Source: Endomicrobiales bacterium
Lineage (GTDB): Bacteria > Elusimicrobiota > Endomicrobiia > Endomicrobiales > JALOBY01
Assembly: GCA_963796955.1 (NCBI GenBank)
Contig: CAWCNJ010000009.1
Location: 1 to 64,000, forward strand
DNA: 64,000 bases
Reading direction: 5' to 3'
In this document: positions 1 through 64,000 of the stretch, one piece after another
Layout: each line of letters begins with the position of its first letter
Numbering within the stretch: position 1 is the first letter of the stretch
Position numbers and translations under genes: made by a program
The notes under the pieces: generated by a model
Told to the model about the DNA's origin: nothing
Database searches by the model: none
What the model saw: only the letters and a program-made list of their open reading frames with translations

Positions 1-6
1 ATCGCG

Positions 7-1062
7 ATGGCCCTGGCGGGCGCGATAACATTGGAGCAGGCGATACCCATAAACCTGGGCGCCATGATCGGCACCTGTGTTACCGCCGTAATGTCGGCGA
101 TTGGCCGTTCCCGGGAAGGGAAACGGGTGGCCGTCTGGCACGTTTTCCATCAAACCGCCGGGGTCCTGCTGGCTCTCCCGTTCATAACCCTTATCAGGAT
201 AGACGGCGAGCCGGTGTGGTTCATTTTTGTAAAATGGTTCACCGGTTTGTTCTTCAATTCGAATGATATCGCCAGACAGATCGCTATGGGCCACACGCTT
301 ATTTCGGTTATTAGTACGCTTATCTTCCTGCCGCTGCTGCCCGTCATGAACAAACTGCTAAATTCCGTATATCCCCCTAAGGAAGAGGAAAAACCGTTCG
401 GCCCTATATTTATAGACGAAGGCTTGCTTTCAGAGCCGGTACTGGCCCTTGAACAGGCCCGTAAAGAGATCGTGCGCCAGGGGGAGTTGGTTCAGGAAAT
501 GCTGAAAGAAACCATGCAAATATTTGAAACGCAAAATCTTAAGCTTTGCGACACCGTCTCCCTTAAGGATATCCGTGTGGACGCGCTGCATAACGCGATC
601 GTTCATTATCTCTCCCGTGTCTCTCAGGCTTCGTTGACGGAGCCGCTGGCAGAAATGCAGGTGCGGTTACTATATATAACAGCGGATATCGAAGAGATAG
701 GCGATATCATAGATAAAAATATCGTTGCTATTTCGCGCAAGAAACTGGAAAATAAATTATGGTTCTCGGACGCCGGATGGCAGGATATCATAGAGCTGCA
801 TGGTAACGTGTTGTCTCATTTCAGCGATGTGATAGAAGCTCTGCGCAACTGGGACGCGCCCCTCGCCGCACGGGTCATGGAAGATAAACACAACTTAAGC
901 CGCCGCGTTTATGAACTGCGCCGTAAACACATCGAGCGCATCAATATGGGTGTACAGGCGACCATTGATACCGCCAGTATCCATCAGGATCTGATAGACC
1001 AGCTAAAACATATTAATTCGCACACCGCATCCATTGCGGCGGCAATAAAAGGCGGAGTATAG
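7..1062 (+). CDS. Na/Pi cotransporter family protein with C-terminal PhoU-like repeats (5' truncated by window)
   Basis: INLGAMIGTCVTA membrane motif followed by two PhoU-like helical repeats. Confidence 0.85.
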   Translation: MALAGAITLEQAIPINLGAMIGTCVTAVMSAIGRSREGKRVAVWHVFHQTAGVLLALPFITLIRIDGEPVWFIFVKWFTGLFFNSNDIARQIAMGHTLISVISTLIFLPLLPVMNKLLNSVYPPKEEEKPFGPIFIDEGLLSEPVLALEQARKEIVRQGELVQEMLKETMQIFETQNLKLCDTVSLKDIRVDALHNAIVHYLSRVSQASLTEPLAEMQVRLLYITADIEEIGDIIDKNIVAISRKKLENKLWFSDAGWQDIIELHGNVLSHFSDVIEALRNWDAPLAARVMEDKHNLSRRVYELRRKHIERINMGVQATIDTASIHQDLIDQLKHINSHTASIAAAIKGGV

Positions 1063-1068
1063 AAAAGC

Positions 1069-1097
1069 TTGACATATTAGAATTATTGTTATATATT
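1069..1097 (+). promoter_or_regulatory. sigma70-type promoter
   Basis: TTGACA (1069-1074), 17 bp spacer, TATATT (1092-1097). Confidence 0.6.
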
Positions 1098-1182
1098 GTT
1101 GAAGTAGTAGTTGTGGGATCCCGAAACGCGATAAATCCGATATGCTATAAACCTGCCTTATAGGTTTTCCTATAACTGGGGG

Positions 1183-1220
1183 AAAAGAAGGGTGGTCAAT
1201 TTGACCCCCTTCTTTTTTTT
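1183..1220. terminator. intrinsic terminator, probably bidirectional
   Basis: AAAAGAAGGG-TGGTCAA-T-TTGACC-CCCTTCTTTTTTTT hairpin between convergent genes. Confidence 0.8.
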
Positions 1221-1243
1221 GTGCTGGTAGAATTGGTGGATAT

Positions 1244-1945
1244 CTAGGCGGCGGGTTCGTCTTTCAGATATATTTTTACTTTCATGCCCTGGTTCAATTG
1301 TTTGAACCATTCGTTAAATACCATCATAACTTTTTCCTGCCGTATTTTTCCGGCAAAGGCGTCGCGGTCTTTTTCGTAATTCTTCATATTGTTCTTGTTG
1401 GCTTTCATGTAAGCGTATCTTAATTCCGGTTCGCTTATGACTACGCTTGAAGCTACCAGGTCCCTCAGCTTTAAATACGCTATCTGCCGTCTGCGGGATT
1501 CTTCGAACTCCTGCGGCGTGCTGTGCAGCACCTGACTTAAAATGTGGAAGTAAGCGCGAGGATCGAATTTGCCATCCTGCTGGAAGGCCGGGTAATGCTG
1601 TATTTCCATCGCTATTTCTGAATCCGTGACTTTAATACCGTATTTTTTCGCTTCCTGCCAGAATACTTCTTCCTGAATAAGGTCCTGCATAACTTCATGT
1701 TTTTTTTGTCTGGTCATTTCGTCGGTAGGTTCTGCTTTTTGCTGGCGCAGGTTGTCCATCGTTCTGGTCAGCAGCTGGTTGTACCTGCGCATGGGGATCT
1801 TGTGTCCGTTCACTTCCGCTGCCAGGCCCTGCGTTGAGCCGCCGCCGAAAAAGTAACCGCCGAAGCCCACGAATATGCCGGCGAAAAATCCGCCGAGCGT
1901 AATGTAGAATATAACCTTCATATTTTTGCGCAAAAAATTCATCAT
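1244..1945 (-). CDS. SurA N-terminal domain protein (PpiD/SurA-like chaperone)
   Basis: N-terminal TM segment; AEVNGHKI, GIKVTDSEI and PAFQQDGKFD motifs. Confidence 0.8.
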   Translation of the reverse strand: MMNFLRKNMKVIFYITLGGFFAGIFVGFGGYFFGGGSTQGLAAEVNGHKIPMRRYNQLLTRTMDNLRQQKAEPTDEMTRQKKHEVMQDLIQEEVFWQEAKKYGIKVTDSEIAMEIQHYPAFQQDGKFDPRAYFHILSQVLHSTPQEFEESRRRQIAYLKLRDLVASSVVISEPELRYAYMKANKNNMKNYEKDRDAFAGKIRQEKVMMVFNEWFKQLNQGMKVKIYLKDEPAA

Positions 1946-2056
1946 GTCTATGCCCCTTTGTATTGGTAAGGTTTCGATATTGTACCAAAAACTTATATAA
2001 ATGAAAAGACAACGACACTATGCCGTTGCCTTTCGTGAGTCATTGCTGTTAGTTAA

Positions 2057-2461
2057 TTATCTGCGTCTGGGGGATTCTTTGGCTTCAACTTCCATTTCTA
2101 TGATCTTACTTTTTTCCGTTGCCATAACGCAGTTGCCTTCGAAGGTAGCGCCATCGCCGATCGAAAGCGAGGCGGTGTTTATATCACCGTAAACCTGGGC
2201 GTGGCTCAGTATTTCAAGCGAATGTGAGGCCGTGATATTGCCCGTAATTTTTCCGCCGACAACCACGATGCGTCCGCTGATGTCGCCCTGGATTACGCCT
2301 TTCTCACCCACGACAATGCCGTCGGCTTCTGCGACACCGCCTTCCAACTTGCCGTCTACGCGCAGAGAATTTTTTGTCCGGATGGTGCCCTGGAACACGG
2401 TCTCGGCGCCGACAATGGTTTCAACCGCGCTTAATTCTCCCTCAGTCTTTTTTCCGAACAT
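2057..2461 (-). CDS. bactofilin (polymer-forming cytoskeletal protein)
   Basis: ETIVG...LRVDG...GDI beta-helix repeats; downstream of an M23 peptidase, a common pairing. Confidence 0.9.
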   Translation of the reverse strand: MFGKKTEGELSAVETIVGAETVFQGTIRTKNSLRVDGKLEGGVAEADGIVVGEKGVIQGDISGRIVVVGGKITGNITASHSLEILSHAQVYGDINTASLSIGDGATFEGNCVMATEKSKIIEMEVEAKESPRRR

Positions 2462-3431
2462 TAGCGTGTCCCTCCCGGGAGTAAATTGTTAGGTGCCGCG
2501 CAAACGGCGTTTTTCAGGTACGGCGCCGGGCTTATCGCCTGGTTGTTCTTGCGTATTTCGTAATGCAGATGCGTTCCAGTAGAGGTCCCGGTGCTGCCCA
2601 TAAGCCCTATCAGCTGGCTTCTGGTCACACGGTCGCCGGGTTTTACCAGGATCTTTTCCAGATGGCCAAGTAGGAGCACAGACCGTGTCCGTGATCAACA
2701 ATTATAAGCCTGCCATACCCGGGCTGCCATTCACACAGCTTGACCGTTCCAAATGCTGTTGCGTAGACCGGCGTGTTTTTAGCATTCGCTATATCAAACC
2801 CGGAATGGAATTCTGTAACACCGAACACGGGATGCACCCTGAAACCAAAAGTTGATGTTAAGCGTCCCACGCATGGCCAGACGTTCGGCGTATTCTTAAA
2901 TTCAGTGCGCATGGTGTCAACCTGACACAATACTTCTTTAAAACTGTTCATCTGGCGGGAAGTCTCGTCTATCAGCGCCGAAGTCTGCTTGTAGATATCT
3001 TCAACGCTCATCTCATCGATAGTGCCGTTAAGTTTGCGCTCAAGAGCCTCTTTATCAACCTCTGAAGGGCCGCCCTGTCCCTGCCCATCAGCCTCTATGA
3101 TAGCCTTCTTGGACTTCATTTCCAGCAGCTGCCGGATATGGGAATCGTTCTCTTTTACCAGGTCCAGCATCTCGCGCGATTTCTGCACCTGTTTGGCGAA
3201 ATAGCCGACTTTTACCTTCATAAGTTTGTTATCGGTCTTGGTTTTCAGATAGTCAATGTGCTGGCCGGAAAGGATGCCCGCCCAGATGGTAATGCCGGTC
3301 CACAAGAACACCGCGAATAGCAGAAAAGATAACGAAAAGTTAAGGCTCACCGGTTTTATGGTGTTGTGGGGAACCACCATAATGGTGATCCTGCGTTTCA
3401 GCTCTTTCGCGATCTTTTTAGATAATGCCAT
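2461..3431 (-). CDS. M23 family metallopeptidase (single-base frameshift near 2668)
   Basis: HSGFD motif in ORF 2643-3431 and STGTHLHYE in ORF 2461-2679; adding one T to TAC-TT-GGC joins them. Confidence 0.85.
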
Positions 3432-3561
3432 GATATCGCCCTGGCCATCGAAGGTACTCCCCCACTAGTATATAACAGAAATAACATATATTGTCAACGA
3501 ATAGTTGGCTTAATTGGCGCCCGGTTTGATAATAGGCTCATCATTTGCTATTATGCGGTAT

Positions 3562-6234
3562 ATGGAACTGGATATATCAAAAACGTACGAACCTAAAGCC
3601 GTTGAAGCAAAGTGGGTACAGCGCTGGCTTGAGACCGGGGCTTCACACGCGGTCGTTGACCATGCCAAAAAACCCTTCACCATAGTAATACCGCCACCCA
3701 ATGTTACCGGCTCCCTGCACATGGGCCATGCGCTGAACAATACCCTTCAGGATGCCATTATACGCTTTCGCAAGATGCTGGGATACAACGCTCTGTGGGT
3801 GCCGGGTACGGACCACGGCGGCATTGCTACCCAAAATGTCGTGGAAAAACTGCTGAAAGCGGAAGGAACCAACCGCGGCGAGCTGGGCCGTGAGAAATTT
3901 CTTGAACGCATGTGGAAATGGCGCGCCGACACCGGTGATACGATCCTGCACCAGCTTTCAATGCTCGGCAGTTCTCTGGACTGGAGCCGCACCCGCTTTA
4001 CTATGGACGAAACCTGTTCAAAATGGGTCATGAAGGCTTTTGTGCAGCTGTACAATAAAGGCCTCATTTATCGCGGCAAGCGCCTGGTGAACTGGTGCCC
4101 ACGGTGCCACACCGCGCTTTCAGATATTGAAGTGGAACATGAAGAAGAAGTCGGAAAGCTCTGGCACATAAAGTATCCGCTGCAAAACCCCATTAACGGA
4201 CGGGACCATATCGTTGTCGCCACAACCCGCCCGGAGACCATGCTTGGCGATACCGCGGTTGCCGTTCACCCGGGTGATGCACGCTACGGCGATGTTATCG
4301 GCAAAAATATTATGCTGCCGTTGATGAACCGCGCGATCCCGATAGTGGCCGATGACGCGATAGACCAGACCTTCGGTACCGGTGCGGTGAAAGTTACGCC
4401 GGCTCACGATCCTACCGACTTTGATATCGCCTTACGGCAGGGCCTGCCGCAGATAGTGGTGATAGATTTTCACGGCAATATGTCGCCTGAAGCCGGCTCA
4501 TACGCCGGGTTGGAACGCTACGCCGCCCGTAAAAAAATATTGGAAGACCTGGAAGCGCAGGGATTGCTGCTGGAAACGGTTAAACATCCGCATTCCGTCG
4601 GTCATTGCTATCGCTGTGACACGGTTATTGAACCGCTTATGTCCGAGCAATGGTTCATGAAGGTGCAGGAAATGTCCCGCCGCGCCATGAACGCGGTTGA
4701 GACAAAAGAAGTGAAGATCTACCCTGAATCCTGGACCCGCCCCTATTTGCTTTGGCTGGAAAACCTGCGTGATTGGTGCATCAGCCGCCAGATCTGGTGG
4801 GGCCACCGGATACCGGTTTATTATTGCGTGAAAAACGGTGAGCGTACCGATTGTCCTCCCGTTGCCTCTGAAACGCCGGTAACAACATGTCCGCATTGCG
4901 GCAATACTACGATCGAACAGGACACGGATGTGCTGGATACCTGGTTCTCGTCCGCTCTGTGGCCGTTCAGCGTCTTCGGCGACAACAAGGAAGAACGCGA
5001 GCACTTCTACCCTACGAACGTGCTGGTAACGGGTCACGAGATCTTGTACTTGTGGGTCGCCCGCATGATACAGATGGGCCTGGAGATACAGGATAAAGTG
5101 CCGTTCACCGAAGTATATATTCACGGCATAGTCCGGGACAAGCACGGCAAGAAAATGTCGAAGTCCCTGGGCAACGTTATAGACCCTCTTACAGTAATGG
5201 AGAAATTCGGCACCGATGCGCTGCGTTTCTCTCTGGCACAGTCCGCCGCGCCCGGCCGCGATATGCAGCTTTCCGACGAATCATTCCTTGCCGCGCGTAA
5301 CTTCGCCAACAAAATTTGGAACGCCAGCCGTTTTGTCATGATGAGCCTGGAAGGTTCCGGTGTCTCTAAAGATGAAATTGAAAAATTGTGCCCCGCCGAA
5401 CTGGCCGACCGCTGGATATTACACGAATATCAGACGGCCGTTCTCAGCGTTAAAGAGCATTTGAAAAGTTATAATATAGACGCCGCCGCCCGCGAGCTTT
5501 ACGATTTCATCTGGTCAAAATACTGCGATTGGTATATTGAGTTCGCCAAGGTGCGTATGATGGGCTGCGACGTAACAGCCAAGGCTTCCGTGCTATCCGT
5601 TCTGATAGAGGTTCTCTCGGGTATTTTGCGCATGCTGCACCCGATAATGCCTTTTATAACCGAAGAGATCTGGCAGCAGTTTTCAAAGTTAACCGCGGCG
5701 GAGCCTTCAATAATAAAAGCCGGCTGGCCCGATGTTTCAAAGATCCAGGATTTCTCCGCCGCCCATCGCGAAATGGAACTGGTGCAAAGCGTTATCACGG
5801 CCGTGCGTGTAGTGCGCAGTGAGATGAACCTTTCGCCTGCCATGATGATAAACGTTACCATGAATATCCCTGAGAGCTCGCGCAGGGACATAATTACCGC
5901 TAATATCGCGGATATTAAAAGGCTCGCGAAGATAGACCAGGCCGATATACAGGCCAATATCCAACGCCCGCCGCTGTCGTCGGTGGCAGTCGTCACGGGT
6001 GTAGACGTTTATATCCCGTTGTCGGGCCTTGTGGATCTTGAAAAAGAAAAGCAGCGTCTTGCAAAAGAGCTGGATTTTGTCAATAACGAAGTCGTGCGCT
6101 GTACAAAAAACCTTGCCAATGAAGGTTTCATAAGCCGCGCCCCTGCCGCCGAGGTGGAGAAGATCCGCGTGCGCCTGCACGAGGCAAAAGAAAAGATCGC
6201 GCGCCTGAAAAGCAATCTTGATTCTTTAAAATAA
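3562..6234 (+). CDS. valS: valine--tRNA ligase
   Basis: PPPNVTGSLHMGH, DWCISRQIWWGH and KMSKS motifs; C-terminal coiled coil. Confidence 0.98.
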   Translation: MELDISKTYEPKAVEAKWVQRWLETGASHAVVDHAKKPFTIVIPPPNVTGSLHMGHALNNTLQDAIIRFRKMLGYNALWVPGTDHGGIATQNVVEKLLKAEGTNRGELGREKFLERMWKWRADTGDTILHQLSMLGSSLDWSRTRFTMDETCSKWVMKAFVQLYNKGLIYRGKRLVNWCPRCHTALSDIEVEHEEEVGKLWHIKYPLQNPINGRDHIVVATTRPETMLGDTAVAVHPGDARYGDVIGKNIMLPLMNRAIPIVADDAIDQTFGTGAVKVTPAHDPTDFDIALRQGLPQIVVIDFHGNMSPEAGSYAGLERYAARKKILEDLEAQGLLLETVKHPHSVGHCYRCDTVIEPLMSEQWFMKVQEMSRRAMNAVETKEVKIYPESWTRPYLLWLENLRDWCISRQIWWGHRIPVYYCVKNGERTDCPPVASETPVTTCPHCGNTTIEQDTDVLDTWFSSALWPFSVFGDNKEEREHFYPTNVLVTGHEILYLWVARMIQMGLEIQDKVPFTEVYIHGIVRDKHGKKMSKSLGNVIDPLTVMEKFGTDALRFSLAQSAAPGRDMQLSDESFLAARNFANKIWNASRFVMMSLEGSGVSKDEIEKLCPAELADRWILHEYQTAVLSVKEHLKSYNIDAAARELYDFIWSKYCDWYIEFAKVRMMGCDVTAKASVLSVLIEVLSGILRMLHPIMPFITEEIWQQFSKLTAAEPSIIKAGWPDVSKIQDFSAAHREMELVQSVITAVRVVRSEMNLSPAMMINVTMNIPESSRRDIITANIADIKRLAKIDQADIQANIQRPPLSSVAVVTGVDVYIPLSGLVDLEKEKQRLAKELDFVNNEVVRCTKNLANEGFISRAPAAEVEKIRVRLHEAKEKIARLKSNLDSLK

Positions 6235-6243
6235 GGATACGTA

Positions 6244-6924
6244 ATGAGACCAATAAAGATCGTAAAAAATTACATTCAACATGCTGAAGGTTCCTGCCTG
6301 TATTCTTCCGGTAACACCGTCGTGCTTTGCGTGGCGACCGTTGAAGAAAAAGTGCCGCCTTTCATTGAGAAAAGGCTGCCCGTACAGGGCTGGGTGACCG
6401 CTGAGTATGCCATGCTGCCGCGCGCCGGAACGGAGCGTTCGCCGCGCGCCAAGGGAGGCGGCGGCCGTGCGCAGGAGATCTCAAGGCTTATCGGCCGCTC
6501 CCTGCGGGCTGTGGTGGATATGGAAAAACTTGGCAAACGCACCATTACGCTTGACTGCGATGTTATTAAAGCCGACGGCGGCACGCGCACGGCTTCCGTC
6601 AACGGAGCCTTTATCGCCCTTTCCATGGCGCTCAAAAAATTGTATAAAGAAGGTAAGGTCACTGACAGTCCCTTACTGGATAACGTCGGCGCTATCAGCG
6701 TCGGTCTGGTGGACGGTAAACTGGCGATAGACCTTTGTTACGAACAGGATGTTAAAGCGGAAGTTGACCTGAACGTGGTTATGACCGGCAAAGGCCGGCT
6801 GATAGAAGTGCAGGGCACCGCCGAGCACAAGCCTTTCACCCGCAAGGACCTTGACCATATGGTAGACGGCGCCGCCAAAGCTATAAAGACGATAATCGCG
6901 CTGCAAAAGAAGACACTTACATGA
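6244..6924 (+). CDS. rph: ribonuclease PH
   Basis: GWVTAEYAMLP, EISRLIGRSLR and ADGGTRTAS motifs. Confidence 0.97.
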   Translation: MRPIKIVKNYIQHAEGSCLYSSGNTVVLCVATVEEKVPPFIEKRLPVQGWVTAEYAMLPRAGTERSPRAKGGGGRAQEISRLIGRSLRAVVDMEKLGKRTITLDCDVIKADGGTRTASVNGAFIALSMALKKLYKEGKVTDSPLLDNVGAISVGLVDGKLAIDLCYEQDVKAEVDLNVVMTGKGRLIEVQGTAEHKPFTRKDLDHMVDGAAKAIKTIIALQKKTLT

Positions 6925-7589
6925 AAGAATTAGTGCTTGCGACGAACAACAAACATAAGGTCAGGGAAATAATCGATATTTTGGGCAAGCTGCCGGTATC
7001 CGTTAAGAGCCTGGCGGATTTCAAGAAGATGCCTGAAGTAGTGGAAGACGGTGAAACGCTGGCCCAGAACGCCGTTAAGAAGGCCATGACCGTCTCGATG
7101 CGGCTTAACACGTGGGCGATGGCTGACGATACCGGCCTTGAAGTGGACTATCTTGCCAAAGCGCCCGGCGTTTACTCGGCGCGTTTTGCGGGCGAAAATT
7201 GCACATACGACGATAATAATAAGAAATTGTTGAAGCTGCTTGAGGGTGTTCCCTTAAAAGAACGCACCGCCCGTTTCCGCTGCGTGATCGCCATAGCCAA
7301 CGCCGAGGGCAGTGTGGAACTCACCGAAGGCAGCATTGAAGGTTACATAGCGCTTAAGCCGGCCGGCGCGAACGGTTTCGGCTACGATCCAATATTCATA
7401 GTGCCAAAATACAAAAAGAGTTTCGCCCAACTCGGTGATAAGATCAAGAACAAAATAAGCCACAGGGCGATAGCCGTTAACAATGCCAAAAAAATAATTA
7501 AAGCCATCCTTTCTAGAAAAGAAGAACCTGCTGAGCAAGATGGCGGTTGTGGCTGTTCAGGCGGTGGTTGTGGCGGCGGTTGCCATTAA
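6921..7589 (+). CDS. rdgB: RdgB/HAM1 non-canonical purine NTP pyrophosphatase
   Basis: ATNNKHK, ADDTGL, GFGYDPIF and KNKISHR motifs; coupled to rph. Confidence 0.95.
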   Translation: MKELVLATNNKHKVREIIDILGKLPVSVKSLADFKKMPEVVEDGETLAQNAVKKAMTVSMRLNTWAMADDTGLEVDYLAKAPGVYSARFAGENCTYDDNNKKLLKLLEGVPLKERTARFRCVIAIANAEGSVELTEGSIEGYIALKPAGANGFGYDPIFIVPKYKKSFAQLGDKIKNKISHRAIAVNNAKKIIKAILSRKEEPAEQDGGCGCSGGGCGGGCH

Positions 7590-7592
7590 TAG

Positions 7593-7683
7593 TCTCGAGT
7601 TTGGAGTATCGAGTTTCGAGAAAAGTCAAAGTATTGACAGTAATAAATGTCTACGGTTTTCTCGAGACTAATTGCTCGAGACT
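7593..7683. repeat. inverted arrays of degenerate 7-nt repeats
   Basis: TCTCGAG TTTGGAG TATCGAG TTTCGAG AAAA ... TTTT CTCGAGA CTAATTG CTCGAGA. Confidence 0.55.
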
Positions 7684-7693
7684 CTAGTTAATG

Positions 7694-7766
7694 CGGGGGT
7701 TAGTTCAGTTGGTAGAACGCTCGGTTTGGGACCGAGAGGTCAGCAGTTCAAGTCTGCTACCCCCGA
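7694..7766 (+). tRNA. tRNA-Pro(TGG)
   Basis: Acceptor stem CGGGGGT/ACCCCCG; anticodon arm CTCGG-TT-TGG-GA-CCGAG; GTTCAAG T loop; CCA not encoded. Confidence 0.95.
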
Positions 7767-7797
7767 TTTTAATATTTAAGGTTGTCCTTGGATCTAC

Positions 7798-8295
7798 ATG
7801 GATAAAGCATGGTCAGCCCGGCTTATAGTCACCCAGCTCGCTTCTATTCTGGACTATTTAGACCGTATTATTGACGGCTCCTTCCGCGAAGAACATGTGG
7901 AACGCCTGCAGGCCGCCAATATCGTCCTTAGAGACAGCATCCTGCTGCAAAAAAGCATAACATTAGAATCCCTTAAACCCGAGATCATGGGCAGGGTCAA
8001 TGAATTGGCCTCGGATTCAGACTGTATGAAGCTAAGCCTCGCGATAGAAAATATAAAACCCGCCTTAAAGATAGAGCCTTCCAGGATCGCCCGCATAACC
8101 GGCCCGCTTTTACCAGGCAATAAACTTGACCCGGTAACTATTAAAGACAACGTTAAAACGCTTTTTGAAGCGCTTCACTCCCGTTACGATTCCACCGTCG
8201 ATCCTCAGAAAATAGAATCCCTGCAAGAATCCTCTCTGTATACCCTTGAAGCCGTTTATGAAGTGATCCGCGTACTGGTCATCCAAAACTCTTAA
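7798..8295 (+). CDS. hypothetical helical protein
   Basis: 165-aa ORF, no recognised motif. Confidence 0.6.
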   Translation: MDKAWSARLIVTQLASILDYLDRIIDGSFREEHVERLQAANIVLRDSILLQKSITLESLKPEIMGRVNELASDSDCMKLSLAIENIKPALKIEPSRIARITGPLLPGNKLDPVTIKDNVKTLFEALHSRYDSTVDPQKIESLQESSLYTLEAVYEVIRVLVIQNS

Positions 8296-8420
8296 CCTTG
8301 AAATGAAAACAAAAAACCATTGACAAGAATTAGGGTCTCTGCTATTCCGTATAGTGAAGCGGAACAAAATGTTGAACTGTAAAAGGAAGGGGACAGGCAG
8401 TATCCACATTTTCACGCCTC

Positions 8421-8456
8421 AAACAAGAAAAACCCGAAACGGGTTTTTCTTGTTTT
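8421..8456 (+). terminator. intrinsic terminator
   Basis: AAACAAGAAAAACCCG-AAA-CGGGTTTTTCTTGTTT perfect stem. Confidence 0.75.
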
Positions 8457-8601
8457 AAGGCCTGTTTTTTTGTGAACTATCTTTTAGTGATATGTTCATT
8501 GACAGAAGATAGGGGATTTTGTAAAAACAGCGAAGGGGGAATAGGGAAGTTCTAACATTGCACGGAAACTCCCGTGTGATTTTTTTATTTAAGGGGGAAT
8601 T

Positions 8602-8994
8602 ATGACTAAAGGATCAAATCAGGCATTTTGGATTTTGCGTGTTCTGTTTACAATAGTACCGATAGTAGCGGGTCTGGACAAGTACGCGAGAGTGCTTACA
8701 CAGTGGGATAAGTACGTATCTCCGGCAATGACGCATATAACAAGAATGCAGGCACGCTCATTCATGTCTTTAGTAGGGGTTATTGAGATTGTGGCCGGGA
8801 TACTTGTAGCGGTCAAACCTGCGATAGGCGCGTATGTAGTGTTCGCCTGGCTTGTAGGGATAGCATTGAACCTATTATTGCTTGGCGGTGTGGCAGACAT
8901 AGCCGTTAGAGACCTTGGGCTTGCTGTGAGCGCGCTTGCATTGGCGTTTTTAAGTAATGATGCCGCCCAAACTCAACAAAAACCTGCCATGTAG
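8602..8994 (+). CDS. DoxX-like membrane protein
   Basis: VPIVAGLDK..W.KY and DIAVRDLGL motifs; several TM segments; GGGGG SD. Confidence 0.75.
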   Translation: MTKGSNQAFWILRVLFTIVPIVAGLDKYARVLTQWDKYVSPAMTHITRMQARSFMSLVGVIEIVAGILVAVKPAIGAYVVFAWLVGIALNLLLLGGVADIAVRDLGLAVSALALAFLSNDAAQTQQKPAM

Positions 8995-9062
8995 ATTCCT
9001 TACAACTTCTCAAGCGGTAACTCTGTTATAGCAATTCTTTCAGGTCTACTCCCTAAGTGGGT

Positions 9063-9091
9063 TTGACTATATGTGGTCACTTTGTTATAAT
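9063..9091 (+). promoter_or_regulatory. sigma70 promoter of the tRNA-Arg/tRNA-His unit
   Basis: TTGACT, 17 bp spacer, TATAAT. Confidence 0.75.
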
Positions 9092-9150
9092 GAACAACCT
9101 CACATCCATATTGTTGCCCTCATAGCTCAATTGGATAGAGCAACTGCCTT

Positions 9151-9815
9151 CAGGCAAGGAGCCTTTGCAGGGAAAATAACCTGCTAAAGTGAATGTGGCT
9201 ATATGCAAGGATCTCCCTGACGATGGGGACAATTTGCAGGCAACCGTTGCTCATGAGGTAATCGGCATAGCGAAAGCTATGATTCGGTGTTTGGAGGTGG
9301 AGTACTGCATCATACTAAGGACAAGGCTGACTTGGGTGTAGCAAAGGTCATCGCCGATTTGGCAAGTAAAGGTTTCGTGCCATGTGTTCCGTTGTCTGAA
9401 CATCAGCCGTATGATTTAGTGGCTATTTCAAACAACGGGAAAGCGATTAAGCTGCAAGTGAAATTTGCTACCCTCAAGCGTAATGGCACCGTCGCTGTCG
9501 GTTTTAGAACGAGTTGGGCCGATAAAAACGGTACGCACATTAAGCGGCATAGTTCTCAACAATTTGATTACTATGCGCTTTATTGTCCCGATAAAGATGT
9601 GGTTCTCTTCATACCAAACTCGGCGGATTGTCCAAAATCGATCCGTTTTGAAAAACCGAAGAACAACCAGGGCAAATTAGTGCGCTGGTCTAACGATTAC
9701 CTTATGTTGTAGCGAGAGTCCTCAGAGACTATACGCCACACACCTGAAATGGTGAAGACATAGTCCAGACTACAATTCCGTTTGTAAGGGAGCTGGAGTA
9801 ATCCAGAGTAGTAAG
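9151..9815 (+). mobile_element. group I self-splicing intron with homing endonuclease ORF
   Basis: Exon ends in U and intron ends in G; R element TCAGAGACTA (9722-9731); S element AAGACATAGTCC (9755-9766); P7 GACTA/TAGTC; P3 TGTGGC/GCCACA; P8 CACC/GGTG. Confidence 0.92.
9287..9712 (+). CDS. group I intron-associated PD-(D/E)XK endonuclease (I-Ssp6803I-like)
   Basis: TKDKADLG...PYDLV...KLQVK...FDYYALYCP motif pattern; located inside the intron. Confidence 0.88.
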   Translation: MFGGGVLHHTKDKADLGVAKVIADLASKGFVPCVPLSEHQPYDLVAISNNGKAIKLQVKFATLKRNGTVAVGFRTSWADKNGTHIKRHSSQQFDYYALYCPDKDVVLFIPNSADCPKSIRFEKPKNNQGKLVRWSNDYLML

Positions 9816-9930
9816 CTAAGCAGTAGGTTACAGGTTCGATCCCTGTTGAGGGCGCTAGTTTTAGAATGTTTAAAATGGGTTGGTATTTCCACAGCAGAAA
9901 TGCGTACCGACCTACATGAAATGTCGTAAT

Positions 9931-10003
9931 GGTGGTTATAGTGTAATGGTTAGCACGAGGGATTGTGGATCCCTTAGTACGGGTTCAAATCCCGTTAGCC
10001 ACC
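9931..10003 (+). tRNA. tRNA-His(GTG)
   Basis: G-1 and C73; anticodon arm AGGGA-TT-GTG-GA-TCCCT; T arm ACGGG-TTCAAAT-CCCGT. Confidence 0.95.
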
Positions 10004-10094
10004 CTTCAAATGTTAAATGTGTTGAAAAATCAGTGTGAAGTGGAGTTTGTCGTCGGTATACCCCTAAGGGGACATAAATAGTGTTTTAAGACGG

Positions 10095-10124
10095 AAGCAA
10101 CAGGTTCGAGCCTGTTGCTTTTTT
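10095..10124 (+). terminator. intrinsic terminator after the tRNA unit
   Basis: AAGCAACAGG-TTCGAG-CCTGTTGCTT followed by a T run. Confidence 0.7.
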
Positions 10125-10267
10125 CTGTTATGATGTTAAATATTATTGTCTTTGTGAAAACATTTCGTAAAAACGGACCGGTAATGAATGTCCGGCCATG
10201 TTTGCTAAAGAAATTAAAAAGAGTTAAAATCTGATTATGCTTCACCGATAGAGGGGTCTTATAGAAA

Positions 10268-11791
10268 ATGGCATTACCGATAAGTATCGATGAGTTAATT
10301 AACGGGCAGGCGGTGGAGTCCGAAAGAATAGAATTCAAGGAAGGCTGGAATCCTGAAGAAATTCTTCATTCACTCTGCGCTTTTGCCAATGACATTAATA
10401 ACTGGGGCGGCGGATACATAATTATCGGCATTAAATCTGATAAAGGCAAGCCTATTTTGCCGCCTAAAGGATTAAGCTCCGAACAAGTTGATTCCTGTCA
10501 GAGGAAACTTCTTGAACTGTGCCACAAAATTACTCCGAATTATTTTCCTGTATCGTCGGTCGAAAAATATGAAGGTAAGCTCATTCTTGTTTTATGGGCT
10601 TTTGGTGGAGAAACAAGGCCATATAAAGCTCCAAAGACGCTCGGCAAGAAACCGGAGCAAATATATTATGTGCGCAGATTCTCATCAACAATAAAAGCAA
10701 ATCATTCCGAACAGAACCATCTCTACGCGCTGGCAGCAAAAGTGCCTTTTGACGACAGAATTAATCATAATGCTTCCATTGAAGAGTTCAACCCACACCT
10801 TATTAAAGCCTTCCTTAAGGAAGCCGGCAGCGATCTTCATTCAATAATGGATTCTATGCAGTTGAAAGAGTTGTGCACGCAGATGCAGATCGCACGCGGC
10901 TCAAATGAATTCTTCAGGCCTGTAAACGCTGGATTGTTGCTTTTTACTAATAACCCGGAAAAATATTTTAGAGATACCAGGATAGAGGTCGTTGAGTACC
11001 ATGATGAAATCGGCGACAAGTTTACCGAAAAGATATTCACTGGCCCTATTCATATGCAGCTTAGAGAAGCGCTCCGGTACATCAAAAATATGTTTATTAT
11101 TGAACAGGTAATAAAAATTCCAGACCAGGCTGAAGCAATGAGGTTCTTTAATTACCCTTACACGGCTATAGAGGAATCTCTCGCCAATGCCGTTTATCAC
11201 AAAAGTTATGAGGAGAGAAATCCCATTGAGGTTAATATCCGTCATGATAAAATAGAAATACTTTCTATCCCGGGCCCTGTTTTGCCAATTGACAACAAAA
11301 TGCTTAAACAGAGAGTAGTTGTTGCCCGCACATATCGAAACAGGCGCATAGGGGATTTTCTTAAAGAGATAGATTTAACAGAAGGCAGGAGCACCGGCTT
11401 TCCGAAAATTCGCCGAGCAATGAAGTTTAACGGCTCGCCACAACCGACTTTTGAAACGAATAAAACCCGGGACTATTTTTTAACGATACTGAAAATTCAT
11501 CCAAAGTTTAAACAAAAGGCCCACGCTGAGGCCCAAGTCAGGCACCAAGTCGGCACTAAGTCGGCACTAAGTGAGCAGCAAACAAATATACTGCGTAAAT
11601 GTATAGTTGAATCGACGATATTGGAATTGATGTCCATTGTTAAAAGATCCGACCGCACCAAATTTAGGAACCAAGTGTTGAATCCTCTAATTGAAGAAGG
11701 TTACATTGAAATGACTATTGCCGATAAGCCTCAAAGCAGTAAACAAAAATATAAAACTACGGAAAAAGGTTTAGGGTATATTAGGCAGTAA
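10268..11791 (+). CDS. Schlafen/AlbA_2 domain + HATPase-like (RecG C-terminal) domain + C-terminal HTH protein
   Basis: ESERIEFKEGW..CAFAND..GGYIIIG; EESLANAVYHKSY; YRNRRIG..EGRSTG; PQSSKQKY. Confidence 0.85.
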   Translation: MALPISIDELINGQAVESERIEFKEGWNPEEILHSLCAFANDINNWGGGYIIIGIKSDKGKPILPPKGLSSEQVDSCQRKLLELCHKITPNYFPVSSVEKYEGKLILVLWAFGGETRPYKAPKTLGKKPEQIYYVRRFSSTIKANHSEQNHLYALAAKVPFDDRINHNASIEEFNPHLIKAFLKEAGSDLHSIMDSMQLKELCTQMQIARGSNEFFRPVNAGLLLFTNNPEKYFRDTRIEVVEYHDEIGDKFTEKIFTGPIHMQLREALRYIKNMFIIEQVIKIPDQAEAMRFFNYPYTAIEESLANAVYHKSYEERNPIEVNIRHDKIEILSIPGPVLPIDNKMLKQRVVVARTYRNRRIGDFLKEIDLTEGRSTGFPKIRRAMKFNGSPQPTFETNKTRDYFLTILKIHPKFKQKAHAEAQVRHQVGTKSALSEQQTNILRKCIVESTILELMSIVKRSDRTKFRNQVLNPLIEEGYIEMTIADKPQSSKQKYKTTEKGLGYIRQ

Positions 11792-11857
11792 ATCGTATGA
11801 ATTGTTGAATTTTTAAATCCCATTCATAAATCATACAGAATGTGTTAAAGAGTAGCC

Positions 11858-11935
11858 GCAAAACAGGTTCGAACATCGTTCCATTGGGGACCCCAATAAA
11901 ATGATGTTCGAACCTATAGGTTTGGACGTCATTTT
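11858..11935. repeat. intergenic palindromic element, copy 1
   Basis: 11858-11915 is identical to 13200-13257; contains a long inverted repeat. Confidence 0.9.
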
Positions 11936-12025
11936 TTTACTGGTGAGCCGCAAATGTTTGTTGTTCTTGAGGTGTCATGACTCCCAGTAATTGACATAAT
12001 TGAGGGAATGTTATATACTTGGCTT

Positions 12026-13153
12026 ATGAAAATACCCAGGATCTATCAAGATTTAAAAGGCTTGCTTGTTCCAAATAAGGCGCTTATTATTTACGGCCCC
12101 CGGCAGGTCGGGAAGACGACGTTGCTAAAAGATTTTCTTTCAAAAACAAAATTGAAATGGAAACTTGATTCCGGAGATAATATTAAAACGCAGCATGTTT
12201 TTGGTTCACAGGACTTTTCTGTGCTGAAGGACTATGTCGAAGGTTATGATCTTATAGCTATTGACGAGGCTCAGAAAATTAAGGGTATTGGGCAGGGCTT
12301 AAAGATACTAGTAGATCAGGTGCCGGGTCTCAGGATTATCGCCACCGGTTCTTCGTCGTTTGAATTGGCCGGGCAGGTGGGCGAGCCATTGACGGGAAGA
12401 AAGCATACCCTGACATTATACCCTATTGCGCAGATGGAACTTGCCATGCTTCATAATGCCCATGAACTGAAAGAAAGCTTAACGGAAAACCTGATTTATG
12501 GAAGCTATCCTGAGGTGATAACTACAAAAAACAAACATGAGAAAGTGAGGCTTCTTGAAGATATGGTCCATTCCTATTTGTTAAAAGATATTCTTGAACT
12601 TGAGAAAGTGAAGAGTTCAAAGGTATTGCTTGATATCCTTCGGCTTCTGGCATTTCAGATGGGTTGTGAAGTTTCGCTTACGGAGATAGGCACGCAGGTT
12701 GGTGTTGACCATAAAACGGTCGCTCGGTATATTGATTTATTTGAAAAATCTTTCATTCTGTTCAACTTGCGAGGGTTTAATAAGAATTTGCGTAAGGAAG
12801 TGACAAAGAAAAGCAAATACTTTTTTTATGACAATGGCATACGTAACGCGATAGTTTCAAATTTCAATGCGCTTGAACTTCGTAACGATATTGGGCAGCT
12901 TTGGGAAAATTTTGTCTTTATTGAGCGTCTTAAGAAAAGGTCATATAAAGACGTTTTCGCGAACTGTTACTTCTGGCGTACCTGGGATCAAAAAGAGATC
13001 GATCTTGTTGAAGAAAGGGATGGAAATCTTTTTGGTTATGAAATGAAGTGGTCTAAAACCCACACAAAGCCACCTGCCGATTGGGTCGCTGCATACAAGA
13101 ATGCCAGTTACGAAGTTATCACCAAAGAGAACTATCTAAGCTTCGTTGCATAA
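12026..13153 (+). CDS. AAA family ATPase with DUF4143 and C-terminal nuclease-like domain
   Basis: GPRQVGKT Walker A; IDEAQ; ATGSSS; LWENF; EIDLV..YEMKW. Confidence 0.9.
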   Translation: MKIPRIYQDLKGLLVPNKALIIYGPRQVGKTTLLKDFLSKTKLKWKLDSGDNIKTQHVFGSQDFSVLKDYVEGYDLIAIDEAQKIKGIGQGLKILVDQVPGLRIIATGSSSFELAGQVGEPLTGRKHTLTLYPIAQMELAMLHNAHELKESLTENLIYGSYPEVITTKNKHEKVRLLEDMVHSYLLKDILELEKVKSSKVLLDILRLLAFQMGCEVSLTEIGTQVGVDHKTVARYIDLFEKSFILFNLRGFNKNLRKEVTKKSKYFFYDNGIRNAIVSNFNALELRNDIGQLWENFVFIERLKKRSYKDVFANCYFWRTWDQKEIDLVEERDGNLFGYEMKWSKTHTKPPADWVAAYKNASYEVITKENYLSFVA

Positions 13154-13199
13154 GTTGAAAGTATTAATAAAATCAAGCAGAATCAGCTAATTAGCAGCA

Positions 13200-13278
13200 G
13201 CAAAACAGGTTCGAACATCGTTCCATTGGGGACCCCAATAAAATGATGTTCGAACCTCAAAGGTTTGGACATCATTTT
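13200..13278. repeat. intergenic palindromic element, copy 2
   Basis: Near-identical to 11858-11935. Confidence 0.9.
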
Positions 13279-13356
13279 ATAATTTTGCAGAAATCGGCTG
13301 GGGATATTGATGTAACCACACTTTACATTTGGTTAAGTTTATTGTAAAATGGTGTT

Positions 13357-14493
13357 ATGATAACAAGAACCCTTTGGCTGAACAAGATCAAAGATTGTTG
13401 GAAGAAGCGCTCTCTCGTTTGGCTGAGTGGTGTTCGTCGTGTTGGTAAAACGACTCTCGCGAAAGAGTTTAAAGATGCCTTATACCTAAACTGCGACCTC
13501 CCCAGTGTCAGAGAAATGCTGCAAGACCCCGAATTTTTCTACAAGAATTGCTCCCATCCTATCATTATCTTTGATGAGATACACCAGCTTGAAGATCCCA
13601 GCCAGATTTTGAAAATTGGCGCGGATGAGTTTAGCCGTATTAAGATCCTTGCAACGGGATCTTCAACTCTTGCTGCTACAAGAAAATTCAAGGATTCACT
13701 GGCCGGCCGAAAATTTAATGTATCAATGCTACCGGTTCTCGTTACTGAGTGTCACGATTTTGGTGTGACTGATATACGCAAACGCCTGTTATACGGCGGT
13801 TTACCCAATGCGTTGTTATCCGCGCAGAAAGATCCTGCACTCTACTCAGAGTGGCTAGATTCATTTTACGCCCGGGATGTACATGAGCTATTCAGAGTTG
13901 ATAAACGTCACGGGTTCCTTCAGTTGTGTGAGTTGCTTCTCAGGCAAAGCGGGGCATTGCTTGAGGTAACCAGCCTGGCTAAACATGCAGGCCTTAGTAG
14001 GCCAACGGTAATGAATTATCTGGAAATCCTTCAGGCAACACTTGTGTTGCGTTTAGTTCGGCCCTTCCACGGTGGCGGACGCCAGGAGATTATCAGCCAA
14101 CCCAAAGCATACGGATTTGATACGGGATTTATTTCCTATTATAAAGGTTTCACCGAACTTCGTGAAGATGATTGCGGCATTCTGTGGGAGCATTTGGTTT
14201 TGGATTATTTAATAAGCACATGTCAGCCGGACAAGTTATATTATTGGCGGGATAAGCAGAAGCGGGAAATAGATTTCATATATGCGGCAGATTCAAAGAA
14301 TGTTCATGCGATCGAGTGCAAGTGGAACCCCGCTGCTTTCGATGTTAAGGCGATCAAGGCTTTTCGCGAGATATATCCCGGCGGAAAAAATGTTGTAGTC
14401 AGTCCGAAAGTAATGACCCCATACAAAAAGAAGATTGGTGAAATTGAAGTTATATTTACAGGTATTACGGCCGAGTCAACTAATATTTTTTAA
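13357..14493 (+). CDS. AAA family ATPase with DUF4143 and C-terminal nuclease-like domain
   Basis: GVRRVGKT; FDEIH; ATGSS; LWEH; EIDF..IECKW. Confidence 0.9.
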   Translation: MITRTLWLNKIKDCWKKRSLVWLSGVRRVGKTTLAKEFKDALYLNCDLPSVREMLQDPEFFYKNCSHPIIIFDEIHQLEDPSQILKIGADEFSRIKILATGSSTLAATRKFKDSLAGRKFNVSMLPVLVTECHDFGVTDIRKRLLYGGLPNALLSAQKDPALYSEWLDSFYARDVHELFRVDKRHGFLQLCELLLRQSGALLEVTSLAKHAGLSRPTVMNYLEILQATLVLRLVRPFHGGGRQEIISQPKAYGFDTGFISYYKGFTELREDDCGILWEHLVLDYLISTCQPDKLYYWRDKQKREIDFIYAADSKNVHAIECKWNPAAFDVKAIKAFREIYPGGKNVVVSPKVMTPYKKKIGEIEVIFTGITAESTNIF

Positions 14494-14627
14494 TAAGTGC
14501 ACTGGAGCAACAACGAGTGAACCCGTACTTTTTTCATAAGTAAGCCAGGTTTTAAATAGGTTTAATATATATAAATTGACGCGGGCCCCAGTACTTGCTA
14601 CCATGGCTCTGGCATAAGGGGTTTGCA

Positions 14628-15257
14628 GTGAGCGATCGTAAAACTTTAATTTATGTGGTTGATGATGATATCTCGGTGCGAAGGGCCATATCTCTGTTGT
14701 TGGGGTCGCACGGTTTTACTGTAGAGACCTTCAGTTGCGCCCAGGAATTTCTGGCCGCGAAACATACCAAATCACCCTCCTGTATAATCCTTGACATTCA
14801 ATTGCCGGGCATTGATGGATTGGCGCTTCAGCAGGAGATGGCGAAACGCCAGCTGGTGATACCCATAGTGTTCATTACCGGACACGGCGATATACCGATG
14901 AGCGTAAAGGGGATGAAAGCGGGAGCGGTTGATTTCCTTCCCAAACCCTTTACTGAAAAGACCTTGCTTAACGCCGTGGATCTTGCTGTCTCAAAAAGTA
15001 AGATCCAAAATAAGGAGCGGATCGAAATAGCAAAGATCAAAAGACGCGCCAAGACCCTGTCCCCGCGTGAATTTGAAGTGTTTCGTTTCGTGGCCAAAGG
15101 CATGTTGAGTAAACAGATCGCTTATAAACGGGGAACTTCCCTCCAGACAATAAAAGTTCACCGCGCGCGCGTGATGCAAAAGATGCAGGCCCAAACTGTC
15201 ACAGAACTTATCCGCTTCGCCCAACTCGCAGGCATTAATTCTCCCGTAACTCTTTAA
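14628..15257 (+). CDS. FixJ/TodT-type response regulator (REC + LuxR HTH)
   Basis: VVDDD; ITGHGDIPM; LSPREFEV; TIKVHRARVMQKM. Confidence 0.92.
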   Translation: MSDRKTLIYVVDDDISVRRAISLLLGSHGFTVETFSCAQEFLAAKHTKSPSCIILDIQLPGIDGLALQQEMAKRQLVIPIVFITGHGDIPMSVKGMKAGAVDFLPKPFTEKTLLNAVDLAVSKSKIQNKERIEIAKIKRRAKTLSPREFEVFRFVAKGMLSKQIAYKRGTSLQTIKVHRARVMQKMQAQTVTELIRFAQLAGINSPVTL

Positions 15258-15372
15258 GGCGCAAACTCCCGCATTTGTCCAACCCTGTCTGTTATACCCG
15301 AGTGCAATTGACCCGATCATGTAAATGGCATATTATTACGCATGCACACACAGAATAAAGGAGACGAACTGT

Positions 15373-15846
15373 ATGAATCGCTCACACGTTGTGTTCTTGG
15401 TATTGATCGGCGCTTTGTTGCTTCCTGGTATTGCTTCGGCCGGTGATGAAATGGGGCTTGGTGTTATTATCGGCGCGCCAACAGGTGTCAGCGGCAAGCT
15501 GTGGAAAGGCGACAACCGCGCCGTTGACGCCGCCATCGGCTGGTCTCTTGGAGATAACGATTCTTTTTACCTTCATTCTGACTACCTGATACAAAATCCG
15601 CGTCAATTCGTGGTAAGCGAGGGGAAGATGCCGTTTTATTACGGCATCGGCGCACGACTTCGCAGCGACCGTGACAGGGACGCGCGCCTTGGCGTGAGAT
15701 TACCGCTGGGTCTTGAATATTTATTTCAGGACGCTCCGCTAAATATGTTCATAGAGATCGCTCTGGTACTTGATCTTACCCCCAGAACCACTGCCGACCT
15801 GAACGCCGGCATCGGTGTAAGATACCGTTTCGATAGCCGCAGATAA
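15373..15846 (+). CDS. outer-membrane beta-barrel protein (DUF3996-like)
   Basis: Signal peptide; GLGVIIGAPTGVSGK; C-terminal GVRYRF. Confidence 0.7.
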   Translation: MNRSHVVFLVLIGALLLPGIASAGDEMGLGVIIGAPTGVSGKLWKGDNRAVDAAIGWSLGDNDSFYLHSDYLIQNPRQFVVSEGKMPFYYGIGARLRSDRDRDARLGVRLPLGLEYLFQDAPLNMFIEIALVLDLTPRTTADLNAGIGVRYRFDSRR

Positions 15847-15941
15847 CATTATGTAGTTCCACGGCAAAGTCTTGTGTTGACTTTGCCGTGGTAATCCTGT
15901 ACTGTAGCAATAGGCGCACACACCGCTTCCAATCGAGGAAA

Positions 15942-18143
15942 ATGCAAACGAAAAATAGTATCGTTGAAGATGTAGCCGCGGAAAAAAAGTATTTTGAAAT
16001 TATCTTTGATCTTTTACGCAGCGCTAAAGGCGTAGACTTCGCGTACTATAAGCCACCCACCGTAAGACGGCGTATATCCCGGCGTATGATATTGCTAAAA
16101 TTAAGTAAGTTTACCGACTATGTAAAAGTCCTTAAAAAAAGCAAGACAGAGCTTAATTACCTTTATGATGACATGCTGATAAACGTTACAAGGTTCTTCC
16201 GCGAGCCGGATGTCTTCGACACGCTTAAAAAACAATCCCTCATTAAGATAACCAAAAATAAAACAAAAAACGATGTTGTCAAGATATGGGTACCGGGCTG
16301 CTCCAGCGGCGAGGAAGTATATTCTATCGCAATATGCCTGGCGGAGGTGCTGGGAAAAAAGATGTCAAAGGTCCCTGTGAAGATATTCGGAAGTGATATT
16401 AACGAGAAATGTCTCACCAAAGCGCGTAGAGGCATTTACGACGGCACAATAACGAACGATGTTTCCGCCGGGCGTTTAAAAAGATTCTTCACAAAGGACG
16501 GCAATTCCTATAAGGTTTCCAAACAGCTCAGGGATATGTGCATATTCTCAAAACAAAATGTGCTCGACGATCCGCAGTACTCAAATTTAGACCTTGTCAG
16601 CTGCCGCAACCTTTTGATCTACATGCAGCCGGCCTTGCAGAAAAAGATCGTTAATATATTCAATTACGCGCTGAGGCCCGGTGGTTTTTTACAGCTCGGA
16701 AACTCAGAATCATTGTGCGGATCTTCGGACGCTTTTAAAGAGTTGAACATTAAAAACAAGCTGTTCGTGAAAAAACAGTCTGTGTTGAAGCCGCCAAAAC
16801 AGTCTCAGGAAAAACACAACCCCCGGGCCAATACATCCGTTAAACGAGGGAAGATCTCTTTAAGCAGTGAAGAACTTCAAAGCGCGAATGAAGAGCTTGA
16901 GACTGCGAAAGAAGAACTGCAATCTTCAAATGAAGAGCTTCTTACAACTAATGAAGAATTGCAGGAGCGTAACATTGAATTGGATACGATCAAAAGATCA
17001 GTGGATGATGCGAGGGAATATTCGGAGAGTGTCATCAATACTATCCGTGAACCCTTGATAGCCCTGGACCAGGACTTGAGAGTCGTCTCGGTCAGCCGCT
17101 CGTTTTATGAATTTTTCAAAGTGAAGCCTGCAGAAACTGTGGGTCAGCTTATTTATAATCTTGGCAATAAGCAGTGGGATATACCGGGTCTTAGGGAGCT
17201 GCTGGAAACCATCCTGCCTAAGAAAGCAACCTTTGATAACTACGAGGTGGAACACGACTTCGCCACTATCGGCAGGAGAATAATGCTTTTGAACGCTCGG
17301 CAAATTCAACGCGTAATGGGCAAAGATCGGATAATACTTCTTGCCATCGAAGACATTACCGAGCGAAGGAAAATAGAGAACGGGCTTGAAAAAGCGCATG
17401 AAGAACTTAACGCGCTCGCCAACGAGCTGCAGCGTACCGCGCGCGTCAAGTCGGAATTCCTGGCAAATATGTCGCATGAGCTCAGGACTCCGCTTAACTC
17501 AATTAACGGGTTTTCAGAAGTGTTGTACGACGAAACTTTTGGAAAGCTTAATAATAAACAAAAGGTATATGTTAATAACGTTCTTACAAGCGGCAAACAC
17601 CTGCTTTTGCTGATCAATCAGATCCTTGATATGGCAAAAGTTGAGTCGGGAAAAATGAACCTTGCTTTGGCTTGTCTGCCCCTGAAAGAGCTATTGCATG
17701 AGATGTCGCTTTTGGTCGCGGATATGGTGAGCAAAAAGAACATTCATATGGTGCTTGAGATCGGTGAAGAACTGCCGAATATTGAAGCCGATGAACTTAA
17801 AATTAAAGAGATACTCTATAACCTTCTGTCGAACGCGGTAAAATTCACGCATGGGGGCGGTAAGATCGGCATACGAACCCGAACGAACGCTTCTGAAGTT
17901 GAAATTGTCGTGTGGGATACCGGTATCGGCATTGCGGCTGAAAATATGGGGAAAATATTCGAAGGGTTCTTTCGCGTGGATACGCCCTATTCACGGGTTA
18001 CGGAAGGGACCGGCCTTGGTTTGTCGTTGTCGAAGAAGTTCGTTGAATTACACGGCGGAAGGATATTCGTTGAATCCGCGGGGCTTGGCAAAGGCACTTC
18101 GGTACGCTTTACACTTCCTATCGTTTCAAAGAAGGCGGCCTAA
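15942..18143 (+). CDS. CheR-type methyltransferase + PAS + histidine kinase fusion
   Basis: INVTRFFRE, WVPGCSSGEE and SCRNLLIY; EELQSANEEL coil; FLANMSHELRTPL; GTGLGL. Confidence 0.9.
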   Translation: MQTKNSIVEDVAAEKKYFEIIFDLLRSAKGVDFAYYKPPTVRRRISRRMILLKLSKFTDYVKVLKKSKTELNYLYDDMLINVTRFFREPDVFDTLKKQSLIKITKNKTKNDVVKIWVPGCSSGEEVYSIAICLAEVLGKKMSKVPVKIFGSDINEKCLTKARRGIYDGTITNDVSAGRLKRFFTKDGNSYKVSKQLRDMCIFSKQNVLDDPQYSNLDLVSCRNLLIYMQPALQKKIVNIFNYALRPGGFLQLGNSESLCGSSDAFKELNIKNKLFVKKQSVLKPPKQSQEKHNPRANTSVKRGKISLSSEELQSANEELETAKEELQSSNEELLTTNEELQERNIELDTIKRSVDDAREYSESVINTIREPLIALDQDLRVVSVSRSFYEFFKVKPAETVGQLIYNLGNKQWDIPGLRELLETILPKKATFDNYEVEHDFATIGRRIMLLNARQIQRVMGKDRIILLAIEDITERRKIENGLEKAHEELNALANELQRTARVKSEFLANMSHELRTPLNSINGFSEVLYDETFGKLNNKQKVYVNNVLTSGKHLLLLINQILDMAKVESGKMNLALACLPLKELLHEMSLLVADMVSKKNIHMVLEIGEELPNIEADELKIKEILYNLLSNAVKFTHGGGKIGIRTRTNASEVEIVVWDTGIGIAAENMGKIFEGFFRVDTPYSRVTEGTGLGLSLSKKFVELHGGRIFVESAGLGKGTSVRFTLPIVSKKAA

Positions 18144-18518
18144 GTGAAAATGAAAGCCCTGATAGTAGATGACAATATCAAAAACCTGATGCTGGAAAAA
18201 GATCTTCTGGATGTGGCCGGCTTCGATGTGTATGAAGCCGAAAACGCGACCGTCGGGATAGATATCGCCAGAAAAGAAAAGCCGGATATCATCATTATGG
18301 ATATCAGGCTGCCCGATATGCGCGGTTCCGAGGCAGCGCGCGTATTACGCATGGGTAAGGGAACAAGCGATATTCCTATCATCTTCGTGACAGCCTCAGT
18401 AGTTGAAGGCATGGAAGATATCAGCAACATATCTAACAGCGGCTTTATTGGAAAGCCGATAAATACCAGGACGTTCGCCAAAGAGATAGCAGAGTTCCTT
18501 AAAAAGATAATGAAATGA
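18144..18518 (+). CDS. single-domain response regulator
   Basis: IVDDN; MDIRLP; KP motif. Confidence 0.9.
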   Translation: MKMKALIVDDNIKNLMLEKDLLDVAGFDVYEAENATVGIDIARKEKPDIIIMDIRLPDMRGSEAARVLRMGKGTSDIPIIFVTASVVEGMEDISNISNSGFIGKPINTRTFAKEIAEFLKKIMK

Positions 18519-19642
18519 AAGATAAACCGGTGATCTTAGTAGTTGATGACGAGCAAAAGAACATCGAGCTTCTTGAGGCGTACCTTGTGCCTCAGGGCTA
18601 TGAGGTTGTAAAAGCTGCTGCAGGCTTGGAAGCCCTGAAAATACTTTCCGCGGGTAATGTTGACCTGGTGCTGCTGGACGCATTAATGCCCGCCATGTCG
18701 GGCTTTGAGGTGCTTGCAAAGATCCGGTCCGAAAAAAAGACCAGCCTTATCCCGGTTGTCATCATCACTGCTCTAAAAGAAAAAGAAGACAGGATAAAAG
18801 CCTTTGAGGCGGGATGCGATGATTTTGTATCAAAACCGTACGATAAGTATGAACTTTTAGCCAGAGTAAAGTCACTCCTGAGAATTAAGTTCCTTCATGA
18901 TGAGGCAAACTCTACCCGGCAGATAAACGAACTGCGGGAAGAGCTTTTACATGTCACTAGGGTCGGCAAAATGGCCGAATTTGTTTCTTCTCTGGCTCAT
19001 GAGATAAGCCAGCCTCTTACCGCGATACTTTCCTATGCCCAGGCGTGCCTCAGAATGAGATCGGGAAAAGACCCGGAGCTTGAGAAAATATTGTCGTATA
19101 TAGTAGAAGATGATCTGCGCGCGGCCGGCATTATCCAACAGCTGCGTTCGATGTTAAAGAAAAGCAAGCCTGAGATCCTGCCCTTGGACATAAATTCGCT
19201 GATCAATGCGACGGTGCTCCTTGTGGCTACGGATGCCGTGGTAAAGAATATATCCATAGAACTGGAATCAACGGCAGATATGCCTCTCGTCAGTGTTGAT
19301 CGCATACAATTGCAGCAGGTTTTGCTGAATCTTATCAGTAACGGTTTTGAAGCAATGAGAGACCTTCCCGGGCCTCATGAACTGTTAATACGCACGGCGA
19401 AAAAAGATGCTGGGACGATCCTGATCTCTTTGAAAGATTCAGGTTGCGGTATACCGGAGGAAAACATTCCGAAACTATTTACCCACTTCTTCACAAGCAA
19501 ACCGGACGGGCTGGGTATGGGATTGTCTATCAGCCGTTCTATCGTTGAATCATACGGAGGTACTCTGAAGGCAAAGAATAATTCTAAACACGGCGCCACA
19601 TTTATTATCACCATCCCTGTCGTTCCCTCTCTCAAAGCATAA
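18515..19642 (+). CDS. hybrid REC + FixL-type histidine kinase
   Basis: N-terminal REC; LAHEISQPL; QQVLLNL; GLGMGL. Confidence 0.9.
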   Translation: MKDKPVILVVDDEQKNIELLEAYLVPQGYEVVKAAAGLEALKILSAGNVDLVLLDALMPAMSGFEVLAKIRSEKKTSLIPVVIITALKEKEDRIKAFEAGCDDFVSKPYDKYELLARVKSLLRIKFLHDEANSTRQINELREELLHVTRVGKMAEFVSSLAHEISQPLTAILSYAQACLRMRSGKDPELEKILSYIVEDDLRAAGIIQQLRSMLKKSKPEILPLDINSLINATVLLVATDAVVKNISIELESTADMPLVSVDRIQLQQVLLNLISNGFEAMRDLPGPHELLIRTAKKDAGTILISLKDSGCGIPEENIPKLFTHFFTSKPDGLGMGLSISRSIVESYGGTLKAKNNSKHGATFIITIPVVPSLKA

Positions 19643-19718
19643 CCTGTCTTAGATCATTCCCGCTCTGTTATACCCTGGTACAATTGTTTATAGTTGACAC
19701 CTTTCCTATACTGACAAC

Positions 19719-20558
19719 ATGATAAATAAATTCTGCTTTATGTTCGTGTTGTTGAGCACCCTATGTGCGCCCCTTCGGGCAATTGAACGGGCCACTTACG
19801 TTACCGGCCTCGCGCCTCTTGCCGATGAGCTTTTCGCCCCCCTTCGCGCTGACCCACGAGAATTACAGTTCTCCGTGCGCTGCGTGTACCCGGATAAGGA
19901 TGTAACAGCCGCCGAGGTGGCGATAGGGCATTATTATGGTATCTACCGCTGGGGTCTGCCAAACGGCATAGGTCTAATGCAGGTAAATATCGGCGGAGGT
20001 ATATTCCCGCGATTTAACTTCTCTTACAACAAGGACCTTCAGGTCATTGATTTCTACGGCAGCATCCCATTAGATGTCCGGATCGGTAAGTGGTCTGGCC
20101 GTTTTATGTTTTATCACGTTAGTTCCCACCTTGGGGATGACTATATCCGTTCCAGCGGGCAGACGGTCAGCAATAATTCGTGGAATAGCCTGCGGTCTCT
20201 TGTATCCTACGATGTAAACGACGCTTTGCGTCTTTATGGCGGCTATACCTATCATCTTGTAGTACTGCCTGCGGAACAAAAAAGAGAAGTTTTTCAATCG
20301 GGTTTCGAGCTGACATCAAAGATGAAAAATAATAACCATTCCCAGGCGTTTCTGGCTGCTGATGCCCAATGGTGGGAACGAACACAGTGGAAACCAACTC
20401 TGAATGTACAAATCGGTATAAAGACCGGCCGTAACACAAGGATCGTGAGAGGTATATCTTATTTCCTGGAGTTCACGAAGGGTCCGGAATATTACGGTCA
20501 ATTTTTCGAGCGCGAAGAGAACCGCATCGGCCTCGGCCTGAAATTCGATATAGAATGA
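19719..20558 (+). CDS. DUF1207-like outer-membrane protein
   Basis: Signal peptide; LFAPLRADPRE and HVSSHLGDD motifs. Confidence 0.7.
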   Translation: MINKFCFMFVLLSTLCAPLRAIERATYVTGLAPLADELFAPLRADPRELQFSVRCVYPDKDVTAAEVAIGHYYGIYRWGLPNGIGLMQVNIGGGIFPRFNFSYNKDLQVIDFYGSIPLDVRIGKWSGRFMFYHVSSHLGDDYIRSSGQTVSNNSWNSLRSLVSYDVNDALRLYGGYTYHLVVLPAEQKREVFQSGFELTSKMKNNNHSQAFLAADAQWWERTQWKPTLNVQIGIKTGRNTRIVRGISYFLEFTKGPEYYGQFFEREENRIGLGLKFDIE

Positions 20559-21214
20559 GTTGTCAGAAAGGATCAAAGGAGATCAAAGTGTTCAAGAAAT
20601 GCCGGAGTATAATTATTTTGAGTGTGCTTAGTTCAATGTTCATAGCGGGCTGCGCTACTACAAAGATCAATTCTGTCTGGACGGATGTTAATTATCAGGG
20701 TAAACCGCGGAAGGTAATGATAATAGGCATGTCAAAAATTCTCGCTAACAAGCGGACTTTGGAAGACGAATTCGTCAAGCAGATCAGGCTCAATGGAACT
20801 AACGCAATAGCAGGTTACTCAGTCCTTTCAGAAGACAATGACAGTGACAAGGAGCGCGTAGCCGCAAAAATGAAGGAACTTGGTGCGGATACAGTGCTTA
20901 TAACAAGAATAACCGATAGGAAGACCGTATACACTGATGTTAGAAATCGCTTGTATTACCCGCCAACAAATTACACTTCATGGCGCAACTACTATGACTA
21001 CAGTTACGTGAGCTCCAATAGCGCCGGATACAGCGAGGAAATAAAATATGCGGTCATAGAAACAAATATATATGACGCTGATAATGACAAGCTGATCTGG
21101 TCCGCGTCTTCAGAAACCGAGATCAGCGGCACCGACCAGAAATTTATAAAGTCCTACGTCGGCTTTATAGTTGATAGCCTGGTTAAGCAAAAACTATTGG
21201 ATCAAAGGCCTTAA
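20555..21214 (+). CDS. lipoprotein
   Basis: IAGC lipobox; ETNIYD..KLIWSA. Confidence 0.7.
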   Translation: MSCQKGSKEIKVFKKCRSIIILSVLSSMFIAGCATTKINSVWTDVNYQGKPRKVMIIGMSKILANKRTLEDEFVKQIRLNGTNAIAGYSVLSEDNDSDKERVAAKMKELGADTVLITRITDRKTVYTDVRNRLYYPPTNYTSWRNYYDYSYVSSNSAGYSEEIKYAVIETNIYDADNDKLIWSASSETEISGTDQKFIKSYVGFIVDSLVKQKLLDQRP

Positions 21215-21225
21215 AGGGCGGGTAA

Positions 21226-21591
21226 TTGATCATGAAAGCGAAACACGTGAATATTATTGACGATGACATATCAGTTTGCCGGGCGCTCAAGTGCCTGCTG
21301 GCAACCTATGGTTTTGCGGTTGACATTTTTCATTCGTCTGAGAAGTTTTTTAAAAGTGTTCCACAAACCGATAAAGGCTGCCTTATAATGGATATTCATA
21401 TGCCGGGTATGGATGGCTGGAAGATACTTGAACAAATGATAAACACAGGGTATCGGTGTCCTGTTATTTTGATATCAGCCGACAAAAACAGCGGGCTCCG
21501 GGAACGGGCCTTAGACAGCGGCGCCGTGGGGTTCTTCCAAAAACCGTTCAAGGGTCAAGAATTGGTAGATCTGATCGATTTAGTATGCTGA
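21226..21591 (+). CDS. single-domain response regulator
   Basis: IIDDD; MDIHMPGMDG; QKPF. Confidence 0.9.
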   Translation: MIMKAKHVNIIDDDISVCRALKCLLATYGFAVDIFHSSEKFFKSVPQTDKGCLIMDIHMPGMDGWKILEQMINTGYRCPVILISADKNSGLRERALDSGAVGFFQKPFKGQELVDLIDLVC

Positions 21592-21683
21592 GATAAGTAT
21601 ATATATGGCAACGAGGGGTGATCTGAGGTCATAAGAAAAGTAAGATCAGCAAAATAAATGTCTATCACAAAAGGGGAAATACA

Positions 21684-21863
21684 TTGAAAACAAGCTTGCA
21701 GGACCATTCAGAAGGACAGTTCCACAGAGTAAAAGGGAAGCTTAAGGAGATCGCCGGGATAATTGTCGGCGATGCCGAATTAGAGGTGGCAGGTAAAACT
21801 GAAAGGATCGCAGGAAAAATGCAGGAAAAGATCGGCCAGATAAAGAAAGTATTCGGAAAATAG
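21684..21863 (+). CDS. CsbD family protein (not in ORF track)
   Basis: TTG start after an AGGGG SD; translates MKTSLQDHSEGQFHRVKGKLKEIAG...GKMQEKIGQIKKVFGK (59 aa). Confidence 0.85.
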   Translation: MKTSLQDHSEGQFHRVKGKLKEIAGIIVGDAELEVAGKTERIAGKMQEKIGQIKKVFGK

Positions 21864-21899
21864 ATGCTGAGCAATATAAAATAAAGGGGATTTACAATC

Positions 21900-22658
21900 A
21901 TGGCAAAATCAACGAAAATATTCACTGCTTTAGTCGTAATAGCGATGTTGTTCGGTGTGGTTGTATTCGCTTCAAGAGCGGATAACGGTATCGAATCACA
22001 GGCTCAGAACTCATATGTTTTCAAAACTTATCTCAGCGGCGATTCCATTACGACAGTATCAAAAAAAGGTGTCGTCACATTGAAAGGTACCGTGTTGAAT
22101 GAATCGCATAGCATGCTGGCGCAGGGCACAGTAGAAAGCATACCTGGTGTAAAAACAGTTGATAATCAACTGGTTATTAAAGGTGAACGTCTTACCGAGA
22201 ACTCTGACGCCTGGATAATGATGAAAGTAAAGACCGTTCTGTTGTTCCAAAAAAACGTGAACGGTTTTAAAACTGAGGTCAAGGTGAAAAATGGCACAGT
22301 GTTTTTGACCGGAGAAGTATCAAGCCTTGCTCAAAAGGAATTGTGCACTGAATATGCCGGTGACATAACCGGTGTCAAAAACGTGAAGAATGAAATGGTC
22401 ATGGCCAAAGGAAAAACAGATCTCGGATCTACTATCGGAGAGAAAATAGATGATGTGTCCATAACGGCCCAGGTTAAGATGGCCTTGCTGACCCACCGCT
22501 CTACCAGCGCCATTCAAACAAGCGTGACAACAAAGAACGGTGTGGTTATGTTACGCGGTATAGCGCAGAACAACGCGGAAATAGCATTGGTCGGTAAACT
22601 GGCTAATGACATAAACGGTGTTATCAATGTTGTAAATGACATGAAAGTAATTAACTAA
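21900..22658 (+). CDS. triple BON-domain (OsmY-like) protein
   Basis: Three GxVxLxG repeats; DDVSITAQVK. Confidence 0.9.
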   Translation: MAKSTKIFTALVVIAMLFGVVVFASRADNGIESQAQNSYVFKTYLSGDSITTVSKKGVVTLKGTVLNESHSMLAQGTVESIPGVKTVDNQLVIKGERLTENSDAWIMMKVKTVLLFQKNVNGFKTEVKVKNGTVFLTGEVSSLAQKELCTEYAGDITGVKNVKNEMVMAKGKTDLGSTIGEKIDDVSITAQVKMALLTHRSTSAIQTSVTTKNGVVMLRGIAQNNAEIALVGKLANDINGVINVVNDMKVIN

Positions 22659-22673
22659 GTTTTTAAGGGGAAT

Positions 22674-23261
22674 TTGATGAAAAACAGATATTTGAATGGT
22701 TTTATAATAGGTGCATCCGCAGTGGCTGTCGTAGTCGCACTTTCACTTGCGGTATTTGCCGCAACGAGCGGCGTTTGCAATAACGTCATTTGTATCGGTC
22801 CCAGGGCGAGCTATTCGACCCCCCAAGACGCGGATGAGGGACAGTGGTTTTCGGGATTCCAGGCCCGGCTTCATGTAACGCCGGTCGTTGCGCTGGAAGG
22901 GTCTATAGATTATCGTCGCAATGATTTCGGCAATACTACCAGGATAAAAACATATCCTCTTCAGGCAAGCGTGCTCGCGTATCTTACGCCGGGGGCGTCT
23001 TGGAGCCCGTTTTTACTTGGCGGCGGAGGCTGGTACTATACTGAGGTAGATGGACCTAACGATTATCGTAATACCAGTTCCCGTTTCGGTCTGCACGCCG
23101 GCGCCGGTATTGAGTTCATGTTGAACGATTACTTGTCGATCGACGGAACTTACCGGTATGTCTGGCTTGATAGCGTGGTATCCAGGGACGCTGCTTTACA
23201 AGATAAGACTTTTCAGGATAGCGGTTCAATGGTCACGATCGGCCTTAACTTTCTATTTTAA
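22674..23261 (+). CDS. outer-membrane beta-barrel protein
   Basis: Signal peptide; alternating beta-strands; C-terminal F. Confidence 0.75.
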   Translation: MMKNRYLNGFIIGASAVAVVVALSLAVFAATSGVCNNVICIGPRASYSTPQDADEGQWFSGFQARLHVTPVVALEGSIDYRRNDFGNTTRIKTYPLQASVLAYLTPGASWSPFLLGGGGWYYTEVDGPNDYRNTSSRFGLHAGAGIEFMLNDYLSIDGTYRYVWLDSVVSRDAALQDKTFQDSGSMVTIGLNFLF

Positions 23262-23288
23262 GGATCTAAGCCGCAAAAGGATGATCAA

Positions 23289-23444
23289 ATGCTCTGGACT
23301 ATCGCTGTTGTCTTGATGTTGTTGTGGGTGTTAGGTTTGGTCAGTTCATACACTATGGGAGGCTTCATTCATCTTTTGTTGCTGTTTGCGATGGTAACGG
23401 TGCTTATTCGTGTTATTCAGGGACGTCCCGTGTTAAAAGGTTAA
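23289..23444 (+). CDS. lmo0937-family small membrane protein (not in ORF track)
   Basis: MLWTIAVVLMLLWVLGLVSSYTMGGFIHLLL...IQGR (51 aa). Confidence 0.85.
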   Translation: MLWTIAVVLMLLWVLGLVSSYTMGGFIHLLLLFAMVTVLIRVIQGRPVLKG

Positions 23445-23480
23445 TTGAAATTAAAATCGAAGTTAAAAGGGGAGCATTTT

Positions 23481-25028
23481 ATGAACAAAAAGTTAGCGGT
23501 GGTATTCGTCCTTTCAGTTTTTTCGTTCGGACAAAGTCGTGTGGTCGCGGCGGCGGCGGTAGATCCGCTTTATCAGGTCGCGGTAGTGCAGTCCGCGGCG
23601 AAGGCGATCAATTACAGGAATTTGAAAGGCTCAGTTGATATTGATCTCAAGGGCACCATCCTTCTTGTCAGCGCAAAAGGGACGGCTAATGTAAGGAACA
23701 GGGCCGGTGTTTCGGAAATTAAGGTAAGGATCGAAAATTTGACAACTGCCGCTCAGTTCGGACCCGAATATTTGACCTATGTCTTATGGGCCGTGTCTCC
23801 GGATGGATCTGTTACGAACCTCGGCGAGCTGATCGTTAATAAAGGCGAGAGCGAGTTGAACGCGAAAACGCCTCTTCAGGCAATGTGTCTATTAGTGACG
23901 GCGGAACCTTACTTCGCTGTATCCAGGCCCAGCAATGTTGTGGTTCTGGAAAATTCCATTAAACCCGGCAACACCGACAAAATAGAATTGATCGATGCCA
24001 AATACGAGTTGTTCCCAAGAGGCGAGTACATCAAAAATGCCGCTCCTGACGGTTTTAAGCCCCAGGTGATGGATAAAAAGACGCCGTTCAACGTATATCA
24101 GGCAAGGAACGCGGTTAATATTGCCCGTGCGGCCGGCGCCGAACTGTACGCTTCGGATTCCTTAAGAGACGCCGAAAGGCTTCTTGCGGCCTCTGAATCA
24201 AAAGAGGGCGGCAAAAGCGGACGGTCAATGACAGCGCGGGAAGCCGTTCAGCGCGCGGAAAGCAGCCGTTCTATTGCGGTAAAACGTCATGAAGAAGAAG
24301 CGAACGTAAATGAACATATAAGTACCGCGCAGCAGATCAGCAGCGCGAACAGTCAGGCCGCCCTCGCGATAGCCGGCCGCGCAAAAGCGGAAGATGCCCA
24401 GGCGAAAGCTGAAAAAGCAAAAGGACAATCCGATAGTGAACGCGCGGAGGCTGTTTCCCTTGCTTCCAGCGCCGTTAAGTCATCCGTAGCATCCGGAGCA
24501 GACGCGAAGGCGGCCCGGGCCTCTGCGGCGAAATCTCAGGATCAGGCGGATGCGGCGAACAACAGGGCGCAAAAGGCAGAGGGTGATAAAGCCTCCCTGC
24601 GAAACCAACTATACCAGCAGCTGAACGCGGTACTTAAAACACAGGATACCGCGAGGGGTTTGATAGTAAATATGCCGGACGCGTTATTCAAATCGGCGAG
24701 CTCGCAACTGCAGCCGCAGGTTCGTGAAAAACTCGCGAAAATAGCTGGGATCGTATCATCAAATTCCGGTTTGCAGCTTGATGTTGAAGGCCACACCGAC
24801 AGCGTCGGAAGCGATGAGTACAACCAGCTGTTGTCGGAAAGACGCGCGAAGTCGGCAATGGATTACCTGGTAGGCCAGGGTGTTCCGGCCGATTGCATAG
24901 CTTCCGCCGGGTTTGGAAAAACAATGCCTATAGGGTCAAATGACACGCCCGAAGGACGACAGAAAAATCGTCGTGTGGAATTAATAGTAAGTGGTGACGC
25001 GATTGGTTCAGCGGCGATGTCGAAGTAG
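23481..25028 (+). CDS. OmpA family peptidoglycan-binding protein with Ala-rich coiled coil
   Basis: VEGHTDS..NQLLSERRA..NRRVE. Confidence 0.9.
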   Translation: MNKKLAVVFVLSVFSFGQSRVVAAAAVDPLYQVAVVQSAAKAINYRNLKGSVDIDLKGTILLVSAKGTANVRNRAGVSEIKVRIENLTTAAQFGPEYLTYVLWAVSPDGSVTNLGELIVNKGESELNAKTPLQAMCLLVTAEPYFAVSRPSNVVVLENSIKPGNTDKIELIDAKYELFPRGEYIKNAAPDGFKPQVMDKKTPFNVYQARNAVNIARAAGAELYASDSLRDAERLLAASESKEGGKSGRSMTAREAVQRAESSRSIAVKRHEEEANVNEHISTAQQISSANSQAALAIAGRAKAEDAQAKAEKAKGQSDSERAEAVSLASSAVKSSVASGADAKAARASAAKSQDQADAANNRAQKAEGDKASLRNQLYQQLNAVLKTQDTARGLIVNMPDALFKSASSQLQPQVREKLAKIAGIVSSNSGLQLDVEGHTDSVGSDEYNQLLSERRAKSAMDYLVGQGVPADCIASAGFGKTMPIGSNDTPEGRQKNRRVELIVSGDAIGSAAMSK

Positions 25029-25063
25029 TATCGAATATTTGCAGAGATTTTATTAGAGATCCT

Positions 25064-25105
25064 AATTGCCGTGTCTGGTTTCGCATTATCAGACACGGCA
25101 ATTTT
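25064..25105 (+). terminator. intrinsic terminator
   Basis: AATTGCCGTGTCTG...CAGACACGGCAATT followed by Ts. Confidence 0.7.
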
Positions 25106-25209
25106 CCTTTATTAAGGACAGTCCATACTGGAGAATTTGAAAATCATTCATAAAAGATATACAATAAGCATCTAAGAAGCCACCCTATAGGAACCTTGTT
25201 CACAATCAA

Positions 25210-26943
25210 ATGCCCGAAACTAAATTAGATAATAAACCTGTGTATTTTCTTTCCGGTGACGAAGCGCTGGCGCGCGGCGCTTATGAGGCCGGTGTGCGCG
25301 TGGCGGCGTCTTATCCCGGCACCCCTGCGACCGAGATACTGGAATACCTTTCGTCTTTTCCGGAAGTTGACGCTCAGTGGTCGGTAAATGAAAAAGTGGC
25401 ATACGAAGTCGCCTACGGCGCCTCCATGTCAGGGTCCCGCTCATTGTATTCTTCAAAACATGTCGGCCTTAATGTAGCGATGGACGCATTGATGACATCA
25501 GCCTACATTGGGGTTAACGCAGGTTTTGTTATAGTGTCGGCGGATGATCCCGGCCTGCATTCGTCGCAAAACGAGCAGGATAACAGGCTTTTCGCCCAGT
25601 TCGCGAAAATACCTCTGCTTGAACCTTCATCACCCGCCGAAGCTTATGAATTCGCGAAGATCGCTTTTGATATCAGCGAGGAGTTTGATACGCCTGTACT
25701 GTTGCGCCTTACCACAAGGATAGCCCACACTAAAGAAAATTTCGCTATCGCCGAACGTAATGAAGTTGAGAAAAAGCCGTATGTCCGCAACATCTCTAAG
25801 ACCGTCATGGTCCCGGGCAATGCCTTCGCCCGCCATGTGGAGCTGGAAAAAAAACTCGTTGAATTAAAAAAATACTCCGAAAGAACGCCCTTGAACAGGC
25901 TCGAAATTCGCGACACCGATATCGGCTTTATAACCGATAGTGTTTCATACCTGTACGTCCGTGAGGCCTTCCCGAATGCCAGCGTGCTGAAACTTGGCTT
26001 CACGTATCCTTTCCCCGATGATATGATCTCTGATTTTGCGAAACAGGTAAAACGTGTCGTCATTGTCGAAGAACTTGAACCGTTCATTGAAGATCACGTA
26101 AGATCTATCGGTGTAACAGTTGCCTCCAAGCACCCGAGCTGGAAAATAGGGGAGTTCAGGCCGGAGGACATTCCTTTGATTGTTGAAGGAAAGCCGAAAA
26201 CCTTCAAACCGAATTCTTCCAGAAAGCCGGTGTTGTGCCCGGGCTGCATGCACAGGCCGGTTTTTGTCGCGTTAAAGAAGAACAAGGTGATAGCGACCGG
26301 AGATATAGGTTGTTACACACTTGGTGCTCTAAAGCCGCTCTCAACGCTGGATACCTGCCTTTGCATGGGCAGCTCTATAACATTGTTCGAAGGTTTTTAC
26401 CGTTCTCTCGGAAAAGGTATCTGTGCTGTTATCGGTGATTCGACCTTCATTCACTCAGGTATTCCCGGGCTGATAAACGCGGTTTATAATAAGGCTAAAG
26501 GTTTTATAGTTATACTGGATAACGGCACAACGGCTATGACGGGTTCACAGCCGCACCCTGCTGCGGGCATGAACGCGAAGGGTGAAAAAACCAGGCAGCT
26601 TTCCATTGAGGGCATATGCGAGGCGACCGGCGCGGATAAAGTCGTTGTAGTTGACCCATTCGATCCGGCTATGCTCGACAAAACTATCAAGGAAGCAGCG
26701 GCGCTTGACGGGCTTTCGGTCATTATTGCGCGTTATCCCTGCAGGATCCTGCACCGTAAAAAGGAAACCCCGCCTGTTGTTAATAATGATAAATGCACCA
26801 AATGCGGCAGGTGCCTGGATATAGACTGTCCAGCGTTGTATAAGAAAGAGGATGGATCTATAAGCATAGACCCGAACCTTTGCACCGGTTGCGGTTGCTG
26901 TGTCACCGTTTGTAAATTCGGTGCTCTGGAATTGAAAAAATGA
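25210..26943 (+). CDS. iorA: indolepyruvate:ferredoxin oxidoreductase alpha subunit
   Basis: YPGTPATE, KHVGLNVA, SSQNEQD and GDIGCY motifs; C-terminal ferredoxin. Confidence 0.93.
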   Translation: MPETKLDNKPVYFLSGDEALARGAYEAGVRVAASYPGTPATEILEYLSSFPEVDAQWSVNEKVAYEVAYGASMSGSRSLYSSKHVGLNVAMDALMTSAYIGVNAGFVIVSADDPGLHSSQNEQDNRLFAQFAKIPLLEPSSPAEAYEFAKIAFDISEEFDTPVLLRLTTRIAHTKENFAIAERNEVEKKPYVRNISKTVMVPGNAFARHVELEKKLVELKKYSERTPLNRLEIRDTDIGFITDSVSYLYVREAFPNASVLKLGFTYPFPDDMISDFAKQVKRVVIVEELEPFIEDHVRSIGVTVASKHPSWKIGEFRPEDIPLIVEGKPKTFKPNSSRKPVLCPGCMHRPVFVALKKNKVIATGDIGCYTLGALKPLSTLDTCLCMGSSITLFEGFYRSLGKGICAVIGDSTFIHSGIPGLINAVYNKAKGFIVILDNGTTAMTGSQPHPAAGMNAKGEKTRQLSIEGICEATGADKVVVVDPFDPAMLDKTIKEAAALDGLSVIIARYPCRILHRKKETPPVVNNDKCTKCGRCLDIDCPALYKKEDGSISIDPNLCTGCGCCVTVCKFGALELKK

Positions 26944-27434
26944 AACAGACCAAAGATACCACGAACATACTTATATGCGGCACAGGCGGGCAGGGCATAC
27001 TCACTATGGCCGAGATAGTGTGCCGCGCGGCTGTGATAGACGGTTATCACGTTAAAAAGTCAGAAGTGCACGGTATGGCGCAAAGGGGCGGCTCTGTTGA
27101 ATCGCATATACGGTTCGGCGAACGGATATTTTCGCCGTTGATACCGTACGGCATGACGGACATACTTGTGTGCCTTGATAAAGGCGAACATGAGAGAACA
27201 AAGCATCTGATCAAAGACGGCGGCAAAGACCTGTTCGGCTATTTTGAGAAAGCGCGGGCCTCCGTTCCAGAGAACAAATATGTCAGCAGCGCAATGCTTG
27301 GCATCCTTTCTTGTTTTTTAACTCTCACTGACGCAAGCTGGGAAAAGGCCTTTGAACAGCTTTTGGCAAAAAAGAACCTTCAAGAGAATTTGGGCGCCTT
27401 CTTAAGTGCTAAGAATATTGTTGGAAAGGATTAG
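26940..27434 (+). CDS. iorB: indolepyruvate:ferredoxin oxidoreductase beta subunit
   Basis: GTGGQG; SEVHGMAQRGGSV. Confidence 0.93.
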   Translation: MKQTKDTTNILICGTGGQGILTMAEIVCRAAVIDGYHVKKSEVHGMAQRGGSVESHIRFGERIFSPLIPYGMTDILVCLDKGEHERTKHLIKDGGKDLFGYFEKARASVPENKYVSSAMLGILSCFLTLTDASWEKAFEQLLAKKNLQENLGAFLSAKNIVGKD

Positions 27435-27437
27435 ACT

Positions 27438-28739
27438 ATGATCTTTAATGAAAGCATGGAGTGTTTGCCTGCGCATGAGATGAAAAAGATCCAGTCCCAA
27501 AGGCTTTCCAAACTTGTCGCGTATGTTGATAAAAATTCCCCTTTTTATAAAAATAAATTTAAAGAACTCGGCATAGCACCTGAAAAGATCACTTCAATAG
27601 ATGACATAAAGAGGCTTCCTTTTACGGTCAAGGATGACCTCCGGGATTCCTATCCGTTCGGCCTTCTTGCGACGCCGCTTAAAAATATCGCCGAGGTACA
27701 TGTTTCAAGCGGTACCACCGGGAACATGACCGTAGTGGGCTACTCAAAGAACGACATAGATCTTTGGGGCGAGGTTATGGCGCGCTCTCTGGCGTGCATG
27801 GGTGCCGTTCCCGGCGACATGATCCAGATCGCGTACGGGTACGGCCTTTTTACCGGCGGGCTTGGTTTTCACTACGGCTCCATGAAACTCGGCCTGACTA
27901 TTATCCCGTGCTCGTCCGGCCAGTCGAAACGGCAGTTGAAGCTTATGACGGATTTTAAGCCGAGGATAATCGCCTGCACGCCCAGCTACTGCCTGTATCT
28001 CGCGGAAGAAGCCGCCGAGATGGGCCTTGACCCGAGAAACTCCAGCTGGGAACTGGGAAGCTTCGGCGCGGAGCCCTGGACGGATGCCATGCGCGGCGAG
28101 ATCGAAAAAACCTGGAATATCGCCGCCCATGACGTGTACGGCTTGTCCGAGATAACCGGCCCCGGAGTAGCGCATGAATGTTCCCTTAAATGCGGCCTGC
28201 ACATACAAAGCGATGTTTTCTACCCTGAAATCATAGACCCCAAAACAGGGCTTGACGCGCGGCCGGGTGAGCCGGGGGAACTGGTGATAACAACGCTTAC
28301 GAAAGATGGCCAGCCGCTTATCCGCTACAAGACGCGGGATATCGTCAGCATCGACTACGAGAAGTGCAAATGCGGCCGCACCACGCCCCGCATAAGCAAG
28401 GTTCGCGGCAGGACCGACGATATGATAATAGTACGGGGGATAAACGTCTTTCCATCGCAGATCGAACACATCCTGCTGCAGATAGAAGGCACGAAGCCCC
28501 ACTACCAGCTTATCGTCGACAGAAAAGAAAGGGAGATGGACGAGCTGGAAGTTTTGGTAGAGGTGGAAGATAAGATATTTTCAGATGAGATGTCCAAGCT
28601 TCAAAACCTTGAAGAACGCATACACACCGAGATATCGTCAACGCTCGGCATTTCCGCTAAGATACGGCTGGTTGAGCCTAAAACGATCGAACGCAGCGAA
28701 GGCAAAGCCAAACGGGTGATCGATAAAAGAAAATTGTAG
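27438..28739 (+). CDS. paaK: phenylacetate--CoA ligase family protein
   Basis: SSGTTG; YGYGLFTGGLG; YGLSE; GRTDDM..RGINVFPSQIE. Confidence 0.9.
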   Translation: MIFNESMECLPAHEMKKIQSQRLSKLVAYVDKNSPFYKNKFKELGIAPEKITSIDDIKRLPFTVKDDLRDSYPFGLLATPLKNIAEVHVSSGTTGNMTVVGYSKNDIDLWGEVMARSLACMGAVPGDMIQIAYGYGLFTGGLGFHYGSMKLGLTIIPCSSGQSKRQLKLMTDFKPRIIACTPSYCLYLAEEAAEMGLDPRNSSWELGSFGAEPWTDAMRGEIEKTWNIAAHDVYGLSEITGPGVAHECSLKCGLHIQSDVFYPEIIDPKTGLDARPGEPGELVITTLTKDGQPLIRYKTRDIVSIDYEKCKCGRTTPRISKVRGRTDDMIIVRGINVFPSQIEHILLQIEGTKPHYQLIVDRKEREMDELEVLVEVEDKIFSDEMSKLQNLEERIHTEISSTLGISAKIRLVEPKTIERSEGKAKRVIDKRKL

Positions 28740-28763
28740 AGCCACGGTTAAAGGAGATCGCGA

Positions 28764-29195
28764 ATGAAGATCAAACAGCTTTCTGTATTTCTTGAAAACC
28801 GTTCCGGCAGGTTGTTGGAGTTGTGCGAGCTGCTGGGAAAAAACAACATTAATATTAAGGCGCTGACGATCGCCGAGAGCCCGGAGTTCGGTATCGTACG
28901 GCTGGTAGTTGATAAAAGCGAGGAAGCAACGCACGTGCTTAAAGCCAATTCATTTGTGGCGAACATCACGGACATTGTCGCGGTTGAAGTTGCGGATGCT
29001 CCCGGCGGGCTTGCTAACGTACTGAAGATCCTTAATGACCATAAGATCAATATTGAATATATGTATGGTTTTGTGGAGAGGTCACGCGACAAGGCTTTGA
29101 TGGTATTTCGTTTTGAGGACACCGATAAGGCAATCGAGACGCTTGGGAAAAACGATATTGGTATCGTGGGTTCTCGCGATCTGGAAACAATTTGA
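28764..29195 (+). CDS. ACT domain protein
   Basis: QLSVFLENRSGRL; tandem ACT domains; typical paaK neighbour. Confidence 0.9.
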   Translation: MKIKQLSVFLENRSGRLLELCELLGKNNINIKALTIAESPEFGIVRLVVDKSEEATHVLKANSFVANITDIVAVEVADAPGGLANVLKILNDHKINIEYMYGFVERSRDKALMVFRFEDTDKAIETLGKNDIGIVGSRDLETI

Positions 29196-29204
29196 CCCGG
29201 GAGT

Positions 29205-29996
29205 TTAAACCGTAAGCCCTAATAATTTTGAAGCGTTTTTGTAGTAAATGTTATTTTTATCTTCTGTGTTCAATCCCAGTGAGTCCACCTTCTCTCTCAT
29301 CTTGCGAGCCCTTTCCCACGGGAAATCCGAGGCAAAAAGTACTTTGTCGGAACCGTGGTTGGCGATGATCCTTTTTAGCTGCATGTTGTCCATTTCGTTA
29401 CAGTAGGCCAGGTCCAGGTAAACCTCTTTTCCGACCAGATGTTTTTCAACCTCGTCCCACATTTTGTATGCCCCCATGTGACCCAGCACAACTTTTATAT
29501 CCTTGATCGCCAGAACCTGCAGTATCCCTTCCGGCGTGCAATGCACGGTTTCAAAGCCGAGGTCAACTCCTGCGTGGAAAAGAACGGTCAAACCGTTCTC
29601 GGCACAGGCCTTGTAGATACCAAGAACGTTTTTATCCGCCGGGTCAAACTGCTGGTATTCGGGGTGCATTTTTATGCCCTTGATACCGGCGGCTTTGAGA
29701 ATAGCTATTTCATTCTTGAAGTCTTTGAACTGAGGGTGCATGGACCCAAAACAAATGATCGGCCCTGACGCCGAATTAAGTTCGATCATCTTTTTATTGA
29801 TGCTTCGTACCTGTTCGGGTTTTGTGGCGACAGGCTGGTTCACGGAAATATCGACACCGTCTTTTTTCATGAACTCCAGAAGACTTCCTCTGGTGCCGCT
29901 GCCATAATAGGCAATGCCGCTTATCCGGTGCAGCTTATCGACGCTGGATTGCGCGATCTCGTCTGGGAAAAAGTGGGTGTGAAAATCTATAATCAT
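29205..29996 (-). CDS. amidohydrolase family protein
   Basis: IDFHTH; KMHP; FASDFPW. Confidence 0.85.
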   Translation of the reverse strand: MIIDFHTHFFPDEIAQSSVDKLHRISGIAYYGSGTRGSLLEFMKKDGVDISVNQPVATKPEQVRSINKKMIELNSASGPIICFGSMHPQFKDFKNEIAILKAAGIKGIKMHPEYQQFDPADKNVLGIYKACAENGLTVLFHAGVDLGFETVHCTPEGILQVLAIKDIKVVLGHMGAYKMWDEVEKHLVGKEVYLDLAYCNEMDNMQLKRIIANHGSDKVLFASDFPWERARKMREKVDSLGLNTEDKNNIYYKNASKLLGLTV

Positions 29997-31627
29997 TTTA
30001 GTTTGTAAAGAAGTAACCGCTCGTTCCTGATCGAAAATTCTTTGACGAGAATTGCCCTGTTCATAACCTCGGGGAATTTCTTTTCCATCATCCCCAGTTC
30101 ATCTTTGTCGTCTTCAAGCAGCAGGAATTCTATGCCGTATTTTTCGAAGTAATCCTTTGGGTCATTGATGGTTTCCGGCATGACCGCTATCGGCTTAAGA
30201 TCGTGCTCAAAACATAAAGACGGGGCCCAGGGGCCCGCGATCACTGAACCTTTGGGTACGGTCGCGGCAAGATCCCGGGAAACGGAGAACAGCGTATAGT
30301 GCGGGTGCTTCGCCCATTGGGCATACGGCACTACGTCAAAAAGCAGCATAAGCGCCAGTAGAGAGATCGCGACGGATCTGCCGGTAATACCATCGTTTGA
30401 GAGGGCCCGCATCACCAGGTAGCTGCAGCCTACTACGGATACCTGAAAAACCTCCAGCCCTATCTGGTGGGGCAGTGAATTGAAAAAATAACCGCTCGGC
30501 ATATAAAAACGTATGAGTTCATCCGTCACATAATAGATAACACCCAGCTGGAAGAACGTATACCAGCGGGAGGACAGCTTAAGCGGTTCTGGTGTTTTGC
30601 CTTGGAACAATTGCCGCAGGATACCGGCTGCAAGGATGCTCATGGGTATCACCAGATGCAGGTAATATCGTGATGGACGGTAATTCCAGGGGGTTAGAAA
30701 AGCGAACCCGATCACGATCCATAGAAATGAGAATCGTTCAATAAAACTCAGTTTTTTCCATTTGCCTGTGAACAGGTCCCGTATGATGGAGAGCAGCGCA
30801 AGGAACGACAGCAAAAAAGTCACCGGCATCAATCGAAGGAACTCGGTGTCAAAAACCTGTCGCAAGCGGTTGATCCTGTCGGCCATAGTGGCAGGCGGCT
30901 CATAAAACGCGGACAAATGGTCTTTGGCGAGGTGTTGGATCGTGTCGTACATGGGAATCAGGAATACTGCGGCGTACACGACCAGTGCAGCAAATAACCC
31001 GACGAGATATGCTTTAACCAGCGTGGTCTTATTCTTCTTTTCATCAGGCCCGGTTACCAGCGTCAAAATGCATACGGCCGCCTGAACAATGTACGTGGGC
31101 TTGGTCATATAGGCAGCGGCTGTGAACATGCCGGCCAGTAAAGCGTTCCTTGGTGTCATTTTTTCAAGAAAATAGAGTGTTAACACCAGAAACAATATGA
31201 CCGGCACTTCCAAAAGTATGTGGCGGGTGTAAAAAAAATAAGAAAAATCAAAACCGACCATTCCCATGGTCAGGAATGCCAGACTAAAATCATTGCCTGC
31301 GTGCTTGACCACCGCGAACAGGAACAATAAGGTCACAAAGAAGCATGCCAGCGCTATCAGCCGGATGCTTCTGTAACTGACACCGAGCAGCTTCATGGCC
31401 GTATAATGGGTAACGGTCATTACCGGGCTCACGACAGTGAAAAATAATGTGTCGGTGTTCCAGGTCCCGTAGAGAATTTTACTTCTCGCGTTTTGGGCGT
31501 AACTGCTTTCGTCGGAGTACAGCGACCTGCTCCAGGTTACGCGCGGGGAAGCATCGGCGGAAAAATGGAACAGTTTCATCGCCAGGAGCACCGCCAGCAG
31601 CAACGCGACGGGCACATACCTTTTCAT
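29993..31627 (-). CDS. GT-C fold (ArnT/PMT-like) membrane glycosyltransferase
   Basis: DE motif after the first TM (SDESSY); many TM helices. Confidence 0.7.
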   Translation of the reverse strand: MKRYVPVALLLAVLLAMKLFHFSADASPRVTWSRSLYSDESSYAQNARSKILYGTWNTDTLFFTVVSPVMTVTHYTAMKLLGVSYRSIRLIALACFFVTLLFLFAVVKHAGNDFSLAFLTMGMVGFDFSYFFYTRHILLEVPVILFLVLTLYFLEKMTPRNALLAGMFTAAAYMTKPTYIVQAAVCILTLVTGPDEKKNKTTLVKAYLVGLFAALVVYAAVFLIPMYDTIQHLAKDHLSAFYEPPATMADRINRLRQVFDTEFLRLMPVTFLLSFLALLSIIRDLFTGKWKKLSFIERFSFLWIVIGFAFLTPWNYRPSRYYLHLVIPMSILAAGILRQLFQGKTPEPLKLSSRWYTFFQLGVIYYVTDELIRFYMPSGYFFNSLPHQIGLEVFQVSVVGCSYLVMRALSNDGITGRSVAISLLALMLLFDVVPYAQWAKHPHYTLFSVSRDLAATVPKGSVIAGPWAPSLCFEHDLKPIAVMPETINDPKDYFEKYGIEFLLLEDDKDELGMMEKKFPEVMNRAILVKEFSIRNERLLLYKLK

Positions 31628-31817
31628 GCATTATCCTTTTGCGGTCCGGCCGGGGACCAATAGCGTATTTTGTCTATTGTAACAAATGGTTAGACAGGTA
31701 TCAATGGACTTCCGTTGTTGACGAATAAAGAGCGTATTATGGGGACTCCGGCTATTCAATGACGAATGGCTAAGTGGTAGTATCAGAGAAACATACATGG
31801 TCTTCAGGAGAATTCTT

Positions 31818-33049
31818 ATGACAACGGATAACTATAAATATATCATCATCGGCGGCGGTCAGGCTGGAGCCTCGGCGGTGGAAGGGATACGTGAGATAGA
31901 CAAGAACGGACCGATCCTGCTGATGGGCGAGGAAAAGCATCTGCCCTATGAGCGGCCTCCTTTGACGAAAAAGCTTTGGTTCGGGAAAATGAGCGAAGAT
32001 CAGGTATTCATACACGATACTGCCTACTACAAAGATAACGGAGTTACCCTCACGCCCGGCGTACGCGCGATGAGAGTGGACCCCAACCGAAAAACCGTCA
32101 CCGATAATTCCGGAAGAACGTATCAATATACAAAATTACTGCTGGCGACCGGAGGGCGGCCCCGAAAACTGCGCATACAGGGCGGTAATCTTAACGGTGT
32201 CTGCTATTACAGAAATCTGGACGATTATGAACGTATCAGAAGCTCTGTTCGGGATGGCGTAACAGCCACGGTGATCGGCGGTGGCTTTATCGGTTCGGAA
32301 CTCAGCGCCGCTCTTGCGGTCAATGCCGTTAAAGTGACCATGATATTCCCCGAGCTTTACCCCTGCGCCAGGGTTTTCCCTGAGGGGCTCGGCAGGGCGA
32401 TCGGCGCGCATTTTGTCGAAAAAGGTGTTGAGATGCTCAGCGGCGATAAACCAATTTCTTTTTCTCTTGTGGACGGGGGCTATATGGTCAGGACGGAAGG
32501 CGGAAAAAACATCCGGTCCGATATGCTGATAGTAGGCGTCGGCATCGCACCGGAGGTGGACCTTGCGTTGACCGCGCACGTGAAGACCTTCAACGGCGTT
32601 ATAGTTGACGAATATCTGCGAACTTCCGAGCCCGATATCTACGCGGCGGGGGATAACGCTAACTTTCCCTGCAAAGCGTTGAAAAGATCGATCCGTTTTG
32701 AGCATTGGGATAATGCCCTCAGCCAGGGTAGGCACGCCGGCAGGAATATGGCGGGGCCGGCAAACCATTCGAGTATCTACCCTACTTCTTTTCTGATCTC
32801 TTCGAATTCGGCTATGAAGCGGTCGGCGATGTGGATGCCACTTTGGATACCGTGGCGGATTGGCAGGAAAAGGATCGCAAGGGTGTTATCTATTATCTGC
32901 GGGACGATAGGATCCGGGGTGTGATGTTGTGCAACGTATGGAATAAAGTTGATGCCGCGCGCGAACTGATCTTTAAGGCAGAGCCGGTGCGCGGTGATAA
33001 GCTGCGCGGAGCGATACGGGAAGTGCAGGAACCGGCCGGTAAAATGTAA
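31818..33049 (+). CDS. NAD(P)/FAD-dependent ferredoxin-reductase-like oxidoreductase (frameshift near 32755)
   Basis: IIGGGQAG; PYERPPL; GGGFIG; IYAAGD; one extra G restores PYFFSDLF and joins ORF 32831-33049. Confidence 0.85.
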
Positions 33050-33783
33050 TGCGGGATCTCACCGGCAAAACGGCTCTGGTGACCGGCGGCTCAAAAAGGA
33101 TAGGCCAGGCGATCTCTCTTGCGCTTGCGAAAGCCGGTGTCAATGTGGCTGTCCATTACCCGGAGCAAAGCGGAGAGACCGACGAAGTGATGGCGTTGCT
33201 TGCTGCCTACCCGGTCTCTGCATGGACCGTTAAAGCTGATTTTCTTAACCCGCAGGAATACAAGACCCTTGTGGCGCGTACGGTCGAGCTTACGGGACAG
33301 CTGGACATCGTGATCAACAACGCTTCTATCTTCAGCGGAGATACCCTTGATGAAATCGATCTCTCACAGGTAGTGCGCCACCTGGAAGTTAATGCCTGGG
33401 TCCCGTTCGAGCTGATGCGCGCGTTCGCGCACCGCGCCCCCGAGGGCGGGCATGTGATCAACATACTCGATTCGAAGATCGCAGGCTATGACTGGCCTCA
33501 CATTTCATATATTCTCAGTAAACAGCAGCTATCGCTGCTTACCATGATGGCCGCCCTGAAATATGCTCCGCGGGTTTCCGTAAATGCGATAGCACCCGGC
33601 CTTATCCTGCCGCCGGCCGGGAAGGATGAAGCGTATCTGGATGGGCTTGCCGGGACCGTGCCGTTACAACGTCACGGCGGGCCGGATGACATAACAGCGG
33701 CAGTCTTGTACCTGTTGAGAAACGATTTTATGACCGGCCAGGTCTTATTTGTTGACGGCGGTCGCCACTTGAGAACGGATTGA
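33049..33783 (+). CDS. pteridine reductase-like SDR (FolM/PTR1 type)
   Basis: TGGSKRIG (Arg typical of pteridine reductases); NNAS; YxxSK; pterin operon context. Confidence 0.8.
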   Translation: MRDLTGKTALVTGGSKRIGQAISLALAKAGVNVAVHYPEQSGETDEVMALLAAYPVSAWTVKADFLNPQEYKTLVARTVELTGQLDIVINNASIFSGDTLDEIDLSQVVRHLEVNAWVPFELMRAFAHRAPEGGHVINILDSKIAGYDWPHISYILSKQQLSLLTMMAALKYAPRVSVNAIAPGLILPPAGKDEAYLDGLAGTVPLQRHGGPDDITAAVLYLLRNDFMTGQVLFVDGGRHLRTD

Positions 33784-34160
33784 ACGGGAAAGATGCCATG
33801 GATCGGATCTTGATCAACGGTCTGCTCATCCGGTGTATCATCGGCGTGAGCAAAGAAGAGCGCAGAGACAAACAGGATGTGGTCGTAGATCTGTCGATCG
33901 GCACGGATACCCGTGCGGCTGCCAAGACCGACCGGCTCGCAGACGCCCTTGATTACCGGACCTTGAAAAAAAAGATACTGCGTCTGGGGGAAGCTTCCCG
34001 TTACCGGTTGCTGGAGTCCCTGACTGAAGCTATCGCCGCGCTCTGTATGAAAGAATCGAGGATCGAAAAAATAACGGTAAGAGCGGAAAAACCGGGGGCG
34101 CTGCGCTTCGCTCGAAGCGTGGCGGTAGAAATAACCCGGCGCAGGCAGGACCTGCGGTGA
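33780..34160 (+). CDS. folB: dihydroneopterin aldolase
   Basis: IGV..EER..Q; ALDY; LLE; KPGA. Confidence 0.88.
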   Translation: MNGKDAMDRILINGLLIRCIIGVSKEERRDKQDVVVDLSIGTDTRAAAKTDRLADALDYRTLKKKILRLGEASRYRLLESLTEAIAALCMKESRIEKITVRAEKPGALRFARSVAVEITRRRQDLR

Positions 34161-34639
34161 CTAAGGCATATATCGGTGTTGGCTCTAATATTGAACCTGA
34201 ACGGAACGTTGCCGCAGCAGTTCAGTTGCTTTCAGCGCGTTTGATGATCACCGGTATCTCTACTTTTTACCGCACTAAGGCGGAAGCGGGAAAACGGCAA
34301 AAAGATTATTATAACGGTGTCATAGCGGTGGAAACGGAACTGCCGCCGAAAGAGCTAAAATATGAAGTGCTGCGGGCGACCGAAAAACGTTTAGGTCGTA
34401 AGAGAACAAAAGATAAATTCCGTTCGCGAACCATCGATCTGGATCTGTTGGCCTACGGAGGGTTACGGCTGCGATCAAGGGAACTCACTCTGCCTGATCC
34501 GGATATTCGGCGGCGTCCCTATCTTGCCGCAGGCATTGCCGAATTGAACGGCGTCCTGCACCCATTAGCGAAATACACTGAATCTCTGCGGGAGAAAATA
34601 CAAAAATGGAACCGGATCCCACAAAAATCGAAGGGTTAG
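34157..34639 (+). CDS. folK: 6-hydroxymethyl-7,8-dihydropterin pyrophosphokinase
   Basis: YIGVGSN; RTIDLDLL. Confidence 0.9.
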   Translation: MTKAYIGVGSNIEPERNVAAAVQLLSARLMITGISTFYRTKAEAGKRQKDYYNGVIAVETELPPKELKYEVLRATEKRLGRKRTKDKFRSRTIDLDLLAYGGLRLRSRELTLPDPDIRRRPYLAAGIAELNGVLHPLAKYTESLREKIQKWNRIPQKSKG

Positions 34640-35169
34640 TGCGGCAGCTGTTGGTAGAACTGGGTGAAGATCCCGAGAGGGAAGGACTGAAAAAAACACC
34701 GTCACGGGTGGCCGCCTCGTTATCTTTTCTGACGTCCGGCTACCGGTTGGACGCAGGTGTCGTGCTCAAAAAGGCCATATTCACGCAGAAAACCGACAGC
34801 ATGGTCGTGATCAAGGATATTGAACTTTACAGTCTGTGCGAACATCACATACTGCCGTTTTTCGGCCGCTGCCACGTCGGATATATCTGTAAAGACCGGG
34901 TTCCCGGTTACAGCAAGATCGCGAGGCTGGTGGATGTGTTCGCACGCCGGCTGCAAATACAGGAACGATTGACCGAAGAGATATCGTACGCGATACAAAA
35001 TGAGCTTAAAGCCGATGGCGTTGGTGTCATGATAGAAGCGCAGCACTTGTGCATGATGATGAGGGGCCCGCAAAAGCAAAATTCAAGGCTGGTAACCTCG
35101 TCGGTACTGGGGACCTTTCGCGATAATGCGACGACCAGACACGAATTTCTTTCGCTGGTAAGCAGATAA
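34606..35169 (+). CDS. folE: GTP cyclohydrolase I
   Basis: SLCEHHILPF; RRLQIQERLT; HLCMMMRG. Confidence 0.95.
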   Translation: MEPDPTKIEGLVRQLLVELGEDPEREGLKKTPSRVAASLSFLTSGYRLDAGVVLKKAIFTQKTDSMVVIKDIELYSLCEHHILPFFGRCHVGYICKDRVPGYSKIARLVDVFARRLQIQERLTEEISYAIQNELKADGVGVMIEAQHLCMMMRGPQKQNSRLVTSSVLGTFRDNATTRHEFLSLVSR

Positions 35170-35186
35170 GGGTAACAGGAGGCGGT

Positions 35187-35492
35187 ATGGAAAAATTATT
35201 AAGCGCCGATGAGGCGCGGGAATTGCTTAAGGATATGCCGGATTGGAAATTAAACAACGATAAAACTACGCTCACGCGCGAGTATGCTATGAAGGATTTC
35301 ATTGCCGCCGTCGCTTTGATAGATCAGATCGCTCAGATCGCGCAACGGGAAGACCATCATCCCGACCTGCACCTGACAAATTACCGTAAGTTACGTATTG
35401 AGCTTTCCAGTCACGACGCCGGAGGCCTGACCAAACGTGATTTTATCGTTGCAGCGGCTATCAGCGCGTTAACGGCGGCTGTGCCCGCGTGA
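35187..35492 (+). CDS. phhB: pterin-4-alpha-carbinolamine dehydratase
   Basis: DHHPD; SHDAGGLT..DF. Confidence 0.9.
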   Translation: MEKLLSADEARELLKDMPDWKLNNDKTTLTREYAMKDFIAAVALIDQIAQIAQREDHHPDLHLTNYRKLRIELSSHDAGGLTKRDFIVAAAISALTAAVPA

Positions 35493-35511
35493 AAGTGATA
35501 GAGGGGTACAT

Positions 35512-36027
35512 ATGATCTGGCTTAACATGCTTAAAAGTCTTTTATCCGTCTTGCAATCGGAGGTTTCGCCTTCCCAGATAGCCTGGGGCGCCGCCTTGGG
35601 GGCTGTCGTGGGTTTTGCGCCTTTTTCCTGTCTGCATAAATACATTTTCACCGTTATCATTTTGCTGGTTAACGTCGATCTCGGAGCGGCGGCGCTTGCG
35701 ACGACCGTCTTTGGTCTTGTCGGATTGACGACCGATCCCATCGCCGACTGGATCGGTTACTACCTGCTAACGGGCATTCCCCTGCTGCAGCCGCTGTGGG
35801 TGAAACTCTTCAACATGCCGATCGTCCCATTTACGCGTTTTTATAATACCGTGGTACTCGGCAATTTTATCATATCGTTGCTGCTGTTCGTTCCGGTTAT
35901 TATGTTCACGCGGTGGTTCGTCCGTTATTACCGCACACATTTAAGCGATAAGGTCGCCCGGTGGAAAATAATGCAGCTATTCAATATCACGAATACGGCT
36001 TATTCGATCTACAAAAAAAAGAAATAG
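35512..36027 (+). CDS. TIGR03546-like (DUF2062) membrane protein
   Basis: SPSQIAWG; TRFYNTVVLG; paired with the next gene. Confidence 0.8.
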   Translation: MIWLNMLKSLLSVLQSEVSPSQIAWGAALGAVVGFAPFSCLHKYIFTVIILLVNVDLGAAALATTVFGLVGLTTDPIADWIGYYLLTGIPLLQPLWVKLFNMPIVPFTRFYNTVVLGNFIISLLLFVPVIMFTRWFVRYYRTHLSDKVARWKIMQLFNITNTAYSIYKKKK

Positions 36028-36042
36028 CTCTGGAAGGTACAC

Positions 36043-37968
36043 ATGCGCTGGAAATATTTTATCCCAACAGTTATTCTGGTAGCTCTCGTTCTCATATTTT
36101 GCGTTTTCTTTATGGATGCAATGATCCGGAAGATAATGATCTCGTCCGCGCAAATGATATTCGGGGCAAAGGTAGAGATCAGTTCCGTCAAAACCCGTTT
36201 CAGGGATATGTCTATCACCGTCTCGGAGCTGGCGGTAGCAAACCGCAAGGAACCGATGAAAAATCTGTTCCAAAGCTCATCGATCCATTTTTCCGTCAGC
36301 CCGCTGCCGCTGCTGACAAAAAAGGTCATTATCAATGAGATGTCGGTGGACGGCATCGCCTGGGGCACGAAACGTGCTTCATCAGGCGTATTGCCGCCGC
36401 GCAAAGAAAGGAAATACGCAAAACTGATAAAAAGATCCACCGGCAAAGGCATTATGGGAAAATTGATGGGCAAAGTCTCTGCCAAAGGCACGGAAGAATT
36501 CCATCAGCTGCCGGCCGTCGAGTCCTACAAAAACATTCAGCAGCTTGGTTCTCTTGCAACAGGCAAGGCGGTCGACGCCTCGGATCTCTCTTCGCTTAAA
36601 GCGATCGATACTATGCACAAAGAGATCGGGGAAAAATATGCCCGGTATGCCGTACAGGCGAGTTCTCTGACGGATACCGGCAAAACCATTCAGCAGGCGC
36701 AGGACACGATAAACGCGCTGTCGAAGGCAAAGATCAATTCCCTGGAAGATCTGAAGGCACTGCAGCCAAAGCTTGACGCCGCCAATGCCGCCAAAACAAA
36801 GATAAGCGAAAATATCAAAGAGTTGCAAAGCCTTCAGGCCAAAGCGCAGACCGATATCGGTGATGAAAAACAGTTGCTGCAAAAGATCCAGGAATCTAAA
36901 GATGCCGATTACCGCGCCCTGATGGATAAATTAAAGCTGCCCTCGGCCTCATTCGGCGCGATATCGCAGTCGTTGTTCGGCCCCATGTGGGTAGGACGTA
37001 TTGAAACGCTCCTGCACTATATTGAACTGTCACGCAACACAATGCCTTCGCGTGCAAAAACGGAGCAGCGGCATGTGCAGACGCGTCTGAGAGGGCGTGA
37101 CGTCAGCTTCCCCGTGGAACACCAACTGCCCGGCCTGCTGATCCGCGTCATACGGCTCACCGGCACGACAGGCGGTCCCGGCAAAGAGGGCACGCCGATG
37201 GATTTCAAAGGCGAGATCACCACCGTTACCTCGGATCCGGTGCTGGCCGGGATCCCGACAAAAGCAGTGATCTATGGTACGCAGGGCCTCAAGATCCTTC
37301 AGGCGAATGTTGTGATCGATCACACCGGTGAGACCCCATCCGAACAGGCAGATATAACATATGCTGGTATCACCGCAAAAGAAATGTCTCTACCGCAAAG
37401 CGAGTACCTGCCGGATTTTGGGCGAGGCTCCGGAAAAGTAGTCACCCGGTTTAAAATGACGGGCGATACTATCGATGCGACCGTCGATCTGTCTGTATCG
37501 GGCCTCGGCGCGCCAACCGCTGCGGCCGGCAACCCCGCAACGGCTTCCCTGGTAACAGCGCTTTGGGCCGGCATAAGCACTCTCAACGTGCAGGGCCGTT
37601 TAACGGGTACCGCGGATAATATCAAAATGGCGGTCTCTTCCGACATCGATAGTGCGCTATCCGGCCGCCTGGCAAAGGTTTTTGGCGGCCAGGTAAAAGA
37701 CGCCCAGCAAAAAGTACGGGGCCAGATAGACGCGCTGACCAACGCTAAACAACAGGCGGTTCTCGGCGACCTTGCTTCAAAAAAGAGCGCTCTTGGCTCT
37801 ATCTTTACCGACAAACAAAAAAAACTGCAGGATAAATCAGGTGAGCTTTCATCTCTGGAAGGTGCAAATAAAAACGCGCTGCAAAACCGGGCCGATACCG
37901 AGACAAAGAAACAGGAAGAAGAGCTGAGGAAAAAAGCCGGCGAACAGTTGAAGGGACTGTTCAAATAA
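36043..37968 (+). CDS. TIGR03545-like AsmA-related protein
   Basis: MRWKY + TM segment; GAKVEI; P.KNLF; RLRGRDV.F. Confidence 0.78.
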   Translation: MRWKYFIPTVILVALVLIFCVFFMDAMIRKIMISSAQMIFGAKVEISSVKTRFRDMSITVSELAVANRKEPMKNLFQSSSIHFSVSPLPLLTKKVIINEMSVDGIAWGTKRASSGVLPPRKERKYAKLIKRSTGKGIMGKLMGKVSAKGTEEFHQLPAVESYKNIQQLGSLATGKAVDASDLSSLKAIDTMHKEIGEKYARYAVQASSLTDTGKTIQQAQDTINALSKAKINSLEDLKALQPKLDAANAAKTKISENIKELQSLQAKAQTDIGDEKQLLQKIQESKDADYRALMDKLKLPSASFGAISQSLFGPMWVGRIETLLHYIELSRNTMPSRAKTEQRHVQTRLRGRDVSFPVEHQLPGLLIRVIRLTGTTGGPGKEGTPMDFKGEITTVTSDPVLAGIPTKAVIYGTQGLKILQANVVIDHTGETPSEQADITYAGITAKEMSLPQSEYLPDFGRGSGKVVTRFKMTGDTIDATVDLSVSGLGAPTAAAGNPATASLVTALWAGISTLNVQGRLTGTADNIKMAVSSDIDSALSGRLAKVFGGQVKDAQQKVRGQIDALTNAKQQAVLGDLASKKSALGSIFTDKQKKLQDKSGELSSLEGANKNALQNRADTETKKQEEELRKKAGEQLKGLFK

Positions 37969-37971
37969 GAC

Positions 37972-38524
37972 TTATTCCTTGAACGCGAAAACCGTGAATG
38001 TGTACAGCTCCGTCCCCTTGTCCTGCCAGGCATCCTGCGATAGACCTGCTTTCTGGCAGCAGAGTTCGTCCATAAAACATTTCTTTGTCGGCAGCTGTTC
38101 CCATACCTGCGGCAGGAATAAGCCGCTGCAATAGACCTTTCCGTACTACCACCCCATGATGTTCCGGTTCGATCTCATCCGCGTTCTTGATCCTGGTAAG
38201 GGGGGAAAGCACTGATATTTCTATTTTTATATCCTTCAGCTCGCCGGCGGTCACAGGCTTGAACCGGTTGTCTTCCACAGCGGCGGCGATAGCAAGCTGG
38301 CTGACTGCCTGGTACAGCGGCAGCTGCGCGGCGGTCGTGCCGATGCAGCCTCGCAGGCAGTTGTCTTTGGTAAGCGTAACGAAAACGGCGGCGGGCTGCA
38401 GTAGTTCTTTTTCCGTTGTTGTAACGTTCGGCAGCGCGCCTGTCTTCAAATATGCGGCTATAGAATCCCGTGCTATTTTAAATAACTCTGTCTGATTTTT
38501 CTCGCCGATGGTAAAGTCGCCCAT
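37972..38524 (-). CDS. amrA: AmmeMemoRadiSam system protein A (AMMECR1 family; frameshift near 38130)
   Basis: FVTL..LRGCIG; DNRF; IEISVLS; shifted frame gives SGLFLPQVWEQ..KAGL. Confidence 0.85.
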
Positions 38525-38598
38525 GATGTGCCTCCTTGTCAAAGTATGTGTCATTATATCTCTATACAAACACTAATTCAATTATATACAATAAGACT

Positions 38599-39501
38599 AT
38601 GGAAAATTTTGTGTCTCACGATCATAAGGAAGGCGGGTTGTCCGCTTCAAAATACTTTGGCGTTACATTGCTTAACGGCTTTATAACGCTGGTGGAAGCC
38701 GCGGCCGGCATCATGTCAGGCAGCCTCGCACTGCTTTCGGATGCAGTGCACAACCTGGGCGATACCGTCTCAATACTGTTCAGTTATTTCGCCTGGAAGA
38801 TAGCGGGAAAAGAGCAGGACGCCCGACGGACGTACGGTTACAAACGGGCCGAGATCATAGCCGCGTTCGTTAACGCTTCGGTGCTGGTCGCGATATCTCT
38901 GTTCCTTGTTTTTGAGGCGGTGAAGCGTTTTCGCGCTCCGGAAACCATACACAGCGGCCTTATGATAGGCGCGGCGCTTTTCGGTTTGACGGCTAACTTC
39001 GTTTCCATGCTGTTACTGGAACAAGGCGCGCACGGCAATATGAACGTACGTTCCAGCTATCTGCACCTGCTTGGCGATACGGTCTCTTCCGTCGGCGTTC
39101 TGTGCGGCGGTATCGCGATACGGCTCTGGCAGGTTTTCTGGGTTGACCCGCTGGTCACTGTTTTGATCGCGGTATATATCATAAAGGAAAGCTGGGGCAT
39201 CGTAAGAAACTCCGTACGGATCCTGATGCAGTCTTCCGCCGACCTTGATTATACCATGATGCGGCGGGATATCGAGGCTCTGCCGGAGGTAAAGAACATT
39301 CACCACGTGCATACCTGGATGGCCAACGAAGAAACCATTTATTTCGAAGCCCATATAGATATGGATGACTGTCTTCTTTCCAGGTCCTGCCTGGTCTCCC
39401 AGAAGATCGAGGAACTCCTCAAAAATAAATATGGCATCTCACACGCAACTCTCCAATTTGAAACCGACCGTTGTTCCAAGAAGGATTTTTTCAACAAGTA
39501 G
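38599..39501 (+). CDS. cation diffusion facilitator (CzcD-like) transporter
   Basis: SLALLSDAVHNLGD; TYGYKRAE; HLLGD; HATLQFE. Confidence 0.93.
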   Translation: MENFVSHDHKEGGLSASKYFGVTLLNGFITLVEAAAGIMSGSLALLSDAVHNLGDTVSILFSYFAWKIAGKEQDARRTYGYKRAEIIAAFVNASVLVAISLFLVFEAVKRFRAPETIHSGLMIGAALFGLTANFVSMLLLEQGAHGNMNVRSSYLHLLGDTVSSVGVLCGGIAIRLWQVFWVDPLVTVLIAVYIIKESWGIVRNSVRILMQSSADLDYTMMRRDIEALPEVKNIHHVHTWMANEETIYFEAHIDMDDCLLSRSCLVSQKIEELLKNKYGISHATLQFETDRCSKKDFFNK

Positions 39502-39506
39502 TGTCT

Positions 39507-40259
39507 TTACACGCCTATGAGCATTTTCAACAGCTGGCCCTTAACGGATACCGCAAAGACCGGTACGCCTTCCGCCGCCTGTTTCGGCGTATAGGTGCCG
39601 AACATTCTGTCCCAGACGGTAAATATAAAACCGAGGTTCCTGCCTGCCATGCCCCTGGCGCCGTGATGGATCCGGTGGTAATCAGGTGTTATGAATAGTT
39701 TTTCAACGGGTCCCAGAGAGACATGTATGTTGGTGTGTATCCACAGATTGATCACGACGCCGAAAGAGAACGCGGCGCCGGTCTCAAGCGGCGACAGCTT
39801 TAACAGGAAATAGCCTATGAATATCTGCGGCAGGGAGAACAGGAATAAATGTGTCAGGCTGGTGCGCGATCCGGACAGCCACCATATCTGGCCGATAGAG
39901 TGGTGAAAGGCATGCGTTCTCCAAAGTAGTTTTTTATGCATTGCCCTGTGGACCCAGTAGAGCGAAAGGTCTGTAAGGATAATGGCTGAAATAATTTTGA
40001 AGACCGGTGCGATCCCGGAAAGAAATTCCTGGTTCGTGAAAAATGGGGGAACCAGAGCCCGCAGAACGTTGAAGCTTACCACCCGCGCCGATTCCCCGGC
40101 CGTTATCACAACGAACAGCGCGAGCAGGTTCAATTGCAAGTCTTGTTCTCTCACTACCGGCAGCCCGGGCCGGCGTCTTTCCATAACGTCCAGGGTAAGG
40201 ACGGCGATAAGGAATGTTATCACCTGCATCAGCTGTTCCGGCGGTATAGTAATAGACAA
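39507..40259 (-). CDS. fatty acid hydroxylase/sterol desaturase family protein
   Basis: His boxes HRAMH, HAFHH, HTN and HRIHH. Confidence 0.88.
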   Translation of the reverse strand: MSITIPPEQLMQVITFLIAVLTLDVMERRRPGLPVVREQDLQLNLLALFVVITAGESARVVSFNVLRALVPPFFTNQEFLSGIAPVFKIISAIILTDLSLYWVHRAMHKKLLWRTHAFHHSIGQIWWLSGSRTSLTHLFLFSLPQIFIGYFLLKLSPLETGAAFSFGVVINLWIHTNIHVSLGPVEKLFITPDYHRIHHGARGMAGRNLGFIFTVWDRMFGTYTPKQAAEGVPVFAVSVKGQLLKMLIGV

Positions 40260-40482
40260 TAGAGTGTCCTCCGTGGCACCTCTGTCGAGGCAGCGATTTT
40301 TTTAATATAATACATATCGTAAACTCTGTTAATGCGCTGATTCCCTCATATAATGGCTTTGTCGCCTGGTTTTCTGAATACAAAGTGGATAAAAGACAGT
40401 TATCGATGGAGTCAGCCCATCATGAGAGAACATCGTCTCAGCTATAATATCGATCGAAAGATCACCGGTTTTCCTGGAGACG

Positions 40483-41700
40483 ATGAACAATATGAGAGTG
40501 CTATTGATAGAAGATAATGCTGACGACGCACGGCTTGTGGCTGAATTGCTTAACGTCCGTTCTGAAATCGGTTTCAAACTTACGGTCTGCGAAACTCTCG
40601 GCGGGGGAATGGCGGAGCTTGCGGCGGGCCAGTTCGATGTCGTTATCTCGGACTTGAATTTGCCGGACAGCTCGGGTCTCGCCGGTATAGAGACGCTTGC
40701 GGTCGTCAACGCCGCCGTTCCGATAATCGTTCTGACAGGTAACAGCGATGAGACCCTGGGTATCCAGGCCCTGCAAAAAGGTGCCGCCGATTATCTGGTA
40801 AAGGGCCAGGTCACCGCGAATTTGATAAGCCGCAGTATCAGATATGCCATCGAAAGAAAATATGAAACAATTAAGCTGATAGAGGCAAGCCGCATCGCCG
40901 ACGAACGGGCAACCGCGCTTAAAGATCTTACCGATGACCTGGAAAATATCGTGGAACAAAGGACCTGTCAGCTGCTTAAAGCAAGCGCAGAGCTGGAGCG
41001 TTCCCGAAGGATGGCTGATGTCGGCCGCCTGGCTTCGACCATTTCACACGAGTTGCGCAATCCACTCGCGGCTATCAAGCTGGCGGCGTATAACCTGCAG
41101 AGAAAAACGAACGACCCCTCGCTTATACCTCACCTGAACAATATCAATAAAAAGATCAATGAGGGCGATACTATCATTCAAAACCTTCTCAGTTTCGCCC
41201 ATACCAGGACGGATAACTTCGAAAATGTTGTTCTCAATACTCTGCTGGAGGAATGCATCGCCAATGTCCATGGGAAATACCAGTCGCACCAAACGGTATT
41301 AAAAAAAGACGTCGGTGTCGGTTCGCATGATACTATCGAGGCCGATCCGGTGCAGCTGCGTATCATGCTCTCTAATATTATTGACAACGCTTTCCAGTCC
41401 CTGCCGGACCAGAAGGGGACGGTTTCTGTCGCTGCCGGCATAATGGGACCGTCGTACATCATCTCTATCTCCGACACAGGCGTGGGAATAGAACCGGAAA
41501 ATATCGACAAAGTTTACGAGCCGTTCTACACGACAAAATCCAAAGGCACCGGACTCGGTCTTGCCGTCTGTAAGGATATTATCGAGAGCCATCACGGTGC
41601 GATAGAACTTCGCAGCGAGCCTCATAAAGGGACCACGTTCATTGTCACACTGCCCGTCAGACAGCCGAAAGATCAAAAACACCTGCTTAAAAGTGAATGA
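40483..41700 (+). CDS. hybrid REC + histidine kinase
   Basis: LLIED; SHELRNPL; GTGLGL. Confidence 0.92.
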   Translation: MNNMRVLLIEDNADDARLVAELLNVRSEIGFKLTVCETLGGGMAELAAGQFDVVISDLNLPDSSGLAGIETLAVVNAAVPIIVLTGNSDETLGIQALQKGAADYLVKGQVTANLISRSIRYAIERKYETIKLIEASRIADERATALKDLTDDLENIVEQRTCQLLKASAELERSRRMADVGRLASTISHELRNPLAAIKLAAYNLQRKTNDPSLIPHLNNINKKINEGDTIIQNLLSFAHTRTDNFENVVLNTLLEECIANVHGKYQSHQTVLKKDVGVGSHDTIEADPVQLRIMLSNIIDNAFQSLPDQKGTVSVAAGIMGPSYIISISDTGVGIEPENIDKVYEPFYTTKSKGTGLGLAVCKDIIESHHGAIELRSEPHKGTTFIVTLPVRQPKDQKHLLKSE

Positions 41701-41813
41701 AGTCAGCCGAAAACGGATTATTGATATTTCGCTCATTAAATGAATTGTATATCATGTAAACATCAGCCGCTAATTTAATAATTTGAGTTGTGCGATAATT
41801 ACGGGAGGGTATT

Positions 41814-42584
41814 GTGCCAGACAAGATACTATTAGTAGATGATGACCAGGTTTCTCGGGAAGAAATGAAGTGCTGTTTAGAAGAATATGACGTGATAGAG
41901 GCTAAGAACGGTCAGGAGGCGCTCAGCATTTTGAACAAGCCTAACGAAATAGACCTGATGATACTGGACATACGGATGCCGGGTCTCGCGGGAACGGAAG
42001 TGCTGAAGATAATCAAGAAAAAAGAGTCGGCGCCGATCGTTATAATGTTGACGGGATTCAGTTCAACCGATACTGCCGTCGAATCGTTGAGGGGCCAGGC
42101 GGATGAGTACCTGGAAAAACCGATCGATATTGAAAAACTTAAAGCCGTCGTGGCGAAGCTGCTGGAGGCGAAAAAATACAAGAGCGACGATACGGGCGCT
42201 GCCGACGTAAATCAGAAGATCGACCGGGTTAAACGGTTCATAGAAAGAAATTGCCTTAAACGGGTGTCCCTGGAAGATGCGGCGAAAACCGTCGGCTTCA
42301 GCCCTAAATATCTGAGCCGGGTTTTCAGCGAAGTGGCCGGGGAAGGGTTCATGGATTACCGTCTTAAGGTTAAGACCAATAAGGCAAAAGAGCTGCTGGC
42401 GGTCAAGGGGTATACCATAAGCGATATCTCCGACAAGCTTGGGTTCATGAACCCGGAATCTTTCATGAGGATATTCAAGAAGATCACCGGCCTGACACCC
42501 ACGCAGTACCGCGAGCCTGAGATCAAGCGGCTTGCCAGGCGCGCCCCGGTCGCGAAAAAAGCGGGACGGAAAAAGAAAAAATAG
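41814..42584 (+). CDS. response regulator with AraC HTH
   Basis: REC domain; YLSRVF; FMRIFKKITGLTP..YR. Confidence 0.92.
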   Translation: MPDKILLVDDDQVSREEMKCCLEEYDVIEAKNGQEALSILNKPNEIDLMILDIRMPGLAGTEVLKIIKKKESAPIVIMLTGFSSTDTAVESLRGQADEYLEKPIDIEKLKAVVAKLLEAKKYKSDDTGAADVNQKIDRVKRFIERNCLKRVSLEDAAKTVGFSPKYLSRVFSEVAGEGFMDYRLKVKTNKAKELLAVKGYTISDISDKLGFMNPESFMRIFKKITGLTPTQYREPEIKRLARRAPVAKKAGRKKKK

Positions 42585-42587
42585 AAC

Positions 42588-43772
42588 ATGCCTGCCCACG
42601 AACTATCACTCCAGGATTCTGCCACGACTGAAGAACAATGCCAGCAACAGGCCGCGCTCCTGCAGGAGCAGGCCAGGATGCTGGAACAGGCTCAGATTAT
42701 TGTCTGGAATGATACGGACGGGATCACCCAGTGGACACGCGGCGCCGAGCTGCTCTATGGGTGGAGTAAGTCGGAAGCCGTCGGTAAAAAACCGTTCGAG
42801 CTGCTGAAAACGATGACACCCAGGCCTGTTGAAGACATTATGTCCGATGTGGTAAGCGACCAGCGTTGGGAAGGCGAGCTGTTGAACACGAGAAAAGACG
42901 GTCACCAGATAACGGTCGCCAGTTGCTGGGCGCTGAACCGCGACCGGGCCGGGCGGACCACGATCATCGAGTCAGACAGCGATATAACCAGGCTGAAAGT
43001 GTATGAACTTGCCTTGAGCAGGGACAAGGATGCTTTCGAAAAAATGGTCGCCGACAAAACGCGCGAACTGGTTTCAACACAGATGGAACTGGAGCGCACC
43101 CGGCGGCTTTCGGATATAGGCACGCTGGCCGCGACGGTGGCGCACGAATTAAGGAACCCTCTCGGGGTTATACGGACCGCGGTCTACAACATCAAACGCA
43201 AGGCCCATAATCCGCTGCTGGACGGCCACATAGGCAACATCGAGAAGAAAATTCTGGAAGGCGATCAGATAATCAACAACCTGTTGGGCTATTCCCGGAT
43301 CAGAACGCCCCAGTACGAAAAGATAAAACTGTACGACGTTCTGGATGAATGCGTAAACATCGCCCGGGAACGTTTTGAGAAAAAACATATTCTTTTCATC
43401 AAGGATGCCGAATCCATACGGGAGCAGTTCATGGACGGCGATCATTTTCAGCTGCGTGAAGTGCTGAATAATATACTTGATAACGCGGGCCAGGCGGTCG
43501 AAGCCGGCAAGGGAGTTATCAAAGTTTCAGCGCATACCGATACTGCCGGCTGTATGATCCTGACGATTACCGACAACGGTTCCGGTATCGACGGGGCGGA
43601 CATCGGCAGGTTGTTCGAGCCGTTCTTTACGAGAAAGTCCAAAGGCACGGGTCTTGGCCTGACGGTTTGCAAAGAGATGATAAGCCTGCACCACGGGGAT
43701 ATAAGAATAGGCAGTGAACCAAGCAAGGGGACGACCGTAACTATTACGTTGCCATTGGAGAGAGCGACATGA
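42588..43772 (+). CDS. PAS domain histidine kinase
   Basis: GAELLYGW..EAVG PAS motif; AHELRNPL; GTGLGL. Confidence 0.92.
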   Translation: MPAHELSLQDSATTEEQCQQQAALLQEQARMLEQAQIIVWNDTDGITQWTRGAELLYGWSKSEAVGKKPFELLKTMTPRPVEDIMSDVVSDQRWEGELLNTRKDGHQITVASCWALNRDRAGRTTIIESDSDITRLKVYELALSRDKDAFEKMVADKTRELVSTQMELERTRRLSDIGTLAATVAHELRNPLGVIRTAVYNIKRKAHNPLLDGHIGNIEKKILEGDQIINNLLGYSRIRTPQYEKIKLYDVLDECVNIARERFEKKHILFIKDAESIREQFMDGDHFQLREVLNNILDNAGQAVEAGKGVIKVSAHTDTAGCMILTITDNGSGIDGADIGRLFEPFFTRKSKGTGLGLTVCKEMISLHHGDIRIGSEPSKGTTVTITLPLERAT

Positions 43773-44158
43773 GCAAAAAGAAACTGCTTATTATTGATGA
43801 TGATGTGGAAATGTGCGAAGAGATCTCGGAGATACTGCGTGATGAAGGGTATGATGTAAGCACTGTTCACGACGGGATCGAGGGCAGGGAACTTTTGACC
43901 CGCGAGCCTTTTGACCTGGTGCTGCTGGACATAAAGATACCCGGTATGAACGGTTTTGAGGTCTTGAGGTCTATCCGTGATGAAAATATAAACGTCAAGG
44001 TCATTGTGCTTTCCGGCCGGCCCATGGTCAAAGAACTGAGCGGCCAGGCGTCTGACTACGACGATGAAGAAATGGTCCTGAAAAAAGCCGACAGTGTCAT
44101 GGGCAAACCCTACGATATTACGAAGGTTCTGGAGACAACGAAAAAACTGTTATCCTGA
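43769..44158 (+). CDS. single-domain response regulator
   Basis: IIDDD; LDIKIPG; KP. Confidence 0.9.
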   Translation: MSKKKLLIIDDDVEMCEEISEILRDEGYDVSTVHDGIEGRELLTREPFDLVLLDIKIPGMNGFEVLRSIRDENINVKVIVLSGRPMVKELSGQASDYDDEEMVLKKADSVMGKPYDITKVLETTKKLLS

Positions 44159-44332
44159 GGTTCATATACAAAAGCGTACCTTTTGCCTCCGACCATGAAC
44201 AACGGCTGGGGGCATTATTGTCGGCAGAGCGTCGGACACCGGAGAATAGTCAGGAAAAAACAGAACCAGCCGATGCTTTCCTGCCGACGGTTAAGTTAGA
44301 ATCTGGTTGCACATCCATCCCAGGGGGGAGAA

Positions 44333-44704
44333 ATGAAAAAAAAGCGGATCTTGATCGTTGATGATGATGAAACGTTCCTTGAAGAGCTCAACAACACCAT
44401 GCAGATGTGCGGCTACGATACGATAACCCGCAACAGCGGGAAAACGGTCGTTAAGGACGCCGATGAAAAGAAGCCGGACGTGATCTTGCTGGATATGAAG
44501 ATAAACGGGAAAAGCGGTTTCCAGATAGCGGATGACCTGAAACATTTTCCTTCCACATCCAATATCCCGATCGTCGCGATGACCGGGATCTTCACGGAGC
44601 GGCTGCACCGGACTTTTATGAAGGGCCTCGGGATCGATGAATGCGTCCTGAAACCTTTCAATCCCCTGGATATAATCTCGAAAATAGAATTCTTAACAAA
44701 GTAG
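44333..44704 (+). CDS. single-domain response regulator
   Basis: IVDDD; LLDMK; KPF. Confidence 0.9.
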   Translation: MKKKRILIVDDDETFLEELNNTMQMCGYDTITRNSGKTVVKDADEKKPDVILLDMKINGKSGFQIADDLKHFPSTSNIPIVAMTGIFTERLHRTFMKGLGIDECVLKPFNPLDIISKIEFLTK

Positions 44705-44717
44705 CAATGGAGAGCCT

Positions 44718-45167
44718 ATGAAGCAGACAGTGATGATCATTGATGATGATAAGGTATTGCTGAGCGAGCTTACTGAGGCGCTGGAAGCGAACGGTTTTCT
44801 GGTACGGCCATTTTCTGACGGTAAAACGGCGCTCGCCGCGGCTCCCAGGATCATGCCGGATATCATTTTGCTGGATCTGAAGATGGATAAGGTGAGCGGA
44901 TTTCAGGTGGCAGACAAGCTGAATTGTTCACCTAAGACGGAGAACATACCGATCATAGCCATGACCGGGTATTTCACCCAGGATGAATATTCACTGATAA
45001 CCAGGATCTGCGGCATGAAGAAATGCATCAACAAACCGTTTAAAATGGAAGATATTATCGCGGAAGTATCGAGGATACTCGCGGCCCGGGATCAAAAAAC
45101 CGAGCCGGCAAAAAGCGGAGGTGCACAGTATGAAAAAAGCGAAGAGCTCAACAAAATCGAAAAGTAA
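44718..45167 (+). CDS. single-domain response regulator (paralog of the previous gene)
   Basis: IIDDD; LLDLK; shares SGFQ.AD.L and IPI.AMTG.F with the previous gene. Confidence 0.9.
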   Translation: MKQTVMIIDDDKVLLSELTEALEANGFLVRPFSDGKTALAAAPRIMPDIILLDLKMDKVSGFQVADKLNCSPKTENIPIIAMTGYFTQDEYSLITRICGMKKCINKPFKMEDIIAEVSRILAARDQKTEPAKSGGAQYEKSEELNKIEK

Positions 45168-45324
45168 AAAACAGCACGCTGAGCAGGGTGATAAACTTTC
45201 CTGCGAGGAGTGCGGTATGACGGTTATCGTAGAGGATTGCGGAGATAACGAAGACGTGTGCGGCGTCAGCTGCTGCGGTGAGCCCATGCAGGTGTGTTCC
45301 GACGAAGAGGAGCAGGTGGAATAA
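45130..45324 (+). CDS. small desulforedoxin-like Cys protein
   Basis: GGAGG SD; CEECG...CCGEPM. Confidence 0.65.
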   Translation: MKKAKSSTKSKSKKQHAEQGDKLSCEECGMTVIVEDCGDNEDVCGVSCCGEPMQVCSDEEEQVE

Positions 45325-45366
45325 TGAGATCCAGTCCCGTTGAGCGGGACTGCCGGGGAGACTAAC

Positions 45367-45552
45367 ATGCAGATCAATATGCACAGGCAGGATTTGGATA
45401 TCGGGTCAAATGTAGAGGAGCTGGAGGTCAGCGCCAGCTGCAGCAATTGCAGCCTGGCTTCCATTGAAGGCGCCTGCAATAAATGTGTCAATTGCAGCGA
45501 ACCGGTCGTAGAGCGTAAACCCAGACGGCCTAAAAAATCGATGTGGCAGTAA
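45367..45552 (+). CDS. small Cys-rich hypothetical protein
   Basis: GGGGAG SD; CSNC and CNKCVNC. Confidence 0.55.
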   Translation: MQINMHRQDLDIGSNVEELEVSASCSNCSLASIEGACNKCVNCSEPVVERKPRRPKKSMWQ

Positions 45553-45574
45553 GCCGTACATGTACGGGGGAAAA

Positions 45575-45825
45575 ATGAACATAAAAATGGGTGTTTGGAT
45601 CGATAAGGAGAAAGCCGTGATCACCTCGATCTATGACAAAAACGAAGATGTGCAGTTCGTTGAATCAAAAGCAGGCGATCAGGCCGCGTCCTATTATAAC
45701 AACGTTATCGAAAAATTGCGCAAGGCTGAGATGGTGCACATTTTCGGTCCGACAGAACCCAAAACGAGCTGGTTAAATATATGAAGATATCAGGCCTCGG
45801 CGAGCGTATTTCGGCGGTCGTTTAA
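45575..45825 (+). CDS. small hypothetical protein, possibly eRF1 domain 2/host-attachment-like (frameshift near 45762)
   Basis: GVWIDKEKAVI and IFGP motifs; one extra A gives K-N-ELVKY and a stop at 45825. Confidence 0.5.
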
Positions 45826-45838
45826 GTCAAGACCTGAA

Positions 45839-47266
45839 ATGCGCGTTCTCATCATCAGCTCCAACAGGAACAAAAAACCGGTACCGGTGATGCCTTACGG
45901 CGCCTGCATGATAGCAGACGCGGCAAGGCGGGCGGGACACGAGGTGCGGTTCCTGGACCTGATGTTCGAGCGCGACGTTGCCGAGGCATTAGCGTTCGCG
46001 TGCAAGTGGAAGCCCGATGTAGCAGGTATATCGCTGAGAAATATCGATAACAATGATATGTACGATCCTGTGGTGTACACGCAGGAACTTGAGCCGATGA
46101 TCAACTTTATACGGAGCGCCACGCAGGCCTCAATAGTGATAGGCGGGGCGGCGTGCGGAGTAATGCCTCTTCCTTTACTACGCAGCACCAAAGCCGATTA
46201 TCTTATTGCAGGTAACGGCGAGGAAAGCTTTATAGCGCTGCTGGAAAATATAGAATGCAATATCAGACCGGGAAATATCCCCGGTCTAGCCTGGAATGAC
46301 GGCGGTAGCGTGCGTTTGGCTCCGGTAGCTTTTAAACCCTATACTGAGTGTGTAGCCCCTGATTTCGCGCGCTGGGTAGATATACGGTCTTACCGGGCAG
46401 CGAATGTTCCGGCGCCGTTGCAGAGCAAGCGCGGCTGTCCGCTCAACTGTATCTATTGCACGTACAGCCTTTGCGAGGGCAAAGAGTACCGGCTGGCCTC
46501 GCCGGAAAGCGTGGTCATCGCGGTAGAGCGTCTGTTGGACCAGGGGTTCACCGATGTCGATTTTGTGGACAGTGTTTTTAATGCGCCGTACGAACACGCG
46601 TTGGAAATCTGCGCCGTTCTTTCAAAACATTTCAAGGGCAGGGCCAGGTTCCATACCATGGAACTGAGCCCGCACCATTTGGATGATACGTTACTTTCCG
46701 CCATGACAGACGCCGGTTTTTCTTCGGTCGGTATAACCGCGGAAAGCGCCTCTGATACCGTGCTGCGCAACCTCGGTAAACCGTATACGGTCAAAGAGAT
46801 CACGGAGGCGGCACAGTGCGTGCGCAGGCATACGCTGCCCTGTATGTGGATATTCATGCTGGGCGGCCCCGGCGAGACCGCGGAAAGCGTGCGGGAAACA
46901 TTCACGTTCGCCAGAGAGCAGGTGCGCCGCAGCGACAGTGTTTTCTTCAACGCGGGTATCCGGATATACCCGGGGACAGTGCTGGAAAAGATAGCCCGGC
47001 GCGAAGGCGTGCTCACTGTTCCGGCGGAAGAAATGCTTAACCCGGTGTCGTATTGTTCGCCGGGTTTGAACAGGACCTGGCTGGAAGCCGCCCTGCGCAG
47101 ACAGGTGCTGCTGCATAAGAATTTTATCGACCCGGATTCCTTCAACATCCCTTTTCTCCCCGCGTTGTCGAAGCTAGCTTCCTTTCTGGGGATCCGTTAT
47201 CCGTTGTGGAAATATACAGGCCAATTACGCATGCTGCTAGGGCGAATACCGGGGGTTTCAACGTGA
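45839..47266 (+). CDS. B12-binding radical SAM protein
   Basis: N-terminal B12-binding domain (GISLRNIDN, IGG); CPLNCIYC. Confidence 0.9.
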   Translation: MRVLIISSNRNKKPVPVMPYGACMIADAARRAGHEVRFLDLMFERDVAEALAFACKWKPDVAGISLRNIDNNDMYDPVVYTQELEPMINFIRSATQASIVIGGAACGVMPLPLLRSTKADYLIAGNGEESFIALLENIECNIRPGNIPGLAWNDGGSVRLAPVAFKPYTECVAPDFARWVDIRSYRAANVPAPLQSKRGCPLNCIYCTYSLCEGKEYRLASPESVVIAVERLLDQGFTDVDFVDSVFNAPYEHALEICAVLSKHFKGRARFHTMELSPHHLDDTLLSAMTDAGFSSVGITAESASDTVLRNLGKPYTVKEITEAAQCVRRHTLPCMWIFMLGGPGETAESVRETFTFAREQVRRSDSVFFNAGIRIYPGTVLEKIARREGVLTVPAEEMLNPVSYCSPGLNRTWLEAALRRQVLLHKNFIDPDSFNIPFLPALSKLASFLGIRYPLWKYTGQLRMLLGRIPGVST

Positions 47267-48363
47267 AAAATGTCACCGCTTCATCCGTGCAGGCAAATAT
47301 GGCTTCGCTTGCCGTGGCCCTGCCGGAGTTAAGTATCAACCAGCGCGAGGCTTTCGGTTTTATTAAAAAGAATTATGAAAAGCGGCTTTCAAGCCGCGGC
47401 ATGAAGGTGCTGGAAAAAGTTTTATCACATCCCGGGATAAAAAAAAGATATCTGGCTGTTGATGGCGGCCTTGAGACGATCGTTGATGAGGATCCGGACG
47501 TTCGGGTAGGCCGCTTCACGCGCCACGCGGTCGCGCTGTCAACACGGGCGGCTGCCTCGGCGCTCAAACGGGCGGGGCTCACCCCCGAGGATGTTTCAGC
47601 CCTGGTCATCAATACCTGCACCGGATATATTTGTCCGGGGATCTCCTCTTACGTCGCAGAAAACCTCGGGATCTCACCGTCCGCCCGCACGTTCGATATG
47701 GTCGGCAGCGGCTGCGGCGGGGCGCTGCCCAACATCTTCATGAGCCGTTCCCTTGCCCAGGCGGCTGAGGGCGCCGTGGTCAGTGTTTCCGTTGAGATCA
47801 GTTCGGCCGCTTTCCAGATGGGGGAAGACCCGGGATTACTGGTCTCCAACTCTATTTTCGGCGACGGCGCGGCCGCCTCTGTGTGGACGACGGAACCGGA
47901 ACGGCTTTCGGTGCTGGATTACGAATCTTTACTGGTGCCGGAATTTCGTGAGCATATACGTTTTGTGCACCGCAGCGGACAATTGCATAACCAGCTGTCC
48001 ATGAAATTACCCGGCTTAACGGGCGGGCCGGTTGCCGCCCTGGTGCACCGGCTGCTTGAGCGCAATGGCCTGTCTATGAAAGACATAGATCATTGGGCGA
48101 TCCATCCCGGCGGGGAAAAAATTATCAATGCCGTAAAGGCGGGACTGGGTTTGAGCGAAGAACAGTTATCGGCTACCAGGGGCGTTCTTTCTGATTACGG
48201 AAATATGTCGTCGCCGAGCGTTCTGTTCATTCTTGAGAGGCTGGTGCGCGGGCCCATGCGCGCCGGCGACCTTTGCCTTATGATAGCTTTTGGCGCGGGT
48301 TTTTCAGCGTATGCCTGCCTGTTAAAAGCAGGCAGCCGGTTCCCGGCGGCACGTAAGCAGTAA
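47263..48363 (+). CDS. type III polyketide synthase
   Basis: Catalytic triad in GSGCGG, IHPGG and YGNMSS; FGDGA; GTGA overlap with the rSAM gene. Confidence 0.9.
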   Translation: MKNVTASSVQANMASLAVALPELSINQREAFGFIKKNYEKRLSSRGMKVLEKVLSHPGIKKRYLAVDGGLETIVDEDPDVRVGRFTRHAVALSTRAAASALKRAGLTPEDVSALVINTCTGYICPGISSYVAENLGISPSARTFDMVGSGCGGALPNIFMSRSLAQAAEGAVVSVSVEISSAAFQMGEDPGLLVSNSIFGDGAAASVWTTEPERLSVLDYESLLVPEFREHIRFVHRSGQLHNQLSMKLPGLTGGPVAALVHRLLERNGLSMKDIDHWAIHPGGEKIINAVKAGLGLSEEQLSATRGVLSDYGNMSSPSVLFILERLVRGPMRAGDLCLMIAFGAGFSAYACLLKAGSRFPAARKQ

Positions 48364-48399
48364 TGATTTGTTGTTAACCAAAGCAGAAAGGAGAAATGT

Positions 48400-48840
48400 A
48401 TGTGTATTATTCCAATATGTATGTCATTGGTAGGTATGGTGGTGCTGGTTACGCTGGGGTATCTTGCGTTGTGGACGTCAAGCCACGAAAACACGGCTAA
48501 AGGCCTTGCCGGCTTCGGTAGGGTCATGGCCATAATCCTGTTCGTGTTCGCCGGGTTGGCATTGGTAGGCGGCGCGACCGCGAGCCACATGTGCATGTGG
48601 TATATGGGCAGGGACGGCGGTGCCTGCGTGATGGGCAAATGCATGCCGGGCCATCATATGGGCGCCATGATGAAAGAGAATGAAGAAATGGAAGAGCATG
48701 AGCACATGGGTATGGCGGGCGGCAACGAGCCCATGACCAAAGATAATATGGTTGCGCACCTTAAAATGATGCGGGACCAGAACCCGGACGTGTTCAATCA
48801 AAGCATGACCGAGCTGAACAAACCTCAAAACAAGAAATGA
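48400..48840 (+). CDS. membrane protein with Met/His-rich tail
   Basis: Two TM segments followed by a Met/His-rich region. Confidence 0.6.
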   Translation: MCIIPICMSLVGMVVLVTLGYLALWTSSHENTAKGLAGFGRVMAIILFVFAGLALVGGATASHMCMWYMGRDGGACVMGKCMPGHHMGAMMKENEEMEEHEHMGMAGGNEPMTKDNMVAHLKMMRDQNPDVFNQSMTELNKPQNKK

Positions 48841-48888
48841 CGTTCCGGGCATTGTGCTCCGTTTGGGAGCGCGACATTGGTGGTTATT

Positions 48889-49191
48889 ATGGAAAATCGA
48901 AGAAAAGCGCTTAGAAAACCGCTGGTAAGCCCGGTCATGATCCTGGCGGCGGCGTTACGAAAGAAAATAGCAGAGGGGTTTGTGACCAACATTAACGACG
49001 GCGGCCTGGGTATCGTAAGCCCGAAAGACCTGCCTGTTGGCGACACGTTGCTCTTCAACATCAACATGCCCAACGGCTGGCACCTGGACCTGTTCGGAAA
49101 GATCGTGCACGCAAGGCACGGTCCAACCCTGAACGCCTACGGCGCCGTTTTCGACCCCGGCCAGGCCACGTTCATCTTCAACTTGTTTTAA
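48889..49191 (+). CDS. PilZ domain protein
   Basis: RRKALR (RxxxR) and NINDGG (D/NxSxxG-like). Confidence 0.8.
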   Translation: MENRRKALRKPLVSPVMILAAALRKKIAEGFVTNINDGGLGIVSPKDLPVGDTLLFNINMPNGWHLDLFGKIVHARHGPTLNAYGAVFDPGQATFIFNLF

Positions 49192-49227
49192 TTCTGTCCA
49201 GGCCATAACTGCCGAAAACAGAGCAAG

Positions 49228-49265
49228 AACCGCACTGCGGGGCAACCCCCCGCCTGCGGTTTTTT
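49228..49265 (+). terminator. intrinsic terminator
   Basis: AACCGCA..GCGGGG/CCCCGC..TGCGGTT followed by a T run. Confidence 0.7.
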
Positions 49266-49394
49266 GTTTGCAAAATATCAGAGTTGAAAACCCTTCGAAT
49301 AATAGATACAATTACTTGTCGTATCTGTCCCGCTATTGGGAACAGTACGGAAGGTCTTTAGTTTTTAAGTTAAGGCTTCGATCGGGGAGCGTTT

Positions 49395-50036
49395 GTGGGT
49401 TATATATACATGGATGAAAGCGGGGACTTGGGGTTTGATTTCTCCAAGGATGGTACGTCTGATTGTTTTGTAATTACATTTCTTTTTGTTAAAGATAAAA
49501 GGCCTGTTGAGAAGATTGTTAAAAGAGTCTTCGCAATGTTCTCTAAAAAACAGATAAGGCATCATTCAGGGGTGCTGCATTGTTACAAGGAGCATCCAAA
49601 AACAAGACAGCGAGTTTTAAAAGAGTTAGCGGGCAAAGATGTTAGTGTGATCTCGATTTATCTTAATAAGCATAAGGTCTATACGCAGCTGAAAGATGAA
49701 AAGCAAGTGCTCTATAATTATGTGGTGAATATCCTTCTTGACAGGGTATTTTCAAAGAAATTGTTAGGCAATTCCGGTGATATTGTGCTCGTAGCTTCCA
49801 GAAGGGAAACGAATAAGTTCTTGAATGAGAATTTCAAACAGTATCTTGAAAGGCAGGTTAAATTAAACCACAACGAACACATCAAAATAGAGGTAAAGAC
49901 GCCATCGGAGGAAAAATGTTTACAGGTGGTAGATTTTGCATGCTGGGCTATTTTTAGAAAGAGACAATGGAACGACAATTCTTATTACGAGCTTATTAGA
50001 ACAAAAGTTGTCGAAGAAAACCCATTATTCGCTTAG
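49395..50036 (+). CDS. DUF3800 domain protein
   Basis: N-terminal IYMDESGDLG and C-terminal LQVVDF; AT-richer than its neighbours. Confidence 0.85.
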   Translation: MGYIYMDESGDLGFDFSKDGTSDCFVITFLFVKDKRPVEKIVKRVFAMFSKKQIRHHSGVLHCYKEHPKTRQRVLKELAGKDVSVISIYLNKHKVYTQLKDEKQVLYNYVVNILLDRVFSKKLLGNSGDIVLVASRRETNKFLNENFKQYLERQVKLNHNEHIKIEVKTPSEEKCLQVVDFACWAIFRKRQWNDNSYYELIRTKVVEENPLFA

Positions 50037-50038
50037 AA

Positions 50039-50140
50039 ATGACAAAGCCTTGAGCGTTATTTGCGAGGAACCATACGGAACCCCACGCACAAGGACTTAC
50101 TCGTCACTATATTTGGAAACAAAGTAACCCTTAAAAGACA
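50039..50140 (-). ncRNA. candidate DUF3800-associated structured RNA
   Basis: Minus-strand promoter immediately upstream; nested stems that use G-U pairs on the minus strand. Confidence 0.55.
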
Positions 50141-50145
50141 ATAAC

Positions 50146-50174
50146 AGTATACGCAAACTTTTGTTGTATGTCAA
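50146..50174 (-). promoter_or_regulatory. sigma70 promoter pointing into the DUF3800 3' end
   Basis: Minus strand TTGACA, 17 bp spacer, TATACT. Confidence 0.7.
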
Positions 50175-50262
50175 GCACCTCAATAGCTGTTCCTCTTGTT
50201 TCGCGTTTTTGACAACACCTTCCTAAAAGATGTACAATTATGCCTGAAAATCAAGGAAATGT

Positions 50263-50835
50263 ATGAGCGACGGGATCAGGATAATAGCGGGGGAACTTCG
50301 CGGCCGCATCATCAAAACGCCTAAGGGCGAATTTGCTGTGCGGCCTATGCTGTCTCGTATCAAAAAGTCGCTTTTTGACATTTTGACCCCCTGCATCGGC
50401 GACGCTAAAATGCTGGACCTGTTCGCGGGCGTCGGCGGGGTGGGGATAGAGGCGTTATCTCGCGGGGCGGCGCACGTAACTTTTGTTGAGCTGGACACTA
50501 ATTTTAAGAAGCTTATTGAAGAGAATTTGAGAACGCTCGGGCTGGACAAACGGGCGGTGGTGCATCAGGCGGATGTGATGCACGCAGTGCAGTGGCTGAA
50601 AGGGCCTTTTGACATTGTTTTTTTTGGGCCGCCATATAAGGACGCGAACAGGGCACCTTTAGCGCTTACCAGCCCGACGCTTGCGGGGATAGCAGCCTCC
50701 GGCATGCTGGCCGATGGCGGCTTGATCGTAAGCCAGCGCGCGACCAAAGAAGCGGTCGCCGTTCCTGAACAGTTCGTCCTCGCACGCACTAAAGTTTATG
50801 ACGACACAACAATAGATTTTTACAAAAAGAAATAA
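50263..50835 (+). CDS. rsmD: 16S rRNA m2G966 methyltransferase
   Basis: RIIAG..RGR; LDLFAG.G..GIEALSRGA; PPY. Confidence 0.9.
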   Translation: MSDGIRIIAGELRGRIIKTPKGEFAVRPMLSRIKKSLFDILTPCIGDAKMLDLFAGVGGVGIEALSRGAAHVTFVELDTNFKKLIEENLRTLGLDKRAVVHQADVMHAVQWLKGPFDIVFFGPPYKDANRAPLALTSPTLAGIAASGMLADGGLIVSQRATKEAVAVPEQFVLARTKVYDDTTIDFYKKK

Positions 50836-50837
50836 CC

Positions 50838-51656
50838 ATGGCATCTTCTTCAGAAAACATTAACGGCCTTGGCGCCGATCCGGCGACGTACCAGATAAGC
50901 TATTCAAAGGTTGTCGCCTATAACTTTTGCCCGCAAAAATACCGGCTGGTTTTTGTGGAGCGGTGGTTTGCGCCGTCTAACCAGTATATTGCGCTTGGGC
51001 ATTCCATCCACAAAACGCTGGAACTTTTTCATTCCCGCAAGGGTATGGAATCCATTGACGACTTGCTGGAATGTTACAACGAGGCCTGGGTGAACGACGG
51101 CTTCACCACGCCTCAGGCAGCGCAGGAATATTTTGAGAAAGGCGAGCGCATGCTGGTCCGGTACTGGGAAGACAACCAGGACCGCAAGACCGAGATACTT
51201 TTTGTTGAAAAACATTTCGCATTCGACCTGAACGGCGTTAAACTGCGCGGCATTATAGACCGCATAGACCGCCACCCGGACGGCACGGTTGAGGTTATTG
51301 ACTACAAGACGCACAATGAAGTTTGGGAGCAGGATAAAGCCGATGCCGACCTTCAGCTGAGCGTATACCACATGGCCGCGCAAGACCTGCTCGGCGCGCC
51401 GCCAGATACGCTGACATATTATTTTCTTGCACATGGCAGAAGAGTCAGCACGCACAGAACGCCGGAACAAATAGAAGAAGCGTTGAAGGTAATTGCAAAG
51501 GCCAGGGAACAGATACTTTCTAAGAATTTCGTACCAAATACAGCTATGTGCCACCGTTGTGACTTTAGGGAAAAATGCCCGCACAGTATCGCTAAATCAC
51601 CGGAACCGGTGGAAAAGCCGGGCACGTTCAGTATCAAAGACCTTTTGGAGAGATAA
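50838..51656 (+). CDS. RecB-family PD-(D/E)XK nuclease with Fe-S-type Cys motif
   Basis: CP..Y; G..IH; RGIIDRID..IDYKT; QL..Y; CHRC.....C. Confidence 0.85.
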   Translation: MASSSENINGLGADPATYQISYSKVVAYNFCPQKYRLVFVERWFAPSNQYIALGHSIHKTLELFHSRKGMESIDDLLECYNEAWVNDGFTTPQAAQEYFEKGERMLVRYWEDNQDRKTEILFVEKHFAFDLNGVKLRGIIDRIDRHPDGTVEVIDYKTHNEVWEQDKADADLQLSVYHMAAQDLLGAPPDTLTYYFLAHGRRVSTHRTPEQIEEALKVIAKAREQILSKNFVPNTAMCHRCDFREKCPHSIAKSPEPVEKPGTFSIKDLLER

Positions 51657-52406
51657 ATGAGTAATATCACGGTGATCAAATTTGGCGGCAGCCTTGGGCA
51701 GAATGTTAAGGCGCTTTCTTCTTTTTGCAAAGATGTTGCAAAGCTTTCTAAAAAGGAGCCCGTTGTGCTGGTTCACGGCGGCGGTCCCGAGATAAACTCC
51801 TGGGTGGAAAGGCTCGGTTTGAAAGTAACATTTGTCAACGGCAGGCGCTATACTGATGAAGCGGTGCTTGAAGTCGTCGAGATGGTGTTAAGCGGCAAAG
51901 TAAACAAAGGTTTTGTGACATTGCTTAATAAACAGGGCTCGAAAGCCGTCGGAATATCCGCCAAAGACGGCAAGACCGCTGTCTGCAAACGGGTAAAGGA
52001 ACTGGGGCTGGTGGGTGAGCCTGCGAAGATAGATGTAACGCTTATAACCACGTTATTGAAGGCCGGTTTCCTGCCGGTGCTCTCAAGCGTGGGTGCGGAC
52101 GCGAAGGGGAATGTGTTGAATGTGAACGCCGATTCCCTCGCCATGGCGCTGGCCGGTGCTTTAAAGGCCCGACGATTGGTCTTAATGACGGATGTATGCG
52201 GCGTGCTGGACGCGCACAAACGCACGATACCTGCCATCAGGACGTGTCACGTAGGTTCTCTTATAAAAGACGGGATCGTTACGGGCGGTATGATACCAAA
52301 ATTGCAGGCCTGCGCGCTTGCCGTAAAGAATGGGATCAGGGAAGTGATAATTGCGGACGGATCCCGCGGGCTGAAGACTATAAGAGGAACGGTCATAAAA
52401 AAGTGA
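51657..52406 (+). CDS. argB: acetylglutamate kinase
   Basis: VIKFGG; VHGGGPEI; NVNAD; GGMIPK. Confidence 0.95.
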   Translation: MSNITVIKFGGSLGQNVKALSSFCKDVAKLSKKEPVVLVHGGGPEINSWVERLGLKVTFVNGRRYTDEAVLEVVEMVLSGKVNKGFVTLLNKQGSKAVGISAKDGKTAVCKRVKELGLVGEPAKIDVTLITTLLKAGFLPVLSSVGADAKGNVLNVNADSLAMALAGALKARRLVLMTDVCGVLDAHKRTIPAIRTCHVGSLIKDGIVTGGMIPKLQACALAVKNGIREVIIADGSRGLKTIRGTVIKK

Positions 52407-52414
52407 GAACTGAT

Positions 52415-53587
52415 ATGATAAAAAATGAAAAGAAATATATTCTGCAAACCTATAAAAGAAATCCGTTGCTGATCGTTAAAGGTAAAGATAAATTTGTCTG
52501 GGATGATACCGGTAAAAAATACCTGGACATGTTCTCGGGGCTGAGCGTCTGCAACGTGGGCCACAGCAATCCGAAAGTAGTATCGGCGATAACGGAGCAG
52601 GCGAAAAAATATCTGCATACTTCAAACCTGTACTACACTGAGCCGCAGATAAAACTCGCTCAGCAGCTGATCGGGCTTAGTTTTCCCGGGAAGGTCTTTT
52701 TCTCCAACTCCGGGGCCGAGGCGAACGAATGTGCGATAAAGGCTTCCAGAAGAATGGGGCAGGGCAGGTATGAGATCATAGCCTTCAACGAATCTTTTCA
52801 CGGCAGGACCATGGGCACTATTTCGGCTACCGGTCAGGAAAAATTCCATAAGGGCTTCCACCCGCTGCTGCCCGGTTTTGTGTTCGCTGATTTCAATGAC
52901 CTGGACTCTGTGAAAAGGCTGATCAATAAAAAGACCGCCGCGATACTGGTTGAGCCGGTGCAGGGCGAGGGCGGCGTTAACGTAGGCACAAAGACGTTCC
53001 TGAAAGGCTTAAGGCAGCTGGCGGACAAGCACAACCTAACGCTGATATTTGACGAGGTCCAGACGGGTCTTGGCAGGACCGGTAAGATATTTGCCTTCGA
53101 GCATTCAAGCGTAAAGCCCGATATCGTCACCCTAGCTAAAAGCCTGGGCGGCGGCTTACCGATCGGCGCGACGATCCTCTCAAAGAAATGCGAGAACGCC
53201 CTTGGCGCGGGCGACCATGCCTCTACCTTCGGCGGTAATCCGGTTTCATGCGCGGCCGCTCTTGCAGTGCTCTCGTTACTTGATAAGAAAATGCTTAAGC
53301 ATGTGCAGCAGCTTGGCGAATATTTCCTTGAGCAGCTGGCGGGGTTGATAGCGAAATATCCCTTCGTAAAGTCCGCAAGGGGAACGGGTCTGATGATCGG
53401 CCTTGAACTGGATTTCCCGGGCGCCGGGATAGTAGATTATTTCAGGCAGCAGGGCGTGCTGATAAATTGCACGCATAATACCGTGCTCAGGTTCCTGCCG
53501 CCGTTCACCATTACCAGGGCGGATGTGGACCTTACGGTCAAATTGCTGGACAAAGCTTTTAAGCTTCACGCTGACAATAAACTATAG
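52415..53587 (+). CDS. argD: acetylornithine aminotransferase
   Basis: NSGAEANE; FHGRT; EPVQGEGG; DEVQTG; AKSLGGG. Confidence 0.93.
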   Translation: MIKNEKKYILQTYKRNPLLIVKGKDKFVWDDTGKKYLDMFSGLSVCNVGHSNPKVVSAITEQAKKYLHTSNLYYTEPQIKLAQQLIGLSFPGKVFFSNSGAEANECAIKASRRMGQGRYEIIAFNESFHGRTMGTISATGQEKFHKGFHPLLPGFVFADFNDLDSVKRLINKKTAAILVEPVQGEGGVNVGTKTFLKGLRQLADKHNLTLIFDEVQTGLGRTGKIFAFEHSSVKPDIVTLAKSLGGGLPIGATILSKKCENALGAGDHASTFGGNPVSCAAALAVLSLLDKKMLKHVQQLGEYFLEQLAGLIAKYPFVKSARGTGLMIGLELDFPGAGIVDYFRQQGVLINCTHNTVLRFLPPFTITRADVDLTVKLLDKAFKLHADNKL

Positions 53588-53600
53588 AAAAGGATAGATC

Positions 53601-54806
53601 ATGGCAAATCCGAAGAAGATCGTCGTCGCGTATTCAGGCGGGCTGGACACCTCCGTTATCTTGCGCTGGCTGAAAGAAAAATACGGCTCGGAGATAATAG
53701 CGGTGGCGATAGATGTGGGACAGGGCAAGGAACTTGCCCCGTTGCGCGCCAAAGCCCTTAAGACCGGCGCCGATAAATATTACGTCGTGGATGCCAGAAA
53801 AGAATTCGTGACCGATTATATTTTCCCGGCGATAAAGGCGCACGCCCTGTATGAAGGGAAATACCTGCTCGGCACCTCGCTGGCCCGCCCGGTCATAGCT
53901 GAAAAGATCGTAGAAATATGCCGCAAGGAAAAAGCTGATGCCGTCTGCCACGGCGCAACCGGTAAAGGCAACGATCAGGTGCGTTTCGAGCTGACCTTTA
54001 AAGCGCTTATGCCGGAACTTAAAATAATCGCGCCCTGGCGCGAGTGGGAATTCAAATCCCGTGAAGACGAGATAGAGTACGCAAAAAAGCACGGCATTCC
54101 GGTGCCGGTCACAAAGGCAAAGCCGTATTCGTCTGACGCTAACTTGTGGCATATATCGTACGAGGGCGGCATTCTTGAAGACCCTGCTAATGAATACGAT
54201 GAATCCATGTTCGCTATGACGGTCTCACCTGAAAAGGCGCCCGCAAAACCTGCGTACGTTACGATTGATTTTGTGAAGGGCATTCCGGTTGCCGTCAACA
54301 AAAAGAAACTGGAGCCCGTAAAGCTGATAGAGACGCTCAACAAGATCGTCGGAGCCCATGGTATAGGCCGCGTTGATATCGTCGAGAACCGCCTTGTGGG
54401 AATGAAATCGCGCGGTGTCTATGAAGCGCCAGCGGCAACAGCCCTGTACTTTGCCCACCGTGAACTTGAATATCTGTGCCTTGACCGTGATACTTTCCAT
54501 TACAAGGAACAACTTGGCCCCAAATATGCCGAGATGGCCTACAACGGTCTTTGGTTCGTGCCTCTCAGGGAAGCCTTGGATGCATTTGTTGACAAGACTC
54601 AGGAACCGGTGACCGGTTCTGTGAAATTGAAGCTGTATAAAGGCAACATCGAAGTTTTCAGCCGCTTGAGCAAGAATTCTCTCTATTGGGAAAAACTTGC
54701 GACATTCGGCGAGGAAGATATTTATAACCAGCGGGATGCTGAAGGGTTTATTAATTTGTTTGGCTTGCCATTGAAAGTAAGGGCGATCTTGAACGGCAAG
54801 AGGTAA
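53601..54806 (+). CDS. argG: argininosuccinate synthase
   Basis: [23 protein letters not shown]. Confidence 0.97.
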
Positions 54807-54866
54807 GGTCGTCATTTCGGGCTTCGTGTACAGTCCTAACGCGAAAAACGTTACAAAGGGGAGCAC

Positions 54867-56195
54867 GTGGACATAAATAAAGATTTTATCGGATCGTTCG
54901 CTTTCGACGTGCGGCTTGCACAGTATGATATCGCCGGTTCTCTGGCTCATGTGAAAATGCTTGAGCACCAAAAGATAGTGCCTGTGGGCGATTGTACGAA
55001 GATCACGAAAGGTCTTACCTCAATATCACAGGATATCCAGAAAGGATGGAAACTGCCGGCAGAAGAAGATATCCATTACGCGATCGAGAAGGAACTTATC
55101 CGTCGCATTGGCCCTGTCGGCGGCAAGATGCACACCGCCCGCAGCCGCAATGACCAGGTAGCCCTTGATCTGCGCCTGTACGTTTATGATGCGATAGAAA
55201 CGATAAGCGGACTATTGGCGAACCTTCAAAGTTCTATTGTGGAGCTCGCCTCAGCCAATCAAAAAACCGTCATGCCGGGTTACACCCATCTTCAGCCCGC
55301 CCAGCCGGTGTTGTTCGCCCATTATATCCTTGCTTATGCCTGGATGTTCCAGCGCGACAGGGAACGGCTTGCTGACTGCCTTACGCGCGTTAATATACTG
55401 CCGCTCGGCAGCGCGGCTCTGGCAGGCACTTCTTTTCCCATTGATCGCCAGTTCGTTGCGAAACAACTGGGTTTTAGCGGTGTTTGTGATAATTCTATGG
55501 ATGGGGTCAGTGACCGCGATTTTGCGATAGAATTTCTTTCTGCCGGCGCCGTGATCGGTATGCACTTATCCAGAATGTGCGAAGAACTTATTGTCTGGTC
55601 CAGCGCGGAATTCAATTTTATCCGCATCAGCGATGAGTTTACTTCAGGTTCATCGATCATGCCGCAGAAGCGTAATCCTGATGTCGCGGAAATAATCCGC
55701 GGTAAAACCGGCCGGGTATACGGAAATCTTACCGCCCTCCTCACTTTAATGAAAGGCATTCCGCTTGCCTACAACCGGGATATGCAGGAAGATAAGCCGC
55801 CTGTCTTCGATACGGTCGACACTTTGACAGCCGCGCTTACTGTTGCTGCTCAAATGATGGCTGAGCTAAAGGTGAATGCCGGCGCTATGAAAAAAGCCAC
55901 GGAACGCGGCTTTATCTGCGCCACTGAGCTCGCTGATTATCTTGCCCGGAAAAACGTTCCATTCCGCGAGGCTCATGGAATAGTAAAAGCGATAGTCGCT
56001 CATTGCCAGGCGCAGGGAATAGCGCTTGCGGCTTGTTCTCTTGAGACGCTAAAAAAATTCTCGAAAGTTTTTGAAAAAGACGCCCTGCTCTGTCTTTCTA
56101 CTGAAACGGTGGTGACGGTCAAAACATCCGCAGGCGGCACCGCGCCCCGCTCGGTCGCGAAACAGATCAATGATCTAAGGAAACTGCTGAAATGA
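54867..56195 (+). CDS. argH: argininosuccinate lyase
   Basis: HTARSRNDQ; GSSIMPQKRNPD. Confidence 0.97.
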   Translation: MDINKDFIGSFAFDVRLAQYDIAGSLAHVKMLEHQKIVPVGDCTKITKGLTSISQDIQKGWKLPAEEDIHYAIEKELIRRIGPVGGKMHTARSRNDQVALDLRLYVYDAIETISGLLANLQSSIVELASANQKTVMPGYTHLQPAQPVLFAHYILAYAWMFQRDRERLADCLTRVNILPLGSAALAGTSFPIDRQFVAKQLGFSGVCDNSMDGVSDRDFAIEFLSAGAVIGMHLSRMCEELIVWSSAEFNFIRISDEFTSGSSIMPQKRNPDVAEIIRGKTGRVYGNLTALLTLMKGIPLAYNRDMQEDKPPVFDTVDTLTAALTVAAQMMAELKVNAGAMKKATERGFICATELADYLARKNVPFREAHGIVKAIVAHCQAQGIALAACSLETLKKFSKVFEKDALLCLSTETVVTVKTSAGGTAPRSVAKQINDLRKLLK

Positions 56196-57370
56196 AAAGG
56201 ATCCCTGTTGTTCTCGCTTCTCTTTTTATCGCATCCGTTGTTTTCGCCCAGAACGCTGAAAAAGTCATGTCGCTGGACGAGAGCGTCTCCCTGGGCCTGA
56301 AGAATAATCAGACATTGCTTGCCCTGCTTGAACGGGTGCAGTTGTCGGAAGAGCGCGTCACCGAAGCAAAATCCAACATCCTTCCTAAAATAGATCTGAA
56401 TTTCAATGCCTCGGAGTTCGACAATCAGGCGTCACCCAGTATCTTGTCGCCGTCGTTCGATTCGGTCTATCTGCCCCAGAACAAAAGCGATCAGTACTTC
56501 TCGACGCGCCTTTCCATGTGGCAGTTCCTCTACAACGGCGGCCGCTACACGACAACGATAACGCTCGCCGAGACCAACCTGTCCCAGGCGACCAGTGAAG
56601 CAGAAATAGAGCGCAATGCGGTGACCAGGGATATAAAGCTCGCGTACTATGAATTTCTCGCACAGAGCGAACGCGTGAAGGCGTACGAAGCGTCGTTGGC
56701 TCAGGCGCAAAAGGGACGGACATCCGCGGAAGAGATCAGCTCGCTCCAACATGGCCTGCTTGCTGAGAAACACAATCTGGGAAAAGTCCGGCTTCGGTAC
56801 CTGTCCGCCATAGGCATGGAACTTACCGCCGAGGTTGAGGTCAAGGGTATGCTGTGCGCGCCCTATGGCGCCCTTGATGTCGATAAGGGTATTGCCTGGG
56901 CGTTTCAATACCGGCCCGAACTGCGCCAGACCCAATTCCAGGAAAAGATCGATTCTCTCCGGGTCAACCTTTCCCTGACGGAAAGGCTGCCTACCATCAG
57001 CCTGGGCGCCAATTATGAGTGGGTCGGCGACCAGTTCCCGTTAAGCCAGAAGAATTGGAACACCACGATCAATTTCAACGTGCCGATCTTCGACGGCTGG
57101 GCAACCTGGTCCCGCATTAAGCAGCACCGTATCCAGACCCGGGAAGCGAAGATCAGGCGGGCTGCGATCGAGGATCAGGTGCGCCTTCAGGTGCGGGATG
57201 CCTCGCTCGATTACGAATTTTGGAAAGGACAGTGTTCCGCTATTGATGAATTAACAACACCCGACATCCAAAAGGGCCTCCAGAATAAATTGCAAAATAT
57301 CGAGATACTTAAAGAATCGCTCAAAGCTCAATCCGTGCTTGAATGGACTGTCGGCACGAGCCTTAAATAA
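56192..57370 (+). CDS. TolC family outer-membrane efflux protein
   Basis: Signal peptide; LPKIDL, LPTISL and PIFDG repeats. Confidence 0.8.
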   Translation: MKRIPVVLASLFIASVVFAQNAEKVMSLDESVSLGLKNNQTLLALLERVQLSEERVTEAKSNILPKIDLNFNASEFDNQASPSILSPSFDSVYLPQNKSDQYFSTRLSMWQFLYNGGRYTTTITLAETNLSQATSEAEIERNAVTRDIKLAYYEFLAQSERVKAYEASLAQAQKGRTSAEEISSLQHGLLAEKHNLGKVRLRYLSAIGMELTAEVEVKGMLCAPYGALDVDKGIAWAFQYRPELRQTQFQEKIDSLRVNLSLTERLPTISLGANYEWVGDQFPLSQKNWNTTINFNVPIFDGWATWSRIKQHRIQTREAKIRRAAIEDQVRLQVRDASLDYEFWKGQCSAIDELTTPDIQKGLQNKLQNIEILKESLKAQSVLEWTVGTSLK

Positions 57371-57378
57371 GGGGCATT

Positions 57379-58329
57379 ATGCGCCGGTTACTAGCTTGGC
57401 TCCTGTGCGCCGTTCTTCTCAATTCTCTCCTTGTCGTGCCGTCTATCGCTATCGATGAAAAGCGGGTTCTGACGGATTACCTGTGGTTCCGGTTCGGCCG
57501 GCTGCCTGCAGCCGAGCGCCCGCGAGTGGCCGTCGCATTAGGCGGCGGCGGCGCGCGCGGCATGGCGCATGTGGGCGTGCTCGAGGTCTTTCAGGAAAGC
57601 CGGATCCCTATCGACATTATCACAGGGACCAGTGTGGGAGCCCTGGTAGGCGCGCTCTATTCGGCGGGAACGCCGTTGGACGAAATGGAAAACATGGCCG
57701 AGAACGTAGGCTGGAACGAGCTGTCCGACTTTTCGGGCACCACCCGTATACGGCTGTTGCTGGGAGGGTCGCTCCTGTCCAGCAAAAAAATGGAAAGATA
57801 TATCGCCGCAACGATCGGGGAAAAGCGTTTTTACAACCTGAACATTCCTTTCGCCTGCGTGGCCACGGACCTGGTGACGGGCGAGCGCGTGATATTCCGC
57901 GACGGAGAAGTAGCCCTTGCCGCCCGCGCCAGCGCAACGGTGCCCGGGTTGTTCGATCCGGTGGAATACCGGCACCGGTTCCTTGTCGACGGCGGGATAC
58001 TCGATAATATCCCGACCGATGTGGCGCGCCTGATGGGCGGCGAATATATAATCGCTGTTTCCGTTAACGGTGATTTCTCACGGCAGGCTATTGCAAGCGT
58101 TTTCAGAGTGCTGGTGCAGTCTATATCGATACAGGGCAAGGTGCTGGACGATGAACGGCTGAAGGACGCGGATTATGTGGTCTCACCGCAGGTCGGCACC
58201 GTTTCCGCCGTAGATCTTGGACGTTCCCATGAATGCATAGATGCCGGCGTTTCCGCCGCCTGGCAGGCCGTGCCGGGAATAAAACGAACGCTGCTTGACC
58301 GGACCACCATAGGATACCTGCTCAGATGA
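57379..58329 (+). CDS. patatin-like phospholipase
   Basis: GGGGARG; GTSVG; DGG. Confidence 0.92.
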   Translation: MRRLLAWLLCAVLLNSLLVVPSIAIDEKRVLTDYLWFRFGRLPAAERPRVAVALGGGGARGMAHVGVLEVFQESRIPIDIITGTSVGALVGALYSAGTPLDEMENMAENVGWNELSDFSGTTRIRLLLGGSLLSSKKMERYIAATIGEKRFYNLNIPFACVATDLVTGERVIFRDGEVALAARASATVPGLFDPVEYRHRFLVDGGILDNIPTDVARLMGGEYIIAVSVNGDFSRQAIASVFRVLVQSISIQGKVLDDERLKDADYVVSPQVGTVSAVDLGRSHECIDAGVSAAWQAVPGIKRTLLDRTTIGYLLR

Positions 58330-59212
58330 AATTAAGAACGCTCATTATGGTGCCGTTGCTTAGCGCTGCACTCTTTTTACCGGCGTACTGCGATGATACC
58401 GCCGCGCTGCGCCAAATGATCGATACCGTCAAAACAGCTTCAAAGGCTTACCCGCTCTGGCTCGAGTACGGGGCGGCTCTCAGCGCTCAGAACGACTATG
58501 CGGGCGCCATTGAAGCGTATAAGAACGCGGTCAAACTTCGCCCAAAGAAAATCGACGGCCGTCTGCTGCTCGCGGCTGCTTTTGAACGCGCCGAGCTGTT
58601 CGATCAGGCGATAACAGAATATCTGTCTGCGCTTGAACGCGACCCTAAGTCGTATGACTCACTGATGCGGCTTGCAGCGCTCTATCTGAGGGAGGGCTTT
58701 AGCAGCAAAGCGATGGAATGTTATATAAAGGCCCTTACGCTCCGCCCGGATACCGAAACGTACAGACAGACCGCCCAATGTGCCGAGAATATGGGAGATC
58801 TTGAGTTGGCGGCGTCAATGCTGCGGCAGGTACTTTCAAAAGAAAGCCGTTACGACGATAACTATAACGTCGGCCGGGTGTTGACCCTTTTGGGCGAACA
58901 TACGGAGGCTGAAAAATATTTGTCAGAGGCTATACGCATAAACCCGGGCATGCCGGATGCCTATCTGTTGCTTGGCCTGTTGTATGAAAAAATGGACAAT
59001 TACACTCTGGCTGAAAAGATGCTTTCGATCGCACGGGAAAAAGCGCCCAGGAAGGGATCATCTATTTCTTCCTTGCCCAGCTGTATCACCATCAAAATGA
59101 CCGTGCCCGGGCCCTTGAAGAGATAGCCCAATGCCGTAAGCTCGCAAAAACCGAAATGCTGAAAGACTACAGTGAAAGGTTCCAGGCACTATTGGCAGTA
59201 GAAAAACATTAA
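58326..59212 (+). CDS. exported TPR protein (frameshift near 59047)
   Basis: Tandem TPRs; one extra C restores a further TPR ending at TAA 59212. Confidence 0.8.
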
Positions 59213-59229
59213 AATTTGTTGTCCATAGT

Positions 59230-59268
59230 AAAAAATACCGGGCGGTTTTCTCCGCACGGTATTTTTTT
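59230..59268. terminator. bidirectional intrinsic terminator
   Basis: AAAAAATACCG.GCGG/CCGC.CGGTATTTTTTT between convergent genes. Confidence 0.75.
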
Positions 59269-59288
59269 ATTTGTCGTAGTGATCGCTT

Positions 59289-60323
59289 TTAGGCCGGTTT
59301 TATTTGAAACAGGAATTTTATGCCGCCGATTTCCAGAATGTCGTTATCTTTCAGCTCCAGCTGGCCGGAAACGGGGGAATTGTTGACTTTAGGGTAACCG
59401 TCTTTTACCGCGGTCATGAGAAAGCCGGCAGGCCGTTTGCTTATCAGTACCGCTATGTCGGGGGCAAAAAACCCCTTGATCTTTATAGCGGCCGTTTCTG
59501 ATTTTCCTATGTAGGTTAAAGGTGTCGTAAGATCGTAATCGTTTTGTTCAGCTTTTCCTTCAATAACTTTCAGATGACCGCTGACGGTAGATTTTGGCGC
59601 CCCGATAGGTCCGATCGGTTCTGTAAGCGGCGGGACGGCGGCAGGAGCGATAGGCGGCGGCACAGGTGCCGGCGGAGGAGCGGAAGGGGGCGCTGCGGCC
59701 GGTCTTGCGGCTGGCGCGGATTCCGGTGACGGCGGCGCGGTTTGTTCAACGACCATGGCGGGCGGTTCAACCGGTGTCTCAGCCTTGGGCGGCTCTGCCG
59801 GTTCCACCGCTTTCACCGGTTCAAGAGTTTTTACCGGTTCAACAATGTTCACGGGCTCCGGAGGTTTCACTGCCTCTACGGGTGTAACGGGCTCCACCGG
59901 TACGTCCGGTATGACGGGAGCAGCGGGTTTTTCAACAGCGGCGACTGAGGCGGCAAGCTCCGCCAGTATTTGTTTTTGGATCTCCGGGTTGATAACCACC
60001 GTTTCCTGGGTTTCAACAGCAGCGGCTTGTACTGATTCCGGGAAAACAAATTGGAGGCTGTGTTGCCCGAGCAGGATCGTATCATTATGTTGTAAAGCTG
60101 AAGTTAAAATACGTTTCTCGTTAAGGAACGTTCCGTTGGTACTTTGAAGGTCTTCTATCATGTACGTCTTGCCCTGCATGGTGATGCGGGCATGGTGGCT
60201 GGAGATAGCCATGTTGTCGATGGCGATATCATTGTCGGGTTTGCGCCCGATCGTCAAGGGGGTCTTTTCTATGGGGATCTCTTTAAGGACCGCCGCATGG
60301 TATTTGAGCAAGAGTTTAGGCAT
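59289..60323 (-). CDS. dual FHA domain protein with Pro-rich linker
   Basis: IGR..S..HA..STNG N-terminal FHA; degenerate C-terminal FHA. Confidence 0.88.
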   Translation of the reverse strand: MPKLLLKYHAAVLKEIPIEKTPLTIGRKPDNDIAIDNMAISSHHARITMQGKTYMIEDLQSTNGTFLNEKRILTSALQHNDTILLGQHSLQFVFPESVQAAAVETQETVVINPEIQKQILAELAASVAAVEKPAAPVIPDVPVEPVTPVEAVKPPEPVNIVEPVKTLEPVKAVEPAEPPKAETPVEPPAMVVEQTAPPSPESAPAARPAAAPPSAPPPAPVPPPIAPAAVPPLTEPIGPIGAPKSTVSGHLKVIEGKAEQNDYDLTTPLTYIGKSETAAIKIKGFFAPDIAVLISKRPAGFLMTAVKDGYPKVNNSPVSGQLELKDNDILEIGGIKFLFQIKPA

Positions 60324-61141
60324 TATAATTTCCTGATGGAATTGATCAGCTTATCCCACACCGTGGTTCCCTGCACGTGAAGCACGATCGCGCTGACGTT
60401 ATCTCGCCCGCCCGCCTCGTTCGCTGCAGCTACCAGCTGGTCGGCTATGGATTGCGGCGTTGTGTCGTCATTGAAATGAGCGAGTATCTGTTCGTCGCTG
60501 AGCATCTTTGTAAGGCCGTCTGTGCACAACAGTACAAAATCGCCGCCTGCCGCTTCTTTTTCAACCAGTCCCGGCACCACGTTCGTGTCCGTGCCGAGGG
60601 CCCTGGTCAGAACGTTCTTATATTCAGAGCTTTCCGCCTGCTGTGCCGTGATAAGACCCTTGTCGATCTGTTCCTGCACAACTGAATGGTCGCGCGTCAG
60701 CTGGGATAACTGCCCCTGGCGCACCAGGTAGGCCCGGCTGTCACCGACCCAGCATATAATGTACGAATTATTGAGGTACAGCGTCAAGACCAGCGTGGTG
60801 CCCATTCCCTTGTTCTGGGAATAGCTGACGCTCGCTTCGTAGATAACTTCGTTCGCTATCTTAATGCTGGAAACGGCAAAGTTCGCGACCTCGGAAAGGG
60901 CGGGATCGTTCCCGCCGAAAACCATGGTTTCGCCGTTCCCGTCGGCCTTTTGTTGTAACACGGTCGCCAGGTTCTTCGCGATCACGTCGCAGGCCATTTT
61001 GCTGGCGACCTCGCCGGAGCGGTGGCCGCCCATACCGTCGGCTATTATAAAAATGTTATTCTTTTCATCAACAAGAAAATGATCTTCGTTGTTCGCCCGT
61101 ACTCTGCCCCTGTCGGAGACCGCCCCGCAGGAAATGGTCAT
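60323..61141 (-). CDS. PP2C-family Ser/Thr phosphatase (Stp1-like)
   Basis: R..NED; ADGMGG; GDSR; LCTDGL; GGRDN. Confidence 0.93.
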   Translation of the reverse strand: MTISCGAVSDRGRVRANNEDHFLVDEKNNIFIIADGMGGHRSGEVASKMACDVIAKNLATVLQQKADGNGETMVFGGNDPALSEVANFAVSSIKIANEVIYEASVSYSQNKGMGTTLVLTLYLNNSYIICWVGDSRAYLVRQGQLSQLTRDHSVVQEQIDKGLITAQQAESSEYKNVLTRALGTDTNVVPGLVEKEAAGGDFVLLCTDGLTKMLSDEQILAHFNDDTTPQSIADQLVAAANEAGGRDNVSAIVLHVQGTTVWDKLINSIRKL

Positions 61142-63672
61142 AGCGACCCTGAATTTTTGATAGTCTCAACGCAGCGCTGAAGGTCTGCGGCTATTTCGCT
61201 GCCGCGCTGATAGCGCATATCAGGGTTCTTGTTCAGGCACTTATCCAGGACGGCGATAAGGCAATCGGGCAGATTAGGTTTGAATTCTTTCGGCGAGGGA
61301 TGTTGTGCGTTCGCTATCTTGTACATCAGCGTCGCTATGCTGTCGCCGTCAAAGGGTTTGTGGCCGCACAGCAGTTCATAGAACATAACGCCGTAGCTGA
61401 AAAGATCGCTCCTGCCGTCAACTTTTTTTCCGGCGAGCTGTTCCGGCGACATATAGCTGGGCGTGCCCAGCACGGTCCCGGTGGCGGTCTTGGTGGAAGC
61501 GGCGATGTGCGCGATGCCAAAGTCCGTTATGCGTAGGGTGCCGTCTTTTAAAAGCATGATGTTGGCGGGCTTAATATCGCGGTGGATCACACCCTGCTGG
61601 TGCGCGTAGTCCAGGGCCAGCGCTATCTTATTGGCGTAATCCAATGTAAAATTCAACGGTAGCAGGTTCGCTTTATCCGTGTATTTCTTCAGGTCTTCGC
61701 CTTCCAGCAGCTCCATCGCGATATAGGAAACCCCGTTATCTTCGCCGGCGTCATAGATCTTTATAATGTTCGGGTGGTTCAGGTTGCCGGCAGATTCGGC
61801 TTCCCGGAAGAAGCGTTCCTTAATGGCCTTGCCCGAAGCCTCATCAATATCATCGTCGAAACGCAGCGTTTTTATCGCGACCTGCCGGTTGATCTTGGGG
61901 TCTTTGCCGAGATAAACCGTGCCCATCGCGCCATGGCCCAGCTCTTTTTCTATCTGGTAACGGCCAAGCGTGGGGTTTGCGGCCCCGGCTCCTTCCAATA
62001 ATACGGTCCCTTCTGATGATGCTTTCTTACCGGCGACCCCGCCGAACACCGCGCCGTCCGAGGCTGCCTTAAGTTGTTTAATGCGTTCAGCGACACCCTT
62101 GAATTCCTTATCGGCCTTCATTATGTGTTCATAAACGGCGACGGCTTTATTGAACTGCCGTTTGCGTTCGAAGTCGAGACCCAGGTTATACAGTAATTCC
62201 TTCATAGGTTCATCAACGGGACACTTGCGGAACTTTTCAAAGGCCATATCGAGCATGCCCTGCCCCTGGAAGGAAAGTCCCAGCATTTTGTTGGTCTCTA
62301 TGGCGCCGGCCTCTACCAGTTCCTTCTTTTTTTCAGTGACCAGAAAACGTTTTGAAACGATTATCAGGTAGCCGGTTATCAGCAGTGACATGCTATAAGA
62401 GATCTTCAGCCAGTAACCGTTGTTGACAAAAAAGTACGTGCTGCCGCCGGTCAGCGCCGCCAGCAACAGCAGAGAGATCAGGGCCCCTGCCAGCGCGTGC
62501 AGCCTGGGCAGTAAGAATGTCACAAAAAGGCCGATAAAGATAAGTGTGCCGAGTTCGGCGTTCTTCGCCCATTCGGGACGCGTTATGAACTTCTGATGAA
62601 GGATATTGCTGATAACGTTCGCGGTCACCTCAACGCCCGGAAAATTGTGTCCGGCAGGGGTGGTGTTCATATCCGCTATACCGGTCGCCATGTGGCCGAC
62701 CAGTACTATTTTATCTTTTAAAGCCGCAGGGTCTATCTTATTGTTCAGCACATCGTAAAATGAAAAATACGGGAAGGTTCCTACCGGACCGTTAAAGTTT
62801 ATCAGCATTGCCGAAGTCGAAGGATCAAGGGGAATTACCGCGCGGCCGATGGCCAGAGACCTGTTAACCGTAAGTTTTACTTCTTCAAGAGGAATATTCA
62901 GATACATTCTTGTCAGCTGCACGGCGTACGAGGGAAAAAAATCACCTTCGGACCGCACCACCGGCATTTCAGACCTGACGCCGCCGTCGACATCCTTCAG
63001 CGTGTTCACATGGCCCAGGCCCGGGGAGGCGAAAATAAATCCTTCCAGCGGCAGCATCGGGCTGTGGCCTTCTATCTGGGGGAAGACGGAAATGTTAGCG
63101 GTGTTCTCTATCAAGGTGATCGTGCTGGAAGAAAGCATGAGGGATGGTTCGCTTTCCTTGCCGAGGGCAGGGCCCATGGTAAAGTACATGGGCAATATGA
63201 CCCTTCCGGAATGTTGCAGGGAGTTGAGCAATATCGAGTCGTTGTCCAGCCGGACTTGAGCTTGTGAAAGTTCCAGTTCTATCGCGTCTTTTAATTTCAG
63301 GTTCCTGCCCGCAAGCGCGGGTAGTTTTTCCTGCAGGTTCTTGATCTCTTCCAGACCCTGATTACGCTCCGGCTCGGTGAAAAGAATGTTAAGCCCGATC
63401 ACCTTGGCGCCGCAATTGTTTATCGCGTCCAGCCCCCTGGCGATCACGGCGCGCGGCCAGGGCCAGCGGCCGAGTTTATTTATGGAATCATCATCGATAG
63501 CCACAATGGCTATTTCATTACCCTGCGGGGAGGCCTGACGCAATGTGCAGCGGGCATCATACAGCTTCAGTTCAAGGGTTTCAAGGAAGGCGGGTTGTAA
63601 AAAATACAGGCCGACAAACGCAAGGATCAACACGATACCGATAGTCAGGTCCGAAAGGAAGAACTTTTTCAC
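61138..63672 (-). CDS. CHASE2 domain membrane Ser/Thr protein kinase
   Basis: IDDDS..LGRWPWPR CHASE2 motif; three TM segments; VAIK, HRDIKPAN, DFG and GTPSYMSPE. Confidence 0.93.
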   Translation of the reverse strand: MKKFFLSDLTIGIVLILAFVGLYFLQPAFLETLELKLYDARCTLRQASPQGNEIAIVAIDDDSINKLGRWPWPRAVIARGLDAINNCGAKVIGLNILFTEPERNQGLEEIKNLQEKLPALAGRNLKLKDAIELELSQAQVRLDNDSILLNSLQHSGRVILPMYFTMGPALGKESEPSLMLSSSTITLIENTANISVFPQIEGHSPMLPLEGFIFASPGLGHVNTLKDVDGGVRSEMPVVRSEGDFFPSYAVQLTRMYLNIPLEEVKLTVNRSLAIGRAVIPLDPSTSAMLINFNGPVGTFPYFSFYDVLNNKIDPAALKDKIVLVGHMATGIADMNTTPAGHNFPGVEVTANVISNILHQKFITRPEWAKNAELGTLIFIGLFVTFLLPRLHALAGALISLLLLAALTGGSTYFFVNNGYWLKISYSMSLLITGYLIIVSKRFLVTEKKKELVEAGAIETNKMLGLSFQGQGMLDMAFEKFRKCPVDEPMKELLYNLGLDFERKRQFNKAVAVYEHIMKADKEFKGVAERIKQLKAASDGAVFGGVAGKKASSEGTVLLEGAGAANPTLGRYQIEKELGHGAMGTVYLGKDPKINRQVAIKTLRFDDDIDEASGKAIKERFFREAESAGNLNHPNIIKIYDAGEDNGVSYIAMELLEGEDLKKYTDKANLLPLNFTLDYANKIALALDYAHQQGVIHRDIKPANIMLLKDGTLRITDFGIAHIAASTKTATGTVLGTPSYMSPEQLAGKKVDGRSDLFSYGVMFYELLCGHKPFDGDSIATLMYKIANAQHPSPKEFKPNLPDCLIAVLDKCLNKNPDMRYQRGSEIAADLQRCVETIKNSGSL

Positions 63673-63715
63673 GATTTCCCTTTATTATTCTTGGAAAGGT
63701 TAGTGCTCGTTCTTG

Positions 63716-63789
63716 ATTATAATGGAAACTATATATATAGTCAAGGTGTTTTTAGGTAAATTGACAAGAAACCGCCAAATTGGTAGGAT
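63716..63789. promoter_or_regulatory. divergent sigma70 promoters
   Basis: Minus strand TTGACT-17-TATAAT (63744-63716); plus strand TTGACA-17-TAGGAT (63761-63789). Confidence 0.65.
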
Positions 63790-63828
63790 AAGCAGGTTAA
63801 AACTACTCCTGAGCCGCGAAAGGTTGCC

Positions 63829-64000
63829 ATGTATTCTTATCGGAAGGACCAGCTGCATATAGATACGGTTTCAGTACGTTCCATAGTTCGCAAATTCGGA
63901 ACCCCTCTGTTCATTTATTCAAAGGCGCAATTGACCGCCAACTTCCGGAAATTCGACAATGCTTTTTCAAGCGTTCCGCACTTAACGTGCTTTGCGCTTA
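63829..64000 (+). CDS. lysA: diaminopimelate decarboxylase (3' truncated by window)
   Basis: MYSYRKDQLHID...KFGTPLFIYS...LTCFAL resembles the LysA N-terminus. Confidence 0.8.
   Translation, partial: MYSYRKDQLHIDTVSVRSIVRKFGTPLFIYSKAQLTANFRKFDNAFSSVPHLTCFAL

Follow-up and report, generated by a model that had tools for sequence, protein, structure and literature searches.

A group I-type intron with an endonuclease-family gene in the anticodon of a tRNA-Arg(UCU) gene from an Endomicrobiales bacterium

The catalogue of Williams (2020; bioRxiv 10.1101/2020.01.27.920355) raised the number of known settings of bacterial tRNA group I introns from four to 21, 17 of them new; the Leu, fMet, CAU and Arg(CCU) introns were reported there as IC3, and introns longer than approximately 400 bp were said to hold genes. 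A tRNA-Arg-TCT gene split by a putative group I intron has been described in Ca. Thiomargarita nelsonii and Ca. Maribeggiatoa, in a passage that cites MacGregor et al. (2013) (Flood et al., 2016; PMC4853749). The available passages of PMC3984707, PMC11915505, PMC8450103 and PMC11835236 hold no Arg(UCU) entry. Among homing endonucleases, the closest described system is I-Ssp6803I (PDB 2OST; PF11645), which is encoded in the tRNA-fMet intron of Synechocystis and shares its family and predicted fold with the intron ORF described below. In a literature search covering few subscription journals, we found no paper on an endonuclease in an Arg(UCU) intron or on the absence of the residue corresponding to E11 of I-Ssp6803I.

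The window analyzed here is a stretch of 64,000 nucleotides (contig CAWCNJ010000009.1 of assembly GCA_963796955.1, positions 1 to 64,000). Our analysis confirmed that it holds an arginine tRNA gene split in the anticodon by a group I-type intron with an endonuclease-family gene. The gene consists of the following parts:

9116..9150, + strand: 5' exon of tRNA-Arg(UCU), with U34 as its last base and A20 in the D-loop (Aragorn and the excision test)
9151..9815, + strand: group I intron of 665 nt with omega-G 9815 at its end (excision, covariation and the homolog profile)
9816..9854, + strand: 3' exon of tRNA-Arg(UCU), from C35 to the discriminator G73; CCA is not encoded

Excision of 9151-9815 yields tRNA-Arg(UCU), exactly at the coordinates of the preliminary description, and Aragorn, run with its intron option, placed a tRNA-Arg(tct) gene at 9116-9855 and gave its intron a length of 665 nt. 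We tried 33 excision registers, of which three have a U before the intron and a G at its end; only 9151-9815 produces a loop of 7 bases and is called as a tRNA, Arg(tct). Both the perfect tRNA-Arg(TCT) and the use of the U/G boundary rule in the preliminary description were thus borne out, since only this register obeys the rule and yields a normal tRNA, with the exon junction CTT|CTAA between anticodon positions 34 and 35. A20 is an identity element of arginine tRNAs. The spliced cloverleaf with its UCU anticodon agrees with the single syntenic gene of the relatives, both exons are intact, and omega-G (G9815) is invariant in the intron alignment. Default Aragorn, and Rfam at the gathering score, missed the split gene and reported only tRNA-Pro and tRNA-His in the window, as had been anticipated for standard callers; under default annotation, carriers of the intron would appear to lack an AGA-reading tRNA.

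No second Arg(UCU) gene was found in the host assembly (2.1 Mb, 81% complete), either among 35 default tRNA calls or by BLAST with the exons, the closest match being Arg(cct) at 75%. In 940 stop-free frames of at least 300 codons, which are not curated genes, AGA accounts for 3220 of 533,823 codons and occurs in 843 frames. Since the only Arg(UCU) gene in the assembly is split, AGA decoding should require splicing of the intron, and the earlier suggestion of a sole, splicing-dependent gene holds within the 81%-complete assembly; if the window copy is the only one, approximately 6 codons per 1000 would depend on splicing. Default Aragorn calls for the assembly also lacked Asn(GUU), Arg(ACG), Gln(UUG), Thr(UGU), Leu(CAA), Leu(CAG) and Ser(GGA). 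A search of the genome for group I cores revealed none besides that of the window, and these absences are likely to be assembly gaps or caller misses because no second group I core accounts for them. A lowered-threshold Aragorn list (77 calls) was mostly noise. The Arg(ACG) "intron" proposed at this threshold on C3 was rejected; the region resembles RNase P RNA by eye.

The intact core claimed in the preliminary description (GAG with exon CUU, P3, P4, P7 and P8) pairs in the window and in an alignment of 30 introns (the window, L006 and 28 of the 47 complete loci introduced below), with compensatory changes. Its elements are:

9158..9161, + strand: internal guide sequence; 9159-9161 pairs with exon 9148-9150 (U-1 with a G wobble), and 9158 can pair with 9151
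9163..9189, + strand: P2 hairpin (local fold)
9194..9201, + strand: P3 5' strand, partner 9732-9740
9204..9240, + strand: P4 (9204-9209 with 9233-9238), short P5 and P6 5' strand (9239-9240) (local fold)
9720..9766, + strand: P6 3' strand, P7, P3 3' strand, P8 and J8/7 (Rfam consensus matches in the region)
9769..9812, + strand: P9.0/P9 domain with a GUAA tetraloop hairpin at 9793-9806 (local fold)

P7 is formed by 9725-9731 with 9761-9766 and contains the G-binding pair 9727-9765, and P8 occupies 9741-9754. In the alignment, P1 is 98.9% paired with a U-G pair in 30/30 introns (here U9150 with G9159), P3 is 98.3% paired with two-sided changes in five of its eight pairs, and P4, P6, P7 and P8 are each 100% paired, so that the P3-P7 pseudoknot with its G-binding pair and bulged A, P4-P6 and P8 are present at 98–100% pairing with compensatory changes. 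The IGS GAG and P9.0 likewise pair in the window and in the homologs (P9.0 91%, the P9 hairpin 74%). In P2, which is 55% paired overall, the outer four pairs covary and the inner five do not hold up in the alignment, owing to a bulge register peculiar to the window copy. Over the 47 named pairs, 87.5% of the cells are paired and 26 pairs show two-sided changes, in sequences that are related and not independent; the changes in P4 mostly represent one split between two clades (17 vs. 13). Slid registers gave 34–46% pairing, and 0 of 500 shuffles scored as high. J4/5 of the window's clade differs from the A-rich form of the other clade, and the P10 duplex with the 3' exon is weak (-2.3 kcal/mol). 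In its compact layout the intron aligns with the Leu, fMet, CAU and Arg(CCU) introns and may be called IC3-like.

A search with group I models, proposed earlier as a check, gave a divided outcome. On the window, Rfam RF00028 scored 15.6 and 12.4 bits (E 0.27 and 2.5), below the cut-off of 50; a low score is expected because a 400-nt ORF interrupts the core, and the shortfall is a real gap in the evidence. ORF-less homologs fared better, 3 of 11 matching at 31–34 bits (E 2e-5 to 1e-4), also below the cut-off, and a profile built from 10 ORF-less homologs matched the window at 9707-9823 with E 6.5e-19 and at 9157-9204 with E 0.16, with no significant match elsewhere in the genome. Williams (2020; bioRxiv 10.1101/2020.01.27.920355) used 18–20 bits and noted that RF00028 is built without bacterial seeds.

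The P6 extension holds the enzyme gene:

9293..9299, + strand: Shine-Dalgarno-like sequence; a similar purine-rich stretch precedes the start in close homologs
9305..9712, + strand: 135-aa PD-(D/E)XK homing-endonuclease-family ORF with a CTG start and a TAG stop, in the P6 extension loop

Translation likely begins at CTG 9305 and not at GTG 9287 of the mechanical ORF list, since the aligned codon after the Shine-Dalgarno-like stretch is of a start type in 50 of the 58 loci scored (ATG 31, TTG 10, CTG 5, GTG 4). Folding of 9239-9330 revealed no significant structure masking the start (z -0.68). The product matches PF11645 at 86.5 bits (cut-off 26.1; E 2.2e-24). A single-sequence search of the PDB with the ORF gave no significant match (E 0.23), and no NCBIfam model matches it; a 55-sequence profile matched 2OST only (E 4e-9), and Foldseek placed four 2OST chains at the top for the structure model (pLDDT 88.7; best E 7e-9, TM 0.73). 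The assignment of the looped-out gene to the PD-(D/E)XK enzymes of the I-Ssp6803I family was therefore upheld. Among 20 intact enzyme genes (190 pairs; L047, with an internal stop, left out), median pS is 0.74, median pN 0.21 and median pN/pS 0.28 with a maximum of 0.40, pN/pS being quoted because dS is saturated; such values indicate purifying selection on the gene. In many close-clade homologs (L037, L038, L039, L041, L042 and others) the ORF continues through P6, P7 and P8 to 152 aa and ends only in J8/7-P7; the stop of the window copy lies in P6a. Enzyme genes are also seen decaying inside intact introns: L047 has an internal stop, L088, L089, L091 and L092 are frameshifted, and L219 has an internal deletion.

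Relatives of the enzyme are encoded at 59 genome loci, in Omnitrophota, Planctomycetota, Elusimicrobiota, Gammaproteobacteria and a few other groups. Forty-seven of these yield Arg(tct) when spliced in silico at this position, with introns of 629–932 nt and, in one case, A for U33. Of the remaining 12, six are truncated by a contig end, one contains an N-run, two share the junction but have a stem mismatch, one has damaged exons, and two are free-standing genes beside intron-free Arg(tct). Eleven ORF-less introns of 202–317 nt occupy the same site. An initial, loose collection pattern matched 120 loci and had an intron core in 17 of the 80 looked at; a strict 3'-junction pattern was found in at least 119 genome records, a T-arm-like motif following in all 119, and the matches listed include cultured Bacillaceae, Aeromonas and Vibrio. 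Eight viral contigs have an intron core and the same 3' junction. In view of these records and of the Arg-TCT introns described for Beggiatoaceae in the available part of PMC4853749, the Arg(UCU) 34/35 position is not the new host site that the preliminary description had suggested. Arg(UCU) is a common intron host (at least 119 records, and phage contigs as well) on which little has been published.

Viral contigs L257 and L259 have 651-nt Arg(UCU) introns without a match to this enzyme family, which may carry a different insert, and viral contig L253 has an ORF-less 229-nt Arg(UCU) intron with an enzyme homolog elsewhere in the same 1.4-kb locus. The two free-standing homologs (L062:1486-2039 and L087:1369-1900) adjoin tRNA-Arg(UCU) genes that lack an intron and have anticodon stems unlike those of the intron-bearing genes; possibly, these represent homing without an intron, the enzyme's own allele being resistant. 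In addition, L248 (genome G479, from the order around a Sterolibacterium record) has a CAU tRNA split at 33/34 by a group I intron whose 3' end resembles those of Arg(UCU) introns.

Among the relatives, a survey proposed in the preliminary description and carried out here, the intron is patchy: a pattern search found it in 2 of 104 genomes of the host's order, the enzyme gene was detected in 6 of the 401 genomes searched in the phylum, and 28 of 29 Arg loci fetched from relatives are intron-free. The ORF of G007 is identical to a protein named as Endomicrobiales, which suggests this order for the host. A quick enzyme tree does not place the enzymes of the window genome and G007 as sisters and intermixes the phyla, with 23 of its 47 inner branches open. 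The intron probably entered the host lineage horizontally, a suggestion based mainly on the patchy spread because support in the enzyme tree is low. Contigs assembled from peat runs include a relative approximately 92% identical over 9111-9866 and two relatives without just the ORF; none of the peat-run contigs with relatives shows splicing. None of the sequencing runs searched held half of the searched words, and no spliced junction in RNA contigs was attributable to this organism. A joint in RNA run X14 that skips exactly 9151-9815 was rejected as splicing; the contig has other letters in both exons, and we read it as what appears to be the intron-free tRNA of another organism.

We consider it highly probable that this is a group I intron at 34/35 of tRNA-Arg(UCU), with a gene of the I-Ssp6803I family, that splices and homes in the manner proposed here. 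With the anatomy described above, group I chemistry predicts that the guide GAG would pair with the exon end CUU after transcription, free guanosine bound in P7 would attack after U34, and the 5' exon would then attack after omega-G 9815, joining the exons into an AGA-reading tRNA. The P6 loop would supply, from a gene with a weak CTG start, an endonuclease. Judging from its family and modeled fold, the most likely target of this enzyme is the pseudo-palindromic DNA of the anticodon stem-loop in Arg(UCU) genes that lack the intron, and cutting of such an allele would spread the intron by homing. Homing is favored indirectly by the patchy spread, the purifying selection and the free-standing copies beside the target gene. 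The element is best explained as a copy of an Arg(UCU) intron lineage, old and widespread, which gains and loses its enzyme gene.

The active site bears on whether the product cuts. D9, D37, Q51 and K53 (helix-1 Asp, PD Asp and Q-x-K) are invariant in 55/55 proteins aligned to 2OST, and correspond to D8, D36, Q49 and K51 of I-Ssp6803I; H2, H3, H33 and H78 are invariant in the 55 as well. The column of I-Ssp6803I E11 contains V in 34 proteins, L in 19, G in one, A in one and E in none (V12 in the window protein), and E occupies this column in a cyanobacterial homolog located next to an fMet intron. A product that is not an active nuclease, and is instead a DNA/RNA-binding protein such as a splicing helper or a slowly decaying passenger in an intron that splices, would agree with this loss, since the E11Q change renders I-Ssp6803I catalytically inactive according to the accessible text of PMC2175346, and also with the broken copies (L047, L088, L089, L091, L092 and L219) and the weak CTG start. 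We nevertheless regard it as unlikely, as the other putative catalytic positions are invariant, the gene is under purifying selection, and ORF-less introns are common, so that no helper is needed. Moreover, in a wider survey of the best 150 cluster representatives (158 domain rows, 149 with letters in both columns), E32 occurs in 124 and H33 in 123 of the 139 rows without E at the E11 column, and H33 in 0 of the 10 rows with it. In EcoO109I, the glutamate is known to have migrated to a position directly ahead of the PD aspartate, according to the available part of PMC3424549.

The alignments thus define a large putative subfamily that lacks E11 and has a conserved Glu-His (E32/H33) ahead of the PD aspartate, and we read the ORF product as a putatively functional nuclease with a swapped active-site residue. 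Taken further, the ORF may represent an uncharacterized cross-phylum subfamily of I-Ssp6803I-type enzymes directed at the anticodon stem-loop of tRNA-Arg(UCU) and possessing a rebuilt active site, in which the essential helix-1 Glu is lost and its role is taken by the Glu-His before the PD Asp, perhaps with the invariant N-terminal His-His; for this complete proposal we see the chances as evenly balanced. If true, this would be a second tRNA-targeting PD-(D/E)XK homing enzyme, and one that drives the spread of Arg(UCU) introns in Elusimicrobiota, Omnitrophota, Planctomycetota, Gammaproteobacteria and phages; if the protein cuts, an active-site residue swap inside the I-Ssp6803I family would be added, together with a further tRNA-specific homing enzyme. 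A cultured carrier of the intron exists (L081, Lentisalinibacter salinarum X77, whose 643-nt intron contains the ORF), which makes the question of the enzyme directly testable. The unusual active site is the only candidate novelty that remains, the Arg(UCU) intron arrangement itself being known and common.

The preliminary description had also linked the intron to the Leu(UAA) lineage. That an intron of tRNA-Leu(UAA) moved to another tRNA isotype is suggested by the shared site 34/35 and CUU exon end and by the GAGCC after the P1 loop in 15 of the 17 cyanobacterial Leu(UAA) introns listed, but such an origin seems improbable to us. The shared GAG guide is demanded by pairing with the CUU exon end. 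In its core the window intron has 63% identity with other Arg(UCU) introns and 48% with cyanobacterial Leu(UAA) introns (n = 17), the latter a value within the 47–54% of the remaining classes and not above Arg(CCU) (54%, n = 1), CAU 36/37 (52%, n = 1), cyanobacterial fMet (50%, n = 2) or proteobacterial Leu(UAA) (50%, n = 4). In a core tree of 46 introns (204 columns; 10 loci without an automatic boundary call and two duplicate registers left out), the 20 Arg(UCU) introns are separated from the other 26 with a support of 99.9/100 and no sister group is resolved; the proposed link was not sustained, though an ancient move keeps some probability in view of the short alignment and the small samples of the other classes. 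A dead, non-splicing element that breaks the tRNA gene, with a second Arg(UCU) gene in the unassembled part, is very hard to credit. The 81% completeness of the assembly, its lack of default calls for, e.g., Asn(GUU) and Arg(ACG), and the departure of J4/5 from the A-rich form of the other clade would fit such an element; against it, the exons are intact and match the single syntenic gene of the relatives, all core helices pair, and dozens of genomes retain this element at the identical site.

The split gene lies between features that may delimit an Arg-His transcript:

9063..9091, + strand: sigma-70-type promoter-like site of the Arg-His tRNA transcript, 11/12 consensus matches with TG
9932..10004, + strand: tRNA-His(GUG) (Aragorn and Rfam), the usual downstream neighbor, also in relatives
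10093..10122, + strand: terminator-like hairpin (consensus match only)

The promoter scan gave 7 sites vs. 4.7 +/- 2.2 in shuffles, and the function of 9063..9091 is predicted from its sequence. Upstream, a 1.35-kb insert between tRNA-Pro and tRNA-Arg (window 7798-8994) contains two ORFs of 165 aa and 130 aa without a Pfam or NCBIfam match. Pro-Arg-His form a contiguous run in G001 (L008), a genome of the same family; the window's Arg-His pair has its own promoter-like site. Downstream of tRNA-His, 10268-14493 encodes two ATPases of the AAA_14-DUF4143 type together with an AlbA_2/HATPase_c_4/Fic-like C protein, and this region may be an island at the 3' end of the tRNA.

Compared with the known systems, the Beggiatoaceae introns agree in isoacceptor, in the putative group I assignment and in having been missed by standard annotation; the passage in PMC4853749 gives a 324-base span, with no room for an ORF, and no insertion position or structure. 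The catalogue of Williams (2020) contains the same kind of element mapped by the same rule; in its scheme the window site would be Arg.3Ug, a term absent from its running text (Table 1 and Fig. 3 are images). The Leu(UAA) introns share position 34/35, the CUU exon end and the GAG guide with the window intron, but form a separate sequence lineage with 48% core identity and differ in P3, P4 and the 3' end. I-Ssp6803I is likewise encoded in a tRNA intron, and the likely target of both enzymes is a pseudo-palindromic anticodon stem-loop, as predicted for the window ORF. The two differ, at approximately 20% identity, in the tRNA and in the site (34/35 vs. 33/34), and the subfamily of the window ORF has V/L in place of E11, a Glu-His ahead of the PD aspartate and an invariant His-His at the N-terminus.
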